NCBI GenBank assembly: GCA_027622665.1
Contig: JAQBYT010000001.1
Coordinates: 320,001 to 384,000, forward strand
Direction: 5' to 3'
DNA: 64,000 nucleotides
From: Verrucomicrobiota bacterium
GTDB taxonomy: Bacteria > Verrucomicrobiota > Verrucomicrobiia > Opitutales > Seribacteraceae
Shown: one piece after another, positions 1-64,000 of the stretch
Numbering within the stretch: position 1 is the stretch's first letter
How the letters are laid out: the number at the start of each line of letters is the position of its first letter
Notes under the pieces: generated by a model
Told to the model about the DNA's origin: nothing
Database searches by the model: none
The model's input: the letters and a program-made list of their open reading frames with translations, nothing else
Program-made: the position numbers and the translations under genes

Positions 1-1001
1 AGTGGTGAGGCTGGTCCTATGACGCCTTCCACCATTACGCCCGAGGCAGAGGAAACCTGTTCTAGACCGAGCGTTGTCTCACTTAGCAAATCCAGTCCAT
101 CCATATTTCGCGACTCAACTATACCCGAAGGTCTGCATGAAAGAATAAGGCGATCCCCTGACCGCAAAACAAGCTTACCTTTGTCTCCGGTTAACACTCG
201 TCCTTCTCGACAAACATCAAGGAGACGCATCCTCTTGAGGTTGGACAGCCCCGATTCGTCAACAGTCTTGCCGTCAAGAGAGGAGTCCGAAAGAACGATG
301 GCTTCGGTCAAGAACTCCTTTTGCTGAATGTCCGACAGTATGCTGGCGAGTGCTTCGCGATCAGGCAAAAGTCGTCGACCGAAAAGGACGAGATACCCGG
401 TCGCGACAAAAAAGAGGGGCAACCCGACCTTGGCCAACTCGAACATTCCGAGTGGTTCCATCTCTGGATAAATCTCATTTTTGCCCATTATGCCGCTGGC
501 CAGGACATTCGTACTTGTTCCTACAAGCGTACAACATCCGCCAAAGATGGAAGCATATGACAACGGAATAAGTAGCTTCGACGAAGAGATATTCATCGAT
601 TTAGCCAAGCTCATCACAACCGGAAGGAAGACAACGACTACGGGAGTATTGTTGACGAAAGCAGAGATAAGGGCAACGGATGCAACTAACACTAGCAGAA
701 AGCCTCGGTATCCGATGCCTACAAGGCGAGTGAGGTAGCCCGATGCCGCTTCAATCAAGTGGCATTTCCCCAAGGCAGCACTCACTACAAACATTGCAGC
801 AATTGTTAGCGGGGCGGGATTGGCAAAGACCCCGAGAATCTCATCCAGTCCCGGCAAGCGTTCCGAACCAGTAAAAATTGAAACGATGGCGATGAGGGCA
901 AAAACCGTAATGGCCGTTACGTCAGTCGGGACACGCTCCAAGATAAAACTCACCAATGCGGCGAGCAGCAAAAACGAGACAAATACTATTTCCCAAGACA
1001 T
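1..1001 (-). CDS. SLC13/CitMHS-family permease with TrkA-C (RCK-C) domains, partial (runs off the window start)
   Basis: Not in ORF track. Manual minus-strand translation from ATG at 1001: MSWEIVFVSFLLLAALVSFILERVPTDV...ISAFVNNTPVVVVFLP...LLIPLSYASIFGGCCTLVGTSTNVLASG...KEFLTEAIVLSDSSLDGKTV...LVLRSGDRLIL; NNT and GTSTN motifs plus a TrkA-C repeat. Confidence 0.9.
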   Translation of the reverse strand, partial: MSWEIVFVSFLLLAALVSFILERVPTDVTAITVFALIAIVSIFTGSERLPGLDEILGVFANPAPLTIAAMFVVSAALGKCHLIEAASGYLTRLVGIGYRGFLLVLVASVALISAFVNNTPVVVVFLPVVMSLAKSMNISSSKLLIPLSYASIFGGCCTLVGTSTNVLASGIMGKNEIYPEMEPLGMFELAKVGLPLFFVATGYLVLFGRRLLPDREALASILSDIQQKEFLTEAIVLSDSSLDGKTVDESGLSNLKRMRLLDVCREGRVLTGDKGKLVLRSGDRLILSCRPSGIVESRNMDGLDLLSETTLGLEQVSSASGVMVEGVIGPASP

Positions 1002-1039
1002 GGAATGCGGCAATCGTTACAAAAAGAGAGAATCCGACC

Positions 1040-1393
1040 TCAGTTCTTGGCGAAGGTGGAACCGTTCCAACCCCACATCTCTCTAGGAACATCGTGAAAG
1101 TTCAGGTAGATTCGCTTAGGAGCAATAGACAGTCTTTCGCTAAGAAACTTGCACAACGCAAAAGAAAGGGTTGGTGCATCCATGACAGAAAGTCCAATGG
1201 AGAAAAGCTCTGCAAAAAGTGCGGGTTCGTTCGTTCCGGCAAAGAAGATACTTTCGCCAAGATTCAGTCTAACCATAACATAATCCTCCGACTTCCCCAA
1301 TATTTCTGCACATTTAAACGATAATTCAGTCAAAAGCTCGGCTTTGTCCGATTGGGAGAGGGATTGGTTCGTGGTGACCGAAACAAATGGCAT
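1040..1393 (-). CDS. MIF / phenylpyruvate tautomerase family protein
   Basis: Start re-called to ATG 1393 giving M-P(1)-FVSVTTN; LGKSEDYVMV, EPALFAELFSIG, RIYLNFHD, WGWNGSTF match the MIF superfamily. Confidence 0.85.
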   Translation of the reverse strand: MPFVSVTTNQSLSQSDKAELLTELSFKCAEILGKSEDYVMVRLNLGESIFFAGTNEPALFAELFSIGLSVMDAPTLSFALCKFLSERLSIAPKRIYLNFHDVPREMWGWNGSTFAKN

Positions 1394-1550
1394 TGGCTCA
1401 AACGGATTCAGTATAAAAAAACATATTTGGAGATTCATTGAAAGGGTAAAGGCTGAGACGCGCAAACAGAAGTTGCTAAAATCTCATATAATCAATACGG
1501 TGATGATTTTCTTGAAGTTGTTTGCTCTAAAGGAAAAATTAATTGCAAGA

Positions 1551-2591
1551 ATGAGTACCTCTAAAATTCTCGACCTCCCCATTCGCCCCCGTCGCCTGCG
1601 AAGGACCTCGGGGCTAAGGGCTTTAGTGCAGGAAACCGCATTGCAGCTAGACGATTTAATCCTGCCCATCTTCGTAGTGGAAGGAGAAGGCGAACCTGAA
1701 CCGATTGAATCCATGCCGGATGTCTTTCGTTTGCCGATCCCTCAACTCATTGAAAAATGTCGCGAGTTGTGCGAATTGGGACTGCGTTCGGTTGCACTTT
1801 TCCCAAAGGTACCAAGCCATAAGAAAGACGATCAGGGTTCCGAAGCTCTCAACTTAAACGCCCTAGTGCTGAATGCCGCCCGAGCCCTGAAGGTCGCCAT
1901 ACCCCAATTGATCTTGGTGGGCGACCTCGCACTTGACCCATATACTATCCACGGGCACGATGGCGTGCTTGACCTCTCGGGTAATGTGGACAATGACGCA
2001 ACGGTTGCCATTCTGGCCGAAATGGGAGTGCTTGCGGCAAACGCGGGAATAGACATCGTCGCGCCATCCGACATGATGGACGGACGCATCGCTGAAATTC
2101 GGCATCATTTGGACGAATCCGGTCACGCACAGACGGCAATTATGGCCTATTCCGCTAAATTCGCGTCAGCGTACTACGGTCCTTTTCGGGAAGCGGTTGG
2201 AAGCGAGCGACCCGACAACCATTCGTCAATAGATAAAAGAACCTATCAGTTGAACCCTGCCAATTTTCGAGAGGCTCAGCGCGAGCTTCTCTTGGACGAA
2301 AAAGAAGGTGCGGACTTCTTAATGGTTAAACCTGCGGAACCTTACCTTGATGTGATTCGGTATGCCCGCGACAATGCCAATCTTCCCATTGTCGCCTATC
2401 AAGTTTCGGGCGAGTACGCTCGCATCTGGGCCGCCGCCGAGAGAGGGTGGCTTGACTTGGAAGCCTGCATGATGGAATCGCTTACCTCGATTAAACGCTC
2501 AGGGGCGGACTTGATCCTTACGTACTTCGCAGAGAGGATTCTCCGCGACCGTCATTTAGGCGAAACTTCATCAGGTGCAGAATCTTCGTAG
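1551..2591 (+). CDS. hemB: porphobilinogen synthase (ALAD), Asp-type metal site
   Basis: RPRRLR, DLALDPYTIHGHDG, VAPSDMMDGR, MAYSAKFASAYYGPFR, MVKPA, AYQVSGEY; ATG at 1551. Confidence 0.97.
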   Translation: MSTSKILDLPIRPRRLRRTSGLRALVQETALQLDDLILPIFVVEGEGEPEPIESMPDVFRLPIPQLIEKCRELCELGLRSVALFPKVPSHKKDDQGSEALNLNALVLNAARALKVAIPQLILVGDLALDPYTIHGHDGVLDLSGNVDNDATVAILAEMGVLAANAGIDIVAPSDMMDGRIAEIRHHLDESGHAQTAIMAYSAKFASAYYGPFREAVGSERPDNHSSIDKRTYQLNPANFREAQRELLLDEKEGADFLMVKPAEPYLDVIRYARDNANLPIVAYQVSGEYARIWAAAERGWLDLEACMMESLTSIKRSGADLILTYFAERILRDRHLGETSSGAESS

Positions 2592-3292
2592 CGAGTCGGT
2601 TCTTTCTCTCGCTCTTCTTCCTCCCACTTCAAATCTTCTTTACGTAGCATTTTTTCTTCTTCTTTATCGCCAGAATCTACGACACTCGTGTCGAGATCGG
2701 AATAATCCTCCTCCCCATTCCCTTCCTCGTCCTCGTCTTTAATATCATGATCGAGAGCAAAGCCTTCGGGAACGAACTCCAAGATAGATTCAACCTCTAT
2801 GTAGAAGTGGGTGCGACGACCTTCAAGATAATCATTGTTGTGACGCTCTGCCAGAACTTCCTCCATCTCATCTAAGGTAAAAGGTTCGGTAAAGTCGATC
2901 AGGTCGTTGAGCATCTTTATCCGTAAGATTGAGATATGCGTGAGAAAATCGGCATAGGGCCCCTTGTCCTCATGCATAACGTCCGGCAAAGCAAACAGCA
3001 TGTCTTCAGCTTTAAGCAAAGAATCTCGCACCCGGCGAAGTTTAATCCTGCCGCCCTCCAATTCCTCGCCAATCTCAAAAGTAAAAAACGCCTCATCGAC
3101 GATTTCCGAAGCAAGCCCGTATTCCGTCATCGAGTCCAACAACTCGTTCATGTGAAAGAATTGCTTGGGGTCAATGATACCTAACCCATCCACATCCCAG
3201 TTTACATTGTCGCTAATTTCGTTTACCCACCAGTTTTTATCTTCACCCAAGCGAACGATACACCAATCAATTCTTGTTTCCATCTTCTCCAT
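2552..3292 (-). CDS. hypothetical protein with very acidic C-terminus
   Basis: Long ORF with protein-like composition; overlaps the hemB 3' end convergently; start uncertain (3292 or 3325). Confidence 0.75.
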   Translation of the reverse strand: MEKMETRIDWCIVRLGEDKNWWVNEISDNVNWDVDGLGIIDPKQFFHMNELLDSMTEYGLASEIVDEAFFTFEIGEELEGGRIKLRRVRDSLLKAEDMLFALPDVMHEDKGPYADFLTHISILRIKMLNDLIDFTEPFTLDEMEEVLAERHNNDYLEGRRTHFYIEVESILEFVPEGFALDHDIKDEDEEGNGEEDYSDLDTSVVDSGDKEEEKMLRKEDLKWEEEEREKEPTRYEDSAPDEVSPK

Positions 3293-3437
3293 GACCACTT
3301 GCCATAAGTTGGGATTTTTGCTCAAGTCAACTTCCTAGTTCAAGAAGAGGCAATTTTTTCTTCATTTTAGAAAAAAAATCCCATGCAAAATTTTCACAGA
3401 ACAGGAAGAAATGGAATAATGGATATCCGTTGTAATT

Positions 3438-4502
3438 ATGAGTCTTTTCTACGAAAAAATCTTTAGGCCGTTATTATTTAAGCTAGAAGCTGAACGGGCA
3501 CACCGAATCGCCGCTTTTTCTATGCGAGTTCTTGGCAAGACCACTCTATTGAGGGGACTCGCATCCCTTTATTGTCGCACCGAATCTTCCCCCGTTCGTC
3601 TTTTCGGCTTGGATTTCCCCAATCCCGTTGGATTGGCCGCAGGCATGGACAAAAACGGTGAATTTATTCGGTCTTCACTTGCCCTTGGTTTCGGGCACGT
3701 CGAAATTGGGACGATAACTCCACAGCGCCAACTAGGCAATCCCCGGCCCAGGCTTTTTCGCTACCCCCCAGTGGGGGGAATTGTCAACCGAATGGGATTC
3801 AACAACGATGGAGCAGAAATCGTAGCTGACCGGATTAAAAGAAACTATCCGAGGGGAAAACGCAATATGCCACTAGGCATCAATATCGGAAAGGCAAAAA
3901 CAACTGACCTCGATCAGGCCGCAGAGGATTATATTAAATGCTTCAAAATTGCGGCAGACCAGGCGGATTACATTGCTATTAACATAAGTAGCCCCAATAC
4001 CAGAAGCCTTCGAACACTCCAAGAACCTGATCGGCTCGAACCACTGCTCGCCTCCATTAATCAGGAGAGGAAGGATTATTCGGCGAAAATGGGGCGGAAA
4101 CACGTTCCGGTATTGTTAAAGATTTCTCCGGATGAATCATTTCGAGCCCTAGACATTGTCCTCGAACTTGCTTTTCTTCATGAAATTGATGGAATTATTG
4201 CTACGAACTCAACTGTTAGCCGAGCCGAGCCGAATTCCGCATGCTGTACAGAGCCTGGCGGTCTCAGCGGTTTGCCTCTAAGAAAACGCTCCACCGAGGT
4301 CGTGCGCTACCTCGCCAAGGCTTCAGGTGGTCGCATTCCAATAATTGGAGTCGGTGGAATCTGCGACGCTATGACAGCAGGAGAAAAACTGGACGCCGGG
4401 GCATCCCTCATTCAACTCTATTCGGGATTCGTCTACAAGGGGCCCTTACTTGTTAAAAGCCTTGCTCGATCGATGGTCCACAGGTGCTCAAATCCGATTT
4501 AA
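3438..4502 (+). CDS. pyrD: quinone-dependent dihydroorotate dehydrogenase (class 2)
   Basis: NPVGLAAGMDKNG, GNPRPRLFR, NRMGFNN, NISSPNT, LLKISPD, GGLSG, IIGVGGI. Confidence 0.97.
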   Translation: MSLFYEKIFRPLLFKLEAERAHRIAAFSMRVLGKTTLLRGLASLYCRTESSPVRLFGLDFPNPVGLAAGMDKNGEFIRSSLALGFGHVEIGTITPQRQLGNPRPRLFRYPPVGGIVNRMGFNNDGAEIVADRIKRNYPRGKRNMPLGINIGKAKTTDLDQAAEDYIKCFKIAADQADYIAINISSPNTRSLRTLQEPDRLEPLLASINQERKDYSAKMGRKHVPVLLKISPDESFRALDIVLELAFLHEIDGIIATNSTVSRAEPNSACCTEPGGLSGLPLRKRSTEVVRYLAKASGGRIPIIGVGGICDAMTAGEKLDAGASLIQLYSGFVYKGPLLVKSLARSMVHRCSNPI

Positions 4503-4585
4503 GGTGTGCCAACGAGATTTTCAGTTGTTCTTTCCCTCTTGCCAGTCTTCATTCCTAGTCACAAAATAATAGGTTTATAGGAAGC

Positions 4586-5578
4586 ATGAAAAAAGGGCTT
4601 TTATTTGGAATTTTGCTGCTGATCGGTGGAGGTGGACTTGCCGTATTGGTTAAATTTGGGGGGAAACCGGAGAATTTAAAGTCATGGTGGCATAAATTCT
4701 CGCACAATAGCGATTCACTGCCTTGGTGCCCTTACCAAGTGCGCGAGGTCGATGCATCAAAAATGTACATCAAGAAGGCCACCCAAGTACTTTTTCTTGA
4801 CCAGAACCTCTTCTGGAAGGGGCAGGGCGCAACAGTTGGACCAGAATTAGATAAAAAAGGTAGAGTGGTTCGTTTGATCGTTACTGCAGGCGGATCGGGT
4901 TATTCGCCTACGACCACGGCGGAAGTAGTTGGTGCCGGATCGGAGACCTTTAAATTGGGGAACGTGACAGTCAAAAATGGTAAAGTTGCAGGCGTAGAAT
5001 TTATAAGTGGAGGAGAGTGGTACCGTACCTCGAGGGTACATGCATACAGTACAGACGGTCGAGTCGAAGTGTTGCCTTACAGCGGAACCACCAAGCTAAA
5101 ATTCGACAATGGCCAAGTTCACGATGCTAAACATTTCCTTTCGGGTGAACTCCACGGAAAATGGAAACGATTTAGGCAAGATGGGATACAAATTTTTGAT
5201 AAAGAATTTACGCGGGGAAAGAAACACGGGGCACATCTTTATTATTTCCATGACCCGATTGATCCCGAAGACTATAAAACCCAAAGTGATGCACACCTAA
5301 AGAGAAAGATATACGCCTCGCTCTGGCTTGAAGTTCACGAAGATGCCAGACGGAAATTCCTCAAATACCCATCACCGGAAGCAAACGAATGGGCCATAAA
5401 AAAGTACAAGGAACGGGGAGGCGAGTTTCAAGTACATCTTCTCGAACATTACGAGAATAACAGGCGCCATGGCAGTTTCGAAGGGTATGACTACCTTGGA
5501 AATCCTACTTTTAAGGATGATTACAAGGAGGGTCTTCGCATAAGCCATAAAACTTTTGACAAAACCAAAAAAGGTTAG
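4586..5578 (+). CDS. membrane-anchored hypothetical protein with MORN-variant/YwqK-like repeats
   Basis: N-terminal hydrophobic segment; repeats such as FLSGELHGKWKRF, FTRGKKHGAHLYY, YENNRRHGSFEGY. Confidence 0.7.
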   Translation: MKKGLLFGILLLIGGGGLAVLVKFGGKPENLKSWWHKFSHNSDSLPWCPYQVREVDASKMYIKKATQVLFLDQNLFWKGQGATVGPELDKKGRVVRLIVTAGGSGYSPTTTAEVVGAGSETFKLGNVTVKNGKVAGVEFISGGEWYRTSRVHAYSTDGRVEVLPYSGTTKLKFDNGQVHDAKHFLSGELHGKWKRFRQDGIQIFDKEFTRGKKHGAHLYYFHDPIDPEDYKTQSDAHLKRKIYASLWLEVHEDARRKFLKYPSPEANEWAIKKYKERGGEFQVHLLEHYENNRRHGSFEGYDYLGNPTFKDDYKEGLRISHKTFDKTKKG

Positions 5579-5598
5579 CGAATAGAAGTTTCTGAAGA

Positions 5599-5683
5599 TG
5601 GTGCTCAGGGGGGGACTCGAACCCCCACGGGTTACCCCACCAGGTCCTTAACCTGGCGCGTCTACCAATTCCGCCACCTGAGC
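5599..5683 (-). tRNA. tRNA-Leu, anticodon AAG, CCA encoded
   Basis: Reverse complement GCTCAGGTGGCGGAATTGGTAGACGCGCCAGG-TTAAGGA-CCTGGTGGGGTAACCCGTGGGGGTTCGAGTCCCCCCCTGAGCACCA: 7-bp acceptor stem, long variable arm, TTCGA T-loop, anticodon loop T-T-AAG-G-A. Confidence 0.95.
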
Positions 5684-5864
5684 TGAGTTGACTAACACTT
5701 TCATCATCATCCCGTGAATGAAAGAAGTCATAGCATGGCACATTGTTGTCGTTAATCCAAGAAAAAATCTTCGGGTTGCATTAGTTTAAGCATAACTCTT
5801 GTCAAAGGGGAAGAGGTTTGCCATCATGTATAACCAAAGAATGGTACTACACTCCGAAGATTCA

Positions 5865-7349
5865 ATGTCCGACAAGGCGCAACCCGATCTAGCGTCATTG
5901 CTAAATGCGAACCTTGGTCCTACATGGAGCGGCGACAACTTATCTTCGTCTCGCACTATCGAAAAAAGGTCACCAGAACAAACCGCTCACCGTGAACGGA
6001 AAAGTGGGTGGTCGACAAGCGACGGCCGCTCGCGAGAACACTCCAAAAGTGAACGCGGAAAGAGACAACAATCTCGAAAAGACAACTCAGCCAGGACAGA
6101 CTACCCTAGAGTAGCTAGGGCCGAGAAGCCTTTCTGCAAAATAAGCTTTTTTCCCTCGCCGGAAACCTTCAATGCAATTGCCGCAAATCTTCGAGAAACA
6201 GGACGCACTTTCGAGCTGTTTGATCTCACATCTACGATTCTGGCAAAGCCAGAACGGTTTGTCGTCCGAGTGTCCATGCCCAAGGAAGCAATCGATCAAG
6301 AAAAAACATTGTGCGTATCTAAGCTAGACGGGTTAGTTTTTGACTCCCCCGAGGCAGTAATTGATCATCTCATCGCCAAGGGACTGGGAAATATATACGA
6401 TGTCGAAGAGATCGAAACAGAACCTCCGTCAGGTAATTTCCCTGCCATCAATAGATGTGGGATTACTGGAGATTGGCTTGCGCCTCCGAATTATCATCGC
6501 TATGCGGAAATGATTCGCGAGCACCACGCCACTAAGCTCGCTAATATCACCTTTGATAAATTCGAGAAGAAAATCGAAACTGTCCGCGAACCCGAGGCTG
6601 CGACCGCTTGGATTGAAGAAATGAGAAAGGTTCGAAAATATAAGCTTACAAAGCCCAAGGCTGACGATCCTGAAAGCTTTGACAGCCTTGTAGCACTCCG
6701 CAAACACCTCGCATTCCATAAATCTTCTGCATTCGTCCAGACCTGTACAAATACCGAGTTTCACGGAAGGTTGCTGGAGAATCTTTCCGGAGGTATCCTG
6801 AAAGACGATATTGAGATCACTCTTGAACAGCAGCGTCGCTTTCCACTAGATACGGCCTTGGCTCTTTTGGGTCGGTTTCGCGCCGCCAAGTTTCACCACT
6901 TCAAGCGTGGGAAAAAGGGCATCTCCTATCTCTCGCCCATTAAACGCCGTCGCCGTGTCGCTGGCGAACGTTTCTCTCCCTCGATTGAGGGACTCATTTC
7001 CTTTGTCGAAAAACACCCGCTTACCGAAAAAGGCTCACTGGCTGAAAAGCATCTTGGGATTTCCGCCGACAAGAAAGATGACCCAAAGAATTCAGATGCC
7101 ATCCGAACTCTTGCCCGAGACCTGCATTGGCTAATTGCGGAAGGCTACGCAACTGAGTATTCAGATGGTCGTCTCGAAATCCGTTCGCTGATAGCCAGCA
7201 ACGAAGGGAAGAGCAAAGAGAATAAGATCAAAATTGAAGTTGACCAAGAGGCAGAGAACGAATCCATAAATTCTAAAGTCGATAAAAAACCTGAAGATCT
7301 GGGAGATGCCCCAACAGGCTCAGACTCCGAGGGGCTTCGCCAATCGTAA
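5865..7349 (+). CDS. hypothetical protein (basic disordered N-terminus, possible winged-helix-like C-terminal region)
   Basis: ~495 aa ORF; start uncertain (5799-5865); no family recognised. Confidence 0.8.
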   Translation: MSDKAQPDLASLLNANLGPTWSGDNLSSSRTIEKRSPEQTAHRERKSGWSTSDGRSREHSKSERGKRQQSRKDNSARTDYPRVARAEKPFCKISFFPSPETFNAIAANLRETGRTFELFDLTSTILAKPERFVVRVSMPKEAIDQEKTLCVSKLDGLVFDSPEAVIDHLIAKGLGNIYDVEEIETEPPSGNFPAINRCGITGDWLAPPNYHRYAEMIREHHATKLANITFDKFEKKIETVREPEAATAWIEEMRKVRKYKLTKPKADDPESFDSLVALRKHLAFHKSSAFVQTCTNTEFHGRLLENLSGGILKDDIEITLEQQRRFPLDTALALLGRFRAAKFHHFKRGKKGISYLSPIKRRRRVAGERFSPSIEGLISFVEKHPLTEKGSLAEKHLGISADKKDDPKNSDAIRTLARDLHWLIAEGYATEYSDGRLEIRSLIASNEGKSKENKIKIEVDQEAENESINSKVDKKPEDLGDAPTGSDSEGLRQS

Positions 7350-7769
7350 ACTCCGCCCACCGCGAGATGGTGTTTCAATAATCAACCGCCAAGTCTCTCC
7401 AAAGACAAGTTCGGGAGCTTTCTGAGGCCACTCGACCAATAAAATCCAAGGCGAAATAAGCAACTCTTCGATGCCCAGATTTTCAGCATCTTTGCTTGAC
7501 TCGAGTCGATATGCATCAACATGTACAAGGTTTCGGCGAGGGGAAGTGTACACGTTTACGATGTCATAGGTAGGACTGGTCACCTGCCCTTTGACCCCAA
7601 GCGCATGAGCAAGAGCAGATGCAAAAAAAGTTTTCCCAGCACCCATGAAGCCATCCAGCAGAAGTGTAAGGTTTTCGGGAATAATCACGGCAAGTTGCTT
7701 GGCAACATCAGTGACATCAGCAGGTTCAGGGCAATGCAGACCTGAAGAATAGAGCTTGTCAAAATCCAT
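7320..7769 (-). CDS. tsaE: tRNA threonylcarbamoyladenosine biosynthesis ATPase
   Basis: LDGFMGAGKT Walker A, VTSPTY, HVDAYRL, LVEWP. Confidence 0.95.
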   Translation of the reverse strand: MDFDKLYSSGLHCPEPADVTDVAKQLAVIIPENLTLLLDGFMGAGKTFFASALAHALGVKGQVTSPTYDIVNVYTSPRRNLVHVDAYRLESSKDAENLGIEELLISPWILLVEWPQKAPELVFGETWRLIIETPSRGGRSLRLAKPLGV

Positions 7770-8532
7770 GACCGACAAGAATAGAAAACACCATGAAGCC
7801 GTTAAAACCGGCATGAATTAAGATACAGGTTCTAAGATCGCCCGTACGTTCATAGGATAATGCGAGGATGATTCCGAGAAAAGTCAATGGGACGAAAGAA
7901 AGCACATTCTGGTGCACGAGTCCAAAAAGTATGCCTGAGATTACAAGTGCCGGGCCAACTCCAAATGGTCGTTTCATGGCACGAAATAAGATCCCGCGAA
8001 ATAAAAATTCCTCCAGGACGGGGGCAACAACCAAGGCGTAACAAGCAATGTTGAAAACTTCATTTAACGATTGCGTTTCCGCTAGCTTCTGAACCGATTC
8101 TTGTTTGGGATAACCAGACAAGACCTGAGAGGAAATAAAGGATATTGCGAGTAATGCGGGCCATGCACGCAAGAGCCGAATCAACGCGTCGCTCATTACT
8201 TGCAGCCATCCCATTCGGAATATGCCGACCAAATTTGGATAATTCTCTTTTCTCGAAATCCAGTAGATGGCAAACATCACTAACACTGGTAAAAAGCCCA
8301 AGGGCAAAGGGCCGAAAACACCGATAAGCAAACAGCCGACCAAGACGATCACCTCCCAAAGGCCCACTTCCCACAACCTAACCTTAAAGGATGGCTTGCC
8401 AGACTGGATTATCTTTTTACGTAGCAACAGCACAATGCCTGCCGCGGCCATAACTACATTAATTCCAAAAACAAGTTGAGCTCCGAGACCCCACTCTTCG
8501 TGGGCTGCAATAAATAATACAGACATTTTCAT
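7759..8532 (-). CDS. CPBP (CAAX/Abi) family intramembrane metalloprotease
   Basis: APVLEEFLFRG, FGLVH, HAGFN; multiple TM helices. Confidence 0.92.
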   Translation of the reverse strand: MKMSVLFIAAHEEWGLGAQLVFGINVVMAAAGIVLLLRKKIIQSGKPSFKVRLWEVGLWEVIVLVGCLLIGVFGPLPLGFLPVLVMFAIYWISRKENYPNLVGIFRMGWLQVMSDALIRLLRAWPALLAISFISSQVLSGYPKQESVQKLAETQSLNEVFNIACYALVVAPVLEEFLFRGILFRAMKRPFGVGPALVISGILFGLVHQNVLSFVPLTFLGIILALSYERTGDLRTCILIHAGFNGFMVFSILVGHGF

Positions 8533-8550
8533 GCCCGAGACATATCTTCC

Positions 8551-9840
8551 TCAAGCAAGGGAAGAATCTCTGATAAGCTGGCCAGCGGAAATCACATGAG
8601 TTACTCGGCCAGTCATGTTTTCACCAAGCCAAGGGGAATTGGACGAAAGGCTCTCTAAGTTTTCAGGAGTGACAATCCACTCCTTTTGCTGGTCAAAAAT
8701 GACGATGTCGGCAATGGCTCCGGATGACAATGTACCCTTATTCAAACCTAAAACAGAGGCAGGTCGGTAAGTTAGGGCGGCTACCATGTCGCTTACGCTT
8801 CCCGCTCCGCTTTTAACTATCGATTCAAGGCTTACCGAAAGAGCGGTTTCCAAGCCAATCACCCCGAATGGCGCAAGATCGAATTCCATGTCTTTCTCAT
8901 GTTCAAGGTAAGGTTCATGGGCTGTTGCGATGCAATCAATCGTCCCGTCAAGTAACCCTGCGAGAAGAGCTTGGCGGTCGCTTTCTTCTCGCAAAGGGGG
9001 ATTGGTCTTAAAGTTCGTATTGTAATCTGCTATAGTGGAATCCGTTAACGCAAGATGATGCGGCGTGACATCAGCAGTTACAGGTACGCCGCGTTCTTTC
9101 GCTCTTTGAAGTATCTCCACGGAACCTGCCGAACTAAGGGACTGCAAATGAACATGGGCCTTCGTGAGCATGGCCAAAGAGATCGCTCGATAGACGAAAA
9201 GTTCCTCCGCAGCTCGTGGCCATCCGCGCAACCCAAGCCTTAGTGCCTGAGCTCCTTCGTGGACTACGGCATTAGAGGAAAGGAAAGGATCTCGAGGGAG
9301 ATCAAAAATAGGGAGATCAAACATTGCTGCATATTCTAGACTTCGTCGAAAAATTTCATTATTTGCCGTGCTGAACGGACAATCAGTGACGGCAACCACA
9401 CCCGATTTCTTGAGAGAGCCGATGGGCGCAAGTTGCTCTCCCTTGCGATCTAGGGTTATGCTGCCTGTAAGCAAAACATCGATGCAGGCATCTTTCTGGA
9501 TAGCATCTTGTAAATATCGGATTGTGCCGGGGTTGTCGGCCGCCGGGGAAACGTCTGGCATGCAAACAACGGTGGTAAAGCCACCGGCGGCGGCGGCACG
9601 AGTACCTGAAGCGATAGTTTCCCGACCACCTCCCCCAAGTTCGCGCAGGTGTGCACGAAGATCTATAAATCCCGGTGCAACTATTTTTCCCGACGCATCA
9701 ACTACATTCGCAACCTCACTTTCCTTGCCGGCAGGAGCTTCGCAAATTCGACCATCGGCGATATAGAGGTCGGCGACTTCATCCCGTCCATTGGCGGGAT
9801 CAATAATACGACCGTTTTTTATCCAAATGCCCCCTCTCAT
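8551..9840 (-). CDS. pyrC: dihydroorotase-like protein, probably catalytically inactive PyrC'
   Basis: Amidohydrolase/DHOase features (AAAAGGFTTV, ADVTPHHL, KTNPPLR) but DLRAH and IATAHEP at the metal/catalytic motifs; ATGA overlap with pyrB stop. Confidence 0.9.
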   Translation of the reverse strand: MRGGIWIKNGRIIDPANGRDEVADLYIADGRICEAPAGKESEVANVVDASGKIVAPGFIDLRAHLRELGGGGRETIASGTRAAAAGGFTTVVCMPDVSPAADNPGTIRYLQDAIQKDACIDVLLTGSITLDRKGEQLAPIGSLKKSGVVAVTDCPFSTANNEIFRRSLEYAAMFDLPIFDLPRDPFLSSNAVVHEGAQALRLGLRGWPRAAEELFVYRAISLAMLTKAHVHLQSLSSAGSVEILQRAKERGVPVTADVTPHHLALTDSTIADYNTNFKTNPPLREESDRQALLAGLLDGTIDCIATAHEPYLEHEKDMEFDLAPFGVIGLETALSVSLESIVKSGAGSVSDMVAALTYRPASVLGLNKGTLSSGAIADIVIFDQQKEWIVTPENLESLSSNSPWLGENMTGRVTHVISAGQLIRDSSLA

Positions 9841-10796
9841 GACGGAACCTCTTTTCGCTGAAGATCGGATACGGCGGAACAAAGGTAGAGTATCGCCATT
9901 CGAACGGCAATTCCGTTAGTAACTTGGTCGAGAATCACAGAACGAGACGAATCTGCGAGGGAAGAATCGATTTCAACGCCTCGATTGATGGGTCCCGGGT
10001 GCATGATTATGGCATCGGGTTTCAACCAAGATGCTCGAGCCTCGTTAAGTCCAAACATGCTTGTATATTCTTCGAGGGACGGGAAATGCGTGGAAGTCTG
10101 TCTTTCGTGCTGGATACGAAGAAGCATAACGGCGTCGGCGTCGGCAAGAGCTTTCTTGAGGTCGTGAGTTACTTCCGCGCCAAACTCTGAGAAAGTCTTC
10201 GGGACCAATGTGGCTGGACCTCCAAAGGTGACCGATGCGCCAAGTTTGCTTAATGCCCACAAATTGGATCGAGCGACTCTACTAAAGAGCACATCTCCCA
10301 GAATAGTTATCTTTTTGCCCGTCAAATCACCAAACCGTTCCCTCAGCGTAAAAGCGTCGAGCAATGCCTGACTGGGATGTTCATGAGCACCGTCGCCGGC
10401 ATTAATGATGGGAACGTCCAAGACTCTCGATAGGTACAGTGGAGAACCCGCCGAAGAGTGCCGGAGCACGATTAGGTCGGCGCCAAGGGCTTGTACGTTA
10501 CTTGCCGTATCTCGAAGGGTTTCTCCTTTTGAAAGGCTGCTAGATTTTCCTCCGACTGAAATAACATCGGCACTCAATCGCTTCGCAGCTACTTCAAAGG
10601 CAAGTCGGGTTCTGGTACTGGGCTCCATAAAAAGATTAACCACAGTTTTACCACGCAAAGAGGGCAGTTTCTTGACGGGTCTATCAAGGGTTCCGCGAAA
10701 AGAACGAGCCATGTCTAGAACAGTCTCAATTTCGGTGCGATCGAGCTCTTCTATGCCGATCAGGTGTTTACGGTTCCAATTTGCCGGCTTCTTCAT
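9837..10796 (-). CDS. pyrB: aspartate carbamoyltransferase catalytic subunit
   Basis: FMEPSTRTR, KGETL, NAGDGAHEHPSQALLD, MHPGPINRGVEI. Confidence 0.98.
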   Translation of the reverse strand: MKKPANWNRKHLIGIEELDRTEIETVLDMARSFRGTLDRPVKKLPSLRGKTVVNLFMEPSTRTRLAFEVAAKRLSADVISVGGKSSSLSKGETLRDTASNVQALGADLIVLRHSSAGSPLYLSRVLDVPIINAGDGAHEHPSQALLDAFTLRERFGDLTGKKITILGDVLFSRVARSNLWALSKLGASVTFGGPATLVPKTFSEFGAEVTHDLKKALADADAVMLLRIQHERQTSTHFPSLEEYTSMFGLNEARASWLKPDAIIMHPGPINRGVEIDSSLADSSRSVILDQVTNGIAVRMAILYLCSAVSDLQRKEVPS

Positions 10797-11329
10797 AAGG
10801 AAGTAACCACCACATGATCGTCAAGAGTATGGGTGGGGCCAACCGAAACTTCGACATTTTGGTCAAGGGTAGTCTCAAGCTCGATTCCCACATAGTCCGC
10901 ACAAAATGGAAGGCAACGGTGACCCCGATCCACCAGTACGGCAAGTTCAACGCACGCGGGGCGCCCTTGGTCGAATAACTCGTTGAGGGCCGCCCGAATA
11001 GTGCGACCCGAGAAAATCACGTCATCGACCAAAATACATGAGCTCCCTTCGACTTCGGGAGGCAGGTTCGTCGGGACAACTGCTTTTGGTATGGGATTTG
11101 ATCCAATGTCATCACGATGGAAAGAAACATCTACAATTCCTAGCGGAATTTTTCGGCCGAGGCTTTTTTCAACCTTTTCGGCCAAACGATGAGCAACCCC
11201 AATTCCTCCATCGGACACACCCACAAACATAAGATTTTGCGTGGAGCCGCGTGCTTCGACAATAGCCCCCGCAAGACGATCCAATGCTTGACTCACTTCG
11301 GGGGCGGAAAACTTCAACTTAGTGGTCAT
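10793..11329 (-). CDS. pyrR: pyrimidine regulator / uracil phosphoribosyltransferase
   Basis: SFHRDD, ILVDDVIFSGRTIRAAL, LVDRGHRCLP. Confidence 0.95.
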   Translation of the reverse strand: MTTKLKFSAPEVSQALDRLAGAIVEARGSTQNLMFVGVSDGGIGVAHRLAEKVEKSLGRKIPLGIVDVSFHRDDIGSNPIPKAVVPTNLPPEVEGSSCILVDDVIFSGRTIRAALNELFDQGRPACVELAVLVDRGHRCLPFCADYVGIELETTLDQNVEVSVGPTHTLDDHVVVTSL

Positions 11330-11363
11330 AATCCAGAAAACTAAAATGTCTTTGCATTAACCG

Positions 11364-13718
11364 CTAGGCAACGGAATTCTCTTCCGCCTTAAGCCAAGCC
11401 TCAATTTCCTCAACACGATTAAAGGCGGGAGCTTTTCGACAGACGGGGTCCAATAAAGCCCTGAAGGCAGGTTGATCAAAACGACGACAATGAAGAATCA
11501 CGCGAGCTCGGTGCTCGGGAGATCTGACTAGACGGCCCAAGGCTTGATTAACTTTTCGCATTCCCGGGATAAGGTAGGTTCGGCGGAAGGCTTCTTCACG
11601 ATCAATGCCTAGACAAGCATCCATTTTCGCCTTCTGCAGTGTGTTAACCTCAGGCAATGCAGGACCTACAATCATGGCCGCATCCACCTTCCCCCCAAGA
11701 AAATCTATGCCTTCGGCAAATACACTGCCAAGGACGAGGAAAAGAGCATCGCCAGCGACAAGTGCGGAAGCGATAAACTGGTTAGTCTCTCGCCGGGAGC
11801 CAACGCGGGGTTGAAGAACGACTTTGGTAAGCGGCGATATTTCTCCTAAACGGTTGTTGGCTTCGATCGCGTATCTATACGAAGAAAAATATATAATCGC
11901 TGGCTTTTCCGTCGCATTGATCAAAGCCAGAACAGCTGTAGCGATTTCATCGAGATGTTGATGTCGCCGAGAGAATCTCGTGTCGCCTCGTATGTCTATA
12001 GCAACCTTCAAGGCCAAGGACCGCCAAGGCGCCGTACCACAAATTATCCGATATTCAGACGGCTGAAGCCCGCAAGAGATCGCAAATTGATCAATAGGCG
12101 ACAGGGTTGCAGACTCCAAGAGGCATAAACCATAAGAACACAGCTCCGTACCAATGTGGGAAGCCGCGTCCAGACAGGTAATTTCCATGGAACGATCTTC
12201 CGGAATCCAAAGATGTTTTGGCAGCGCGTCCAGAGCAAGTAAACGAGCGGTATCCCCGAACCTCCATAGAGTGTCAAGTACCTGACTTGGAAGATCACTG
12301 GAGGGAATGGGACCTTTGCGAACAGTTGCGGCGACAGTTTCTAATAACTCGGTAGCTTTATAGAAATTATCGGCATCCACGATTTCGTTTTGTCGGCAAG
12401 AATTAAGGAACTCCACCAAATCTCCCAATGCCCTGATTAATACCTTAGGCCCTTGAGCGAAAAGTAGGTGCTCGATCACTTGGACAGCATCACCGGCAGC
12501 AAATCGAGTCGACAAAGCCGATGCGACCCGCTCAGGCAAATTGTGGGCCTCGTCCACAACGAGGAGTGCGCGCGAAGGAATAAAATCTTCTACACTCCTG
12601 AAGATCGAGGCACTTCGTGGTTGAAACACATAGTTGAAATCTCCTAACCAAAGTTCGGCGAAGGGGAGACAGGCTCGAATAATTTCATAGGGAGGAATAC
12701 CTGCGTATTTTGCCGATTCAACCAAGTTTTCCTCCGGTATTGTGCCTCCTCGAAAGAGGGCGAGGGGATTTAAAGCTGCAGACTTCCAGCGACAAGCCAA
12801 CTCTTGTTCGGACAAATGTTCGAGATCCTCGAAGCCTATGTTGCACTCGGTGCGATTACGCAGGCAAAGGTAGCGAAAACCACAATCGTCGGGAATCATT
12901 TTGCCTAAGGTCCTAACAACTTCGTGTTGTCCTGTTGTTTTGCCAGTCAGGTACAGAATGCGGTCACAAAAACCGTCTCGCAATCGTTCTAGTGCAAAGG
13001 AGAGAGCGGTGCCTGTCTTGCCGAAACCGGTCGGTGCTTCAAATAGAGTGACGGGGGCGGACGCAAAAGATTGCTCCAAGCCCATCTGGGCTTCGGCTTG
13101 CCCTTCACGCAAAGTCTCAAAGGGTTTATTGAATGAAAGGGCAGAAAGGCGTTGCCGACTGCTGCGCCGTTCATCAAGAAATTCAAGCAACGACTTAATC
13201 TGCTCTTCTAGCGCTATATCATCGCAAGGTTCTATCGGTAATGTTTGGATGAACCCTCCCCCAGAGACATCGGCAAACCGCAATTCTCCCACAACATGCT
13301 TTTGGGCATAATCTGGTAAAAGCCGGAGAAGAAGAAGGTAGGTGGACACTTGTAGAAAATAATGAGGGTACTTCTCCCGTAAACTTTCCTCGGTCGCGGG
13401 AAGAGGAAGAAAAGTGGTTTTAAGCTCACTCACCAGCGCCAAGCCATTGTTCTCGCTCAGTTTGTCAACACGCCCCTCCAGCTCTACCGCCCATCCGCCT
13501 CGTAACAAAATGCCTCGAACGGAAACCTCATGGCGAACCTCGCCCCCTTCGTTTCCAAGTAATTCCGATTCCGCCCGCAAAGAAGAATGCCATTCCCGAC
13601 CAAGTTCGGCTCGCCAAGTACCGGAAGGCCCGCCAAAGCGGCTTCGCGGTCCTAGGGCGAAATCCGCCAACTCGCCAACGCTAAGACTCGCACGCCGTTC
13701 GCCAGGAAAAATCCGCAT
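11364..13718 (-). CDS. DinG/XPD-family SF2 helicase with N-terminal PD-(D/E)xK nuclease domain
   Basis: GRVD...ELKT...LQVSTY nuclease motifs; EAPTGFGKT, VVDEAHNL, SATLSP, FAEGID, QALGRLVR helicase motifs. Confidence 0.9.
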   Translation of the reverse strand: MRIFPGERRASLSVGELADFALGPRSRFGGPSGTWRAELGREWHSSLRAESELLGNEGGEVRHEVSVRGILLRGGWAVELEGRVDKLSENNGLALVSELKTTFLPLPATEESLREKYPHYFLQVSTYLLLLRLLPDYAQKHVVGELRFADVSGGGFIQTLPIEPCDDIALEEQIKSLLEFLDERRSSRQRLSALSFNKPFETLREGQAEAQMGLEQSFASAPVTLFEAPTGFGKTGTALSFALERLRDGFCDRILYLTGKTTGQHEVVRTLGKMIPDDCGFRYLCLRNRTECNIGFEDLEHLSEQELACRWKSAALNPLALFRGGTIPEENLVESAKYAGIPPYEIIRACLPFAELWLGDFNYVFQPRSASIFRSVEDFIPSRALLVVDEAHNLPERVASALSTRFAAGDAVQVIEHLLFAQGPKVLIRALGDLVEFLNSCRQNEIVDADNFYKATELLETVAATVRKGPIPSSDLPSQVLDTLWRFGDTARLLALDALPKHLWIPEDRSMEITCLDAASHIGTELCSYGLCLLESATLSPIDQFAISCGLQPSEYRIICGTAPWRSLALKVAIDIRGDTRFSRRHQHLDEIATAVLALINATEKPAIIYFSSYRYAIEANNRLGEISPLTKVVLQPRVGSRRETNQFIASALVAGDALFLVLGSVFAEGIDFLGGKVDAAMIVGPALPEVNTLQKAKMDACLGIDREEAFRRTYLIPGMRKVNQALGRLVRSPEHRARVILHCRRFDQPAFRALLDPVCRKAPAFNRVEEIEAWLKAEENSVA

Positions 13719-13744
13719 GTCTCCGACCTTTACGCAAGATCACT

Positions 13745-14773
13745 CTAGTCGAACAAGGTCTCTTGCCGAGGAGGGTTTATCGATTCGACGGAATTTTCTT
13801 CTCGAGGAAGGTGGTGAGGGGGATTTGTAGAACATGACCTCAAGGCGTTCTCTCGCTTAAGAACCATCTCACGGGAAATCTCGAAGACCTTGTGCTTCAA
13901 CCACTGTGCAGTTGGCGAAGACGAACGATAGTCCGCGGGGCCATTGTTGTGCACTCGACCCGTCTCGACAAGTCGGCAAGTTTGCTTGAATTCTTTCTCG
14001 TTATCCGGGTCATAAACAGCGTAGGTTCTTCCTCCCCATTGATTTAAGACGGCAAAAACCGGCACGTCACTCGGGCCATCTGCAACATAGATCATTTGGT
14101 CGATAGGCACCCTTCGATCTTCGTGAGGCAAGGCCGAGTTAACCTCGATCGCAGGGTTTTTATTGGAGCCTTTGTTGATTTCGAAAATATAGCGGGTTTT
14201 AATCGTATTATCCACGACCATACCGATTTGGGTAATTTCGGGCTCCAGCGGTAGAAACAACTCGGTCTGGCTTGAAAAATAGGGAGGGAGGGGAGACTCG
14301 ATAAATTCACAAGCAAATATATCCTCAACAAAAGAGGCAATCTTACTACCCCTCACGACATGGGTTAGTCCTGTGCTGATTATGTAATGTTCCAGCCGAA
14401 AATCATACTGGCTAAATTCATCGGTTAGCGGAATTTTTGACAACTCTCCGAAAAACTCCGGCAAACCGTGACAAAATTCAAGTTCGGCTCCAAGCTCGAC
14501 AAGTTTTTCATTTGTGAGACCACGAAGGGGACCATTTTTGACATAACTCAACAGATGATTCAGATAAATGGTATCTGCCGAGACTCGTAAACCTCGCTTC
14601 GCATATACTTCCGGCAAACTATTCACTTCATTCCAGAAAAGATTTTCATCGATCCCGTAACATTCAAAAAGAGGGGTCTGCATGTATCCAGGTATGAGCG
14701 TCTTGTCAAAATCCCACACGCAGGCTATAATATTTTGCCCATGCACTTGAGCTTGCTTTCGGGCTTGATTCAT
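13745..14773 (-). CDS. HAD-superfamily hydrolase
   Basis: WDFDKTL (motif I), IISTG, YVADGPSDVP (motif IV). Confidence 0.85.
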   Translation of the reverse strand: MNQARKQAQVHGQNIIACVWDFDKTLIPGYMQTPLFECYGIDENLFWNEVNSLPEVYAKRGLRVSADTIYLNHLLSYVKNGPLRGLTNEKLVELGAELEFCHGLPEFFGELSKIPLTDEFSQYDFRLEHYIISTGLTHVVRGSKIASFVEDIFACEFIESPLPPYFSSQTELFLPLEPEITQIGMVVDNTIKTRYIFEINKGSNKNPAIEVNSALPHEDRRVPIDQMIYVADGPSDVPVFAVLNQWGGRTYAVYDPDNEKEFKQTCRLVETGRVHNNGPADYRSSSPTAQWLKHKVFEISREMVLKRENALRSCSTNPPHHLPREENSVESINPPRQETLFD

Positions 14774-14828
14774 AGACCATAGCTTTTACGCCTTAAGCTC
14801 ATTCGAGCAAAGAAAATTCGTATTAAAC

Positions 14829-15908
14829 ATGCACCATACACCAGATCTTAATCACTTCCGCATACGCCTCGCGGAATTGGAAAAGGAACTTGCAGTCCCG
14901 GATGTTTACAAAGACCAGAGACGGGCAGCAACCCTGTCTCGGGAGCACCGCAGGGTCGAGCAATTGCTCGGATTAGGGGATGAAATCGAGACTTCCGAAA
15001 AAACACTAACTGAAAATCGCCTTTTGCTGGACGACGAAGAATTGGGAGAGATGGCCGCAGAAGAAATCGAGATCCTAGAAGCCAAGTTAAAAGAAACACA
15101 AGAAAGCCTTCTTCTCGCCATGATTCCGGCCGAAGACACGGATGAACGAAATACCATCATCGAGATTCGAGCGGGGACCGGCGGGGATGAAGCCTCCCTT
15201 TTTGCATCAGACCTCCTGCGGATGTATTCACGTTACGCCGAAGAAAGCCAATGGAGTATTGAACGATTGAGCGAAAGTCTTTCGGAAACGGGCGGCTACA
15301 AAGAAGTCATTTTTTCGGTCAAGGGCGAAGATGTCTTCTCCCGCCTTAAATTTGAAAGCGGCGTTCATCGAGTACAAAGAGTGCCTACAACTGAGGCCAA
15401 CGGTCGCATACACACTTCGACCGCAACTGTTGCCGTTTTACCGGAAGCAGAAGAAGTGGACATAGAGATCGACCCGAATGATCTGGAGATCAATGTCTGC
15501 AGGGCCAGCGGACCTGGCGGTCAAGGAGTTAACACTACAGATTCGGCCGTTCAACTAATCCATAAACCCACGGGTCTAACTGTTTACTGTGCAGACGAAC
15601 GCTCGCAACTCAAAAACAAAAACAAAGCCATGACTGTTCTCCGTGCACGCCTACTGAACTTGAAGCAGGAAGAAGAGAGAAAGAAATATGCAGCAAATCG
15701 ACGGAGTCAAATCGGAACAGGCGATAGGAGCGAGCGAATTCGCACTTACAACTTCCCCCAAAGTAGAATGACGGACCACCGGATCGGTCACTCGACTCGG
15801 AACCTGACCGGGGTCATGGACGGCGGACTCAATGAAGTTCTGGATGCCCTGATTCAAGAAGATCGACGTTTACGGCTCGAGGAAATCTCAGCTTCGCAAA
15901 AATTTTGA
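14829..15908 (+). CDS. prfA: peptide chain release factor 1
   Basis: RAGTGGDEA, GVHRVQRVPTT (PxT), SGPGGQGVN, RSERIRTYNFPQ. Confidence 0.98.
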   Translation: MHHTPDLNHFRIRLAELEKELAVPDVYKDQRRAATLSREHRRVEQLLGLGDEIETSEKTLTENRLLLDDEELGEMAAEEIEILEAKLKETQESLLLAMIPAEDTDERNTIIEIRAGTGGDEASLFASDLLRMYSRYAEESQWSIERLSESLSETGGYKEVIFSVKGEDVFSRLKFESGVHRVQRVPTTEANGRIHTSTATVAVLPEAEEVDIEIDPNDLEINVCRASGPGGQGVNTTDSAVQLIHKPTGLTVYCADERSQLKNKNKAMTVLRARLLNLKQEEERKKYAANRRSQIGTGDRSERIRTYNFPQSRMTDHRIGHSTRNLTGVMDGGLNEVLDALIQEDRRLRLEEISASQKF

Positions 15909-16774
15909 GCTCGATGCTCACTATTCTCGATGTGGTTCGCCGCACCACAGGTTTTTTTGAAAAATGTGCAGTGCCGCAACCCCAACTCGATGCAGAATGG
16001 ATCATTGCGCATTCTTTAAACCTTGCCCGCATGGATCTCTACTTGCAGTTCGAGCGACCACTGGGGGAAGACCAGCTCGCTCCTATTCGCAAACTGGTTA
16101 AACGAAGGGGAGCAAGAGAGCCACTCCAACACTTGATCGGGTTTGTGGATTTTTTCGGCCTTCGAATCACTTGCGACAAAAGGGCTCTGATTCCGCGGCC
16201 GGAGACAGAAGAATTCATTGAAATTATTAATCGCGAATTTGCCGCGAAGCCACCATGCCACATTTTAGATCTAGGCACTGGCTCCGGTGCGCTTGCGCTT
16301 GCATTTGCCAAGATTTTTCCATCGGCACAAGTCGTTGCCACCGACATCTCTTCAGATGCTCTCGAACTCGCACAAGAAAATGCCGCCACAAACAAACTTT
16401 CGGATAAAGTTAGCTTCCACCTTGGCGACTGGTTTGAGGCATTGCCAAAGAACGAAACCACCTTTGATCTAATCGTTTCCAACCCTCCCTATCTTTCCCA
16501 TCAAGAATGGGAATGCACTCAGCGGGAGGTTAGGGAGCATGATCCCAAACTAGCTCTTGTCTCCGAAAATGAAGGCTGCGATCACCTTCTTAATATTCTC
16601 ACTGCGGCCAAGCAACACTTGCGGCACGGCGGCTTACTGGCAATGGAAACCGGAGAATTCCATCACGAACTCCTTATTGAAAGAGCACAGGAAGTGGGCC
16701 TTTGCGATGCTAGAGGGATGAAAGATCTCTCGAAGAAACCTCGTTTTTTTCTTGCTGCCCGCCCCCCGGAGTAG
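15905..16774 (+). CDS. prmC: release factor glutamine methyltransferase
   Basis: ALIPRPETE, LDLGTGSG, IVSNPPY; coupled to prfA. Confidence 0.96.
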   Translation: MSSMLTILDVVRRTTGFFEKCAVPQPQLDAEWIIAHSLNLARMDLYLQFERPLGEDQLAPIRKLVKRRGAREPLQHLIGFVDFFGLRITCDKRALIPRPETEEFIEIINREFAAKPPCHILDLGTGSGALALAFAKIFPSAQVVATDISSDALELAQENAATNKLSDKVSFHLGDWFEALPKNETTFDLIVSNPPYLSHQEWECTQREVREHDPKLALVSENEGCDHLLNILTAAKQHLRHGGLLAMETGEFHHELLIERAQEVGLCDARGMKDLSKKPRFFLAARPPE

Positions 16775-16854
16775 ACGCAAGGATAATTGCCGAAGTTTGG
16801 AAATGAAAGTTGTCCTCGTTTAAGCCCCTGCTGCTCAAGCTAATTGGTTTCCAC

Positions 16855-19125
16855 TTAAGATTTCTTTTCGGCACCCTCTACGCTTTTGGCAACCTTAGAA
16901 GCTTCTTCCCGCAAAAGTATCCAATCGGAAACGATTCGAAGGCTTTCATGAAGGCGAATGTCCAGATTGGTAGGGGGTTCCATCTTTTCCGCGACTCCTT
17001 CTTCTTCAACTTTTTCGCCACGTACTTCACGTGAACGACGATCCTGGCTTCGCACTACGTCAAGACGGACTTGACGGGCCGGAAATGTTTTCGCAGCCAA
17101 CTCCGTCATCTCTTCATTTAGCTCTTTGGTAAAGTCTTCATCCTTTGTTTTTTGCTCAAGCCGCTTCGCGAGGTTTAGAGAAAACTCTTTCTGGTCGCGC
17201 TTCCCCTTATACCAATCGACGTTCTTTCGCAGATAGGCAAATTCCTCTTTTTCCCGTTGTCGTTTAAGGCTCGTTTCAAGTAGTTGCTTGGACTCCTCTG
17301 GCCGAATCCGGAATTCTTCGGCTGGTCGACGATAGTTCACCCCGGGAATTTCGTCCCACTTCATGGCATGAGGAAGATCAGCTTCACCGATGGGAAGAAA
17401 CTCGTTGATGGAAGGCATCGGGACATCGGCAATCACGCCAACGTTCTGAGTACTGGTTCCGCTTGGCAGATAATATTTCTGGATGGTGATTTTAGCCGCG
17501 CTACGCTTATCGCTTTTTAAGGCATAAAGATTGGGTGCGTTCATCTCAATCATTGACTGCACAGTTCCCTTTCCGTGAGTTGCCTTGTCTCCTATGATAA
17601 GGGCGCGTTTGTGATTCTGAAGTGCCCCGGCCACAATTTCGGCAGCCGATGCACTATACCGTGACACAAGTAGGGCGAGCGGGCCCTCCCACGCAATCTT
17701 TGGATTAAAATCAAATTTCTTGCGAATTTTTCCGTCTGTGCTCTTTACTTGGACAACGGGCCCTCTTGAAATAAAAAGTCCGGCAAGACTCACCGCTTCA
17801 CTAAGAAACCCACCCCCGTTGCGACGAAGATCAAGAACAATGCCTTCGGCCCCAAGATCCTTCAGCTTACCGATAAGCTCTTCTAAATCATCAGTGGCTT
17901 TAGCTTTAGCCTCTCCAGGAGCGGCTCCATAAAACGAAGGCAGCTCGATGACGCCAATGGGGTAAGTTCGATCACCTTCAGGGGCCGGCACCTCGCGAAT
18001 GGATGCAGATGCCAGATTAGCCGTCAGCTTGATGCGATCTCGGGTAATGCTCACCGTGTTTCGATCAGAAGGATTCTTGCCAGGCTTAATGAAAAGCCGC
18101 ACGACCGTGTCCTTGGGACCTTTGATCAGCTCCACTATCTTGCTAAGCTTCATATTAACTACCTCGACGAAATCTCCATCAGCTTGGGCAACTTTTAGGA
18201 TGACGTCCTCGGGTTCCAATTCCCGGCAAGCCTCGGCCGGGCCACCCGGGAGAAGTTCTTTAATTGTGCAAAAGCCGTCTTCGTCCGTCAGTACGGCACC
18301 AATCCCGACAAACGTGTTATGCATGGATTGATTGAACCTATCGCGCTCCTTGATATTGAGAAAGGTCGTGTGCGGGTCGAACATCTGGGAAAGCGTGGTA
18401 AGGTACATTTCCTGAACGTCGGAAGCCTCGAACTCGCGGATGTTTTTATCCCAGCGTTCATAGCGTTTGGTAATGCGGCCACGGGCCTCCTTGGTAAACT
18501 CAGCCAGTTTTTCAGCGTCCGGCAGCAAAGTCTTGTTTTCGACTTCGGTACTATTTTCATCGCCGCCGAGGTCGATCTGCGTAAGCACCTCCGCAAGCAT
18601 TTCATAAGTTAGCCGCTTCTCCCAAATTTCATCCGCCTCTTTCTCGTCCTTTGGCCATGGAATTTTTTCGCGGTCAGGAACAAAAGTTGCATCGACATTT
18701 AAATCAAAATCCTTTTGCAGCCGGGCAATCACCCACGACAGACGAATAAGAGCCTTCGATTTATAGTCGTTATATATCCTAAACCCCGGAAAAAGATTAC
18801 CTTGCTCCAAATAGGTTCCGATCGTGGGCAAGAAGGTTTTGAGGTAACCCTCATGATCGGACTCGAGAAAATACAGGCGTTGGCGATCGAGCCTGTTCAT
18901 GTAAGTCTTGAGAAATTCCTTCTTGTCGACTTTCTCTACCGACACCTTGCTGTAATGAGCTCGATGGAGAGCTTCAGCCAACCATCGGGCCTCACCTTGC
19001 ATGAGCTTGGTTGGTTCAAGTTCCTTGTCCTCCGTGGCAGCCAGCTCCTCCTTCCCGAAGAGAACACAGTCAAAGGAAAGAACGATCCATGTTAGGAGTA
19101 AAAAATATTTGCAGCTTTTAATCAT
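16855..19125 (-). CDS. prc: carboxy-terminal processing protease (Prc/Tsp, S41A) with PDZ
   Basis: Signal peptide, FDPHT, GIGA PDZ, DLRRNGGG, SASAAEI, GKGTVQ, STQNVGV. Confidence 0.93.
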   Translation of the reverse strand: MIKSCKYFLLLTWIVLSFDCVLFGKEELAATEDKELEPTKLMQGEARWLAEALHRAHYSKVSVEKVDKKEFLKTYMNRLDRQRLYFLESDHEGYLKTFLPTIGTYLEQGNLFPGFRIYNDYKSKALIRLSWVIARLQKDFDLNVDATFVPDREKIPWPKDEKEADEIWEKRLTYEMLAEVLTQIDLGGDENSTEVENKTLLPDAEKLAEFTKEARGRITKRYERWDKNIREFEASDVQEMYLTTLSQMFDPHTTFLNIKERDRFNQSMHNTFVGIGAVLTDEDGFCTIKELLPGGPAEACRELEPEDVILKVAQADGDFVEVVNMKLSKIVELIKGPKDTVVRLFIKPGKNPSDRNTVSITRDRIKLTANLASASIREVPAPEGDRTYPIGVIELPSFYGAAPGEAKAKATDDLEELIGKLKDLGAEGIVLDLRRNGGGFLSEAVSLAGLFISRGPVVQVKSTDGKIRKKFDFNPKIAWEGPLALLVSRYSASAAEIVAGALQNHKRALIIGDKATHGKGTVQSMIEMNAPNLYALKSDKRSAAKITIQKYYLPSGTSTQNVGVIADVPMPSINEFLPIGEADLPHAMKWDEIPGVNYRRPAEEFRIRPEESKQLLETSLKRQREKEEFAYLRKNVDWYKGKRDQKEFSLNLAKRLEQKTKDEDFTKELNEEMTELAAKTFPARQVRLDVVRSQDRRSREVRGEKVEEEGVAEKMEPPTNLDIRLHESLRIVSDWILLREEASKVAKSVEGAEKKS

Positions 19126-19232
19126 AGTGATTCGGATTATTCGGAAACTGAAATGTCGACGACCGGAGGTAGAAAGAAATCAGAAAAAAGGAAGGGGCCT
19201 CAGTCGGCAATGATATATTCGCATGCAAGCAC

Positions 19233-20111
19233 TTACTTCCCCAAGAGGCTCTTTGCCTTATCGAGGGTTCTTTTTTCATCTTCCGTAAGGGAGCCGAATC
19301 CTTTTTCGTTAATTTTGTCGAGAATTCGGTCCACCTCCTGCTCGACCATCTCGCGATCATCAAGGTTCACGGAATAACCGGCCGGTGCTCCCGGTTTGCC
19401 TAATTGCTTAGAGATCTTCAGCCAAGAAGGTTTTTGTAGGCGCGGACGCTTCCCCGAGGAAATTCCGCCTGACCGAACATAACCAAAGAAAAACAGCCCT
19501 GCCAACATCCCGCCCAAATGGGCCGAGTGGGCAACTCCCGAACTGCCATTGAGCTCAGAAAACAGAAAGCCGTAAGTCTCGATGCCTAGAAGACTCCAAA
19601 GGATCCATTTCGGCTTGAGTGTGCAAGGAATCACGAAAAAGAGCAGCAGGGTGATAGGCTGCTCTGGCCTCCGCAGACAAAAAGTCGTAACGAAAGCCAT
19701 GGCAATCGCAGATGCGCCAACCAATCCGCCTCCGGCAATATTGAATATAAACCACAATAAGGCGCCCGATGCCGCTCCAGCCAGAGTCAACCAAGTCATC
19801 ATTTTCGGCCCAAGGTCATCTTCAAGGGCTCGTCCCATAAAAAAAATAGCCAAGAGGTTTAGGACCAGATGCCATGGCCCCTCATGCAGGCAAGCGTATG
19901 TGACAAGCGTCCACAATTTTCCGGAAAGAAATCCATCGGGCGTAAAGGCCGTCCATGAGAAAAATGTCACATTTGATTCATTGTCGCCCACGGCCTTCAC
20001 GATGGTTTGCAGGACGAAGCTCGCAATCAAAAGTACGAGCAAGAACTTGAGGAAGCTGCTAGCTCGTCCCCCAAAGCTAGGGGCTCTCATATAAGGCCTA
20101 TCGTAAAGCAT
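19233..20111 (-). CDS. rhomboid family serine protease with C-terminal helical domain
   Basis: LVGASA, AHSAHLGG, EVDRILDKI...SLTEDEKRTL tail. Confidence 0.93.
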   Translation of the reverse strand: MLYDRPYMRAPSFGGRASSFLKFLLVLLIASFVLQTIVKAVGDNESNVTFFSWTAFTPDGFLSGKLWTLVTYACLHEGPWHLVLNLLAIFFMGRALEDDLGPKMMTWLTLAGAASGALLWFIFNIAGGGLVGASAIAMAFVTTFCLRRPEQPITLLLFFVIPCTLKPKWILWSLLGIETYGFLFSELNGSSGVAHSAHLGGMLAGLFFFGYVRSGGISSGKRPRLQKPSWLKISKQLGKPGAPAGYSVNLDDREMVEQEVDRILDKINEKGFGSLTEDEKRTLDKAKSLLGK

Positions 20112-20248
20112 AGGTGAAATCTAATAGGGTGTCTGACAAAAGGGCAAACTAAGGTTGTCACTCTCGGTACATTGAATTTCCGACTTCTCGACAGAAATTG
20201 CAACCTTAAGAGATGCGACCAAAGACAAAATGGAAAAGGAAGCAAGGG

Positions 20249-21574
20249 CTACGATTGCAGGTCTTTCCGCATTGATTTCCAGAGCGACAGTCGTTCGCCA
20301 ATGGCCACTTCTGCCCCGGATTTTTTGGGAGAGTAAAGTTCGAGTTGCTCATCCAGGTAATCTTGTCCCGAAACATTTTCAGGGTAGTCATGACTGTAAA
20401 GGTACGATTTCTCGTTTGCGTTGCGGTTTTTTTTGTTGCGGCCATGCCTGTCTCGAATGGAGGAAGGAATAGACTGAAGGGGTTTTTCCCGTAAGGCTTG
20501 CTTGGCTTTGCCTAAAGCCAAGGTCGAACTGTTGCTCTTCGGGCAAGTCGCAAGAAAGAGGGTAATGTGAGCGAGATTCAATTCGCACTCGGGCAGACCA
20601 ATAATTTCGCACGCACGAAATGCCGCATCAGCAAGTAGCAAGGCCCTCGAATCCGCCAAGCCCACGTCCTCCGAGGCGAAAATGACCAATCGTCTTGCAA
20701 TGAAGCGAGGATCTTCCCCGCCAACCAACATCTTAGCCAACCAATAGAGAGCGGCGTCGGGGTCGTTGCCACGCATGCTTTTTATAAAAGCCGATGCGGT
20801 ATCGTAATGTTCGTCTTCATCCCGATCGTATCGAATGTTGCGCTCGCGACTAAAGACAGCCACCTCCTTGTCCGTCAGTTTTGCACCCACGGGCAAAGCC
20901 TCGACTATCGTTTCCAAGAAATTGTATCCTCGGCGAAGATCTCCCTCGGCCAGCAAAGCAATCTGCCCTAAAATCCCTTTATCGGCCACGCAAGACCGAG
21001 AACCAAGACCTCTTTCCTCGTCGTTCAAGGCCACAAGAAGCGCGTCTTCTATAACTGAGACCGATAACGGTTCCAAGGTGAACAGGTGGCAACGACTAAG
21101 CAAAGGGGCTATTACGTAATAACGCGGATTGTGAGTAGTGGCGCCGATAAGGCGAGCGTCACCCGACTCCACATCCGGCAGAAGCAAATCCTGTTGGGCT
21201 TTGTTGAATCTGTGAATCTCATCAATGAAAAGGTAGCAATTGGCAGAACCATAATAACGAGCGAGCTTGAGTGCATCTCGCAGTTCGGCGACATTTGAAG
21301 TCACGGCATTTATCTTCAAGAGCTTGCACCCGCTGTCGGCTGCGAAAACTGTCGCAAGAGTCGTTTTTCCAGAACCGGGAGGGCCTGCTAAAATCAAGTT
21401 GCCCAGCCGGTTTTCCTTGATCAAATTAGGGAGCAAACAACCCTCTCCCAATATATGTTCCTGACCCAAAACCTCAAGAATAGTGCACGGTCGCATTCTC
21501 TCGGCCAATGGCCTTCTGTTCTCGCTTACCTTCTCGGGCTCTTTCAAAAGCAAGTCTTTTTCGTCGTCTTCCAT
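20249..21574 (-). CDS. rarA: replication-associated recombination protein A (AAA+)
   Basis: PLAERMRP, GPPGSGKTT, FIDEIHRFNKAQQD, SAFIKSMRG, ASEDVGLAD; start re-called to ATG 21574. Confidence 0.96.
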   Translation of the reverse strand: MEDDEKDLLLKEPEKVSENRRPLAERMRPCTILEVLGQEHILGEGCLLPNLIKENRLGNLILAGPPGSGKTTLATVFAADSGCKLLKINAVTSNVAELRDALKLARYYGSANCYLFIDEIHRFNKAQQDLLLPDVESGDARLIGATTHNPRYYVIAPLLSRCHLFTLEPLSVSVIEDALLVALNDEERGLGSRSCVADKGILGQIALLAEGDLRRGYNFLETIVEALPVGAKLTDKEVAVFSRERNIRYDRDEDEHYDTASAFIKSMRGNDPDAALYWLAKMLVGGEDPRFIARRLVIFASEDVGLADSRALLLADAAFRACEIIGLPECELNLAHITLFLATCPKSNSSTLALGKAKQALREKPLQSIPSSIRDRHGRNKKNRNANEKSYLYSHDYPENVSGQDYLDEQLELYSPKKSGAEVAIGERLSLWKSMRKDLQS

Positions 21575-21618
21575 TTCGAAAAATATCCAAGCACGGAGAA
21601 GCAATTGCAGCAAGCGTT

Positions 21619-23286
21619 GTGATAAGGATTTCAGAAATCGACCCAGCCGTACCATTGCGGGCGCCATTGCTTTGGGTCCTGCTTCCATGGATCGGCGGGT
21701 TGGTCGCGGCGGATATCTTGATGCCACATGAGATTATGCCCGTTTTTGCCGTTGGCCTAGTTTTTTCTCTCGTAGGGATATGGGCCGTTGCGCGTCAAAA
21801 GTGTGCACGATGGTTGTGGGCTGTTTTCTTTATCGGAGGAGTATTCTGCCTGTCAGCCACGAGATACCTTCAAGTGGAAGGCTCTCGTAAAACTACATCT
21901 AACTTGCTCGACTTGCCCCAGCGAGAACTAGTTTTCGACATCCACATTGAGCGCCTCTTCGATCAAAAAAATGATTCGGTGAAGTTTTCCGGGCTTGGCC
22001 ATGTTCGAGGGACACCCGATGTCCGACGTGATCTAATAGGCAAACGGATCTATTTTCGACTAGCCTGCAAAAATCAAGGCAACGAACCGATCGAAGGTGA
22101 CAGAATACGGGCTTTGGGCGTGCTATATCCGATCCAAGATGGCGATGACAGTTCATTTACCCGCCTCCTTCTCGCCAAAGGCATCCAATACGAGTTTCGA
22201 CGGGGTGAAATTTCAGAAAAGATCGTTCCCGCAAGTTCATTCGCTCACTTTTGTCGTAATTCAAATCGAGACATTGAGAAACTGTTACGTTTCGGAGCCG
22301 AACCGGAAGACGAACTCGTCGCGGGAATTGCCGTCGCCATGCTTCTTGGGAAAAAAGCCGCAATCCCGCGGGATCAAAAAGAGCGCTTTATCCTCGCGGG
22401 AGCTATGCACCTTTTCGCCATAAGCGGTCTTCACATAGCCATCGTGGCTGGTTTGCTTATATTATTACTGCGACTGGTCCCTGGCCCGAGGTGGATTGAG
22501 ACGGGCCTTATGTTGACCCTGTTATACCTCTATGTCCAAATTACGGGTGGTACTCCGTCGGCCCAACGCGCTTTCATTATGATCGCGTTTTGGAAGGCTT
22601 CGGACATTGCGGGAATGAGGGGAGGGGCATTTCAGGCACTCGTAACTTCCGCATTGTTCGTGCTGGCAATAGACCCAGGGCAGTTTTGGGACAAAGGCTT
22701 TCAGCTTTCTTATGCCGTAGTCTTCTCCATAATTCTGTATGGTGGCCCTCTAGGACAAAGGCTGCAGGTTGCTTTGAGGCCTTGGCGATTCCTTTCGGAT
22801 GAAGAATTATCGGGTCACCGCAAAGCAGGAGTTCAAATATGTCATTGGTTTTTTGGGGCTCTTGCCATAAGCACTGCGGCGACCTTGGCCAGTTCACCAC
22901 TCGCCGCAGACGCCTTTGGAGTTTTTTCTCCGGGAGGTATTCTGTTGAATGTATTTCTTGTTTTTTTAGCCATTGGAGCAATTTGGTTGGCCGTGTTTTC
23001 CCTGCCGTTCGGGGCATGCGGTTTTGATTTTCTTCACGAAATCGATTGGTGCATCATACGATTGATGGATTTCCTCGTAAATTTCTTTATTAAAATTCCG
23101 GGCTTTTTCTATCGTGCGGAAGTGGAAGCCTCATGGGCGCCTGCAATAACTAGCTTCGCCTATCTCGGCGTATGCCTTGCATTAGCTCGCAGGTTGCCGT
23201 CATCATCTGCATTCGTCTTTTTTGCCGCACCGGCATGCATTGCCTTTTTTGTTGCATTTGGGACCAACCTGTCTTTGGGAAACTAA
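21619..23286 (+). CDS. comEC: ComEC/Rec2 competence protein (no C-terminal beta-lactamase-like domain)
   Basis: HLFAISGLH, PSAQRA, GFQLSY; many TM helices; start (GTG 21619) uncertain. Confidence 0.9.
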   Translation: MIRISEIDPAVPLRAPLLWVLLPWIGGLVAADILMPHEIMPVFAVGLVFSLVGIWAVARQKCARWLWAVFFIGGVFCLSATRYLQVEGSRKTTSNLLDLPQRELVFDIHIERLFDQKNDSVKFSGLGHVRGTPDVRRDLIGKRIYFRLACKNQGNEPIEGDRIRALGVLYPIQDGDDSSFTRLLLAKGIQYEFRRGEISEKIVPASSFAHFCRNSNRDIEKLLRFGAEPEDELVAGIAVAMLLGKKAAIPRDQKERFILAGAMHLFAISGLHIAIVAGLLILLLRLVPGPRWIETGLMLTLLYLYVQITGGTPSAQRAFIMIAFWKASDIAGMRGGAFQALVTSALFVLAIDPGQFWDKGFQLSYAVVFSIILYGGPLGQRLQVALRPWRFLSDEELSGHRKAGVQICHWFFGALAISTAATLASSPLAADAFGVFSPGGILLNVFLVFLAIGAIWLAVFSLPFGACGFDFLHEIDWCIIRLMDFLVNFFIKIPGFFYRAEVEASWAPAITSFAYLGVCLALARRLPSSSAFVFFAAPACIAFFVAFGTNLSLGN

Positions 23287-23290
23287 TGTT

Positions 23291-23566
23291 ATGAAAAGTG
23301 CATACGAATTAGCCATGGAGCGTTTTGACGGAGATGATGAATCCGAACCTCTCTCCAAAGACCAAAAAGCGGAAATTGCCGAAATCTCATCCAAATATAA
23401 GGCTAAGATCGCCGGTCGGACAATATTCCTAGAAAAGAATATCGCGGACTCCATCGCCTCAGGTGACGAAGAGGGGGCGGATAAGATTCGCCAGCAAATC
23501 GCCTACGAAACCTCCACTCTGGAGGAAGAGGCCGAACAGGCCAAGGAGAGGGCTAGAAAAGGCTGA
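23291..23566 (+). CDS. small helical hypothetical protein
   Basis: MKSAYELAMERF..., coiled-coil-like; ATG 4 nt after the comEC stop. Confidence 0.75.
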   Translation: MKSAYELAMERFDGDDESEPLSKDQKAEIAEISSKYKAKIAGRTIFLEKNIADSIASGDEEGADKIRQQIAYETSTLEEEAEQAKERARKG

Positions 23567-23715
23567 AGCTTAGCTTGCCTGAAACGACTTGGACATAATC
23601 CCACAAGGAGAGTGTCGCACAACAACATTTAGCCGAACAACAAGTTTCTGCTTCGTGACTCGAACCAATGAGCCACATTCTGCTTAGAAAGAGAAGATGT
23701 AGAGCAACAAAAAAA

Positions 23716-24882
23716 TCAACTCCTCGAGTGAACGGGGAAGTCATCAGGTAGTTTTCTTGCGAACCAAAACCAAGTATTGCCCTTAGATATCGCAGAAAAT
23801 TCCACGATCCTGTGCCCGCCCTCTTTTTTGCTGAGCCGAATGGTAATGTCTCTTAGGTTCTGCCCCTGAGTAATTTGGCCCAACGCTTCTCGACCGATTA
23901 CCAAATCCTGCGGGTCTACAAAGTTAAAGAAGGGTTTGTCGATAAATTCGGTTGCCGACCACCCCAAAAACTCAGCCCACCCATCGCTATCGCCATGAAA
24001 AAAGACTTCGCCGTCCTTAACCTGGATGATTCCGCTGAAATCAGCATCTTGCGAAAGCTCATCTAAAGTAAACTCCCCGCGCATGCGAGACTGAGCGGTC
24101 GGATTCTTCATTTTGTGATAATGCCTAGGCGTAACTCCTACGCGCTTTTTAAAGGCTCTGTGAAAATAGTGTATACTCTCGAAACCGCAGTTTGCCGAAA
24201 TTTCTTTTACGCTTACACGCACGTTTGACAACAAGGTCTTGGCGCGTTCAATGCGCTCGCGAATCAAGTCTTCAGTAGGGCTTACTCCAAATTCATTCTT
24301 GAAAAGGGCCGCAAAGCGACTCGAACTTAAATTTGCCAATCGTGCCATTTCCTCGATAGCCCAATGCTCGACCATCCGTTCGTGTACTTCAGCTCTTACC
24401 TCTCGAAGTACATGAGAGTGGTCGGAAGAAAAAGACGAGAGGTCGTCCTTTGCATAACGAGAAAGTTTCAGGATGAATTCCTCCAACGCCAAAGTGGCAA
24501 TGCGTTCCCAATTGAGTTCGCGACGCAAACTTTCGGTCTTCATCTTTTCAAATAAAGACGAGATGAAATGTGTTCGATAAGGATAAAAGACTTCATTCAT
24601 CAAAAATCCGCCTGTGAGTGCAATTTTTTCAGACGATGATCCTGAAAAGGTCAAATAGTCATTCGACCAACGATCTCCCGCCCCCCTATAATATTGCGGG
24701 TTCTGAGGAGTATACATTACGCAGGCCCCTGGCTCGGCTTCAGTCAGGCCAGAAGATGTTTTGACCAACGCTGGGCTAAGAAAATGTATGAATGTATATT
24801 CGTTGGAACCTTCGAGGATATCGACCACATGGTTCTCCGAGTGCTCAACTGAGCTATCGCAATTGTTTATTTGTAGTTTCAC
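23716..24882 (-). CDS. AraC-family regulator with C-terminal PAS-like domain
   Basis: N-terminal cupin-like region, double HTH (MARLANLSSSRFAALFKNEFGVSP; ISANCGFESIHYFHRAFKKRVGVTP), then LGWSATEFIDKPFFNFVDPQD. Confidence 0.88.
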   Translation of the reverse strand: MKLQINNCDSSVEHSENHVVDILEGSNEYTFIHFLSPALVKTSSGLTEAEPGACVMYTPQNPQYYRGAGDRWSNDYLTFSGSSSEKIALTGGFLMNEVFYPYRTHFISSLFEKMKTESLRRELNWERIATLALEEFILKLSRYAKDDLSSFSSDHSHVLREVRAEVHERMVEHWAIEEMARLANLSSSRFAALFKNEFGVSPTEDLIRERIERAKTLLSNVRVSVKEISANCGFESIHYFHRAFKKRVGVTPRHYHKMKNPTAQSRMRGEFTLDELSQDADFSGIIQVKDGEVFFHGDSDGWAEFLGWSATEFIDKPFFNFVDPQDLVIGREALGQITQGQNLRDITIRLSKKEGGHRIVEFSAISKGNTWFWFARKLPDDFPVHSRS

Positions 24883-25083
24883 TTTTTCTTCTTTCTTTTG
24901 ATTAAAAGCAGGGAATTGTATCCAGATTAAATTAACAGGATTAGTTCATCTCGAAAGCTTAAATGCTGCACTGATACTGAAATGTTTAGTTTCTGTCAAT
25001 TGGATAAGGCAATCAATAGGTCGCATTTTTGTTTTGCATTTGGGCAGTCGATTCCTATTTATAAATAAACTTCTGCATTCTTT

Positions 25084-25106
25084 GTAATCTTTTATTAAAA
25101 GATTAC
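25084..25106. promoter_or_regulatory. perfect 23-bp palindrome, probable operator
   Basis: GTAATCTTTTA-T-TAAAAGATTAC: 11-bp arms, ending 29 nt before ATG 25136. Confidence 0.65.
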
Positions 25107-25135
25107 GGAAAAACAAATCACACGAAAATTAGAAA

Positions 25136-25384
25136 ATGACTGCTCGCAAAGCATCCAAACCCAAAAAAGAATCAAAATCGTTTACCACCCGAATCTCTTT
25201 GGAGACTTGGGAAAAGGTCGACTCATACAAAAAGTATGGCAACTGGAACACAAATCAGTTGATGAACCATGCGCTCCTCTCTTTCTTCGAAGTAATTGAA
25301 TCCAAGGAGAAGAGCCCTAGATTACCACTGATTTGCGAAACTTTGCGCGATCTTGTTTCACGCACCCGAGCACGCTTCAAGTAA
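25136..25384 (+). CDS. small ribbon-helix-helix-like DNA-binding protein
   Basis: Basic N-terminus then SFTTRISLETWEKVDSY...NTNQLMNHALLSFF, fitting the strand-helix-helix pattern (fold inferred). Confidence 0.6.
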   Translation: MTARKASKPKKESKSFTTRISLETWEKVDSYKKYGNWNTNQLMNHALLSFFEVIESKEKSPRLPLICETLRDLVSRTRARFK

Positions 25385-25555
25385 GGTATTGCTGGCAAGA
25401 AATCTTCCTAGGTGTTATATTCTCCTCGCAATTGCGAATTGCTGGGAATTTCTTACCTTGAGAGCATTGTAGAAGCGACAATAGGCCGAATAGAAATTTC
25501 AGGGTTCGAGTTTAGGTTTGCCCGCTCGAAAAGCTAATGCACCCTGCTTTGCATT

Positions 25556-26983
25556 ATGAGTGATGCGAAAGAAAATCATCTTTGCCTTCAGGACACGATG
25601 TCTAGGAGTAAGTGTAAAGTTTTTGCCGAAAAAGAAGGCGTGCTTCGATTCTACTGCTGTGGCCCGACTGTATACGGGGCGGCTCACATAGGAAATTTTC
25701 GAACATTTGCCGCTCAGGATTTATTTCGAAGGGTCACGGAATACAATGGTTTGAAAACCTTGCATGTCCGCAACCTAACGGATGTCGACGACAAAACCAT
25801 TCGCGACTCGATAAAGGCGGGGCAGCAGCTAAAGAAGTTCACCACATACTGGACAGACCGTTTTCATAACGACTGCGAGTCACTTGGTTTGCTAAAACCG
25901 CATGTCGAGCCTAGTGCGGTCGCCCATATAGCTCAACAGATTCAGCTAGTAGAGAAGCTTCTTCAACGCGGACACGCCTATACTGCAGAAGATGGTTCCG
26001 TATACTTTCGAATTTCCTCTTTTGGTGAATATGGCAAACTCTCGAAGCTGAAATCCCGAGATCTTTCTGCGGGAGCAAGCCGCCGAACCACGTCGGACGA
26101 CGAATACTCAAAGGAGTCTTTAGGGGATTTCGCCCTCTGGAAAGGAAGAAGGGAGGAAGACGGCGAGAATTTCTGGAACAGCCCATGGGGCGAGGGAAGG
26201 CCAGGTTGGCATATTGAGTGTAGTGCCATGTGCAGAGAATATCTAGGAGATTCATTCGATCTCCATTCGGGTGGAGAGGATCTTGTTTTTCCTCACCACG
26301 AAAACGAGATCGCCCAAAGCATATGTTCATCGGGGAAACCTCTCGCCAGACATTGGTTTCATATTGCGCACCTAATGGTGGATGGGGGGAAAATGAGCAA
26401 AAGCCTGGGTAACATGTACACCTTGGACGACTTGAGAGAAAAAGGGCATGACCCTGAGATTGTAAGATATGCACTGCTCTCGGGTCACTACAGGCAACCG
26501 CTTAACTTTACCATTTCATCACTGGAGGCAGCTCGTTCGGCACTTGGAAAACTCCTTAAAGCCCACAACCTTCTTGGCGGGGGCGATCCGCCTTCCTATG
26601 AGGAGTCATTAGCTAGAGGCTCATCCGAACTGGGCCCCTTCCGCGCTGCCTGGGAAGCCTTGTTGGACGATCTGAATACACCAAAGGCTCTCGGAGCCCT
26701 TTTTTCCGCAGTAAACAATATCGACCCCGAAGGGTTGGCGAACGATGAAAAAGATGTTCTGCGGAGGTCATTTTGGTTTGTTCTAAATGCATTCGGAATT
26801 TGTCTGCCAAAATCCGATGCTCCAAAAGATCCTCCTGCGGAAATTAAGGAGTTGGCGGAAAAAAGACTTCAGGCGAGATTGACAAAAAACTGGGCCGAAG
26901 CCGATAAACTTCGGGAAAAGCTCGACGAGGCGGGATGGTTGGTCAAAGATCTACTTACGGGTTTCGAGCTTATTCCTAAGTAG
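25556..26983 (+). CDS. cysS: cysteine--tRNA ligase
   Basis: CGPTVY, HIGN, DFALWK, GRPGWHIECS, FPHHENE, KMSKS. Confidence 0.98.
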   Translation: MSDAKENHLCLQDTMSRSKCKVFAEKEGVLRFYCCGPTVYGAAHIGNFRTFAAQDLFRRVTEYNGLKTLHVRNLTDVDDKTIRDSIKAGQQLKKFTTYWTDRFHNDCESLGLLKPHVEPSAVAHIAQQIQLVEKLLQRGHAYTAEDGSVYFRISSFGEYGKLSKLKSRDLSAGASRRTTSDDEYSKESLGDFALWKGRREEDGENFWNSPWGEGRPGWHIECSAMCREYLGDSFDLHSGGEDLVFPHHENEIAQSICSSGKPLARHWFHIAHLMVDGGKMSKSLGNMYTLDDLREKGHDPEIVRYALLSGHYRQPLNFTISSLEAARSALGKLLKAHNLLGGGDPPSYEESLARGSSELGPFRAAWEALLDDLNTPKALGALFSAVNNIDPEGLANDEKDVLRRSFWFVLNAFGICLPKSDAPKDPPAEIKELAEKRLQARLTKNWAEADKLREKLDEAGWLVKDLLTGFELIPK

Positions 26984-27038
26984 TCAAAAAGATTGATGGA
27001 GGGGTGAACTCAATAAGGAAAAAATCTTTTCCGAATTC

Positions 27039-27920
27039 TTATTTCCGGATTAAGGTAAGCTGCGACCACTCTCCTTCGTCTTTTCTTCGCAGGATGAAGC
27101 TTGAGCCTAAGCGATTGATGGTATCTTGAAAGGTTTCGGCTGTCTTTTTAGCTTCAACAGACAAGATTCCAGACAGGGCAAGGAGTCCTTGCGAGCGAAC
27201 GGCACATAGCAACAGTTCAGCATTCGCACAAAGTACATCTGCCTGTATGTTTGCCAGTACAAGATCGGCACTTTCCGAAAAAAGTCCTCCTGCTATATCG
27301 TTCGTGGTAAAACTGACATCGCCACCCATCCCATTTGCCGTAGCGTTTTCGATGGAAATTCGGACGGCATCGGGATCGATATCAACACCTTTCACATTTC
27401 CCGCCCCAAGTAACTTGGCGGATAAAGCGAGTATTCCTGAACCGCAACCTACGTCGATACAACTAAGCCTCCCGGGATCGGTCTCTTCGAAAAACTCAAT
27501 GATCGCACCTAAGCACAGGCGAGTAGTTTCGTGAAGTCCCGTGCCAAAAGCCATTCCGGGATCGACGTACAGTGCCTGTTCCCCCTCCGGCAAGACATAG
27601 GTTGCACGCTCCCACTCAGGCACAAGATGCAAGGGACCGATGCTCCAAGGATGGAAATGTTCTTTGTAAGCTTCTTTCCAGTCACGATCCTCGACAGTTG
27701 AAAGCTCGAGCGAGAGGGATTCGACAAATGCGGGAAACCTTTGGGACAGGCTAGTCCACTCAGCAAGAGCCAGCTCTCGGTTGTCGAAAAAACCCTCAAG
27801 CGTTCCCTCGTCCGAAAGTCTATTTATCTGCAAACACCAGTTACTGGGAGCCAATTCCCATAAGAGGTCTTCCAGCGGAGGGATGAGCTCCGTGGACAAC
27901 GGGAGAGTCGCCTTGATCAT
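27039..27920 (-). CDS. prmA: ribosomal protein L11 methyltransferase
   Basis: DPGMAFGTGLHETT, DVGCGSGIL, DIDP, ANI, SGIL. Confidence 0.95.
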   Translation of the reverse strand: MIKATLPLSTELIPPLEDLLWELAPSNWCLQINRLSDEGTLEGFFDNRELALAEWTSLSQRFPAFVESLSLELSTVEDRDWKEAYKEHFHPWSIGPLHLVPEWERATYVLPEGEQALYVDPGMAFGTGLHETTRLCLGAIIEFFEETDPGRLSCIDVGCGSGILALSAKLLGAGNVKGVDIDPDAVRISIENATANGMGGDVSFTTNDIAGGLFSESADLVLANIQADVLCANAELLLCAVRSQGLLALSGILSVEAKKTAETFQDTINRLGSSFILRRKDEGEWSQLTLIRK

Positions 27921-28519
27921 TCCCCGGGAAAGGGGGTAGCGCCAATGGCAAGATCTCGAATTACCGAGGGCAAGACCACATGTTCCGCTCCATGTATCTT
28001 TTGCTCCAGCAGTTCGTAAGTATCGCCAGGCATAACTCGCACGGGAGCCTGTGCAATAATTTCGCCGCCATCCACCACTTCATTCACCCAATGAATAGTA
28101 CAACCCGTTATTTTCACGCCACGAACAAAGGCTTGTCGAATAGCTTCAAGTCCGGGAAAACCGGGCAACAAGCTCGGGTGGATATTAATTATCTTATCCG
28201 AGAATGCTTGAAGAAATGGCCCTTTTAAAATGCGCATGAATCCGGCAAGAACGATGAGGTCGGGAGCATCCTTTTTGATCGTTTCAATCCAAAGGTTTTC
28301 GGACTCCCCGTGAAGACTAGCCCGTCGGGAAGGAGCTGACAAATGGCTGTTCTTGACCTCGTAATGAGCGGCTTTTTCTAGAATACCCGCATGTTGAACA
28401 TCGCTATATACGGCAACGACCTGAGCGGGGGCGAGCTGACCTGCCGACGCCGCACATAGGATGGCCTCCGCATTTGTTCCAGAACCTGATCCTAATATGA
28501 CGACCCTCATGTTTGACAT
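27917..28519 (-). CDS. purN: phosphoribosylglycinamide formyltransferase
   Basis: GSGSGTN, LAGFMRIL, NIHPSLLP, GCTIHWV, DGGEII. Confidence 0.95.
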   Translation of the reverse strand: MSNMRVVILGSGSGTNAEAILCAASAGQLAPAQVVAVYSDVQHAGILEKAAHYEVKNSHLSAPSRRASLHGESENLWIETIKKDAPDLIVLAGFMRILKGPFLQAFSDKIINIHPSLLPGFPGLEAIRQAFVRGVKITGCTIHWVNEVVDGGEIIAQAPVRVMPGDTYELLEQKIHGAEHVVLPSVIRDLAIGATPFPGE

Positions 28520-28531
28520 TGCGGGCAAGTT

Positions 28532-29044
28532 TTAGATTTCGGGCAAGCCTTTAATTTTCTGCAAAAGTCCGGTAGTTCCGCAGCCTTCAAGAAATGGCAG
28601 AAAGTGAATTTCGGAACCCACTTGCTCTAAGGATTCGCGTTCACTTTGGTCCATCGTCTGCAGACAGTAATCGCCAGATTTAGCATAGGCATCGGGTGAT
28701 AGAGCTTTGATTTCAGAGCTTATTCTCTTTCCGTCAAAAAGAAATACTCCTGATACGCTTTTTAGAGAAAGAAGAGCATAGGCGCGTTCGCGTTCTCCTT
28801 GCACGGGACGAGAAGAGCCCTTGAGAACTCGGACACTTAAGTCTGAATTGAGGGCGACCCAAAGATGGTTTCCCAATGCCGCAGATTGCTCCAAGCAATA
28901 GATGTGTCCGGCATGAAGTAGGTCGAAGCATCCGTTGGTGAGGACAAAAGTCTCGTTCTGCAAGTTAACTTTTTGACGAAATTCCACGGATTCCTTAAGC
29001 GAAGAAACTCCGACCAGAAGATCATCTAAGGTCGTCACCTTCAA
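28532..29044 (-). CDS. HldE/RfaE-type heptose-1-phosphate adenylyltransferase (cytidylyltransferase family)
   Basis: [34 protein letters not shown] start overlapping the dnaJ stop. Confidence 0.85.
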
Positions 29045-30198
29045 TCCTCGCCTTCGAAGAAACGCTTGGCCTTGTCTATGATTCCCTCGTCTACATCCGC
29101 GTCCTTGTCGCCGCATGATTTAGCGAAATCGACTAACAATTCGCGCTGCTTTTTTGTAAGTTTTTTAGGGACATGAATAGTTATGCGCGCATAGAGATCT
29201 CCAATCCGACCGGAACTTCGGAGGTTGGGCATTCCCTTATCGCGCAAACGAAAAGTGCGGCCCGATTGAGTACCCGCAGGTATTTTCAAGGAGACCTTGC
29301 CGTTCAGCGTGGGTACATCCATGGAACCCCCTAGAGTCGCCAAAGTAAAGGGGAGGGTGAGTTCATGAAAAAGGTCATCTCCGTCCCGCTCGAAAAGCTC
29401 GTGATCCTTAACTTGCACGAAAACATAAAGATCCGCCGCCGGACCGCTCATCAGACCCGCATCGCCTCTACCGCGAGAGCACAATCGCGTACCGTCATCC
29501 ACGCCTTTAGGTATGCTAACCTTGACGGTCGCGGGTTCCCGTACGCGCCCCTCGCCCCCACAGGTTCCACAGGGGTTTTCAATCGTCACTCCCGATCCGC
29601 TGCATTTTGGACAAGTCCGCCGAATGCTGATGAAGCCTTGGTTGGAGGCAACCTGTCCAATGCCTCCGCAAGTTGGACACATCACTTTACCAGAACCTGA
29701 GGCAGCGCCTGATCCGTCGCACGGACCACAGGTTCCATAACGCCTGTACTTGATCTCTCGATCAACACCTTCGGCAGCTTGTTTCAATGAAATTTCCACA
29801 GAGACACGCAAGTCCGAGCCACGGGCTCCTCCCGCCTCCTGACCCTGCGAACTTGAACCACCGAAGAACTCCCCGAAAATACCGCCAAATCCGCCGCCGC
29901 CGCCGCCGCCGCCGCCGCCAAAAACATCGCGGAAAAGGTCAAACGGATCAACCGCGGCTCCTCCCCCTCCTGCCCGAAATGCGTCTGGCCCAAATTGGTC
30001 ATACCTGCGCCGCTTTTCCGGATCCTTGAGGATTTCGTATGCCTCCGAGACCTTTTTGAATTGCTCCTCTGCTTCTTTATCGCCGAGGTTTTTGTCCGGA
30101 TGATATTTTACAGCAAGCTTTCGGTAAGCTTTCTTTAGTTCTTCCGGGGATGCACCTCGAGGCACACCGAGTAATTCATAAAAGTCTTCTGATGCCAT
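29041..30198 (-). CDS. dnaJ: chaperone DnaJ
   Basis: J-domain HPD, G/F region, four CxxCxGxG repeats. Confidence 0.98.
29891..29919. repeat. pure (CCG/GGC)9 trinucleotide repeat encoding poly-Gly in the DnaJ G/F region
   Basis: ccgccgccgccgccgccgccgccgccgcc; Gly10 in the protein. Confidence 0.9.
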
Positions 30199-30230
30199 TG
30201 CCTTGTGATTAAAAGAGGGGGCTCGCTATT

Positions 30231-30851
30231 TCAGTCTTCGGATTGTTCTTCTTCTCCAATTGAGCCTTTGGAAATCACCACCGCCGCTGGTCGAAGCAAG
30301 CGGTCGCCCAACTTATATCCCGTGCGAACAGTATAGATTACTTGTCCTTCCTCTATATCTTCGCTCGCTTCGTGACTAACGGCTTCGTGTAGGCTTGTGT
30401 CAAATGGCTGGCCCGTTGCATCGATCAAAGAGAGTCCATGCTCTCCAAGTATTGATTCCATTTGAGTCATGACCATGGCAAAACCCTCCACAACACTTTT
30501 GGCCTCCTCGCGATTCTGAGCGTCCTGAAGGCCTAGGCGAAAAGCATCAACGGCGGGAAGAAGGTCCCCAATTATGTTTGCTCGAGTGCGCGAGGCGATT
30601 TCCTCACGGTCTCGAACTGAGCGCTTTCGCAAGTTGTCCAACTCAGCTGCCGCGCGAAGGTACTTGTTTTGTAGCTCGTCACGCTTGCCATAGGCTTCTT
30701 CCAGTTTACCTTGCATCCTGCCCGACGCATCGCCTTGAGGGGAATCCTCTTCCGGAGATTCGTCCACCGCATCGGTAGCGTTAGCTTCATCCGATATCTC
30801 TTCCGAAGATTGTGATACTGTTTCTTTTTCGGTTTTGTTCTCTTGTTCCAT
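30231..30851 (-). CDS. grpE: nucleotide exchange factor GrpE
   Basis: YLRAAAELDNLRKR, FDTSLHEAV, GYKLGDRLLRPAAV. Confidence 0.96.
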   Translation of the reverse strand: MEQENKTEKETVSQSSEEISDEANATDAVDESPEEDSPQGDASGRMQGKLEEAYGKRDELQNKYLRAAAELDNLRKRSVRDREEIASRTRANIIGDLLPAVDAFRLGLQDAQNREEAKSVVEGFAMVMTQMESILGEHGLSLIDATGQPFDTSLHEAVSHEASEDIEEGQVIYTVRTGYKLGDRLLRPAAVVISKGSIGEEEQSED

Positions 30852-30935
30852 CAAAGGTTGCAATGAGTTAAAAGGTATAAAAAACCTTGCCCTTCGCCGC
30901 CGGTCAACGGGAAAGCAGAGAAGTTTGCCCCCAAC

Positions 30936-31889
30936 TTAGCAAATAAAACGATCCGTCACCAGAAATGTCGTCTTTTCCGAAGCTTGACCGAAAAAATCCT
31001 CCGCAAAAGGTACAAGTCCGGTATCCCCTGCTTTCAAAAAACATCCCTCGCCGTGAAGAGATCCGCTCACAATATGCACCAAGACGACATCCCCACCAGC
31101 AGAAGAAAGTTTTTTCTTCTGCCCATCCGCAAGCTCGAATTTACAGATGCGGAAGTGGTCGCATGCAGCGATAACCTGTTCCGCGGCTTCAGGATCGGAG
31201 CGAAATGGCTCAGGCTCAAAATCGGCAAAGTTAATGCATCGCATAGACTCCTCGAGATGCAGTTCTCTGGGTTCACCATCCAACCCCACGCGTTCCCAAT
31301 CGTATACTCGGTAAGTGGTATCTGAATTTTGCTGTACCTCCAAAATCAAATTACCTCCATCGATAGCGTGAATGCGGCCACTTTCCACAAGAAGGGAGTC
31401 TCCGGCAAACGATGGAACTCGGTGACATAAATCAGCGAGACGCCCTTCATTCAGCGCCTCCCCAAAAGACTCTTTTGAAACCCCGGATTTCAATCCGGCG
31501 ATCAACCCTGCTCCGGAGTCGGCTTTCGCCACATACCAGTTTTCCGTTTTTGGTTCACCGCCGAGTTCATGCGCGATGGCTGAAGGAGGGTGAACCTGGA
31601 GACTTAGGCGTTCTGCGCAGTCCAACCATTTAACCAGAATCGGAAACGGTTTTGCGGAAGGCCAACTCGGACCAAGAAGCCAATCCGAATTACCTTCGAT
31701 CAATTCGCGGAGCGTGCGATCCTTCAAAGGTCCTTCCGCCACGATCGATTGGCTCTCGGGTCTGTCCACAATTTCCCAAGTTTCGCCTATTCTTTTACCC
31801 TCGGGTAAATCACGGCCAAATACTTTCTCAAGACTGCGACCTCCCCAAATACGAACTACGGAAATAGGTGTGAACTTAACAACCGACAT
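30936..31889 (-). CDS. manA: class I mannose-6-phosphate isomerase (cupin)
   Basis: IWGG, FPILVK, LSLQVHP, KTENWY, IHAI, EVQQNSDTTYRVYDW. Confidence 0.9.
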   Translation of the reverse strand: MSVVKFTPISVVRIWGGRSLEKVFGRDLPEGKRIGETWEIVDRPESQSIVAEGPLKDRTLRELIEGNSDWLLGPSWPSAKPFPILVKWLDCAERLSLQVHPPSAIAHELGGEPKTENWYVAKADSGAGLIAGLKSGVSKESFGEALNEGRLADLCHRVPSFAGDSLLVESGRIHAIDGGNLILEVQQNSDTTYRVYDWERVGLDGEPRELHLEESMRCINFADFEPEPFRSDPEAAEQVIAACDHFRICKFELADGQKKKLSSAGGDVVLVHIVSGSLHGEGCFLKAGDTGLVPFAEDFFGQASEKTTFLVTDRFIC

Positions 31890-31973
31890 TGGTAAAAGTA
31901 TCTTCAAAGATTGCGTTGCAAGGCAACGAAATCCTCTTATGCCTAGTCATCGTTAAAAAGTAAGGGAAATCTA

Positions 31974-34556
31974 GTGATAAAAAAAGGAATAGGTTCGGGG
32001 GCTCCAAAAGCCTCTGTCGGAAAAATTACGCCTGTGCGACGACCATGGCTGGCGGCAGGTCTTGCTGTGGCTGCTCTTGTCTGTTTGGTGAGCCTGCTTG
32101 ATTACGACGGACAAGGACATGCAGACCCAAGTGTAGGGGAGCCCCATTTACTGGGAGGAGTTGGAGAATTTTTATCGGATCAGATGTTGGCCAGCTTGGG
32201 ATTGGGAGCATGGCTTTTGCCTTGGGCTTTTGGCTGTGCCTCGTTTCTTACCTTTGCCGAAAGCACAAAGTCCATGAGAATCCGAAAACTTACCACCATC
32301 GGTTTGGTCATCATCTCAATCTCGACTTTAGCCAACCTGAGAGACGCCGGATTCAGGGCCGAAGGCGGGGAACCTCTTCTCGATAAAGATCTCTACCGCC
32401 ACGGAGCCGGCGGTTCCTTGGGTGGGGTTTTATATTCAGGTGTTCCGCTACACGCGCCGCCAGAGGTTCGTTCGGGCGGCTTTCTAGGCCAATGGCTAGG
32501 GGGGTTGGGTACGGGGCTTCTGATGAGCATAACTCTTGGCGGCTGTTTGCTTCTTCATTGGTCCGTCAAGCCAAACTTGGCGTTCGTCGGTCTACAAGGA
32601 TGGACAAGAGGCTTGCGGGAGCGCTTGTCCGTGGGAGCCAAAAACCTCAGTGGTTCAGAAGAAGCCCCGAGCCCGAAGCAAAAGAAAGAGAAAACTCAGT
32701 CGGTCGGTGAACCAGACGCGACGGTTGCTCAAAAGAAAAACTCCATTTTTAGCCGAAAAAAAGAAGAGGACGACATCCTCTTCGGAAAAGTTGGCTCGGA
32801 ATCAGATGCCGTCGAGGCAACACCCTCGACACCAAAAATAAAGAAAAAATCACTTCCTGAAGAGCAAGACCTCTCTGCGGAGGAGGAAAATGCCCCCCCC
32901 GTACCTGAACTCAAAAAAGCGTTGAAGCCTGTGCCGGGGGAGGTATTAGAGGCAGCCGAGGACAAGAGCGTAGATGGCTTTAGGATAGTAAGAGCAGCCA
33001 AAACCGAAAAAGCTGCAAACCTGTTCCCCGAACGAAAAGGCGACTATCACTTCCCCACTCTTGATCTTCTCATGGATCCACCCGAAGAAGAGGACTCGGC
33101 CGACGAAGATCATATGATCAAGGCTGTCCGTCTAAGGGACACTCTGGCCCAATTCAAGATCGAGGTTGAACTTGGCGAAGTTCACACAGGACCCGTCATA
33201 ACGAGATACGACATTCATCCTGCAGCAGGCATAAAAGTAGCAAAAATTGCAAACCTTGAAAAAGACCTCGCAATGGCCCTAAAAGCCGAAAGCGTGAGGA
33301 TCATTGCTCCCGTTCCCGGAAAAGGATGCGTAGGCATCGAGGTGCCCAACGACAAGCCCGCTGCCGTCTGCCTTAAAGAAATTTTGGAATCAAAGGCTTG
33401 GGCAGATGCAAACGCCGAGATTCCAATTGTTTTAGGCAAAGATGCCAGCGGTATTCCACTCGTAGCAGACCTCACAAAAATGCCTCACCTGCTGGTTGCG
33501 GGAACCACTGGTTCGGGCAAGACAGTTTGCATCAACACAATTATTGCATCCCTATGTTACCATTCGAGTCCCGAGGACGTCCGCTTTATCATGGTGGATC
33601 CAAAGATCGTTGAGATGAAAGTCTACAACGATCTTCCTCACATGCTCATCCCCGTCGTTACCGAACCCAAAAAGGTTCCGGGCGCACTTAAGTGGTTACT
33701 CATCGAAATGGAACGCCGCTACCAAATTTTCTCAAAAGTGGGTGCTCGAAATATCGCAGGCTTCAACGCTAAAATTTTAAAGGACAAGAAAGAAAAAGAA
33801 AAGGCGATCGCACTGGAAGCCGAAATGACCCCCGAGGAGCGAGCTGCATTGTCAAGCATTGAGGTTCCTCGGGACGACAGTGTTTTGGAAATCCCGGAAA
33901 ACAAACTTCCCTACATCGTCTGCTTTATTGACGAACTCGCCGACCTTATGATGGTGGCACAAGCCGATGTCGAAACCGGGATTGCTCGCTTGGCCCAGTT
34001 GGCCAGGGCGGCAGGCATACACCTAATAATCGCCACCCAGCGACCATCCGTCAACGTCATCACCGGCGTTATCAAGGCTAATCTCCCCAGCCGTATCTCT
34101 TTTCGTGTAGCATCCTATCGAGACAGCCAAACCATACTCGACTCCAAGGGGGCGGAAACATTAATCGGGCGAGGTGACATGCTTTTCATTCCACCTGGCA
34201 GTCCGGTATTTATACGGGCCCAAGGAGCATTCGTCAGCGATGATGAAATCAACGGCATCGTAGAATACTTAAAACGAAACGGCCCGCCGGAAATCATTGA
34301 AGAAGTACGTGCTCAAGTAGAGGCGGCCGGACAAGAAGAAATTCTTGGAGAAGATGGAGATAGCGACGAAGATCCTATGGTCAAGAGAGCCATTGAAATA
34401 ATTCGCACCACCAAACGAGCCTCGACCTCCAACTTGCAAAGGAAACTGAGCATAGGCTACAATCGAGCTGCTCGCATAATGGATGAGTTGGAAGACCGAG
34501 GAATGGTCGGGCCTGACTATGGTTCACAAGGTAGAGAAATTCTCTTGGACTTGTGA
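31974..34556 (+). CDS. ftsK: DNA translocase FtsK
   Basis: N-terminal TM helices, MPHLLVAGTTGSGKT, IDELADLM, ATQRPS, gamma domain LQRKLSIGYNRAARI. Confidence 0.98.
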   Translation: MIKKGIGSGAPKASVGKITPVRRPWLAAGLAVAALVCLVSLLDYDGQGHADPSVGEPHLLGGVGEFLSDQMLASLGLGAWLLPWAFGCASFLTFAESTKSMRIRKLTTIGLVIISISTLANLRDAGFRAEGGEPLLDKDLYRHGAGGSLGGVLYSGVPLHAPPEVRSGGFLGQWLGGLGTGLLMSITLGGCLLLHWSVKPNLAFVGLQGWTRGLRERLSVGAKNLSGSEEAPSPKQKKEKTQSVGEPDATVAQKKNSIFSRKKEEDDILFGKVGSESDAVEATPSTPKIKKKSLPEEQDLSAEEENAPPVPELKKALKPVPGEVLEAAEDKSVDGFRIVRAAKTEKAANLFPERKGDYHFPTLDLLMDPPEEEDSADEDHMIKAVRLRDTLAQFKIEVELGEVHTGPVITRYDIHPAAGIKVAKIANLEKDLAMALKAESVRIIAPVPGKGCVGIEVPNDKPAAVCLKEILESKAWADANAEIPIVLGKDASGIPLVADLTKMPHLLVAGTTGSGKTVCINTIIASLCYHSSPEDVRFIMVDPKIVEMKVYNDLPHMLIPVVTEPKKVPGALKWLLIEMERRYQIFSKVGARNIAGFNAKILKDKKEKEKAIALEAEMTPEERAALSSIEVPRDDSVLEIPENKLPYIVCFIDELADLMMVAQADVETGIARLAQLARAAGIHLIIATQRPSVNVITGVIKANLPSRISFRVASYRDSQTILDSKGAETLIGRGDMLFIPPGSPVFIRAQGAFVSDDEINGIVEYLKRNGPPEIIEEVRAQVEAAGQEEILGEDGDSDEDPMVKRAIEIIRTTKRASTSNLQRKLSIGYNRAARIMDELEDRGMVGPDYGSQGREILLDL

Positions 34557-34655
34557 CACGTCAACTGGTTAAAGTAAGTCCATGAAAAAAAATCTTGAGG
34601 AAAGACGGTTGCTGATTGAATCCCGCCACCTGTTGTGCCTTAAGTTAACTTAATT

Positions 34656-35483
34656 ATGGCATCCATCGGACAAAAGCTGGAAGAAGCTCGTAATAGAAAA
34701 GGCATTTCTATACGCGAAGCGGAAGAAGCTACTAAGATTAGAGGCCACTTTCTTGCCTCTTTTGAAAAAGACGCCTTTGATGTAGATTTGCCACCGGTTT
34801 ATTTGAGCGGTTTCCTCAAGAATTATGCTCGCTTTCTTGGGCTAGATCCTGAGGCGGTCCTCGCAGAGCTTGATGTCTTGTTGCCCAGTCGCTCGGGCAA
34901 GACTGCCAAGAAGTCACTGGGTTCCATTACCTCTAGCAGTGAAGGCGAGGAAACCGAGGGAGCCTCTGGTTCCACGACTCAATCGGCGGCAACAGAACCT
35001 CGTCGCGGGTCGCCTCTTTCTAACTCTAGACAAACCGGTACTCAAGGTGTTCTCAAGCCTGTCATCGTAATTACTTCCGGGGCATTGATCCTCGTAGGTA
35101 TAATTGTAGCCTTGGTTTATGTCTTAAGCAAGCCGGATGCTCCAAGCTCTCCTCCCAATAATTCAGCTATTACTGAGAGAGGGACGACAGCGGCAGATTC
35201 GGACGGCGGTGCATCTGTTAAAAAAATTACGCTTCGGCTTGCCGCCTACGGTCCAATCGAAAGACTGATTCTCTCAGACGATGGGGCCAAGCCGTCTCAA
35301 AAAAAATATTATGACCGACAGTCCCTTAAGGCCGGATGGGAAGAAAGCTTCAGCATCAATGGTTCTTTCCGCTGCTACTCCTCTTCCTTGGAAAACATTC
35401 GCTATATAATCAACGATGGACAAGAGCTTGTTCCGAAGAAAAGTGGTAAAGGTAGTTTTGTTTGGCCACTGGAAAAGGAATAG
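34656..35483 (+). CDS. rodZ: RodZ-like HTH membrane protein
   Basis: IGQKLEEAR...TKIR...GFLKNYARFLGLD, single TM helix; follows ftsK. Confidence 0.8.
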   Translation: MASIGQKLEEARNRKGISIREAEEATKIRGHFLASFEKDAFDVDLPPVYLSGFLKNYARFLGLDPEAVLAELDVLLPSRSGKTAKKSLGSITSSSEGEETEGASGSTTQSAATEPRRGSPLSNSRQTGTQGVLKPVIVITSGALILVGIIVALVYVLSKPDAPSSPPNNSAITERGTTAADSDGGASVKKITLRLAAYGPIERLILSDDGAKPSQKKYYDRQSLKAGWEESFSINGSFRCYSSSLENIRYIINDGQELVPKKSGKGSFVWPLEKE

Positions 35484-35489
35484 CGTACC

Positions 35490-38447
35490 TCAATCTCGGG
35501 CTGCCGGGGTAATGTCCAGTTTCAGCGTTTCGCCTTTGCGATTGACCTCTATGATCGCCGCGACCTTTGGCTTCAATTCACCGATGGCATCGGTATAGTC
35601 ATAAACATTTTCCACTTTCTTGCCCGCCAAGCTGATGATTACATCACCACCTCGAAGCCCCGCCTTATCGGCAGGACCGCCTTTTGCAACACCTGACAGC
35701 AAGACTCCCTTCAGGTCGCTTTGAGAGTAGTCGGGAATTGTCCCAAGGTAAGCCGTTAGGCGGCCACGGCTACGGCTTTTCGGGGCCGGCGAGGACCGGT
35801 AAGGGATGGGGGCATCACGTTGAAGTAACTCCATGGCAACCCGAGCAAGAAGTTTACCGCAATCGGCGGCCGCTTCGTAATCGAGTTTATCCGCCGTATC
35901 CGTGGGGGCGTGATAGTCTTGGTGAAGACCCGTGAATGCACTAAGAATCGGAACGCCCCGAGAGTAAAAAGATGTGGTATCGGTTGGCAAGTGGCTGTCG
36001 TTTTGCAGGTTGAGGTTCAACCCTACGGGCACATTCGCTTTCTCGATAATTGGAAGCCATCCATCGCCCGAACCGATGCCGTGCAGGGTGAGTTTCTCTT
36101 TGTACCGACCAACCATGTCCAGATTCAGGTAGGCAATAATGGGTAAACTCGCGTTGTCGTCACTTGCCTTAACCTTTTTCTCAAGATCACGGGCATAATG
36201 CGCAGAGCCAACAAGCCCAATTTCCTCGCCCGACCATGCGGCAAAGCAAATGTCGAAATTCATCTTCAGCAAACCACGCTTTTTTAGATCGGCCAAAAAC
36301 TGGGCTATTTCCAAAAGAACTGCAATTCCGGAGGCGTTGTCGTCGGCACCAGGATGTATTTTCTTTTTAGCGTTTTTCTTTGCTCGAGATCCGACTCGTC
36401 CTTTGCCGACATGATCCAGATGAGCTCCGATCACAATAAATAGCGTCGAGGGCTTCTTGCCAGCCCGCAACCATCCCAAAACATTGCGACCCGTTCCTTT
36501 CTCTCGAATTATTTCTATTTCTGCCTCCAGCTGAATGCCTTTGAGGGAAAAGCCCATTGCAGGTTCCCCTTTGTCGAACGCGTTCTGCACTGTCTGCAGG
36601 TCCTTTCCGGCTAAGGTGAATATATTTGAGGCAAGCTGATCATCAATTGACGCGGTCAGTAGAGACATTCCAGAACCAGAGGCATCCGGGAAGAAGCTAA
36701 CCAGTTCCTTTCTGTTCTCCGCGTTTGGACCCGTGACAAATAGTACACCCGCGGCTCCAAGGTCACGGGCAATAGAAGCTTTTTTTCGTAGCGCTGCATG
36801 ACTCGCAAATTTATCTTTGCGTTTCTTCTCCCATCCACTCGGCAGATAGCGAAGCACCATCACCCATTTGTCTTTAACATCAAGATGAACATAAGAATCG
36901 TATTCTGAAAAGCCGTCCTTGGGTGGTATTTGTAGACCGTAACCAGCAAAAACCACATCTCGAGAGTCCTTGGCTGCAGTATCGGAAAAGGCGATCGGCC
37001 GCCAGTTCTTCTCTAACTCAAAAGCAATACTCTCCTTATTCTTAATTCGCAGAAAATTTTCCTTTCCGAGCCTTACTTCCTTTGTGAATGGGAATGCTTG
37101 AAACCAGGATCGATTGTTTCCCGCAGGCTCGATACCGTAAGAAGCAAGAAGGTCGGCCACATACTTGGAGGCCAATCGAGCTCCTTGCGATCCCGTGAAA
37201 CGGCCCTCAAGTTTTTCAGAAGCAAGGTATTCGACATGAACCCGAGCGTCCGCGGGATCAATATCCGGAGAAGAGTGGTTCGCGGTGACCGACTCTCGCA
37301 GGTCCTCCGATTTATTGAGCCGAGGGACTTCACCAGCAGCAGCGAGTAAATCCATCGCCGCTTCGTGATCCCATCTAGCAAGGTGAATCTGGGACTGTTT
37401 TGCAGTTCCTCGATTACTCGTCCAAGACAAGGATTTTCCATCTGGCGAAAAACAGGGCAGACCGTCAAAACCATCTGTAAAAGTAACGCGAGCAGGTTCT
37501 TTAGCACCCTTTGCGTCGACAAGATAAAGTTCAAAGTTCTGAAAACCGTGTACATTGGTTGAAAAGATTAAGTATTTTCCCGAAGGATGAAAGAATGGCG
37601 CCCATGACATCTTCCCGAGATTTGTTAGCTTTCTCTGCTCAGACCCATCCACATTCATGACATAGATTTCAGCCTGGTGACCGTTTTCGGAAAATCGGCG
37701 CCAGCATATCTGGGTGCCATCGGCATTAAAGAAGGGCCCTCCATCGTAACCCGCTACATTCGTGAGACGGCGCAGGTTGGAACCATCTGAATTCATAAGG
37801 AAAATTTCGGAAAAATATGATTTGTCTCGTTCCAGAATTTTCTTCTCCTCTTCCGAAAGGTCCCGTTGGTAAGCTTGGCGATTGGAGGCAAATACTATAA
37901 GCTTTCCGTTTGGGGAATAGCATCCCTCGGCATCGTAACCACGGGCATTTGTAAGGTTGCGAAGGTTTCCGGATTTCAAGTCTTTTTCAAAAATGTCGTA
38001 CCACTCGTCGTAGTCCCATGAATACTTTCGAGCCTGGCCTGACTCACGGAACTCCAGTTCCACCTTCTGCTTATCCTTCGCAGCCGGGTCTTCGTGACTG
38101 GATGCGAAAAGAGCCTTTTCCTCGAACGGATGAAGCCATGAGCAGGTCGTCTTGCCTGAACCTGTGGACACAAGATCCGTTTCCCCCGTTTCCAAATCGA
38201 GAACATAGATTTGATAGAATGGGTTTTCAGGTAGCCGTTCCGATTGGTAAATAAGCTTCTTCCCGTCTGCTGAAAAATAGCCCTCGCCGCTACGCTTACC
38301 CGCGAAAGTAAGTTTCCGCCCACGCGAAAGCAGTCGGCCCTCGTTTTCCTTGACTTGCTTTTCCGTTAGTTCCGACTCCAACGGTTTTGTAGCAGTCGGT
38401 ATCGCAAATAGGGCCAGAGTGGTGAAAAAGGTTATTGTCATAATCAA
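35490..38447 (-). CDS. secreted M28 peptidase with TolB-like PD40 propeller, PA and PDZ domains
   Basis: PD40 repeats (YDAEGCYSPNG, FDGLPCFSPDG), GAHLDH, GADDNASG, WSGEE, NLDMVG, DYH, YLGTIPD PDZ. Confidence 0.92.
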   Translation of the reverse strand: MIMTITFFTTLALFAIPTATKPLESELTEKQVKENEGRLLSRGRKLTFAGKRSGEGYFSADGKKLIYQSERLPENPFYQIYVLDLETGETDLVSTGSGKTTCSWLHPFEEKALFASSHEDPAAKDKQKVELEFRESGQARKYSWDYDEWYDIFEKDLKSGNLRNLTNARGYDAEGCYSPNGKLIVFASNRQAYQRDLSEEEKKILERDKSYFSEIFLMNSDGSNLRRLTNVAGYDGGPFFNADGTQICWRRFSENGHQAEIYVMNVDGSEQRKLTNLGKMSWAPFFHPSGKYLIFSTNVHGFQNFELYLVDAKGAKEPARVTFTDGFDGLPCFSPDGKSLSWTSNRGTAKQSQIHLARWDHEAAMDLLAAAGEVPRLNKSEDLRESVTANHSSPDIDPADARVHVEYLASEKLEGRFTGSQGARLASKYVADLLASYGIEPAGNNRSWFQAFPFTKEVRLGKENFLRIKNKESIAFELEKNWRPIAFSDTAAKDSRDVVFAGYGLQIPPKDGFSEYDSYVHLDVKDKWVMVLRYLPSGWEKKRKDKFASHAALRKKASIARDLGAAGVLFVTGPNAENRKELVSFFPDASGSGMSLLTASIDDQLASNIFTLAGKDLQTVQNAFDKGEPAMGFSLKGIQLEAEIEIIREKGTGRNVLGWLRAGKKPSTLFIVIGAHLDHVGKGRVGSRAKKNAKKKIHPGADDNASGIAVLLEIAQFLADLKKRGLLKMNFDICFAAWSGEEIGLVGSAHYARDLEKKVKASDDNASLPIIAYLNLDMVGRYKEKLTLHGIGSGDGWLPIIEKANVPVGLNLNLQNDSHLPTDTTSFYSRGVPILSAFTGLHQDYHAPTDTADKLDYEAAADCGKLLARVAMELLQRDAPIPYRSSPAPKSRSRGRLTAYLGTIPDYSQSDLKGVLLSGVAKGGPADKAGLRGGDVIISLAGKKVENVYDYTDAIGELKPKVAAIIEVNRKGETLKLDITPAARD

Positions 38448-39657
38448 TTTAAAAGTCGGTTGAGGTTAGGAGCCAAAAGCTTTGGATAAGAATAGGGGTA
38501 GGAGAACATTAAGGTTACTTGAATAACGCTGCCTCACTGGCTCGCAAGCCGGATCGCTTGCAACACAACCAATTTTAATGAAGGGCGAACAGGTTAAAAA
38601 CAGTTGCAATACATTAACATTGGGCAAAGCTTGATGCCTCGATATGAAATTTCACAATAGAGTTCTTATTGGTCTAGTTTGCATGATGGGACTTTCCAGT
38701 TTTTGTATCGCAGAAACCTCGTGGCCTGACTACCGAGGTCCCAATCAAGACGGCTCGATCAACGGCCTGGATCTCCCGCTTCAATGGAGCGAGGGCAATC
38801 GGGTCTTATGGAAAACGGTCGTTCACGGTCGTGGTTGGTCGAGCCCCGTAGTTGCCGCTGGTCAAGTATGGCTCACGACCGCAACGCCAGATGGCCGGGA
38901 ACTGTATGTCCTTTGCGTCGACGCTAACTCGGGGGGAATTCTCCTCAATCGTAAGCTCTTTCAAATTGCCAAGCCTCAATTCGCACACGCCTTTAACTCT
39001 TACGCATCACCTTCTCCGCTGATCGACAGTTCGCATGTTTATGTTTCCTTTGGTTCACCCGGAACCGGCTTGCCTCGACCTAAAGACGCATAAGATCCTC
39101 TGGGAAAGAACGGATCTAGTATGCGATCATTTTCGTGGTGCGGGTTCATCTCCTTTCGTTTACGAAAATTTAATTATTCTAACCATGGACGGGGCAGACT
39201 ACCAATACTTGATCGCCCTCGACAAGCTCACGGGCAACACAGTTTGGCGAACAGACCGATCCACCGACTTCGGCGATCTCGATCCCAACACCGGCTTGCC
39301 CAAACGCGGTGGAGACTTCCGCAAGAGTTACGCCACTCCAGTCCTCGCGCAAGTTAAGGGACAAAGTCAACTCATCAGCCCCGGAGCCAAGGCTGTATTC
39401 GCGTATGACCCTCGCACCGGCAAAGAAATCTGGACTATTAGGTACGGCAATCATTCCAGCGCCGCTCGAACGCTTGTTGGCCATGACATGGCTTTCGTCA
39501 ATACTGGCTACGGAAAAGCCGAGCTTCTTGGTATTCGCATAGATGGCAAAGGCGATGTGACCGACACCCACGAAGGATTGATTTTGATAAAATTTAAGTC
39601 AAGTCATCCATACTAGATTAGATGTTGAAGTATAATATTAACTTTTAAATTCATTGT

Positions 39658-39888
39658 ATGAAAAGAAATAACACTTTATTACTTTTACTTTCTACTTTCA
39701 TCCTCATCAGCTTTGCACCTTCCATAGCTATAGCAAATGGTAGTTTGAGTAATGATAACGAGACTCATTATGATGATAGTGATACCTATGATAATTCTAA
39801 TGATACTGATGAAGATAATACAGAGTCGGAAGATATTGAATCAAACGGATCTGAGGTTGAAGAGAAAAGCGAATATGACAAAGAATAA
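39658..39888 (+). CDS. small secreted Asp/Glu/Ser/Thr/Asn-rich peptide
   Basis: Sec-type signal MKRNNTLLLLLSTFILISFAPSIAIA then ~50 aa acidic low-complexity region; TATAAT at 39631. Confidence 0.7.
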   Translation: MKRNNTLLLLLSTFILISFAPSIAIANGSLSNDNETHYDDSDTYDNSNDTDEDNTESEDIESNGSEVEEKSEYDKE

Positions 39889-39933
39889 TAATTTTCTTTC
39901 CATATTTTATCGAAATTCTAATTTGTTACAAAT

Positions 39934-41811
39934 ATGAAGAAGATACTTTATACCCAAAAAACTTTGGGCCCTGTCTCAGATTTAGAGCGTCACTTACCAG
40001 CAGAGTGGTGGAAAACATTATTTAATTCTCTTTATCTTAAAACAGATGGTGATGTAGTCGAAAATAATATTAATACTGAATTTGAGGTAGATCTTCTTAT
40101 TGATAAGTTAGATCTAAAAAAAGAAGATAATATTCTTGATTTATGTTGTGGTCAAGGAAGGCATTCTTTGGAGTTGGGTATGCGAGGCTTTAGCAATGTT
40201 TCTGGAATTGATCGATCTCGATATCTCATAAGATTGGCGCGTAAAAGAGCTCAGAAAAATGGTTTATTCATGCGTTTTTCTGAAGGAGATGCTCGTAAAA
40301 TAAGGCTACAAAGTGATACCCATGACTGCGTTTATTTAATGGGCAATTCTTTTGGTTATTTTGAGCAAGATGATGATGACGCCAATGTATTAAAATCAAT
40401 AAAAAGAATTCTTAAATCAAATGGCAAATTAGCTCTTGATATCACAAATGGAGAATTTTTGCGCAATAATTTTGAGCCTCGTTCATGGGAGTGGATTGAT
40501 CAAAATCAATTCGTGTGCCGTGAGCGCTCTCTTTCGGCTGATCAAGACAGAATTATATCTCGTGAAGTAATTGTTCATGCAGAAAAAGGAGTAATAACCG
40601 ATCAATTTTACGCTGAAAGACTTTATGATGAAAATCAGATTCAATCTTTATTGAAAACAGTTGGATTCGAAAATATTTCTGTAGAAAAAGACAACATAAT
40701 TGCCAGCTCAACTAGAGGTCATGATTTAGGCATGATGGCAAATAGGTTATTTATTACAGCCAAAGCTCCTGAGAAAATTATTCTACAAAAAATAACCGCT
40801 AAAAAGCAAGAAGTTTTGGTACTCCTTGGCGATCACACCTTACCGGACTCAATAAAGAAAAACGGAACTTTTAATGAAGAGGATATTGTCACCATCGACA
40901 AACTGAAGGATAATTTGTCTTTGCTGCCAAATCATAATTTCCAATATTTTGGTAATCATCAAAATTTACTCAAATATTTTCAAAATAATAGACCCCAATT
41001 TGTATTTAATTTATGTGATGAGGGATTTAAAAACGATGCTAATATGGAATTACATATTACAGCGATTTTGGAAATGTTTGGCGTGCCTTACAGTGGAAGC
41101 GGTCCATCTACTCTTGCTCTTTGTTACAATAAATCAATTGTTCGAGCGATTGCTAGTGATTTAGATATAGCAGTTCCTCAAGAAGCTTATTATGGTGACA
41201 TGGATCAAGCAGCATCCTTGGCATCCATATTTCCTGCCTTCTTAAAACCAAATTTTGGTGATAGCTCTATTGGCATTACTAGTGAGGCAGTAGTTCATAA
41301 CTCTAAGCAATTTATGAGTTATCTAGATAAATTGAAAAAAGAGTTTCCTAAAACTCCAATATTAATCCAAGAATTTTTGGAAGGAAATGAATATAGCGTT
41401 GGCATTATTGGCAATCCGGGAAATTACCAAATACTTCCAATTTTAGAGGTTAATTATAGTAATTTACCAAAAGATTTACCAAAAATATTGGGTTATGAGT
41501 CAAAATGGCTACCAGAATCTCCTTATTGGAAAAATATCAGCTATAAAGAAGCTACTATTGGTGAAGAAGATAGACGCCAACTAATCGATTACTCAACAAA
41601 GCTTTTTGAACGAACAGGTTGTCGAGATTATGCCAGATTTGATTTTCGTGCTGATAAAGATGGCATAATTAAACTTCTAGAAGTTAACCCTAATCCTGGA
41701 TGGTGCTGGGATGGTAAGCTAAATATTATGGCTGGATATCAAAACACACCTTATAAAGAATTGCTAGAAATGATTATAATGGCAGCAAAAGAAAGGCTCG
41801 GATTAGTTTAG
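39934..41811 (+). CDS. class I SAM methyltransferase fused to D-Ala-D-Ala-ligase-like ATP-grasp domain
   Basis: ILDLCCGQGRH, GIDRS, GDAR, MGNSFGYF; then LEMFGVPYSGS, FLKPNFGDSSIGI, IQEFLEGNEYSVG, DYARFDF, LEVNPNPG. Confidence 0.9.
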   Translation: MKKILYTQKTLGPVSDLERHLPAEWWKTLFNSLYLKTDGDVVENNINTEFEVDLLIDKLDLKKEDNILDLCCGQGRHSLELGMRGFSNVSGIDRSRYLIRLARKRAQKNGLFMRFSEGDARKIRLQSDTHDCVYLMGNSFGYFEQDDDDANVLKSIKRILKSNGKLALDITNGEFLRNNFEPRSWEWIDQNQFVCRERSLSADQDRIISREVIVHAEKGVITDQFYAERLYDENQIQSLLKTVGFENISVEKDNIIASSTRGHDLGMMANRLFITAKAPEKIILQKITAKKQEVLVLLGDHTLPDSIKKNGTFNEEDIVTIDKLKDNLSLLPNHNFQYFGNHQNLLKYFQNNRPQFVFNLCDEGFKNDANMELHITAILEMFGVPYSGSGPSTLALCYNKSIVRAIASDLDIAVPQEAYYGDMDQAASLASIFPAFLKPNFGDSSIGITSEAVVHNSKQFMSYLDKLKKEFPKTPILIQEFLEGNEYSVGIIGNPGNYQILPILEVNYSNLPKDLPKILGYESKWLPESPYWKNISYKEATIGEEDRRQLIDYSTKLFERTGCRDYARFDFRADKDGIIKLLEVNPNPGWCWDGKLNIMAGYQNTPYKELLEMIIMAAKERLGLV

Positions 41812-42218
41812 TCTATGTCAGAGGATAATTATCATATTCGCTCGATTGAAAGTATAGGATCGTTTATACTCCATTGTTTGCTTTTTTCTCTAATTTCGTA
41901 CTTCACGATGGCCACCTTTACACTGTAACTGATGGCGGAGTTTCCTCCTGTTATTCATCCCAAAACGGGCAAAGTCATCTGGCAGTCCCGCATCGGCGGA
42001 GAATATTCAGCATCGCTTCTTTTGTCCAATCGAAATATCTACTGTTTTGACCAAGATGGAACCTGTTTAGTTTTTCAAGCCAACCCAAAGGAGTTTATTC
42101 AGGTTTTTAAATCAGAATTAGACGATGGATTCATGTCCTCTCCTGCAGTTTTTTAAAAATCACTTATTTTGTGAACAAAGACACATCTTTATCGCATTCT
42201 AAAAGAAAGGTTAAATAA

Positions 42219-43031
42219 ATGAATCGATTCCTTTTGTTAATCTCCCTCTGTACAACATTTTTAGTAAGTTGCCAAGATGAGGAATCAACCGCTCGAAAAC
42301 CTTTGACTCCAAATGCGGAAACCATACTTAAATCGGAATACAACACATTGCTGGATAAATATTTCGCAGAAAGTTCAGACTTTAACGAAACCCTAAAGAA
42401 TCTAAAAACCGAAATGCTTGCTGATGCCGAGAGCAGGCAGGCAACAATCAAGGCATTGCAAGCCGATGGCACTCTAAAACAGACGGAAATTTCGTCGTTG
42501 AAAGACTCCCTTGCAGAGAACCAAGCTAAGCTTAACGACTGCAATGAGATTGGCGTTGCTCTTCGTGCTGAATTAAAAGGGGCGAAAATTCTTGGAGCAT
42601 CCGAATATGCAGACATCTTTGAACGCTCTGGAAATATTTCACACGAAGAATCTATCGGGAACTATGAAATTTTTCTAGAAAAATATCCCACTGGTTCAGT
42701 CGCTCAAAAAGCTCAATCAAGAATTAATCACCATAAGAGACAAATGGTTATTACAAAAAACCGAACATTTGCACGGCCGCTTCGCATTTGGCAAAGTCGT
42801 TTTCAGGCTGCCCGCCTGTCCTCCTCCACCCAAGCTCGCTCAGCTCTAGAATCCCTAATCGGACGAAAGGCTGACTCCGCCAAAAGAGGGTCCTCGTCCG
42901 AATTTAAGGAAATCACTTATTTTTGGCGAGATTACGCGTCCGACCTTTCGGGTGGATTTAGAGACCTCGTAGTCGAAACAGTAGACGACAAAATCACTAA
43001 GGTCTACTCTGGTGAAACGCTCAATAAGTAA
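42219..43031 (+). CDS. lipoprotein, coiled-coil, unknown function
   Basis: Lipobox LVSC; helical heptads; YEIFLEKYPTG motif. Confidence 0.8.
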   Translation: MNRFLLLISLCTTFLVSCQDEESTARKPLTPNAETILKSEYNTLLDKYFAESSDFNETLKNLKTEMLADAESRQATIKALQADGTLKQTEISSLKDSLAENQAKLNDCNEIGVALRAELKGAKILGASEYADIFERSGNISHEESIGNYEIFLEKYPTGSVAQKAQSRINHHKRQMVITKNRTFARPLRIWQSRFQAARLSSSTQARSALESLIGRKADSAKRGSSSEFKEITYFWRDYASDLSGGFRDLVVETVDDKITKVYSGETLNK

Positions 43032-43037
43032 CAATTA

Positions 43038-44354
43038 ATGCCTTCACAGGCCGTATCCGACTCCCGCCGCCTGAGCCAGCTCACGGTCACGGGTCTCGTC
43101 GTGGCAAGCATGATAGGCACGGGAGTGTACACCTCCCTAGGGTACCAAGCGGACGCCCTTTCCTCGACGACCTCGTTGCTCGTTCTCTGGATCGTCGGAG
43201 GCATTCACGCTCTTTGCGGTGCTTTTTGCTACGCCGAACTCTCTGCCGCCTATCCGCGTTCGGGCGGAGAATATCACCTTCTTTCAAAGATTTACCACCC
43301 ATTTCTAGGTTTTCTCGCTGGCTGGGTCTCCGTTACAGTGAGTTTTGCAGCTCCTATCGCACTCGCCGCCATCGCTTTTGATACTTATGCTGCTCCATTG
43401 CTACCCTCCGTGCCGACTGGCGGACTCGCCTGTCTCCTAATTTGCTTCATGACCATCGTCCACTGCCGTGGCGTTCGAACCGGTGCCCGAGCTCAAGACT
43501 GGCTCACGGGAGTGAAACTCCTCCTTCTTTCTGGCTTCATTATTGCAGGCTTTCTCGTTCCTGTCGAAGAAGCAAACTCATCCACTCCCGGCACCCTCGA
43601 TTTTTCCGAACTCCTCGGAGGTGGGTTTGCTGTGTCGCTGGTATATGTTTCCTATTCTTTCACGGGTTGGAATGCCGCCGTATATGTGGCTGGAGAAACT
43701 CGCAATCCCTCTCGCACGCTACCCATCGCCCTCCTTTCCGGAGTAGCCGTGGTGACTGTCCTTTATCTTTCACTGAACTATATCTTTCTTCGCGTAACTC
43801 CCCTCGAGGAAATTCGGGCCCTCGAAAACAAGGAGGGAGTTGCGGCCCTCGGGGCACAACATGTCTTCGGAAATCTCGGCGGTAATTGGCTCCGAGCTAT
43901 CATCGCCGCAGGGCTTTTCTCTACGGTGGGGGCACTCATATTGACAGGTTCTCGCATCGCCACGTCAATCGGGGAAGATTATCCAGTCTTCGGCTTTCTC
44001 GCCAAACGCAACCAGCGAGGTGCTCCAATTCGTGCACTGCTTTTGCTGGGAGGCGTGGCCCTTGCCCTAGTGGTTACCTCTTCATTTGAAGCTGTACTCG
44101 TATATATCGAATTCATAACGCTGATATTCACTTTCATGACAGCTGCAGGCGTCTTCGTACTCCGAAGGAAGGCAGTTAAGGAAACAAGCCCATTCCGCAT
44201 GCCCTTTTTCCCAATAACTCCATTCATCTACCTCGGAATTACCGCCTGGATAATCTGGCATGTACTGACCGAACGACCCGTGCAAGCTCTCGCGGGATTG
44301 GGAACTTTGGCCATTGGCTGTATGGTCTATGTTTTATGTTGCAACAAGAAATGA
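43038..44354 (+). CDS. APC-family amino acid permease
   Basis: [35 protein letters not shown]; ~12 TM helices. Confidence 0.93.
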
Positions 44355-45229
44355 ATTTGTTCCAACGCGGTTATCATAGAAAAAGAATGCAGTCCAATTC
44401 ATCGGCTTTATCATATTCTAGCCAAAAACGGATTTAGTGAGCTTTCGGCAAAGCAAAACAGAATTCCATTAGGGTTATGCAGGCGTAAGATAAATAAATG
44501 CTAATCGATAAAGTGCTGAATCCAACAAATCGGAAAATAGGTTCAGCCATCAGAAGACTTTTGGTGAATAGAAATCTATTGTGACCTTACCAAATAAGTT
44601 CGATGTTTGGTGCGGTTTCTCAATAGTTCTATCCGGGCATTAAATAGCACTTTAAAAGATGCGTCTTTAAAACAAGAAACATCACAATTACAAGGTAGTG
44701 ATTATATATACTTTTATCGTGATCGTTTTATAAAACACGACCTTATCAAAAGCAGAAGGATCTAGTCATTTTACCCTAAATTTATTACCGCACACTAAAA
44801 CAATAAAGGTTTTGTTACATCCGACAAATATAGAGTGACTAATAATTGCGATAATCGAATTAATATATACCGTTGAAAACCAGAGACGATTCCGCACCTA
44901 CCGTCGTTGGTAAATAACAAATGCATAAGCTTGCAAAAGCGATGACGGGAGAGTAAACATGCCCACCGTAAACAAGACTTTGTCAAAGACGCTTTTACTT
45001 ATTTTGTTCGACAACCATCCGAGTTGGTTCCACTACTCCCGACAACAGGCCGAACTCGCAGTCTTTAGACAAATAAAGGCTTATCGCTGGAAAAACTCTT
45101 CGGTGTGGTTCGCGTAACTGTCATTGGGTTTTCATTTGCTGCTTTTTCTGATTTGCATGTCTCAGCATTCAAGTAATTGTTTTGATCTTTCAAACCAATG
45201 ACCTTCCTCACTACATTCTCCTGATTCAC

Positions 45230-47134
45230 ATGAACAAAAATATAAAGGAATCCACACAACTTGAACTCATTTCGACTACCATCTGCTCCTCTTCGGCGGA
45301 TGGTTCCGTACTTGTGGCTCGCGAAATCTCCGACTTGATCCGTTCACGAAATACTGACGGGCAACACACCGTACTAGGGCTCGCAACAGGTTCCACGCCA
45401 ATAGGCGTTTACCGTGAACTGGTACGTCTCCACAAGGATGAGGGGCTTAGTTTTAAGAAAGTACTGACATTTAATCTAGACGAATACCAAGGGCTTGAAC
45501 CAGAGCATCCAGAAAGCTATGCCGCCTTCATGGATCGTCACCTTTTTTCTCTTATAGACATCCCCGCAGATGCCGCGGTAGTCCCTAACGGTAAGGTTCC
45601 GCGAGAAGATGTTTTCGCTTATTGCAAGGCGTACGAGGATCGCATTTTGGAGGCTGGCGGTATTGATATTCAAGTTCTGGGGATAGGCCGAACGGGGCAC
45701 ATTGGCTTCAACGAACCCGGTTCCGTTCGCGACTCCCGTACGCGACTGGTACATCTTGACTCATTAACGCGCAAGGATGCCGCTCGAGATTTTCTTGGTG
45801 AAGAAAATGTCCCGCGCTACGCAATTACAATGGGTGTGGGCACAATTCTGGATGCCAGAAAAATAATCCTTCTTGCATGGGGTGACTCTAAGGCCGAGGT
45901 TTTCGCAAAAGCAGTCGAGAAACCTGTGTCGGATGCCCTCCCGGCAAGTTTCTTGCAAGAACACAAAGACATTTGGGCATTCGCCGATGAGGCGGCGGCT
46001 GGGGAATTGACGCGCAAGAAGAACCCTTGGCTAGTTGGCCCTGTGGAATGGACCGACCAGACAACCCGACGATCAGTTGCTTGGCTTTCTTCTCTCCTCG
46101 GGAAGCCTATTCTGAAACTGTTAGATGAGGATTACAGCGAACACGGACTCGCCGACCTTCTCACCGAGCGAGGTTCGGCATATGAATTGAATATTCGAGT
46201 TTTTAATGAGGTTCAACATACCATCACCGGCTGGCCGGGAGGGAAGCCCAACGCAGACGACTCCTATCGGCCTGAACGTGCAGAACCCCACCCGAAACGC
46301 GTACTTGCCCTTGCCCCGGACCCCCAGGATGGTGCGTTGGGGCTAGGGGGCACCCTGCACAGGCTCGTCGATCAAGGGCACGAAGTAACGGTTGCCTACC
46401 TGACTTCGGGCAACTTGTCTGTTCCTGACGGCGAAGTACAAAAAGCGGTCGATATCATGCTGGATTTGGATGAGTCAGATTCTTCCGAAAAAGCGACCTT
46501 TGCCCTTCAGGTCAATGCTGACCTAGGAGGAAGAAGCGCTTTAGGAGAAGACTCCCCAGCAATACGAAAGCTCAAGGGGCTTATCCGGCGAGGCGAGGCG
46601 AGGGCGGCAATGGAAATTTGTGGTGTGAATTCTTCCCAAATTCGTTTTCTCAATTTGCCATTTTACGAAAACGGCCGTTTTCGCAGTTTTGAGCCTCGGG
46701 AAGAAGACATCGCCCTCGTACGAAACCTCATAGAACAAATTCAGCCTCACCAAATTTATGTTACCGGAGTCTTGTCTGAACCAACGACCGTGCAATCAGT
46801 TTGTTATTCCTGTTTTCAAAAGGCCTTCGAGCTCCTGCGGGAAGAGGACTGGACGAAAGATTGTCGTTGCTGGAGTTATCGAGGTGACGAACGAGAATGG
46901 TCTGTGGAGGCTATCGATATGGCGGTCCCCTTAAGCCCTGATGAGTTGGCCAACAAGGTAAAGGGGATTTACCAGCATCGTTCTCAGCGAAGCCAGACTC
47001 CCGTCACGGGACGAACCTCTCTTGAGGCATGGCAACTAGCAGAAGCCGCTGATCGAAGACTGGCTGAAACCTACGACCATCTCGGTCTCGCCGAATACGA
47101 AGCCATCGAAGCTTTTTCTCGGTGTTACCCTTGA
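45230..47134 (+). CDS. nagB: glucosamine-6-phosphate deaminase, long form with C-terminal PIG-L-like domain
   Basis: LGLATGSTP, FNLDEY, LGIGRTGHIGFNEPGS, ITMGVG; HTITGWPGGKP linker. Confidence 0.93.
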   Translation: MNKNIKESTQLELISTTICSSSADGSVLVAREISDLIRSRNTDGQHTVLGLATGSTPIGVYRELVRLHKDEGLSFKKVLTFNLDEYQGLEPEHPESYAAFMDRHLFSLIDIPADAAVVPNGKVPREDVFAYCKAYEDRILEAGGIDIQVLGIGRTGHIGFNEPGSVRDSRTRLVHLDSLTRKDAARDFLGEENVPRYAITMGVGTILDARKIILLAWGDSKAEVFAKAVEKPVSDALPASFLQEHKDIWAFADEAAAGELTRKKNPWLVGPVEWTDQTTRRSVAWLSSLLGKPILKLLDEDYSEHGLADLLTERGSAYELNIRVFNEVQHTITGWPGGKPNADDSYRPERAEPHPKRVLALAPDPQDGALGLGGTLHRLVDQGHEVTVAYLTSGNLSVPDGEVQKAVDIMLDLDESDSSEKATFALQVNADLGGRSALGEDSPAIRKLKGLIRRGEARAAMEICGVNSSQIRFLNLPFYENGRFRSFEPREEDIALVRNLIEQIQPHQIYVTGVLSEPTTVQSVCYSCFQKAFELLREEDWTKDCRCWSYRGDEREWSVEAIDMAVPLSPDELANKVKGIYQHRSQRSQTPVTGRTSLEAWQLAEAADRRLAETYDHLGLAEYEAIEAFSRCYP

Positions 47135-47208
47135 TTTCGAAAAGGGTAAAGTCGATCGTTGACCAATTGCCGTAAATTTGAATGCTTTGGTTGGCTTTCA
47201 AAAAAAGC

Positions 47209-48300
47209 ATGAATTATTTACCCGACGAAGTCGGCCAATTATTTTGTCTCGAGGGATGCCCAACATCCACAGTTCCTCATGGCAATGGAAACGTTAACGA
47301 CACTTTTTTGCTTTCATGTGAAAAGGGTGGAGTCGTAACTCGATACACCGTTCAACGCATCAACCACGAGGTCTTCAAGAACCCTGAAGGCCTTATGGAA
47401 AATTTCGCACGAGTAACTGAACACCTTGGCCAAAAGCTCTCCGTCGAAAATTCGCCACGCCGCAGTCTGCGGTTGGTTCACTCTCAAGACGGCAAACCTT
47501 TTGTACGGGACTCCTGCGGTAATTACTGGAGAATGATGGAATACATAGATGGCGGAGAATCGGCAGAAATTCCGGAAAGCCCACGCCAAGCGTATCAGGC
47601 GGCCAAAGCTTTCGGAGAATTTCAAGCGCAACTTGCCGACCTTCCCGGCTCCCCCCTCATTCAAACTATTCCCGACTTCCACAACACTCGCAAACGCTTC
47701 GATGACTTTCGCAGGGTTGTGACTGAAGATCCCGTTGAGAAAACCAACGAAGTTCGCGATCTAATAACTTTTGCAATAACTCGAGAGTCTTTGGCCGACG
47801 CCATCAATGAGGAAAAGTTTCCCGTTCGCATTGTCCACAACGACACAAAGCTTAACAATGTTTTGCTCGATAAGAAAACCGGCGAGGGAATCTGTGTCGT
47901 CGATCTCGACACCGTTATGCCCGGTTGTGCATTACACGATTTCGGTGATCTTGTAAGGACGGCAGCTTGCTCCGCTCAGGAAGATGAGCCTGACCTTAAC
48001 AGAATTCAATTTTTGCCCGAAATCTTCGAGGCTCTTGTTGAGGGATACCTTGACGCGACCAAATGTTTTCTCAGTCCCCTGGAAGTCGATCACTTGGCCA
48101 TCGCCCCACAAGTCCTTACCTACGAATTGGCTTTGCGTTTTCTCGCAGACTTCCTAGAAGGCGATATCTACTTCAAAGTAAAACGACCCGAGCACAATCT
48201 CCAACGAGCTCGTGCTCAGTTCAGGCTTCTTGCTTCGATGGAAGAACATGCTTCCGAGATGGAATCCATCGTGGAAAAGTTTGCCGGCGCCGTGAAGTAG
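47209..48300 (+). CDS. APH-like phosphotransferase (N-acetylhexosamine 1-kinase-like)
   Basis: GNGNVNDT, QRINHEVF, TIPDFHNT, HNDTKLNN, VDLDTVMPG, DFGD. Confidence 0.85.
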   Translation: MNYLPDEVGQLFCLEGCPTSTVPHGNGNVNDTFLLSCEKGGVVTRYTVQRINHEVFKNPEGLMENFARVTEHLGQKLSVENSPRRSLRLVHSQDGKPFVRDSCGNYWRMMEYIDGGESAEIPESPRQAYQAAKAFGEFQAQLADLPGSPLIQTIPDFHNTRKRFDDFRRVVTEDPVEKTNEVRDLITFAITRESLADAINEEKFPVRIVHNDTKLNNVLLDKKTGEGICVVDLDTVMPGCALHDFGDLVRTAACSAQEDEPDLNRIQFLPEIFEALVEGYLDATKCFLSPLEVDHLAIAPQVLTYELALRFLADFLEGDIYFKVKRPEHNLQRARAQFRLLASMEEHASEMESIVEKFAGAVK

Positions 48301-48336
48301 CGGATCCGGGCAAAGCACCCCCCATTTACAAGCCTG

Positions 48337-49599
48337 CTACAATTCCTCCTCATAGGCTCGCCGCAGCAATCCGGCTAGGTGAATAACCTGAGGGGTTTGG
48401 CCACTGCCATTCATGCAAGACCGCACTTGCATGATGCACCCAATATTCCCGGACACGATCCAATCCGGTTTAGTCTTCAATAAGTTACTTACTTTGCGTT
48501 TGCCCAAGTTGGCTGCAATTTTTGGTTGGTCGATGTTGTAACTTCCTGCAGAACCGCAGCATATATCGGGTTCTTCTGCTTCCAGAAGTTCCACGCCGGG
48601 TATCGCCCGCAGCAATCGTCGAGGTGGCTCCGTTACTCCTTGTGCGTGACGCAAATGACAAGCGTCTTGATAAACAACTCTAGGCACACCTTTCGTGCGG
48701 GGCGGAGTCTCCAAGCCCAGTTGGTCCAGAATCTCACTGAAATCGACAACCTTGCCGGCAAAAGACTTTGCCGCTGATTCTTCGGTCGATCCTTTCAGAA
48801 TTAGAGGATATTCCTTCAAACCGGAACCGCAGCCGGCAGCGTTGGTCAAAATGGCATCCACATCATCAGGAAAGGCCTCAAGGTTTTTCCGGGCAAACCT
48901 ACGGGCATGCTCCCCGGCTCCAACATGCCAACCGAGCGCACCGCAGCAAGTTTGGCCGCGAGGAATCATCACCTCGACTCCGTTACGAACCAATACGGCG
49001 ATCGTATCATCGTTAATTTTGGGATCCATTACCTGCTGCGCACACCCGACAAGCAAAGCGACGCGAGCTCTTGGCGTCCCCATTGGCTTTACCACTTCTG
49101 GCAACTTGATTGCACTCGGCAACGTTTTTGGCAGCAAGGCCAACATGGAGCGCACAAAATCAGGCAAAAGCCGACCGAATGGCCTAGCCAGCATGCCCAC
49201 CGTGGCGGCAATTCGAAACCTGCCCGGCCAAGGCAAAATGGACAGTAATGCTTTTCGCTTCAGCTTTTCCGCGACACTTCGCCTGCTTTCCGTTTCTGCT
49301 TTTTCCCGAAAGGGACCAAGCAGGTTACGGTATTCAACCCCAGAAGGGCAGGATGTCTCGCAAGCCAAACAACCAAGGCAACGGTCTAAATGTGGGAGCA
49401 CCTGCTCGGTTGGCAATTTACCTTCCAATGCTTCTTTCATCAGTATGATGCGACCTCGCGGCGTATCCATTTCTTGGCCAAGTTCCGCGTAGGTTGGGCA
49501 AGTAGGAAGGCAAAATCCGCAATGTACACACGATTGAACCGCTTCCGCCATCAAAGGTCCGGCTGGCCCTAATTTATCGACGGGAATGCTGTGCTTCAT
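48337..49599 (-). CDS. glcF: glycolate oxidase iron-sulfur subunit
   Basis: CVHCGFCLPTCPTY, CLGCLACETSCPSGV, two CCG domains. Confidence 0.92.
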   Translation of the reverse strand: MKHSIPVDKLGPAGPLMAEAVQSCVHCGFCLPTCPTYAELGQEMDTPRGRIILMKEALEGKLPTEQVLPHLDRCLGCLACETSCPSGVEYRNLLGPFREKAETESRRSVAEKLKRKALLSILPWPGRFRIAATVGMLARPFGRLLPDFVRSMLALLPKTLPSAIKLPEVVKPMGTPRARVALLVGCAQQVMDPKINDDTIAVLVRNGVEVMIPRGQTCCGALGWHVGAGEHARRFARKNLEAFPDDVDAILTNAAGCGSGLKEYPLILKGSTEESAAKSFAGKVVDFSEILDQLGLETPPRTKGVPRVVYQDACHLRHAQGVTEPPRRLLRAIPGVELLEAEEPDICCGSAGSYNIDQPKIAANLGKRKVSNLLKTKPDWIVSGNIGCIMQVRSCMNGSGQTPQVIHLAGLLRRAYEEEL

Positions 49600-50675
49600 G
49601 GAATTGACGGAAACTTATGATCGGGATCGAAAGCCGCCTTCACTGCTTTTGTGATGACTCCATCGGCCCACTCCCCCAAATATGGATGTTCCACCTGTCC
49701 CCGAAAGGCAAGTCCTCGCAAACCTCTCTCTCGCAAACCGCAATCAAGTCCCATCACCGCACTTTCGGCAGGCCACGCCACCCATGCAACATTGCAAGCC
49801 ACACCGTATCGACGCGATGCTCCGAAGGATGAAAGAAATTCGTCCAGCTCTATTATTCTGTTTGGAGTCACGGGCACTTTTACCAAGATGGCGTCAGGTG
49901 AAGCCCAACCAAATGAGTTTGCATTGCGCCAAAATTTGTCGGCCTCATCGGTAGCGATCAGCTCTCCCGAGCCGCCTAGTTCCAATAGAATCCGATCAGC
50001 CCTTTTAGGCAAGGCGGATTCGGCTCCCCCTATTCGTAAAAAAACATCGCCTGCAGAATTTAACTCCATTCCGTCTGGTTCCCAAGATGAAACCGCCACG
50101 CAACGAACTTTATCTATTCCGGTTTCCAAATTCACGGAAGGAAGTCGCAATGTAAGAAATTTCCGGGGTTCGGGAAATACCTTAAAGCTTACCTCCGTCA
50201 AAATCCCAAAACAGCCGAGACTACCAACGAGAAATTTAGGAAAATCAAATCCTGCTGCATTCTTAACCACCTTGCCTCCGCCTTTGATTCGGCGGCCCCT
50301 GCCGTCCACAAAAGTAACTCCGATTATAAAGTCGCGAATGCCGCCAAAACGCAACCGCCCTGGGCCGTTTAAACCTGCTGCGACCATTCCTCCGAGAGTT
50401 GAGCCCTTTTCCGCAAAAGGAGGATCGAAAGGCATGTACTGACCGTGTTCCCGTAAAGTCGCTTGTACTTTTTCTATCGGCGTTCCCGCTTTGGCGGAAA
50501 AAACATATTCACTAGGCTCGTATTCCACAATTCCAGACAACCCCGACAAATCGATGAAATCTCCTTCATGCGACATCGTCAGGGCAGGTTTGGTCTTTCC
50601 TCCTACTGCGAGGACATGCGAGGACTCGCATACCGCCACAGCAACTTCCTCGGAGCACTGTGGTCGTATTGTCAT
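49596..50675 (-). CDS. glcE: glycolate oxidase FAD subunit
   Basis: [41 protein letters not shown]. Confidence 0.9.
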
Positions 50676-52120
50676 TCCCGAGAAATCAGGCCTGCCTTTT
50701 CCAGAGGGTGCAACCCATAGAGAGAAAGAGAGGGAGCTTCACCGTCAGGAAACATTTTTCCAGGATTGGAAATTTCGGCGGGGTCAAAAGCGCTTCGGAC
50801 GGACTTCATCAAGTCGATGTCGTCCTCACTAAACATAGTCGGAAGATATTGTCGCTTTTCCATACCCACGCCGTGCTCTCCCGTGATGGACCCACCCATC
50901 TTAACGCAAGTCATCAAAATTTCGCTGGCAGCAGACTCTGCACGTTCTAGTGCTCCGTCAACTCGGCCGTCATACATAATTAGAGGATGCAGGTTTCCGT
51001 CTCCGGCATGAAAAACATTAGCGATGCGAACGTTATATTTCTCACCGACGTCCTTGATCTTTCGCAAAGCTTCTCCCAAACGGTTGCGAGGGACGACCCC
51101 GTCCTGCACAATGAAATCAGGACTCAATCGACCAACAGCTGAAAAGGCACTCTTTCGCCCACTCCAAATTCTAGCACGTTCAAGAGCATCTGCCGCAACA
51201 TGCGTTTCCGTGGGGCTAGAAGATCTTAATAATTCTGCCAAAAGTGGCTTCTCGGCATCCAATTCTTCTGCGGGTCCCTCAAGTTCGACAATAAGCACAG
51301 CATCCACATCTTTGGGGTAACCCGCATTAACGGCATATTCGGCAGCCTCAATGGCGAGCTTATCCATAATTTCGAGTGCGCCGGGAAGGAGACCAGAACA
51401 AACGATCATAGAAACTGCATCGCCAGCCTTTTCAAGCGAATCGTATCCAGCCAAAACAGTATGATATGCTTCGACTTTTGGGAGCAAACGAAGAGTTATT
51501 TCTAATGCCACGCCAAATAAGCCTTCGCTTCCTGCAAATAAACTAGTCCAGTCGGGGCCTATCATTTCCAAGGAATCACCACCAAATTGAACGACTTCGC
51601 CTGTTGCTAAAACTAACTTCAAGCCAAGCACATGATTAGTAGTCATTCCGTATTTAAGGCAATGTGCACCGCCAGAATTAAACGCTACGTTTCCGCCAAT
51701 AGTACATATTTTCTGACTTGAAGGGTCGGGTGCAAAATAAAGATCATAATCAGCCGCCTTCTCGGAAACAGTTAAATTAACAACTCCAGGTTCAACAATA
51801 GCAATTCGCCGTACAGGATCCAAATCAAGAATTTTATTCAAGCGGTTGAGAGCTATTACGATACCATCTTCAACCGGCAAGCATCCTCCCGACAAACTAG
51901 TCCCACTACCTCGTGCAACAAAGGGCACTTTTGCCCTAGAACAAATACGAACTGTTTCAATAACTTCTTGCCCGGTTTCTGGCACGACCACGGCACGAGG
52001 ACGAACAGCGAAAGCAGTCAACCCATCAGATTGGTATGAAGCAAGATGGACATCCTCGGTCAGCAGGCGATCGACGGGATATAGCCTAGAAAGTTCGTTC
52101 ATGAATTCTTGATGAGACAT
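50672..52120 (-). CDS. glcD: glycolate oxidase FAD-linked subunit
   Basis: [48 protein letters not shown]. Confidence 0.93.
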
Positions 52121-52325
52121 CAATTCAGTACACAATAAGCTAGAGCTGTAGCACGGTAATTTTTCATTCGAATAAACAGTGGTTCATTATTGTTTATTTT
52201 CACTTTCGCACCCATAATCTTGATATTGTATTTTGAAATACCGATATTTTTATCACAGATATAAACGCATGAAATGTACAAGTAAATACACGCTCTTTTC
52301 GCTTTCTTGAGTGCAAATAAAATAA

Positions 52326-52358
52326 TGTTGTTTTGTTCATGCTACATGAACTACAACA
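52326..52358 (-). terminator. probable intrinsic terminator of the Gfo/Idh/MocA gene
   Basis: GTTCATG/CATGAAC inner stem and TGTTGT/ACAACA outer stem just after the stop, followed on the minus strand by TTATTTTATTT. Confidence 0.5.
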
Positions 52359-52360
52359 AT

Positions 52361-53440
52361 TTACAGGTTAATGGCACGCCCTTCTCGGTAAGATAGGTCT
52401 GCCGCCAAAACGATAGCCAAACTGTTTACTGCGTCTTCTAGATGGTTCGTAAGATCGATGTTTTCTTTAATAGCCTTGAGAAAATATGCCTGTTCTCGTT
52501 CACACAACTCGTCATGGCCAGGCTCATCCTCGGTATTTATAAATTCATCCTCGTGTGCAAATTCGCCCTTTTCATTTAATTCAGCATGATGGACCTTCAG
52601 AATATTAGTCATGCAGTGCGAATCGACATCATCGCTCTCAACCTCTTCCGTCTTGTCGGCAACTATGCTCACGCAACCCTTGGGGCCCATTGCGTCTTTA
52701 ACAAAAAAAGCCGTTTCACTCACCATTGGCCCCCACGCGGCTTCATACCAACCACTGGAACCGTTCTCAAACTGTATATTGAAAATCCCGTAATTATACA
52801 TGGTAGGACTTATTTCATCGCTAAGCCTCGAGCCAACAGCATGTACCCGTGTCGGTTTAGAGCGAGTCATCTGACACATCACATCCACATAATGAACGCC
52901 ACAGTCCACGATTGGCGAAGTTGTTTTCATGAGATTTTTATGAGTCTCCCAATTCTCTCCCTTGCTTTGTTGGTTGAGATTCATTCTCATTGCAAGTGGA
53001 CTACCCATGTCACGAGCAATTTCAATAAACTTGATCCATGATGGGTGATGCCGAAGGATGTATCCAACGACAACCTTGCGATTAACTTCCTTGGCCTTAG
53101 TAGCAATGGCACAAGCCTTCTCGACAGTTTCCGCAAGAGGTTTTTCAACAAAAACATGGCAACCGAAATCAAGGGCGGCTATGGTATAAGGAAAGTGAGT
53201 TTCTGTATAAGAAGAAATGGAGACGGCATCAGGTTTGGTTTCTCTTAGTGCCTGATTGAAATCAACATATTGAGGCATAGGGCCTAGTTCGTTCACCATT
53301 TCTTGAGACGACTGTAATGATCGAGTTACCACGCCGCATATCTCAAAACCTTCTAACTTGGAATACGCACGGGCATGAGAAATGCCCATATGCCCAGCAC
53401 CAATAACAAGTATACGGACAGTTTTCTTTTTCATTATCAT
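52361..53440 (-). CDS. Gfo/Idh/MocA family oxidoreductase
   Basis: IGAGHMG, VFVEKPLA, DCGVHYVD. Confidence 0.92.
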   Translation of the reverse strand: MIMKKKTVRILVIGAGHMGISHARAYSKLEGFEICGVVTRSLQSSQEMVNELGPMPQYVDFNQALRETKPDAVSISSYTETHFPYTIAALDFGCHVFVEKPLAETVEKACAIATKAKEVNRKVVVGYILRHHPSWIKFIEIARDMGSPLAMRMNLNQQSKGENWETHKNLMKTTSPIVDCGVHYVDVMCQMTRSKPTRVHAVGSRLSDEISPTMYNYGIFNIQFENGSSGWYEAAWGPMVSETAFFVKDAMGPKGCVSIVADKTEEVESDDVDSHCMTNILKVHHAELNEKGEFAHEDEFINTEDEPGHDELCEREQAYFLKAIKENIDLTNHLEDAVNSLAIVLAADLSYREGRAINL

Positions 53441-53455
53441 TTTATTATAAACTCT

Positions 53456-54544
53456 TCACTTTTTTAAATTAAGTACTTCAATAATATGCTGTTTGATAGT
53501 TAATGGTTCCAACCCCTTCGTCGATCGATAAAAAATCTTAGCTTCAGATGTTAATAATCCAAGAAATGGAGTTGTTTCTAGTCCCTCTTCTGCTCTGAGC
53601 TCAACAACTGGAGAAATTTCGGTGCCTGAGCAAATATAATTTGTTCCTGAAGACTGAGTTTCGATTAAGAGTTTTTTCGCGACATCAGTGAAATCATTGC
53701 CATCCACACAAATAGTAACTAGCTTTAATCCCCTTTTTCTGTAAATTTTATGGATTGCAGCAAGTTGAAGCAATTCTTGACGGTTATTCTTATCTTGATT
53801 GCTCCATACATAAATTAATTTTGGTAGTTTTGAATCATTCCTTCTAACAAACTTAAGTGTTCTTATATTCGCAGTTTTCAAATAAACGCTTTCTCTAGCA
53901 AAACGCTCTCTCGTTTTTTCGGCAATTATACGATCTTTAATCCACTTGATAGAATTTCCAAAAACTAGCCCGCGAACCACCGCCGGTTCGATTCCATGAT
54001 TCAAGGAGTTAATCGCAATTCTCAGCTCTTCGCGATCCTCCCGATCCGGGTTTTTTGGGTCTCCAATCCTTCCAGAATACCGAAGTTTTCGTTTCTTATC
54101 GAAGAGGAAAGCATGGGGAGTTACGCGAACCCCATAGGCTTTTGCTACCTCTTGCGTTTTCCCGTCATAAAGATATGGGAAGGGATATTGCAATTCTCTT
54201 GCCCGCAATGCCATCTCGGGGAGAGTATCACCCAATGCCGAAGACGACAATTCGTCTGGCAAAATAGCTTCTGGATCGTTTGGCGATATGGCAACAACAG
54301 CCAATCCTTTATTCCGATACTCTTTTGCCAAACGAATGATGCGATGCTGAAATATTTGTGATGTCGGGCAGTGGTTTGAGAGAAAGACAATTACGAGCAG
54401 TTCGGATTTCCTGAAGTCTGTTGAATTATAAATGAGGCCATCGACCCCCGGCAATCGGAACGGCGGCATATCCTCTTGGTTGTCCAAGGCAAAGGCCGAA
54501 GACCATAATCCCGCAATTGCCAGTAAGAATCTTATACGATTCAT
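53456..54544 (-). CDS. exported redoxin / thioredoxin-fold protein (two domains)
   Basis: Signal peptide, FLSNHCPT, VAISPND, FPYLYDG, TPHAFLFD, YSGRI. Confidence 0.85.
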   Translation of the reverse strand: MNRIRFLLAIAGLWSSAFALDNQEDMPPFRLPGVDGLIYNSTDFRKSELLVIVFLSNHCPTSQIFQHRIIRLAKEYRNKGLAVVAISPNDPEAILPDELSSSALGDTLPEMALRARELQYPFPYLYDGKTQEVAKAYGVRVTPHAFLFDKKRKLRYSGRIGDPKNPDREDREELRIAINSLNHGIEPAVVRGLVFGNSIKWIKDRIIAEKTRERFARESVYLKTANIRTLKFVRRNDSKLPKLIYVWSNQDKNNRQELLQLAAIHKIYRKRGLKLVTICVDGNDFTDVAKKLLIETQSSGTNYICSGTEISPVVELRAEEGLETTPFLGLLTSEAKIFYRSTKGLEPLTIKQHIIEVLNLKK

Positions 54545-54661
54545 AAATGGTTAATCTGGACATAACGTTTTTGGTTGGCAAAGGAAAATATCAGTTTCTT
54601 AAAACCCAACAGACGATTGACCTTTTTGTACAGAAGACTACTCTTGATTTTTAAATTTAAT

Positions 54662-55849
54662 ATGTACCCCGAAGACAGCAAAGAGAAGTGGTTCAGCGGA
54701 AAAGGCTTGTGGCACGAGGTTGACGACAAGGACTGGAACAACTGGTCTTGGCAGCTACGGAACCGCATAACAAGCCTTTCCCAACTTGAGGAATACCTAG
54801 AATTGACCCATGAAGAACGTGAGGGGTGCCGCCTTGCGTATAGTAAACTGTCGATGGCGATCACACCTTTTTTCTTTAATTTGATAGATCGCAAAAACGC
54901 CAACTGCCCCATTCGCCTCCAGGTTATTCCAAGAGTGGAAGAAATGACAACCAGCCAAGAGGAAATGTTGGATCCCGTTGGTGAAGATGAACACTCTCCC
55001 GTTGCTGGAATCGTTCACCGATATCCAGATAGAGTCTTGTTTTTGGTTACAGACCGATGTGCTTCATATTGTCGCTACTGCACTAGAAGTCGGATGGTTT
55101 CAAATGCCCAGGATTACAATTTTCATCCTGCTCTAGAGGATGGACTCGCCTACATTGAACAAAATAGCAGCATTCGCGATGTCCTCTTGAGTGGTGGCGA
55201 TCCATTGCTTTTGTCGGATCGTAAACTTGATTATCTTCTCGGTCGCTTGCGGAAGATTCCTCATGTCGAATTTGTTCGTATTGGGTCTCGGATACCAGTG
55301 TTTCTGCCACAGCGTATCACGCCGGAATTGTCGGAAATCTTCCGAAAGCACGGGCCCGTTTGGATGAGTATTCACGTTAATCATCCCACGGAATGTACTG
55401 TCGAACTTAAAAGCGCATGCGAGCAACTAGCTTTTTCCGGAGTGCCCTTGGGGAATCAATCTGTTCTGCTGCGCGGAGTTAACGACGATTTGATGGTCAT
55501 GAAAAGTCTTGTCCATCGCCTTTTAATGATGCGCGTCAGACCTTATTATTTGTACCAGTGTGACCTTATTACGGGCAGTTCACATCTTCGATCCGACATC
55601 TCTACGGGTCTGGATATTATTCGCGGTTTACGCGGACACACCACGGGTTATGCCGTACCGCAATTTGTGATCGATGCCCCGGGAGGGGGGGGCAAGGTTC
55701 CGATAAACCCTGATTACGTAGAGCGGATTTCTGAAAATGAAATCGTTTTCAAAAACTTCCAGGGTAAATCTTATCGCTATCCTCTTATTGGCGGCACCAT
55801 CGGTCATGTCCCAAATATAGATGGCATCCGCGATAAAATTTTGACTTAA
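54662..55849 (+). CDS. kamA: KamA-family radical SAM/PLP aminomutase (lysine 2,3-aminomutase-like)
   Basis: HRYPDRVL, CASYCRYCTR, SGGDPL, NQSVLLRGVND, YYLYQCD, DAPGGGGK. Confidence 0.9.
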   Translation: MYPEDSKEKWFSGKGLWHEVDDKDWNNWSWQLRNRITSLSQLEEYLELTHEEREGCRLAYSKLSMAITPFFFNLIDRKNANCPIRLQVIPRVEEMTTSQEEMLDPVGEDEHSPVAGIVHRYPDRVLFLVTDRCASYCRYCTRSRMVSNAQDYNFHPALEDGLAYIEQNSSIRDVLLSGGDPLLLSDRKLDYLLGRLRKIPHVEFVRIGSRIPVFLPQRITPELSEIFRKHGPVWMSIHVNHPTECTVELKSACEQLAFSGVPLGNQSVLLRGVNDDLMVMKSLVHRLLMMRVRPYYLYQCDLITGSSHLRSDISTGLDIIRGLRGHTTGYAVPQFVIDAPGGGGKVPINPDYVERISENEIVFKNFQGKSYRYPLIGGTIGHVPNIDGIRDKILT

Positions 55850-57078
55850 TTTCCGCGATGTCTCCAGGGAAAGAAAGCGGCTAGGTAGCCTTTGGGATAA
55901 CACTTTTCGTCCTCTGGAAGTTCGACAAATCCATCTGTCCCCACCAAAGCCGCCAAGTCGCCAGAATTATTTGGCGGTCGAGGCTGCACGCACATTGCCC
56001 CTGATGTGCTTTCCTGTATGCATACCGGCAGGAATCGGGTGAACGAAGGTGTATAATTAAAAGGTTCCGTCAACTCTGCCGTAATTGGGGAATTAGCTCT
56101 AATGCCTTGCAAGAGGTTTAGTGTTAATCGGACATAGCGGACGAAGCCAACGACTGCAGATATGGGATTTCCGGGTAATCCAAATGCAATTGGTCCGTCC
56201 GAAATCTTACCGAACCACAATGGCTTGCCGGGGGATTGGCGAACACCGTGAAAAATTGTCTCGAAGCCACAACCGGCAAGAACGTCTGGAAGATAATCCT
56301 TACGACCTACGGAAACCCCTCCCGTGAAAATCAAAAGGTCTGATGTGCCGACAAGCATTTCTACCGCTTCGCTAATCTTGTCCCGGTCGTCAGGCACTCG
56401 ATTAACAACAGGGGGCCGAAGTCCTTCTAAAACGCAGGCCGCAGATAGGGCATGTATATTAGATTCGCGTATTTGAAAAGGCGTAGGAGTCGATTCCACG
56501 GCAACGAGTTCTTCGCCTGTACCAAGAATGCCGACCACCGGGAGACGGGACACCGTAAGTGTTTTATATCCACAAGTTGCGGCAACCGCCACCTCTCCTG
56601 GATTCAACGTACTCCCACTGGAAACAAGTTGATCACCCTTGGCGTGATCACTTCCTTTGCGATGGACAAAAAGTCCAGATTCAACGCGAACTCCAGCTGG
56701 AGAAGTGATAACGACCTCGTCATCAATCCTTGCGACCCACTCAACAGGCAGAACCGTATCGGTTCCTGTAGGTAGAGATGCACCCGTCGCAACCTCTACG
56801 CATTCCTGTACAGATTCGACGCCTGCGCCAATATAACCTGCCATTTGTTGACCACATACTACAAACTTGCGAAGGCCTGCGAACCACGCATCACTGTTTA
56901 TGGCAAAACCATCCATCATCACTCTATCGAACGGGGGGAACGCTCGGTCGGCCATTAAAGGTTGTCGGAGAATGCGCCCCGCGGATTCAGACAAGAAGAC
57001 ATTCTCGAGATTCAGAGAATTAACATTTTTATGAATAAGTGAAATTGCATCCTTTACGGTTAATAGAGAAGGTATCAT
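55846..57078 (-). CDS. moeA: molybdopterin molybdotransferase
   Basis: PPFDRVMMDGFA, TGEEL, TGGVSVG, PGKP, GLPGNP. Confidence 0.95.
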   Translation of the reverse strand: MIPSLLTVKDAISLIHKNVNSLNLENVFLSESAGRILRQPLMADRAFPPFDRVMMDGFAINSDAWFAGLRKFVVCGQQMAGYIGAGVESVQECVEVATGASLPTGTDTVLPVEWVARIDDEVVITSPAGVRVESGLFVHRKGSDHAKGDQLVSSGSTLNPGEVAVAATCGYKTLTVSRLPVVGILGTGEELVAVESTPTPFQIRESNIHALSAACVLEGLRPPVVNRVPDDRDKISEAVEMLVGTSDLLIFTGGVSVGRKDYLPDVLAGCGFETIFHGVRQSPGKPLWFGKISDGPIAFGLPGNPISAVVGFVRYVRLTLNLLQGIRANSPITAELTEPFNYTPSFTRFLPVCIQESTSGAMCVQPRPPNNSGDLAALVGTDGFVELPEDEKCYPKGYLAAFFPWRHRGN

Positions 57079-57132
57079 AAATAGATATGAAATATAAGTT
57101 GCTTCATAAAATCAGAACTACGAAAATGTAAA

Positions 57133-58140
57133 ATGGGTAAAGTTAAAGATACTCTGGGTAGACCGATTCGAGATTTAAGGATTTCAGTTACCGACCGCTG
57201 TAATTTCCGTTGCAAATACTGTATGCCTGCAGAAATATTTGGTCCGCAATATGCATTTTTGCCCAAGGGAGAAATCCTCACATTTGAAGAAATCACCAGA
57301 CTCGCAAAAATATTTAGTTTTTTTGGGGCCATTTAATAAAGAATCACAGGTGGCGAGCCGCTACTACGACGGGATTTACCCTTGCTTGTCAAAATGTTAT
57401 GTGAATTGGGGAGTTATGAAGATTTAGCACTAACGACAAACGGCTTTTTACTTTCGAAATACGCTAAAGAATTGTTCGATTCTGGCCTAAAGAGAGTTAC
57501 CGTCAGCCTAGATTCTTTAAAGGAAACTACATTCAAATATATGAATGGTGGGTTTTCATCAGTTCAAGATGTAACAAAAGGAATAGAAGCTGCGATAAGC
57601 GTTGGCTTATATGTAAAAATAAATGTGGTGGTGCAAAAAGGAGTAAATGAAGATCAAATTATTCCAATTGCAGAATACGGAAATCAACTAGGAATAAATA
57701 CTAGATTCATTGAGTTTATGGATGTTGGAAATCACAATCAATGGATAGAGGAAAAGGTTTTTACAGCTCGTGATATTCTAAAGGTGCTGCAGTCGCGATT
57801 TTCTCTGGAACCCATTGGATCTAGCTATCGTGGTGAAGTCGCACAAAGATATAAGGAAAGTGGTTCATCATGGGAGATAGGACTTATCTCATCAATAACC
57901 AAACCTTTTTGTCGGGATTGCGTGAGAGCAAGAGTGAGTGCCGATGGTCATATTTTTACATGCCTTTTCGGGACGAAAGGTTTTGATATTAGGTCACAGA
58001 TGAGAAAAGGACTTAATGACGATGATTTTATAGATCTTATTTCGAAAATATGGACACTACGAAAAGATAAGTACTCTGAAGATCGTTCACAGTTAAGGGG
58101 CACTCTCGACAAGGTTGAAATGCATCATATTGGCGGTTAA
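57133..58140 (+). pseudogene. moaA: GTP 3',8-cyclase interrupted by two in-frame TAA codons (pseudogene or sequence error)
   Basis: [16 protein letters not shown]...GAI**RITGGEPLLR...FCRDCVRAR...MHHIGG; the two ORF-track pieces are in the same frame. Confidence 0.88.
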
Positions 58141-58266
58141 GGATTATAGCCTATATGAAATTTATAAATGCCTGAATTTATAGAAACACTGTTTACCAAA
58201 ATATAAATGAGTTTAAAAAAAGGATGGAATCCTCATTTCCGCTAAACTAGAGTTGGTTTGGTATAA

Positions 58267-59421
58267 TTAATCTGTTCGGATGGGCATTACAACACAAAGG
58301 AAACTTAGGGGGTCTCCTTCTTTAGGACCGTCTGTACGAAAAACACCTGGACTCATATCGTCTCTAAATTCAAAAAATACCTTGTCTTTTGTCAAAGACT
58401 TCAATGGATCGAGCAGGAAACGAGGGTTGAAGGAAACCGTAGCATTTTCTCCATCGTACTCAATCGACATGGACTCGCGTGCATCCCCCAAGATGCTTTG
58501 ACCTGTTATTTCTAGTTCGTAGGGTTTTAGCCTAAAGGTTACTTTGTCATCTGATACCAATGCTGCTCTAGTCACACATTCTTGCAATAATTCTCGCTCT
58601 ACTTCACTGCGATTAAAACTGTCTTTTGGGATGACTTGCTTGTAGTTTGGATACTTTCCTTCCACGACTTTTGAAACGAGGTAAACTGATTCGACAAAAC
58701 CTTTTCCGGCTTCACCCTCTTCGACTTTTTGATTACCTATTTTCATCTCAAAAGCCACCTGCCTGTCGGTAAATGAAACACGCACCGAATTACCCAGGTT
58801 AGGAATTCTTTCCAGCTCGGAAACGGAAGAGGATGGCAAAATGAACTCTCCTCCCTCGTTTGTTTTTTCTCCAAGAGTACGTTTTGTGACCGCAAGGCGT
58901 CGACCATCGGTTGCTACCAGTGCCAGTTCGTCTTCCGAGAAAAGAAAGTAAACCCCTTTTAACATATAGCGTTCCTCGTTTAGGGACTGTGCATAAGAAA
59001 CATTCTTGAGCATCTGGATTAATTCCGCACGATCTAGATCGAAATCTTGTTGTCCTTCAAGCGTAGGCAGGGGCGGGAATTCTTTACTTTCCATTCCCAT
59101 CACATTAAAAACGGATCCCCTTGTGGTTATTGTCGCCTTTGGGTCGGCACCGGTTTCTACGCTTACTTCCATATCCGCGAGTTGGCGAATAATGCTGCCC
59201 AGCTCCTTCACCGGCAAGGTTACAGCTCCAGGTTCAGCAACTTCTGCTTTAACCGAGCATCTGGCCCCCAGGTCTAGGTTAGTTGTCGTTAGCGACACCT
59301 TGCCTGCTTCCGCTTCTATTAAAACATTTTGAAGGATTGGCATTGTCTTGCGAGTGCCAACCACGCTGTTGACCAACTGGAGGCCAGAACTGAAAAAATC
59401 TCGGTTTATTTTGAACTTCAT
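58267..59421 (-). CDS. dnaN: DNA polymerase III beta sliding clamp
   Basis: TMPILQNVLI, TNLD, FPPLP, VATDGRRLA, GKYPNYKQVIP, FNPRFL, VVMPIR. Confidence 0.97.
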   Translation of the reverse strand: MKFKINRDFFSSGLQLVNSVVGTRKTMPILQNVLIEAEAGKVSLTTTNLDLGARCSVKAEVAEPGAVTLPVKELGSIIRQLADMEVSVETGADPKATITTRGSVFNVMGMESKEFPPLPTLEGQQDFDLDRAELIQMLKNVSYAQSLNEERYMLKGVYFLFSEDELALVATDGRRLAVTKRTLGEKTNEGGEFILPSSSVSELERIPNLGNSVRVSFTDRQVAFEMKIGNQKVEEGEAGKGFVESVYLVSKVVEGKYPNYKQVIPKDSFNRSEVERELLQECVTRAALVSDDKVTFRLKPYELEITGQSILGDARESMSIEYDGENATVSFNPRFLLDPLKSLTKDKVFFEFRDDMSPGVFRTDGPKEGDPLSFLCVVMPIRTD

Positions 59422-59668
59422 TGTCTAAGCAATTTTGAGGTTTTGAAGGTAACCGGCAAACGATAATTATATAAGAAAGACAATTTAAAAGAATTTAATC
59501 TTCTTATTATATCCCTTGAATAACAATAATAGATATCTTATCAAGTTGAACACAAATTGGTTACGGAAAAATCGGTATATTAATAAAAGCCCAAAAAAAT
59601 GAGAATACTTGCCAAACCCGTGAATAAAAATTTTGGTGTTCACACCTTGTATACACCCCGCCATCTAA

Positions 59669-60034
59669 TTATTCACGTTCCCTCCTTTTTGCTAAAGCTT
59701 CAAGATAATTCCAGAATGACTGGTCTTTTTCTAGGTCTTTTTCTTCACTTACCGGGAGTTTGAAACGAACAACAAAGTCGTTAAATGTGTTTTTTCTCAA
59801 GATATAGAGGCAGTGCAGTGTTTTATCTCCCCGTTCAAGGTAAATCCTCAGGTCACCAATCCGCATTCTGAAAAAGTTCTTACCGTTGCGACTAAAACGA
59901 CCGACATCGGAATCTTTTTCTGAAATAACCTCGGAGGTTAGGGAACTTAGTTTTTCCATAAGCTCCAATTGACCGACATGGTCGAGGGCGTTAACCTCGG
60001 CCATGCTTTGATCGCTAAATGTCAACTGAAACAT
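59669..60034 (-). CDS. RelE/ParE-like fold protein, no adjacent antitoxin
   Basis: MFQLTFSDQS...FFRMRIGDLRIY pattern resembling RelE (YRLRVGDYR). Confidence 0.7.
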   Translation of the reverse strand: MFQLTFSDQSMAEVNALDHVGQLELMEKLSSLTSEVISEKDSDVGRFSRNGKNFFRMRIGDLRIYLERGDKTLHCLYILRKNTFNDFVVRFKLPVSEEKDLEKDQSFWNYLEALAKRRERE

Positions 60035-60363
60035 TGAAAACTGAACATTTTGGTTTTAAAATACACCAAAGCAAAAACTTTTCTTGTAAGAAAGGAATCG
60101 GAGTTTGCCTAGAATTGCTCGAGAAACATGAATTTAGATAGTTAGAGATGAACAAAATGGAAATAGTCAAGACTTTGGATGCTCTTCTTTTGGAACAGAA
60201 AGCAAAATAAGCTTTGAATGCAATATCCAACGAATCCACCCGACACGCTATGGAAAACATGAAGTGTTAGAGAAACAAATGGCTTCTTCAACTTGCGGTA
60301 AGGTTTTCAAGCCTCGCCCTCTGGGCATAATTTGTACACAATTATCGATTATAAAATCTCGAA

Positions 60364-61347
60364 ATGATACCAGACCATATACCTGAAATTATGAACGCCC
60401 GTGCAGTTCTTGAAACAGAATCTGCGGCAATTAAACTTGCGGCCGAACGCCTCGATGCCAACTTTGTGCGGGCAGTAGATATTTTGGATGTACCTGACGG
60501 AAAAATTGTCGTTGCGGGATTGGGAAAATCGGGTCATGTCGGGCGCAAAATTGCGGCTACTTTTTGCAGTACTGGTTCACCTGCTGTATTTATGCATGCT
60601 GCAGAAGCCGTTCACGGGGATCTAGGTGTGCATCAATCCGGAAATCCGACGATATTTCTTTCTAACAGCGGTTCCACAAGTGAACTGTTGGCACTGGTTC
60701 CCATCTTGCGGGATCGAAGTTCCTCTCTTGTGGGAATTTTAGGTAATCTCGATGGGGCACTGGGTCAAAAAATGGATGTAGTCCTAGATGCCTCTGTTTC
60801 CCGTGAGGCTGATCCATTGGGCATTGTGCCAACCGCCAGTTTTGTCGTAACGGCAGCACTGGGAGATGCTCTTGCTTCATCTCTCATGCAAAAGCGAGGT
60901 TTTACAGAGGAGGATTATGCTCACACCCATCCAGGAGGACAGCTAGGGCGGAGTTGGTCGCTTTCCGTGAATGACCTTATGCATCCAATGGAGAAAGTCG
61001 CATGTTGCGAAGAGGACACATCTTTAAGAAATCTCGTGATCGCGATGACCGAATATCCCCTAGGCGCTGCCTGTGTTATGCGTGATGGTAGGCTTTTGGG
61101 ACTTATAACCGACGGAGACCTCCGCCGTGCGTTACGGGAACAAGAAGACATTCTTTCCCTTAAGGCATCGGCATTGATGAGTACTGACCCGGTTGTTGTG
61201 GAGCCAGGTGTTTCCATTGGCGCGGCTTTACGCATAATGGAAGAACGTCCCTCGCAAATAGCGGTACTGCCCGTTGTGGCCCCCGAGGACGGTTCCTTGT
61301 TGGGGCTTTTGCGCCTTCATGACATTTACACCCCTGATGAACGGTAA
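60364..61347 (+). CDS. kdsD: KpsF/GutQ arabinose-5-phosphate isomerase (SIS + CBS)
   Basis: GLGKSGHVG, EAVHGDLG, SNSG, HPGGQLG, ITDGDLRR. Confidence 0.93.
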   Translation: MIPDHIPEIMNARAVLETESAAIKLAAERLDANFVRAVDILDVPDGKIVVAGLGKSGHVGRKIAATFCSTGSPAVFMHAAEAVHGDLGVHQSGNPTIFLSNSGSTSELLALVPILRDRSSSLVGILGNLDGALGQKMDVVLDASVSREADPLGIVPTASFVVTAALGDALASSLMQKRGFTEEDYAHTHPGGQLGRSWSLSVNDLMHPMEKVACCEEDTSLRNLVIAMTEYPLGAACVMRDGRLLGLITDGDLRRALREQEDILSLKASALMSTDPVVVEPGVSIGAALRIMEERPSQIAVLPVVAPEDGSLLGLLRLHDIYTPDER

Positions 61348-61420
61348 TCAAAAGGATAACTTCCGAAATAATCGCAAAATGCTTTACCGCCAGCGGGTTA
61401 AAGTTTAGCTCAAATTGCCC

Positions 61421-61729
61421 ATGCGAATTGTTTTTGGAATATTGTCGATGGCCGCGATAGTGGCGATGGTGTTCTTGGGTTTGAGCTTAAAGGACGCCCA
61501 TGAGGAAAGTGAGCACTGGAAGACACGCAGGGCAACTCTGGAGAACGAATTGTTGGAGTTAAGAAAGGAAGTGGAAGAACATGGTGCTTTTCTAGACCGC
61601 CTGCGGCGTGATCCAGACTTTCAAAATGCAATGGCCCGCAAAGAACTTGGTTATGGAAAGCGTGGCGAACTAAATTTTCGTTTTCCCAAAGAGGAGGCCA
61701 ACTTGACTGATGAAAGTGCGGAACCGTGA
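61421..61729 (+). CDS. FtsB/DivIC septum formation initiator family protein
   Basis: TM helix, coiled coil, DPDFQNAMARKELGY...GE. Confidence 0.8.
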   Translation: MRIVFGILSMAAIVAMVFLGLSLKDAHEESEHWKTRRATLENELLELRKEVEEHGAFLDRLRRDPDFQNAMARKELGYGKRGELNFRFPKEEANLTDESAEP

Positions 61730-62292
61730 AAGACGAAGAATTTGATGAAACACCTAAAGAGACTCGAAGACTTTTCGTTTTTTTTGCAGCTTTTTCAAGC
61801 GGAACGAACAAGCTATTTCCTCTGGTCGCGTGGCTGTCTTTAGTGTGGCGGGCGGGAAGGTTCGCACCTAGATTACGAAGGCCCAAAGGGTGGATTTCCA
61901 GGAACACTCCTTTCGAAAAAGTGGGGCTATTTTACATGAAAGAAGGCAAACATGCGGTTATCGAATATAGCGATTTACTTTTGGCCTCAAACCCACTTGT
62001 CCTTGAAACCTCGCGGCGGGAAGGGTTTGCATCTATAAAGAATGCTACAGGCGAAGATCCTTCCTCATCTTCCTACGTCGCTCTGTTTGTTCGTGCTCGC
62101 AATTGGGCTCGCCGTTCGGGAATTGATGAGGGGTGTTATGAATGTGAGGTTTCTACAACTTTTCAAACCTCATCTTCGGAGTTTAGCGAAAGCTGGCATC
62201 GCCGCAGAAAAGGGTTCGGCTTGCAGCAGAGCTTAATTCTCGCCCAAAAGCATCTATTCCCAATGCTTGACCCGAAGGGCATACGCCCCTAG
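61726..62292 (+). CDS. hypothetical protein
   Basis: 188 aa ORF, GTGA overlap with the upstream stop. Confidence 0.65.
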   Translation: MKDEEFDETPKETRRLFVFFAAFSSGTNKLFPLVAWLSLVWRAGRFAPRLRRPKGWISRNTPFEKVGLFYMKEGKHAVIEYSDLLLASNPLVLETSRREGFASIKNATGEDPSSSSYVALFVRARNWARRSGIDEGCYECEVSTTFQTSSSEFSESWHRRRKGFGLQQSLILAQKHLFPMLDPKGIRP

Positions 62293-62347
62293 CTAGTCTC
62301 TCTTTTTTCATTCATCCTCGCAACCAGAAGCGACAACAGACTCAATT

Positions 62348-64000
62348 ATGGACGAAGCACTTACCCAAACGATAGACAAGGCTCTTACATCCGGAGAGCT
62401 CATGGATGCGGCAGCAAACAACCTCCGGTCTTGGTTGAGCACCGAACGGTTGAGCGATTGGGCTTCTCGCTCAATAGAACAATTGATAAATGCCGGAGAA
62501 TGGACCGAAATCAACGATAGGTTTCACAAGAATCTGGCATTTGGTACAGGCGGAATTCGAGGCCGTACTATCGGTCGAGTACTAACCAGCGCCGAGCGTG
62601 GGGAAACCAAAGGCAAATCCAGTCCGGAGCATGCTGCAGTCGGTTCGAACACTTTGAACGATTATACCGTGGTGCGAGCAACGATGGCACTGCACGGTTA
62701 TATTAGCACATGGATGGCATCGGAGGGAGTTTTGGATGTTCCTCGAATTGTTATTGCCCACGACGTACGTCATTTTTCACGTCACTTTTGTGAGTTGGCG
62801 GCTTCAACGTGGAGTGCTTTGGGTGGCTACGCTATGGTGTTCGACGGACCGCGCTCTACGCCTCAACTCAGCTTTACCGTACGACTGAGGTATGCACATG
62901 CAGGTATTGTCATTACGGCCAGCCACAATCCACCTCACGACAATGGGTTTAAGGCTTATTTTGTCGATGGCGCTCAAGTTGTACCGCCGCATGCGGGAGC
63001 AATTGTAGATCGGTATTCCAAGCTAACGCTTCAAGACACGGTCCCATTGGTTGTTTCAGCTGGCGAAGCCGAAAGCCCCCCCTTTACCGTCCTTCCCGCG
63101 GGCGACGACCTCGCTTATCGCGCTGCTCTCGAGGAGGCCGTTCTTGACGCAGAACTACTCAAGGAACATTGCCCTAAAATTGTTTTTACGCCCATTCACG
63201 GAACTGGCGGGATCGCTGCGATTCCATCTCTTTGGGATCACGGAGTGGAGGTGGCTTCAGTAGACGAGCAAGCGAGTCCGGATCCCAACTTTTCTACGGT
63301 AAAGTCGCCAAATCCCGAAAACCCCGAGGCCCTAAAACAGGGGATATCCTTGGCGCATAAAATTAAGGCCAAAGCCGTGATAGCCAGTGATCCGGATGGG
63401 GACCGAATTGGTGTAGCGGTTTTTAACGGGAAGGATCGGTTTGAGTGTCTTACCGGAAATCAAGTTGGGTGTATGTTGGCGGAATATCGAATCTCTAAGC
63501 TAAAGAAACTGGGAGTGCTTCCGGAGGCGGGATCCCCGAATGCCGTCATTCTCAAAACTTTCGTGACAAGTCCTATGATGGAGGCAATTGCACTTAAAAA
63601 CGGAATCCGTTGTGTTAACACCCTCACCGGCTTCAAATGGATATCTGAAAAAATTGGTGATTATGAGGATGTTGCCACCACGGCCTTGCGAGAAAATGAA
63701 GGTATTGCTTGGGATTACGACAACACAGATTTTCACACAAGGGCAGAAATACTCCAAAGGTACTCGACGTTCACCGTTTTTGCAGCAGAAGAAAGTTTTG
63801 GGTATTTGCCCTTGGATATTGTTCGAGATAAAGACGGAAACGCAGCGGCCCTAGCCTGTGCAGAACTACTTGCCCACCTAGAACTTACGAAGTCATCAGC
63901 ATTGGAATACCTAGAATATTTATATCTTAAGTACGGCTATTTCGAAGAACAAACAGTTAATCTTTATTTTGAAGGGGTAAAGGGTGCTGCAATAATTAAA
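62348..64000 (+). CDS. phosphoglucomutase/phosphomannomutase family, partial (runs off the window end)
   Basis: Not in ORF track. From ATG 62348: LAFGTGGIRG, IAHDVRH, STPQLSF, ITASHNPPHDNGFK, TPIHGTG, SDPDGDR, TGFKW, EESFG, RDKDG. Confidence 0.93.
   Translation, partial: MDEALTQTIDKALTSGELMDAAANNLRSWLSTERLSDWASRSIEQLINAGEWTEINDRFHKNLAFGTGGIRGRTIGRVLTSAERGETKGKSSPEHAAVGSNTLNDYTVVRATMALHGYISTWMASEGVLDVPRIVIAHDVRHFSRHFCELAASTWSALGGYAMVFDGPRSTPQLSFTVRLRYAHAGIVITASHNPPHDNGFKAYFVDGAQVVPPHAGAIVDRYSKLTLQDTVPLVVSAGEAESPPFTVLPAGDDLAYRAALEEAVLDAELLKEHCPKIVFTPIHGTGGIAAIPSLWDHGVEVASVDEQASPDPNFSTVKSPNPENPEALKQGISLAHKIKAKAVIASDPDGDRIGVAVFNGKDRFECLTGNQVGCMLAEYRISKLKKLGVLPEAGSPNAVILKTFVTSPMMEAIALKNGIRCVNTLTGFKWISEKIGDYEDVATTALRENEGIAWDYDNTDFHTRAEILQRYSTFTVFAAEESFGYLPLDIVRDKDGNAAALACAELLAHLELTKSSALEYLEYLYLKYGYFEEQTVNLYFEGVKGAAIIK

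Follow-up and report, generated by a model that had tools for sequence, protein, structure and literature searches.

Background

How a bacterium reads the leucine codons CUU and CUC with a tRNA whose anticodon begins with A, and how it came by such a tRNA, are the questions raised by a single gene in the DNA analyzed here, a stretch of 64,000 nucleotides (the window) from the genome of a marine bacterium of the order Opitutales, Verrucomicrobiota (assembly G000). At positions 5599-5683 on the reverse strand, ARAGORN predicts a tRNA-Leu(AAG), the sole tRNA gene within the window. Published work names Bacilli, Mycoplasma and Prochlorococcus as carriers of tRNA-Leu(AAG). We propose that the gene encodes a housekeeping CUU/CUC leucine tRNA whose anticodon would have switched from GAG to AAG in place in the ancestor of the host family, that the genome's only TadA would convert A34 to inosine, and that I34 would let the tRNA read CUC besides CUU. 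The ancestral date of the change and the editing by one TadA, taken jointly, are a reading in which we place considerable confidence.

The tRNA gene

The gene is 85 nt long and of class II, with an encoded CCA, discriminator A73, an acceptor stem of 7 bp in which all positions are paired, and a long variable arm. It matches Rfam RF00005 at 57.7 bits (gathering score 29), and the two programs together bear out a sequence-only reading of the window that had described an intact leucine tRNA with an AAG anticodon. The anticodon arm (CCAGG/CCUGG; 5640-5656, reverse strand) has the sequence which that reading gave, CCAGG-UU AAG GA-CCUGG. The loop U32-U33-A34-A35-G36-G37-A38 (UUAAGGA) occupies 5645-5651 and the anticodon A34-A35-G36 occupies 5647-5649, both on the reverse strand; A34, the predicted site of I34 editing, had been placed at 5651, which is U32, and lies instead at 5649. 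The secondary structure was taken from the Rfam alignment, and minimum free energy folding of the tRNA did not recover the cloverleaf. A promoter-like site and a terminator were sought on the tRNA strand and not found. The tRNA is presumably expressed in mature form and charged with leucine; bacterial LeuRS ignores the anticodon.

The identity of position 34 was checked against independent assemblies. DNA contigs of runs X1 and X13, both possible sources of this DNA, show 0 differences over 5300-6000, and there are likewise 0 differences in DNA contigs of runs X12 (5300-5683) and X14 (5483-5659), both of which cover the anticodon. Contigs from RNA libraries span the gene in 4/4 runs (4 studies), with 0 differences inside it and 6-17 in the flanks; these are assembled contigs that include flanks, not mature tRNA, and position 34 reads A in them. 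Among the differences in the RNA contigs, nine of the A>G or T>C type were considered as possible editing and rejected: none (0/9) is in a UAMG context, and they are therefore taken as strain differences. The same base in contigs from other studies and strains disposes of the base-call error that had been raised as a possibility. Relatives agree, in that all of the best 30 orthologous loci of the family are Leu(AAG) and none is GAG; across these loci the tRNA stems vary with pairing kept.

Leucine tRNAs and codon usage

In the G000 assembly, which is 93.5% complete, ARAGORN made 38 tRNA calls, including the leucine tRNAs CAG, CAA, TAG, TAA and AAG as well as Arg(ACG). The genome-wide absence of Leu(GAG), which the sequence-only reading had suggested checking, was recovered by both methods applied: ARAGORN found no Leu(GAG) in G000, and a pattern search for a paired arm with either GAG or AAG had the tRNA-Leu(AAG) gene as its sole match. 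This absence alone proves little, because the assembly also lacks further tRNAs that should be there, among them Ile(GAT), Asp(GTC) and Ala(TGC). Relaxed ARAGORN settings with introns gave 1,624 calls, which are noise. A second tRNA-His call (G000:C55:149858-149931), without CCA or a normal T arm, is probably spurious. Within the assembly, no tRNA other than tRNA-Leu(AAG) is predicted to read CUU and CUC.

Codons were counted in 2,185 long ORFs of G000 (1,149,864 codons, of which 28,051 are CUC). The leucine codons divide into CUC 25.0%, UUG 21.7%, CUU 21.2%, CUG 17.8%, CUA 8.3% and UUA 6.1%, with CUU and CUC together making up 46%. The earlier impression that CTT is common was sound, but it is not the top codon, CTC being higher. 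Given no GAG tRNA, CUC is therefore read by tRNA-Leu(AAG) or by stretched wobble of Leu(UAG). A search with one protein family found no CmoB above the cut-off in G000. In another AAG genome, G501, CUC accounts for 71% of the leucine codons in sampled genes.

A codon shift was looked for in 74 genomes, with as many as 16 orthologous genes from the vicinity of rpoB. In 12/12 genomes of the host family, the leucine U/C log-ratio exceeded the fit to other codon boxes; the mean excess was +0.47 (~1.2 SD; SD of others 0.38), compared with +0.42 in family f27, +0.89 in f41 and +0.09 in f33. The CUU share lay above the GC3 fit in 24/28 AAG genomes versus 23/46 others, counts that represent five origins only. 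Within G000, CUU/(CUU+CUC) is 0.458, the highest among the eight four-fold boxes. Equalized CUU/CUC speed has been reported for IAG, and the direction of the CUU shift agrees with it. The shift is modest, and it would fit an unedited A34 also.

Distribution

The switch, which had been described as one in this lineage, proved to be family-wide and repeated, not a quirk of the genome. A pattern that accepts either anticodon matched in 58/76 genomes of the host family, from 5/5 genera, with 60 AAG matches and two GAG-like matches (G023, G029) that were rejected as not being tRNAs. The family thus has AAG in 58/76 genomes and a Leu(GAG) tRNA in none, with 18/76 matching neither anticodon. Across the order (401 genomes), the either-anticodon pattern had matches in 375 and the AAG pattern in 73, with AAG found in 31/39 genomes of f1, 37/38 of f33, 3/4 of f27 and 1/11 of f20; an AAG match in G208 (f32) is not a tRNA, and that genome has GAG. 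In f27, the sister family, genomes differ from one another (3 AAG, 1 GAG). A scan of 351 genomes of the phylum gave 53 AAG matches, in f33 (22/23), f41 (25/27), f48 (1/1), f52 (4/9) and G000. Many of the GAG labels used here denote genomes that matched either anticodon but not AAG, only part of which were checked, either with ARAGORN or from the sequence that matched. In G232 and G246 (f12), a second, divergent tRNA-Leu(GAG) sits beside tRNA-Leu(CAG) in addition to the usual GAG gene (L071, L072), and may lie on an acquired tRNA cluster.

Leu(AAG) is spread far wider than the scattered lineages to which the sequence-only reading had confined it. A scan of a species-level genome collection with an AAG pattern gave at least 119 loci, and all 119 listed are tRNA-Leu(AAG); because the present tRNA served as template for the pattern, the locus counts are not frequencies. 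Assigned by record title, the matches listed include Verrucomicrobiota (43), Planctomycetota (12), Synergistota (9), Myxococcota (9), Bacillota (8), Fermentibacterota (6) and Caldisericota (4), with 1-3 each in ten more phyla. AAG genes are thus present in at least 17 named phyla, a count in which single matches from metagenome-assembled genomes may be misbinned or mislabelled. Ten of these genomes were checked for both anticodons, and 10/10 had AAG; two also had GAG-like matches that lacked a paired stem, and the one looked at further proved not to be a tRNA. A literature search on AAG in Verrucomicrobia or Akkermansia found nothing relevant, and earlier surveys may list Verrucomicrobiota.

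The gene was also seen on contigs of a viral collection. Two of these (L635:95-140 and L632:100-140) hold a family-type tRNA-Leu(AAG) cut down to its 5' half, which stops just beyond the anticodon loop; this may represent an attachment site through which a phage integrates into the tRNA-Leu(AAG) gene. Three large contigs from the collection (L630, L631 and L634; 395, 149 and 123 kb) carry full tRNA-Leu(AAG) genes. Reviews describe phages as being without tRNA-Leu(AAG) genes; these contigs may be host DNA or non-phage viruses.

Origins and orthology

The locus indicates that the anticodon changed in place. A divergent 516-aa ORF without a family match above the cut-off (5799-7349, forward strand) has homologues that flank AAG and GAG genes alike across the order, down to 0.9-Mb genomes, and pyrD, for quinone-dependent dihydroorotate dehydrogenase (3438-4502, forward strand), adjoins GAG loci too (L078, L082, L166). 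Because homologues of both markers adjoin AAG and GAG genes, the gene occupies the Leu(GAG) locus of relatives. With no GAG tRNA in the genome or the family, this upholds the G34-to-A switch proposed from the sequence. An origin from a Leu(CAG) or Leu(TAG) paralogue, or by transfer, is not needed, since the acceptor stem and locus match those of GAG orthologues; local gene conversion of the anticodon arm may have occurred. Between pyrD and the tRNA lies a 330-aa ORF without a Pfam or NCBIfam match (4586-5578, forward strand), whose end is 20 bases away from the 3' end of the tRNA. This ORF was present in 30/30 family loci and in 0 other tRNA loci searched, and therefore looks like a family-specific insertion.

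On a tree of 74 genomes built from 7 concatenated proteins, f1 and f27 were joined with support of 1.0, f33 and G263 stood apart, and the AAG/GAG trait needed 5 changes. A single origin for f1, f27 and f33 was rejected at the borderline by an AU test of one clade (p = 0.028; 20-genome subset, LG+G4) that was run after the first tree had been viewed. At least three separate switches occurred within the order, along with one probable reversal. The latter concerns genus g57, in which the loop is UUAAGGA in G129 (L167, G129:C179) and UUGAGGG in G151 (L166, G151:C78), with stem and locus shared, so that positions 34 and 38 changed together. We regard G151 as a probable AAG-to-GAG reversal within one genus, in which A38 became G38 and TadA has Asp66 versus the Asn66 of G129. 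The reading as a reversal rests on taxonomy, because G151 gave no rpoB match and is off the tree.

Anticodon loop and TadA

The TadA of Streptococcus pyogenes recognizes the widened motif YUAMGRA (bioRxiv 2023.09.19.555891), and the loop UUAAGGA fits it. In G000, tRNA-Leu(AAG) is identical to tRNA-Arg(ACG) in the pairs G30-C40 and G31-C39 and in G37-A38, and their loops (UUAAGGA and CUACGGA) differ at 32 and 35 only. A38 was found in 107/120 AAG tRNAs versus 0/118 GAG tRNAs, a comparison between different collections in which the GAG set came from a metagenome scan, kin are not independent and 2 stemless GAG loci were dropped. In the best 30 orthologous loci of the family, A38 is present in 30/30 and replaces the G or U38 of Leu(GAG) tRNAs. 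G38 is kept in 20/37 AAG loci of f33, in the f48 AAG locus, and in the isolated switches of G263, G613 and four f52 genomes, in which the GAG-type loop and stem are unchanged. A38 is present in Leu(TAG) and Leu(CAG) of G000 as well. We infer that A38 was selected for recognition by TadA. It could instead reflect ribosomal 32-38 tuning.

Work with the Escherichia coli enzyme indicates that ordinary recognition would not suffice. When an AAG tRNA was given an Arg-like loop, E. coli TadA edited ~15% of it; the enzyme was blocked on AAG tRNA by changes at positions 32, 37 or 38, and its editing of an AAG tRNA with G37 was undetectable (PMC11066159). Nor did it modify S. pyogenes tRNA-Leu(AAG) (bioRxiv 2023.09.19.555891). 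Because E. coli TadA fails on both G37 AAG tRNA and the streptococcal tRNA, a changed TadA would be needed.

G000 carries a single intact tadA (G000:C47:192729-193292) with HAE and PCxxC motifs, whose product has S. aureus TadA as its best PDB match (E 9.9e-37) and scores 146.2 bits, just under the NCBIfam cut-off of 150. Two other deaminase-fold genes of G000 are presumably RibD and cytidine deaminase, judging from Pfam matches. TadA matches were found in 193/201 genomes of the order. In a first set of 64 TadAs from the order, position 66 was Arg or Asn in 21/21 AAG genomes and in 0/43 others. This signature failed at 104 sequences (a set that left out the G148 sequence and three unlabelled ones), in which AAG genomes had 24 Arg, 17 Glu, 3 Asn and 1 Leu and the others had Arg in 3/59. 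Glu66 occurs in the basal genus of the host family (G074, G075), Arg66 in GAG members of f20, and Arg66 in 1/9 outside AAG genomes. Thr/Ser65, aligned to the S. aureus Arg44 that makes a phosphate contact (PMC10586758), marks f1 and f33; it was rejected as a signature, being absent from f27 and most outside lineages. Inspection of tadA, which the sequence-only reading had advised, gave one intact copy, and no residue diagnostic of broadened specificity held among the 104 labelled sequences. Arg66 and Thr/Ser65 are weak candidate leads.

Alternative explanations

Judged from the genes, A34 of tRNA-Leu(AAG) is likely edited to inosine, since CUC is the top leucine codon and unedited A34 reads C poorly, the loop fits the TadA motif, A38 separates AAG from GAG tRNAs, and tadA is intact. 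In streptococci, editing of Leu(AAG) by TadA has been shown both in vivo and in vitro (bioRxiv 2023.09.19.555891; PMC13249217). It is nevertheless conceivable, if unlikely, that A34 stays unmodified and reads CUU well and CUC adequately by superwobble, perhaps with help from Leu(UAG). E. coli tolerated four ANN tRNAs of four-fold boxes, which matured without being edited and replaced the native ones without severe cost (bioRxiv 2026.05.15.725136), and unedited Pro(AGG) read CCU:CCC at 56:44 (PMC11066159). The unchanged GAG-type loops and stems of the isolated switches and the high CUU share of G000 point the same way. For leucine, however, the unedited AAG tRNA in E. coli favored U over C by 87:13 (PMC11066159), yet CUC is the leading leucine codon of G000 and dominates in G501. 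The loop of the host family has moved toward the TadA motif, and the CmoB that would widen UAG reading gave no hit above the cut-off in the one family searched. Of the two mechanisms, TadA editing therefore appears better supported than wobble by unmodified A.

Editing might also be partial or conditional, leaving a mixed A34/I34 pool with an incompletely adapted TadA, which we consider more doubtful still. The limited activity of E. coli TadA on the Arg-like loop and the occurrence of AAG without a universal TadA change would suit it; on the other hand, both A34 tRNAs of S. pyogenes are fully edited in all growth phases (bioRxiv 2023.09.19.555891), and the switch is old and fixed across 5/5 family genera. 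That the gene is a pseudogene or an assembly error, or that it merely supplements a Leu(GAG) missing from the assembly, is very improbable indeed. The incompleteness of the assembly, with its other missing tRNAs, and the 18/76 family genomes without either anticodon would leave room for it, but the same base recurs in other studies and strains, AAG was found in 58/76 family genomes and a GAG tRNA in none, the gene occupies the GAG locus, and stem pairing is kept across the family.

Comparison with known systems

Likely I34 editing here, set beside the wide spread of AAG genes, raises a broader and more tentative possibility, which we put at somewhat short of even: I34 leucine decoding, instead of being peculiar to lactic acid bacteria, may be a second inosine system in wide bacterial use that has evolved repeatedly, GC-rich genomes included, via a two-step path. 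In the initial step, G34 would change to A on an unchanged loop; the arm would then converge on the TadA motif (R31-Y39, Y32, A38), and TadA would adapt by lineage-specific routes. Because the Opitutales would hold every stage, including reversal, the path would be directly testable. Close AAG/GAG pairs (G129/G151, G263/G236 and the f52 genomes) offer matched sets of tRNA and TadA that bear on how TadA widened its substrate range, and thereby on TadA-derived editors and on how the eukaryotic multi-substrate enzyme arose. If TadA has widened its range, editing of mRNA at UAAG sites would also be predicted.

Three known systems resemble the one described here. Bacterial tRNA-Arg(ACG/ICG) with TadA shares an A34 gene in a four-fold box and presumably the same enzyme, but it serves another amino acid and has C35 instead of A35. 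The engineered ANN tRNAs with unmodified A34 in E. coli likewise have an A34 gene supplanting a G34 gene in a four-fold box (PMC11066159; bioRxiv 10.64898/2026.05.15.725136); those are unedited, whereas the present gene has a loop that moved closer to the TadA motif, in a genome with an intact tadA. Closest is the tRNA-Leu(IAG)/TadA system of the Lactobacillales, carried by S. pyogenes (bioRxiv 10.1101/2023.09.19.555891), S. mutans, S. pneumoniae and Oenococcus oeni (PMC13249217). In both, AAG takes the place of GAG throughout the family, Leu(UAG) is retained, there is one tadA and the loop fits YUAMGRA; a modest rise in CUU may be common to the two as well. In the present system the editing is predicted. 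It differs in belonging to another phylum and being of independent origin, in a GC content of ~52% versus the 60-70% AT of the genera described for the Lactobacillales, in having CUC as the top codon, in the several switches and probable reversal within the order, and in a TadA with Arg66 where that of Lactococcus has Glu. The Verrucomicrobiota gene is thus a new lineage for the known tRNA-Leu(IAG) system of the Lactobacillales, of which the mechanism has already been described, and the advance is in its range and evolutionary path.

Follow-up and report, generated by a model that had tools for sequence, protein, structure and literature searches.

The window, that is, the whole 64,000-nt stretch of the Verrucomicrobiota contig that was analysed, contains a β-propeller gene in which a short segment has been exchanged for foreign DNA. 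The features of the locus are as follows:

38644..39571, + strand: host PQQ-type β-propeller gene, 5′ part (Pfam PQQ_2; signal peptide, about 309 codons)
39572..41897, no strand: foreign block of 2326 nt with 33% GC, in place of 44 nt of host-gene sequence
39658..39888, + strand: acidic protein of 76 aa with 20 D/E, a hydrophobic, signal-like N-terminus and no Pfam family
39934..41811, + strand: intact SAM methyltransferase/Ddl-like ATP-grasp fusion, 625 aa
40012..40773, + strand: methyltransferase domain of the amine N-methyltransferase type, aa 27–280
40801..41805, + strand: ATP-grasp ligase domain, aa 290–624
41815..41897, + strand: EamA/DMT transporter stub of the donor, truncated at the junction after ~27 of 302 codons
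41898..42220, + strand: host propeller gene, 3′ remnant, carrying a frameshift near 41951 and stop codons at 42154 and 42172

The block has a GC content of 0.332 compared with 0.475 for the window, and a GC3 of 0.24 compared with 0.51–0.54 in two host genes. It is 92.4% identical over 2334 nt to a Rickettsiales locus (L001) and has no match in 75/75 other genomes of the host family. Both edges, at 39572 and 41897, are placed to ±1 base, and an empty-site joint found in run contigs defines the 44 nt replaced. Relative to the donor-like locus the block ends are arbitrary, the right one falling inside the EamA gene. ORFs, a repeat search and comparison of the junctions revealed no integrase, transposase, target-site duplication or terminal repeats at the block, and no repeat pairs its two ends. 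None of 52 pattern matches in viral contigs was a relative of the block, plasmids gave no match at E ≤ 1e-30, and a promoter/terminator scan was uninformative, with 13 sites where 11.5 were expected. The block is likely a piece of chromosome from a Rickettsiales-like donor, which probably entered via illegitimate recombination. A preliminary description of the locus had reported a foreign, AT-rich 2.3-kb block with two co-oriented full-length ORFs 45 nt apart; GC, GC3, identity to L001 and the junctions bear this out, and both ORFs lie where it placed them. It had missed the truncated third gene, and its term "cassette" does not hold for what is instead an arbitrary cut-out of a donor chromosome. 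Its insertion into a host gene stands, though not as a simple insertion, since 44 host nucleotides were replaced.

Both junctions are crossed by one contig in each of two runs from different studies, X2 (39212–42293) and X9 (38902–42600); in X4 each junction is crossed, on separate contigs, and in X11 the left junction is crossed. The abrupt junctions would suit an assembly chimera, a possibility the preliminary description had raised, and the best DNA run possibly derives from the source sample itself. The junction-crossing contigs come from independent seawater runs, however, and the X9 allele, differing at 19 sites, has the same block ends, leaving a chimera virtually no chance; we consider it ruled out. 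Filled and empty alleles occur together in two seawater runs, and in X11 the depth of the empty allele is 36.6 compared with 3–8 for the filled one. The RNA runs X15–X20 share 7–26% of the sampled words, an overlap that does not amount to evidence of expression.

The host 5′ frame continues into the insert and ends at a stop at 39616. Six genomes of the same genus carry the propeller gene as an intact ORF of 428–452 aa, and these intact genes have none of the 3′ lesions (the 41951 frameshift and the 42154 and 42172 stops). The junction-spanning contig of X2 has all of these 3′ lesions, that of X9 is without the 42154 stop. Within the 5′ part, none of the four runs compared has the extra base at 39067, which is thus specific to this assembly or its strain.

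Comparison of the window allele with the X9 insertion allele yielded 0 replacement and 6 silent changes in the fusion against 7 replacement and 1 silent change in the host fragments (Fisher p = 0.005), counts that are small and derive from assembled consensus contigs. With about 21% of sites being silent, 6/6 silent changes have p = 8e-5. In the X2 allele, the fusion carries two replacement changes, one of them at the near-invariant F245; with these included, the Fisher p is 0.04 and 6/8 changes are silent (p = 0.0015). Relative to L001, the dN/dS of the fusion is 0.08. Both allele changes in the peptide gene alter the protein. Because the changes in the fusion are all silent and those in the host fragments mostly replacements, the window/X9 comparison points to the fusion having been kept by selection after transfer. 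This contrast between silent changes in the fusion and replacement changes in the broken host gene is the new element here; together with dN/dS, it agrees with the earlier proposal of selection on an intact fusion beside a decaying host gene. As far as the host alone is concerned, the insert might instead be a neutral or mildly harmful passenger whose erosion is still to come. Coexistence with the empty allele, which is the deeper one in X11, the replacement changes in X2, the destruction of the host gene and the purely predicted expression of the insert in the host would all be consistent with a passenger, but the predominance of silent changes in the fusion, with or without X2, next to decaying host fragments makes it unlikely.

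A homologue search with the peptide gave one match among two candidates, which is its own allele P0121. At the DNA level the peptide gene is matched in 1/80 genome loci, the donor-like L001, where two acidic ORFs lie in tandem and the homologue is the second one; L002, with an enzyme 84% identical, has no such acidic ORF. Within 3 kb of the fusion, 3/160 loci have acidic mini-ORFs whose products look secreted. In L006 and L015, members of the same broad clade, different small ORFs for secreted acidic products follow downstream; the L015 ORF is related to that of L006 and unrelated to the peptide. The graspetide leader motifs Phhx(1,2)h and GG are absent from the peptide, although the former occurs in no more than about half of the precursors known. 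A signal peptide would carry the peptide away from cytoplasmic ATP and SAM. The preliminary description had proposed the peptide as a partner or substrate, as in a RiPP system in which the acidic neighbour is crosslinked and methylated by the enzyme. The same adjacency and co-orientation in L001, the downstream ORFs of L006 and L015 and the D/E/S/T-rich composition of the peptide would fit such a system. It is made highly improbable by the 79/80 loci without a DNA match and the lack of an equivalent in L002, by the unrelated L015 ORF, the missing leader motifs, the replacement changes and the implied export, and by the absence of any PIMT-type family among 14 Pfam matches at E ≤ 0.01. A RiPP partner is thus unlikely after the 160-locus neighbourhoods, homologue search, motif check and allele changes; the peptide is likely a passenger, and the locus is not a new RiPP system.

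The fusion itself belongs to a widespread family, with 378 genome matches, identities of 55–96% across many phyla and a member in the eukaryote Rozella allomycis. Literature searches found no published description of this family; the enzymes of a paper on a thiohistidine dipeptide (PMC13674229) differ from it. Pfam recognizes a class I methyltransferase (67–164) and Dala_Dala_lig_C (429–615), and 4/33 scanned representatives carry SET and GNAT domains in fusion with domains of the family. The neighbours are mostly lineage-specific housekeeping genes. The next gene downstream, on the same strand, encodes an M32 carboxypeptidase in 14/80 genome loci (15/160 loci in all). All tree members with this link (13/13) fall into one clade (support 0.74), which has five members without M32; being confined to one clade, the link represents one event. 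Of five donor-clade genomes, three, including that of L001, yielded no M32; all may be incomplete. A GNAT-deacetylase is located divergently upstream of the fusion in 3/80 loci, and a full GNAT-deacetylase is encoded in 8/50 fusion-bearing genomes (50 of the 80 loci taken) and in 0 small donor-clade genomes. As to the GNAT and KamA genes whose recurrence the preliminary description had asked about, GNAT adjacency is found in these few loci, an obligate GNAT-deacetylase partner is ruled out by the 8/50 genomes, and KamA is not seen among 50 annotated neighbour proteins, a chosen subset of 1075 ORFs. AsnO is likewise missing among these 50, the recurrent neighbours annotated include no cell-wall genes, and the locus neighbourhoods revealed no conserved target gene. 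In 12 related loci, which are close kin, the downstream gene is one that we take to be ornithine-decarboxylase-like.

In the methyltransferase domain, DLCCG.GRH and G137-N138-S-F are invariant, with N138 present in 71/71 sequences. Position 171, the site of GSMT Arg167, is V/T/A/M/S in 69/71, and Arg is not among the five commonest states. The score against the glycine/sarcosine N-methyltransferase family NF051855 is 50.2 at a cut-off of 350. Fold neighbours include CcbJ, YunM, DesVI, CypM, CgnL and GSMT, in a list that also holds C-, O- and uncharacterised methyltransferases. The best sequence match (E 6e-25, 28% identity) is NmbA, a bacillithiol N-methyltransferase that methylates an amide-linked cysteine (PDB 9RI2; bioRxiv 10.1101/2025.07.06.663066). 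NmbA proteins are defined by similar length, >80% coverage and >25% identity to CT1040 (bioRxiv 10.1101/2025.07.06.663066); the fusion reaches its 28% over the domain, but has 625 aa compared with 266.

In the ligase domain, all ATP-grasp motifs quoted in the preliminary description are present, and the ATP/metal residues K400, K438, R568, D570, E583 and N585 are invariant. Two motifs are family-specific, N-L-C-D-E-G and P-G-W-C-W-D-G-K, and C361, D362, E363, G364, D593, G594 and K595 are invariant in 71/71. The best folds are Ddl (Z 27.4; rmsd 2.8 Å, 298 aligned residues, 20% identity), compared with ArgX (21.1) and RimK (20.2). Ddl thus ranks above RimK/LysX; among the 50 fold matches listed no graspetide synthetase was recognised, although kinship may still exist, and ESM Atlas matches comprise Ddl-like clusters only. 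The scores miss the Ddl cut-offs (TIGR01205, 99.9 vs 245.65; NF002378, 101.4 vs 243). In Ddl, the HG..GEDG motif and the second-site Ser have substrate-motif roles. Candidates for the equivalent of the first-site glutamate of Ddl are D305, E316 and D317, from an N-terminal profile alignment to the host Ddl that is poor. Because the second-site Ser/Leu of Ddl is replaced by G594/K595, the acceptor may not be an α-amino acid. The altered substrate motifs also argue, as the preliminary description had, that the enzyme is not a cell-wall Ddl. An alternative peptidoglycan ligase, making D-Ala-D-X or an N-methylated variant, would be in line with Ddl and Van as nearest solved folds and with the alignment of K595 to the Arg of the VanA motif. 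Such a role is very improbable for a protein that scores far under every Ddl/Van cut-off, occurs in Rozella and lacks cell-wall genes among its annotated recurrent neighbours, in a host that already has a canonical Ddl, with HG..GEDG, on another contig.

The reading we prefer, and to which we give roughly an even chance, is that a Rickettsiales-like block replaced 44 host nucleotides and that the fusion alone makes a small, N-methylated dipeptide-type metabolite, with the peptide as a passenger. The ATP-grasp domain would phosphorylate the carboxylate of one amino acid and couple the activated amino acid to the amino group of another small molecule; in the resulting amide, the free N-terminal amine would then be methylated by the SAM domain. 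Ligation is placed before methylation because the amine-positioning Asn of glycine/sarcosine methyltransferase is kept and its carboxylate-clamping Arg is lost; the Arg is also missing in NmbA, whose substrate is an amide-linked cysteine. Recycling of the N-capped dipeptide would start at the C-terminus and would account for the M32 neighbour in one clade. Its physiological role, as a stress or osmotic protectant, is a guess, and expression in the host is predicted to arise perhaps by read-through from a co-oriented host promoter. Both domains are intact in one ORF, in keeping with the single "methylate and ligate" polypeptide envisaged earlier, and of the two substrates then offered a small amino-acid metabolite fits best. 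As product class, an N-methylated dipeptide is our best guess, made by analogy.

The same transfer could have delivered an enzyme for an N-methylated amino-acyl-polyamine or other amine conjugate. The divergent GNAT-deacetylase, the decarboxylase-like neighbour, the SET and GNAT fusions and the loss of the Ddl second-site Ser beside an invariant D593 are consistent with such a product. It is nevertheless rather unlikely, given the rarity of the full GNAT-deacetylase, the close kinship of the decarboxylase-neighbour loci and the invariant K595 at the VanA Arg position, which fits an acid acceptor; the M32 neighbour also argues against it, since a carboxypeptidase requires a free C-terminal carboxylate. 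Read differently, the M32 link could mark an eraser of a protein tag, the enzyme adding a C-terminal residue in a RimK-like manner and methylating, and the SET fusions and the N-terminal peptide methyltransferases CypM, YunM and CgnL among the fold neighbours would agree with tagging. We regard it as quite improbable, because the fold is nearer Ddl than RimK/LysX, no conserved target gene lies nearby and the fusion is apparently selected in a distant host, whose proteins would offer a different target.

The locus represents a natural gain-of-function case: the enzyme came without transporter or partner. Apparent purifying selection on an enzyme without partners, in a host family otherwise lacking the fusion, suggests that it acts alone on ordinary metabolites, and one-gene expression with metabolomics should then show the product. 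Since the family is large, strongly conserved and without a description found in the literature, the product is probably an unrecognised common metabolite. Tentatively, and with some doubt, we see here a one-gene pathway to a new N-methylated dipeptide, distributed over many phyla and some eukaryotes, caught moving without a mobile element and destroying a host gene in the process, already selected, and with carriers and non-carriers in the same water. The locus also shows, at base resolution, a marine bacterium gaining a gene through recombination that involved no mobile element.

PMC12359135 cites Hulter and Wackernagel 2008 on double illegitimate recombination. As in that process, a short host stretch was swapped for foreign DNA without long homology or a mobile element; unlike in that work, the event was natural and crossed distant lineages, with a mechanism deduced from junctions only. 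Graspetide systems place an ATP-grasp enzyme beside a small D/E/S/T-rich ORF, with methyltransferases in some loci (PMC8939145); the locus shares this adjacency, but its ligase is of the Ddl type, and it lacks both a conserved precursor and a leader motif. In GSMT (5gwx), Asn134 binds the amine and Arg167 the carboxylate (PMC5146677). The fusion shares the G-N-S-F loop and the amine-binding Asn (Asn134 = N138), whereas Arg167 and His138 are lost and the score is far under the family cut-off. With NmbA it shares the SFGYF motif, the β-cap and the lack of Arg at the GSMT carboxylate position; NmbA differs in being a stand-alone protein of 266 aa from bacillithiol producers, with Ser at the N138 equivalent. 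The ligase resembles DdlA (8evv), DdlB (2dln) and VanA (1e4e) in its three-domain ATP-grasp fold and its ATP/metal/oxyanion residues. Unlike Ddl/Van, the fusion carries a methyltransferase, has N-L-C-D-E-G in place of L-H-G..G-E-D-G and G594-K595 at the Ser-Leu/Ser-Arg second site, scores far under the family cut-offs and is also found in a eukaryote. Ngg, too, has an ATP-grasp domain. It N-acetylates and ligates glutamine, within an operon that includes a peptidase (NAGGN synthesis, asnO-ngg-peptidase; PMC8070244). Its cap is acetyl (GNAT), not methyl, whereas the fusion has no GNAT domain and no AsnO partner nearby, and the peptidase next to it is M32, in one clade only. The likeness to Ngg is a proposed one, in mode of action only: one protein would cap an N-terminus and form a peptide bond, with a peptidase encoded nearby.

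The fusion of a SAM methyltransferase with a Ddl-like ATP-grasp ligase is a common but uncharacterised enzyme that has reached this host by a recent, polymorphic, element-free transfer. Over the foreign block GC content drops from ~0.52 to 0.33, and the block contains two open reading frames (window positions):

39658-39888, acidic peptide ORF, 76 aa
39934-41811, fusion ORF, 625 aa

The preliminary description had both ORFs, the GC fall and the two domains right: the larger ORF combines a SAM methyltransferase domain of class I with Dala_Dala_lig_C, and its AlphaFold model (71 sequences, mean pLDDT 82.8) has two domains at residues 27-280 and 290-624. The fusion gene is single copy in the host genome, and the one further match falls on contig C17, at the canonical Ddl of the host. 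Another low-GC stretch (~35%, window 44400-45000) has no ORF above ~65 codons, and the host genome contains 17 further low-GC patches (on C4, C5, C13, C39, C48, C49, C58 and C65); judged by eye, several carry sugar-modifying genes and one on C5 an integrase-like gene with secreted proteins.

Among species genomes, the closest relative of the fusion is encoded at a Rickettsiales locus (L001, 96% amino-acid identity), which matches window 39573-41897 at 92.4% nucleotide identity, with no match beyond those ends, and sits in uniformly AT-rich sequence. There, acidic ORFs of 107 and 79 aa, both with hydrophobic N-termini, lie upstream of the fusion and a 302-aa EamA transporter downstream. Of these genes, the window has the fusion and the second acidic ORF but not the first, and EamA is cut off after ~27 codons; the block, described earlier as a foreign cassette, is foreign, but it is therefore no cassette but an arbitrary cut-out that ends inside the EamA gene. 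Just upstream of the acidic ORFs, restriction-modification-like genes (L001:1-5017; adenine methyltransferase and helicase, judged by eye) suggest a variable region in the donor-like genome.

The empty site was found in six of eight same-genus genomes, where the match reaches both junctions with 44 nt between them and the propeller gene that the block interrupts in the host forms a single ORF (428-452 aa); the other two gave partial matches only. The fusion was not found in any of the 75 other host-family genomes searched, many of which are incomplete. The block lacks terminal repeats, a duplicated target and a recombinase, its junctions have a few bases at most in common, and no relatives were found among viral contigs or plasmids. 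We infer replacement by double illegitimate recombination, a mechanism cited in PMC12359135.

The insertion is real and polymorphic. Part of the window is contained in 20 of the 24 sequencing runs listed, and at least half of its words in 14; one run may be the source sample. Alleles were compared in contigs of four runs from four studies (X2, X4, X9 and X11). Single contigs of X2 and X9 each span both junctions, so that the assembly chimera considered earlier was not borne out; separate contigs cross the two junctions in X4, the left junction is crossed in X11, and both X4 and X11 also contain the empty allele. An extra base at window 39067, which frameshifts the 5′ part of the host gene, is missing in all four runs and is a private mutation or assembly error. 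Compared with the window, the empty-site allele of X4 has 13 differences in ~970 nt on the left and 50 in ~394 nt on the right (window 41897-42293), a contrast suggesting that the insert, with its right flank, was later carried from one strain to another by homologous recombination.

Selection on the intact fusion beside a decayed host gene had been proposed, and the X9 contig agrees with it. Its 19 differences from the window comprise six in the fusion (all silent), two in the peptide (both protein-altering), nine in the host fragments (seven protein-altering, with two in the same codon and one a stop; one silent; one unclassified at the frameshift), one intergenic and one in the next gene. 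Silent and replacement changes in fusion and host fragments differ in this allele (Fisher p 0.005). However, both X2 differences in the fusion are replacements, F245I at a near-invariant site and Y420F, and including them gives p 0.04; all these counts are small and come from consensus contigs. The transfer appears to carry signs of selection on the fusion. The dN/dS of 0.08 against L001 mostly reflects time spent in the donor lineage.

Fusion relatives are encoded by 378 of 381 candidate stretches from species genomes and 732 of 822 from metagenomes, of which 80 loci each were kept. A profile search of 50%-identity representatives recovered more distant full fusions, including one from Rozella allomycis, and ligase-only forms; a domain scan of 33 representatives found three fusions with SET and one with GNAT. 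P0159, P0187 and P0264 combine SET with either the methyltransferase or the ligase domain of the family, and their three arrangements are independent. Five Berkiella-like gammaproteobacterial loci (L034, L039, L050, L054, L057) have a second, ligase-only paralogue downstream of the fusion, and the WCWDGK acceptor-site motif is lost in the four aligned. Our literature search, thin on subscription journals, found no published description of the fusion, which earlier bioinformatic work may nevertheless have mentioned; PMC13674229 was set aside because it deals with other enzymes.

Most neighbours are housekeeping genes common to single lineages. In 14 of the 80 genome loci (15 of 160 overall), the next gene downstream is a co-oriented M32 carboxypeptidase. 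A tree of 73 proteins, which omits eight partial loci (one M32-linked), places every one of the 13 M32-linked members in a single clade (support 0.74). Nitrospinota occur in that clade alongside Beta- and Gammaproteobacteria, and five of its members have no M32; the host's own M32 gene lies away from the fusion. Whether GNAT genes recur beside the fusion had been put forward as a check; a GNAT-deacetylase, whole in 8 of 50 genomes, lies upstream in divergent orientation at 3 of 80 loci. There (L012:3971-5692, L014, L035) the GNAT acetyltransferase shares one chain with a histone-deacetylase-family domain, writer and eraser together.

The fusion had also been read as modifying the adjacent peptide, as in a RiPP pathway, or making a small amino-acid metabolite. 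A DNA-level match to the peptide gene exists in L001 only. Within 3 kb of the fusion (73 loci per set having enough upstream DNA), three of the 80 genome loci (L001, L006, L015) and none of the 80 metagenome loci contain an acidic ORF (35-140 aa) whose N-terminus is hydrophobic, and there is no such ORF near the next closest enzyme (L002); the L015 ORF is homologous to that of L006 and unrelated to the window peptide. The L015 and L006 products (L015:7955-8173, L006:9916-10170) are small, acidic and secreted, and each has two cysteines; in these two small, AT-rich genomes their genes follow the fusion at distances of 88 nt and ~2 kb. With no precursor conserved beside the fusion, and the graspetide leader motifs set out in PMC8939145 missing from the peptide, peptide modification is very improbable. 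The metabolite half of the proposal fares better: the fusion is best read as a putative single-gene synthase whose product would be an N-methylated, dipeptide-type metabolite. That it makes a polyamine conjugate is unlikely, and that it tags proteins is less likely still.

The ligase folds most like Ddl enzymes, with Z 27.4 against 21.1 for ArgX, 20.4 for LysX, 20.2 for RimK and 19.7 for an L-amino-acid ligase, and its ATP and metal residues are invariant in the family. It scores far under all Ddl/Van cut-offs, and its substrate loops, N-L-C-D-E-G and P-G-W-C-W-D-G-K (aligned to VanA P-G-F-T-S-Y-S-R), are nearly invariant and family-specific, in keeping with the earlier view that it is unlikely to be a cell-wall D-Ala-D-Ala ligase.

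For the methyltransferase, the METHYLTRANSFERASE domain has as its top match PDB 9RI2, the bacillithiol N-methyltransferase NmbA, which, according to bioRxiv 10.1101/2025.07.06.663066, methylates an amide-linked cysteine at its amine but does not act on glycine. GSMT binds the substrate amine by Asn134 and the carboxylate by Arg167, as stated in PMC5146677. By alignment, the fusion has the amine-binding Asn in common with GSMT (N138, kept in 71 of 71), whereas position 171, which corresponds to Arg167, holds V, T, A, M or S in 69 of the 71. The acceptor would then be an amine with no alpha-carboxylate free at that site, which would put ligation before methylation. In its way of working, the candidate synthase would resemble Ngg, an enzyme that both acetylates glutamine and ligates it and whose gene stands with that of a peptidase (PMC8070244), although the fusion is not a member of the Ngg family.
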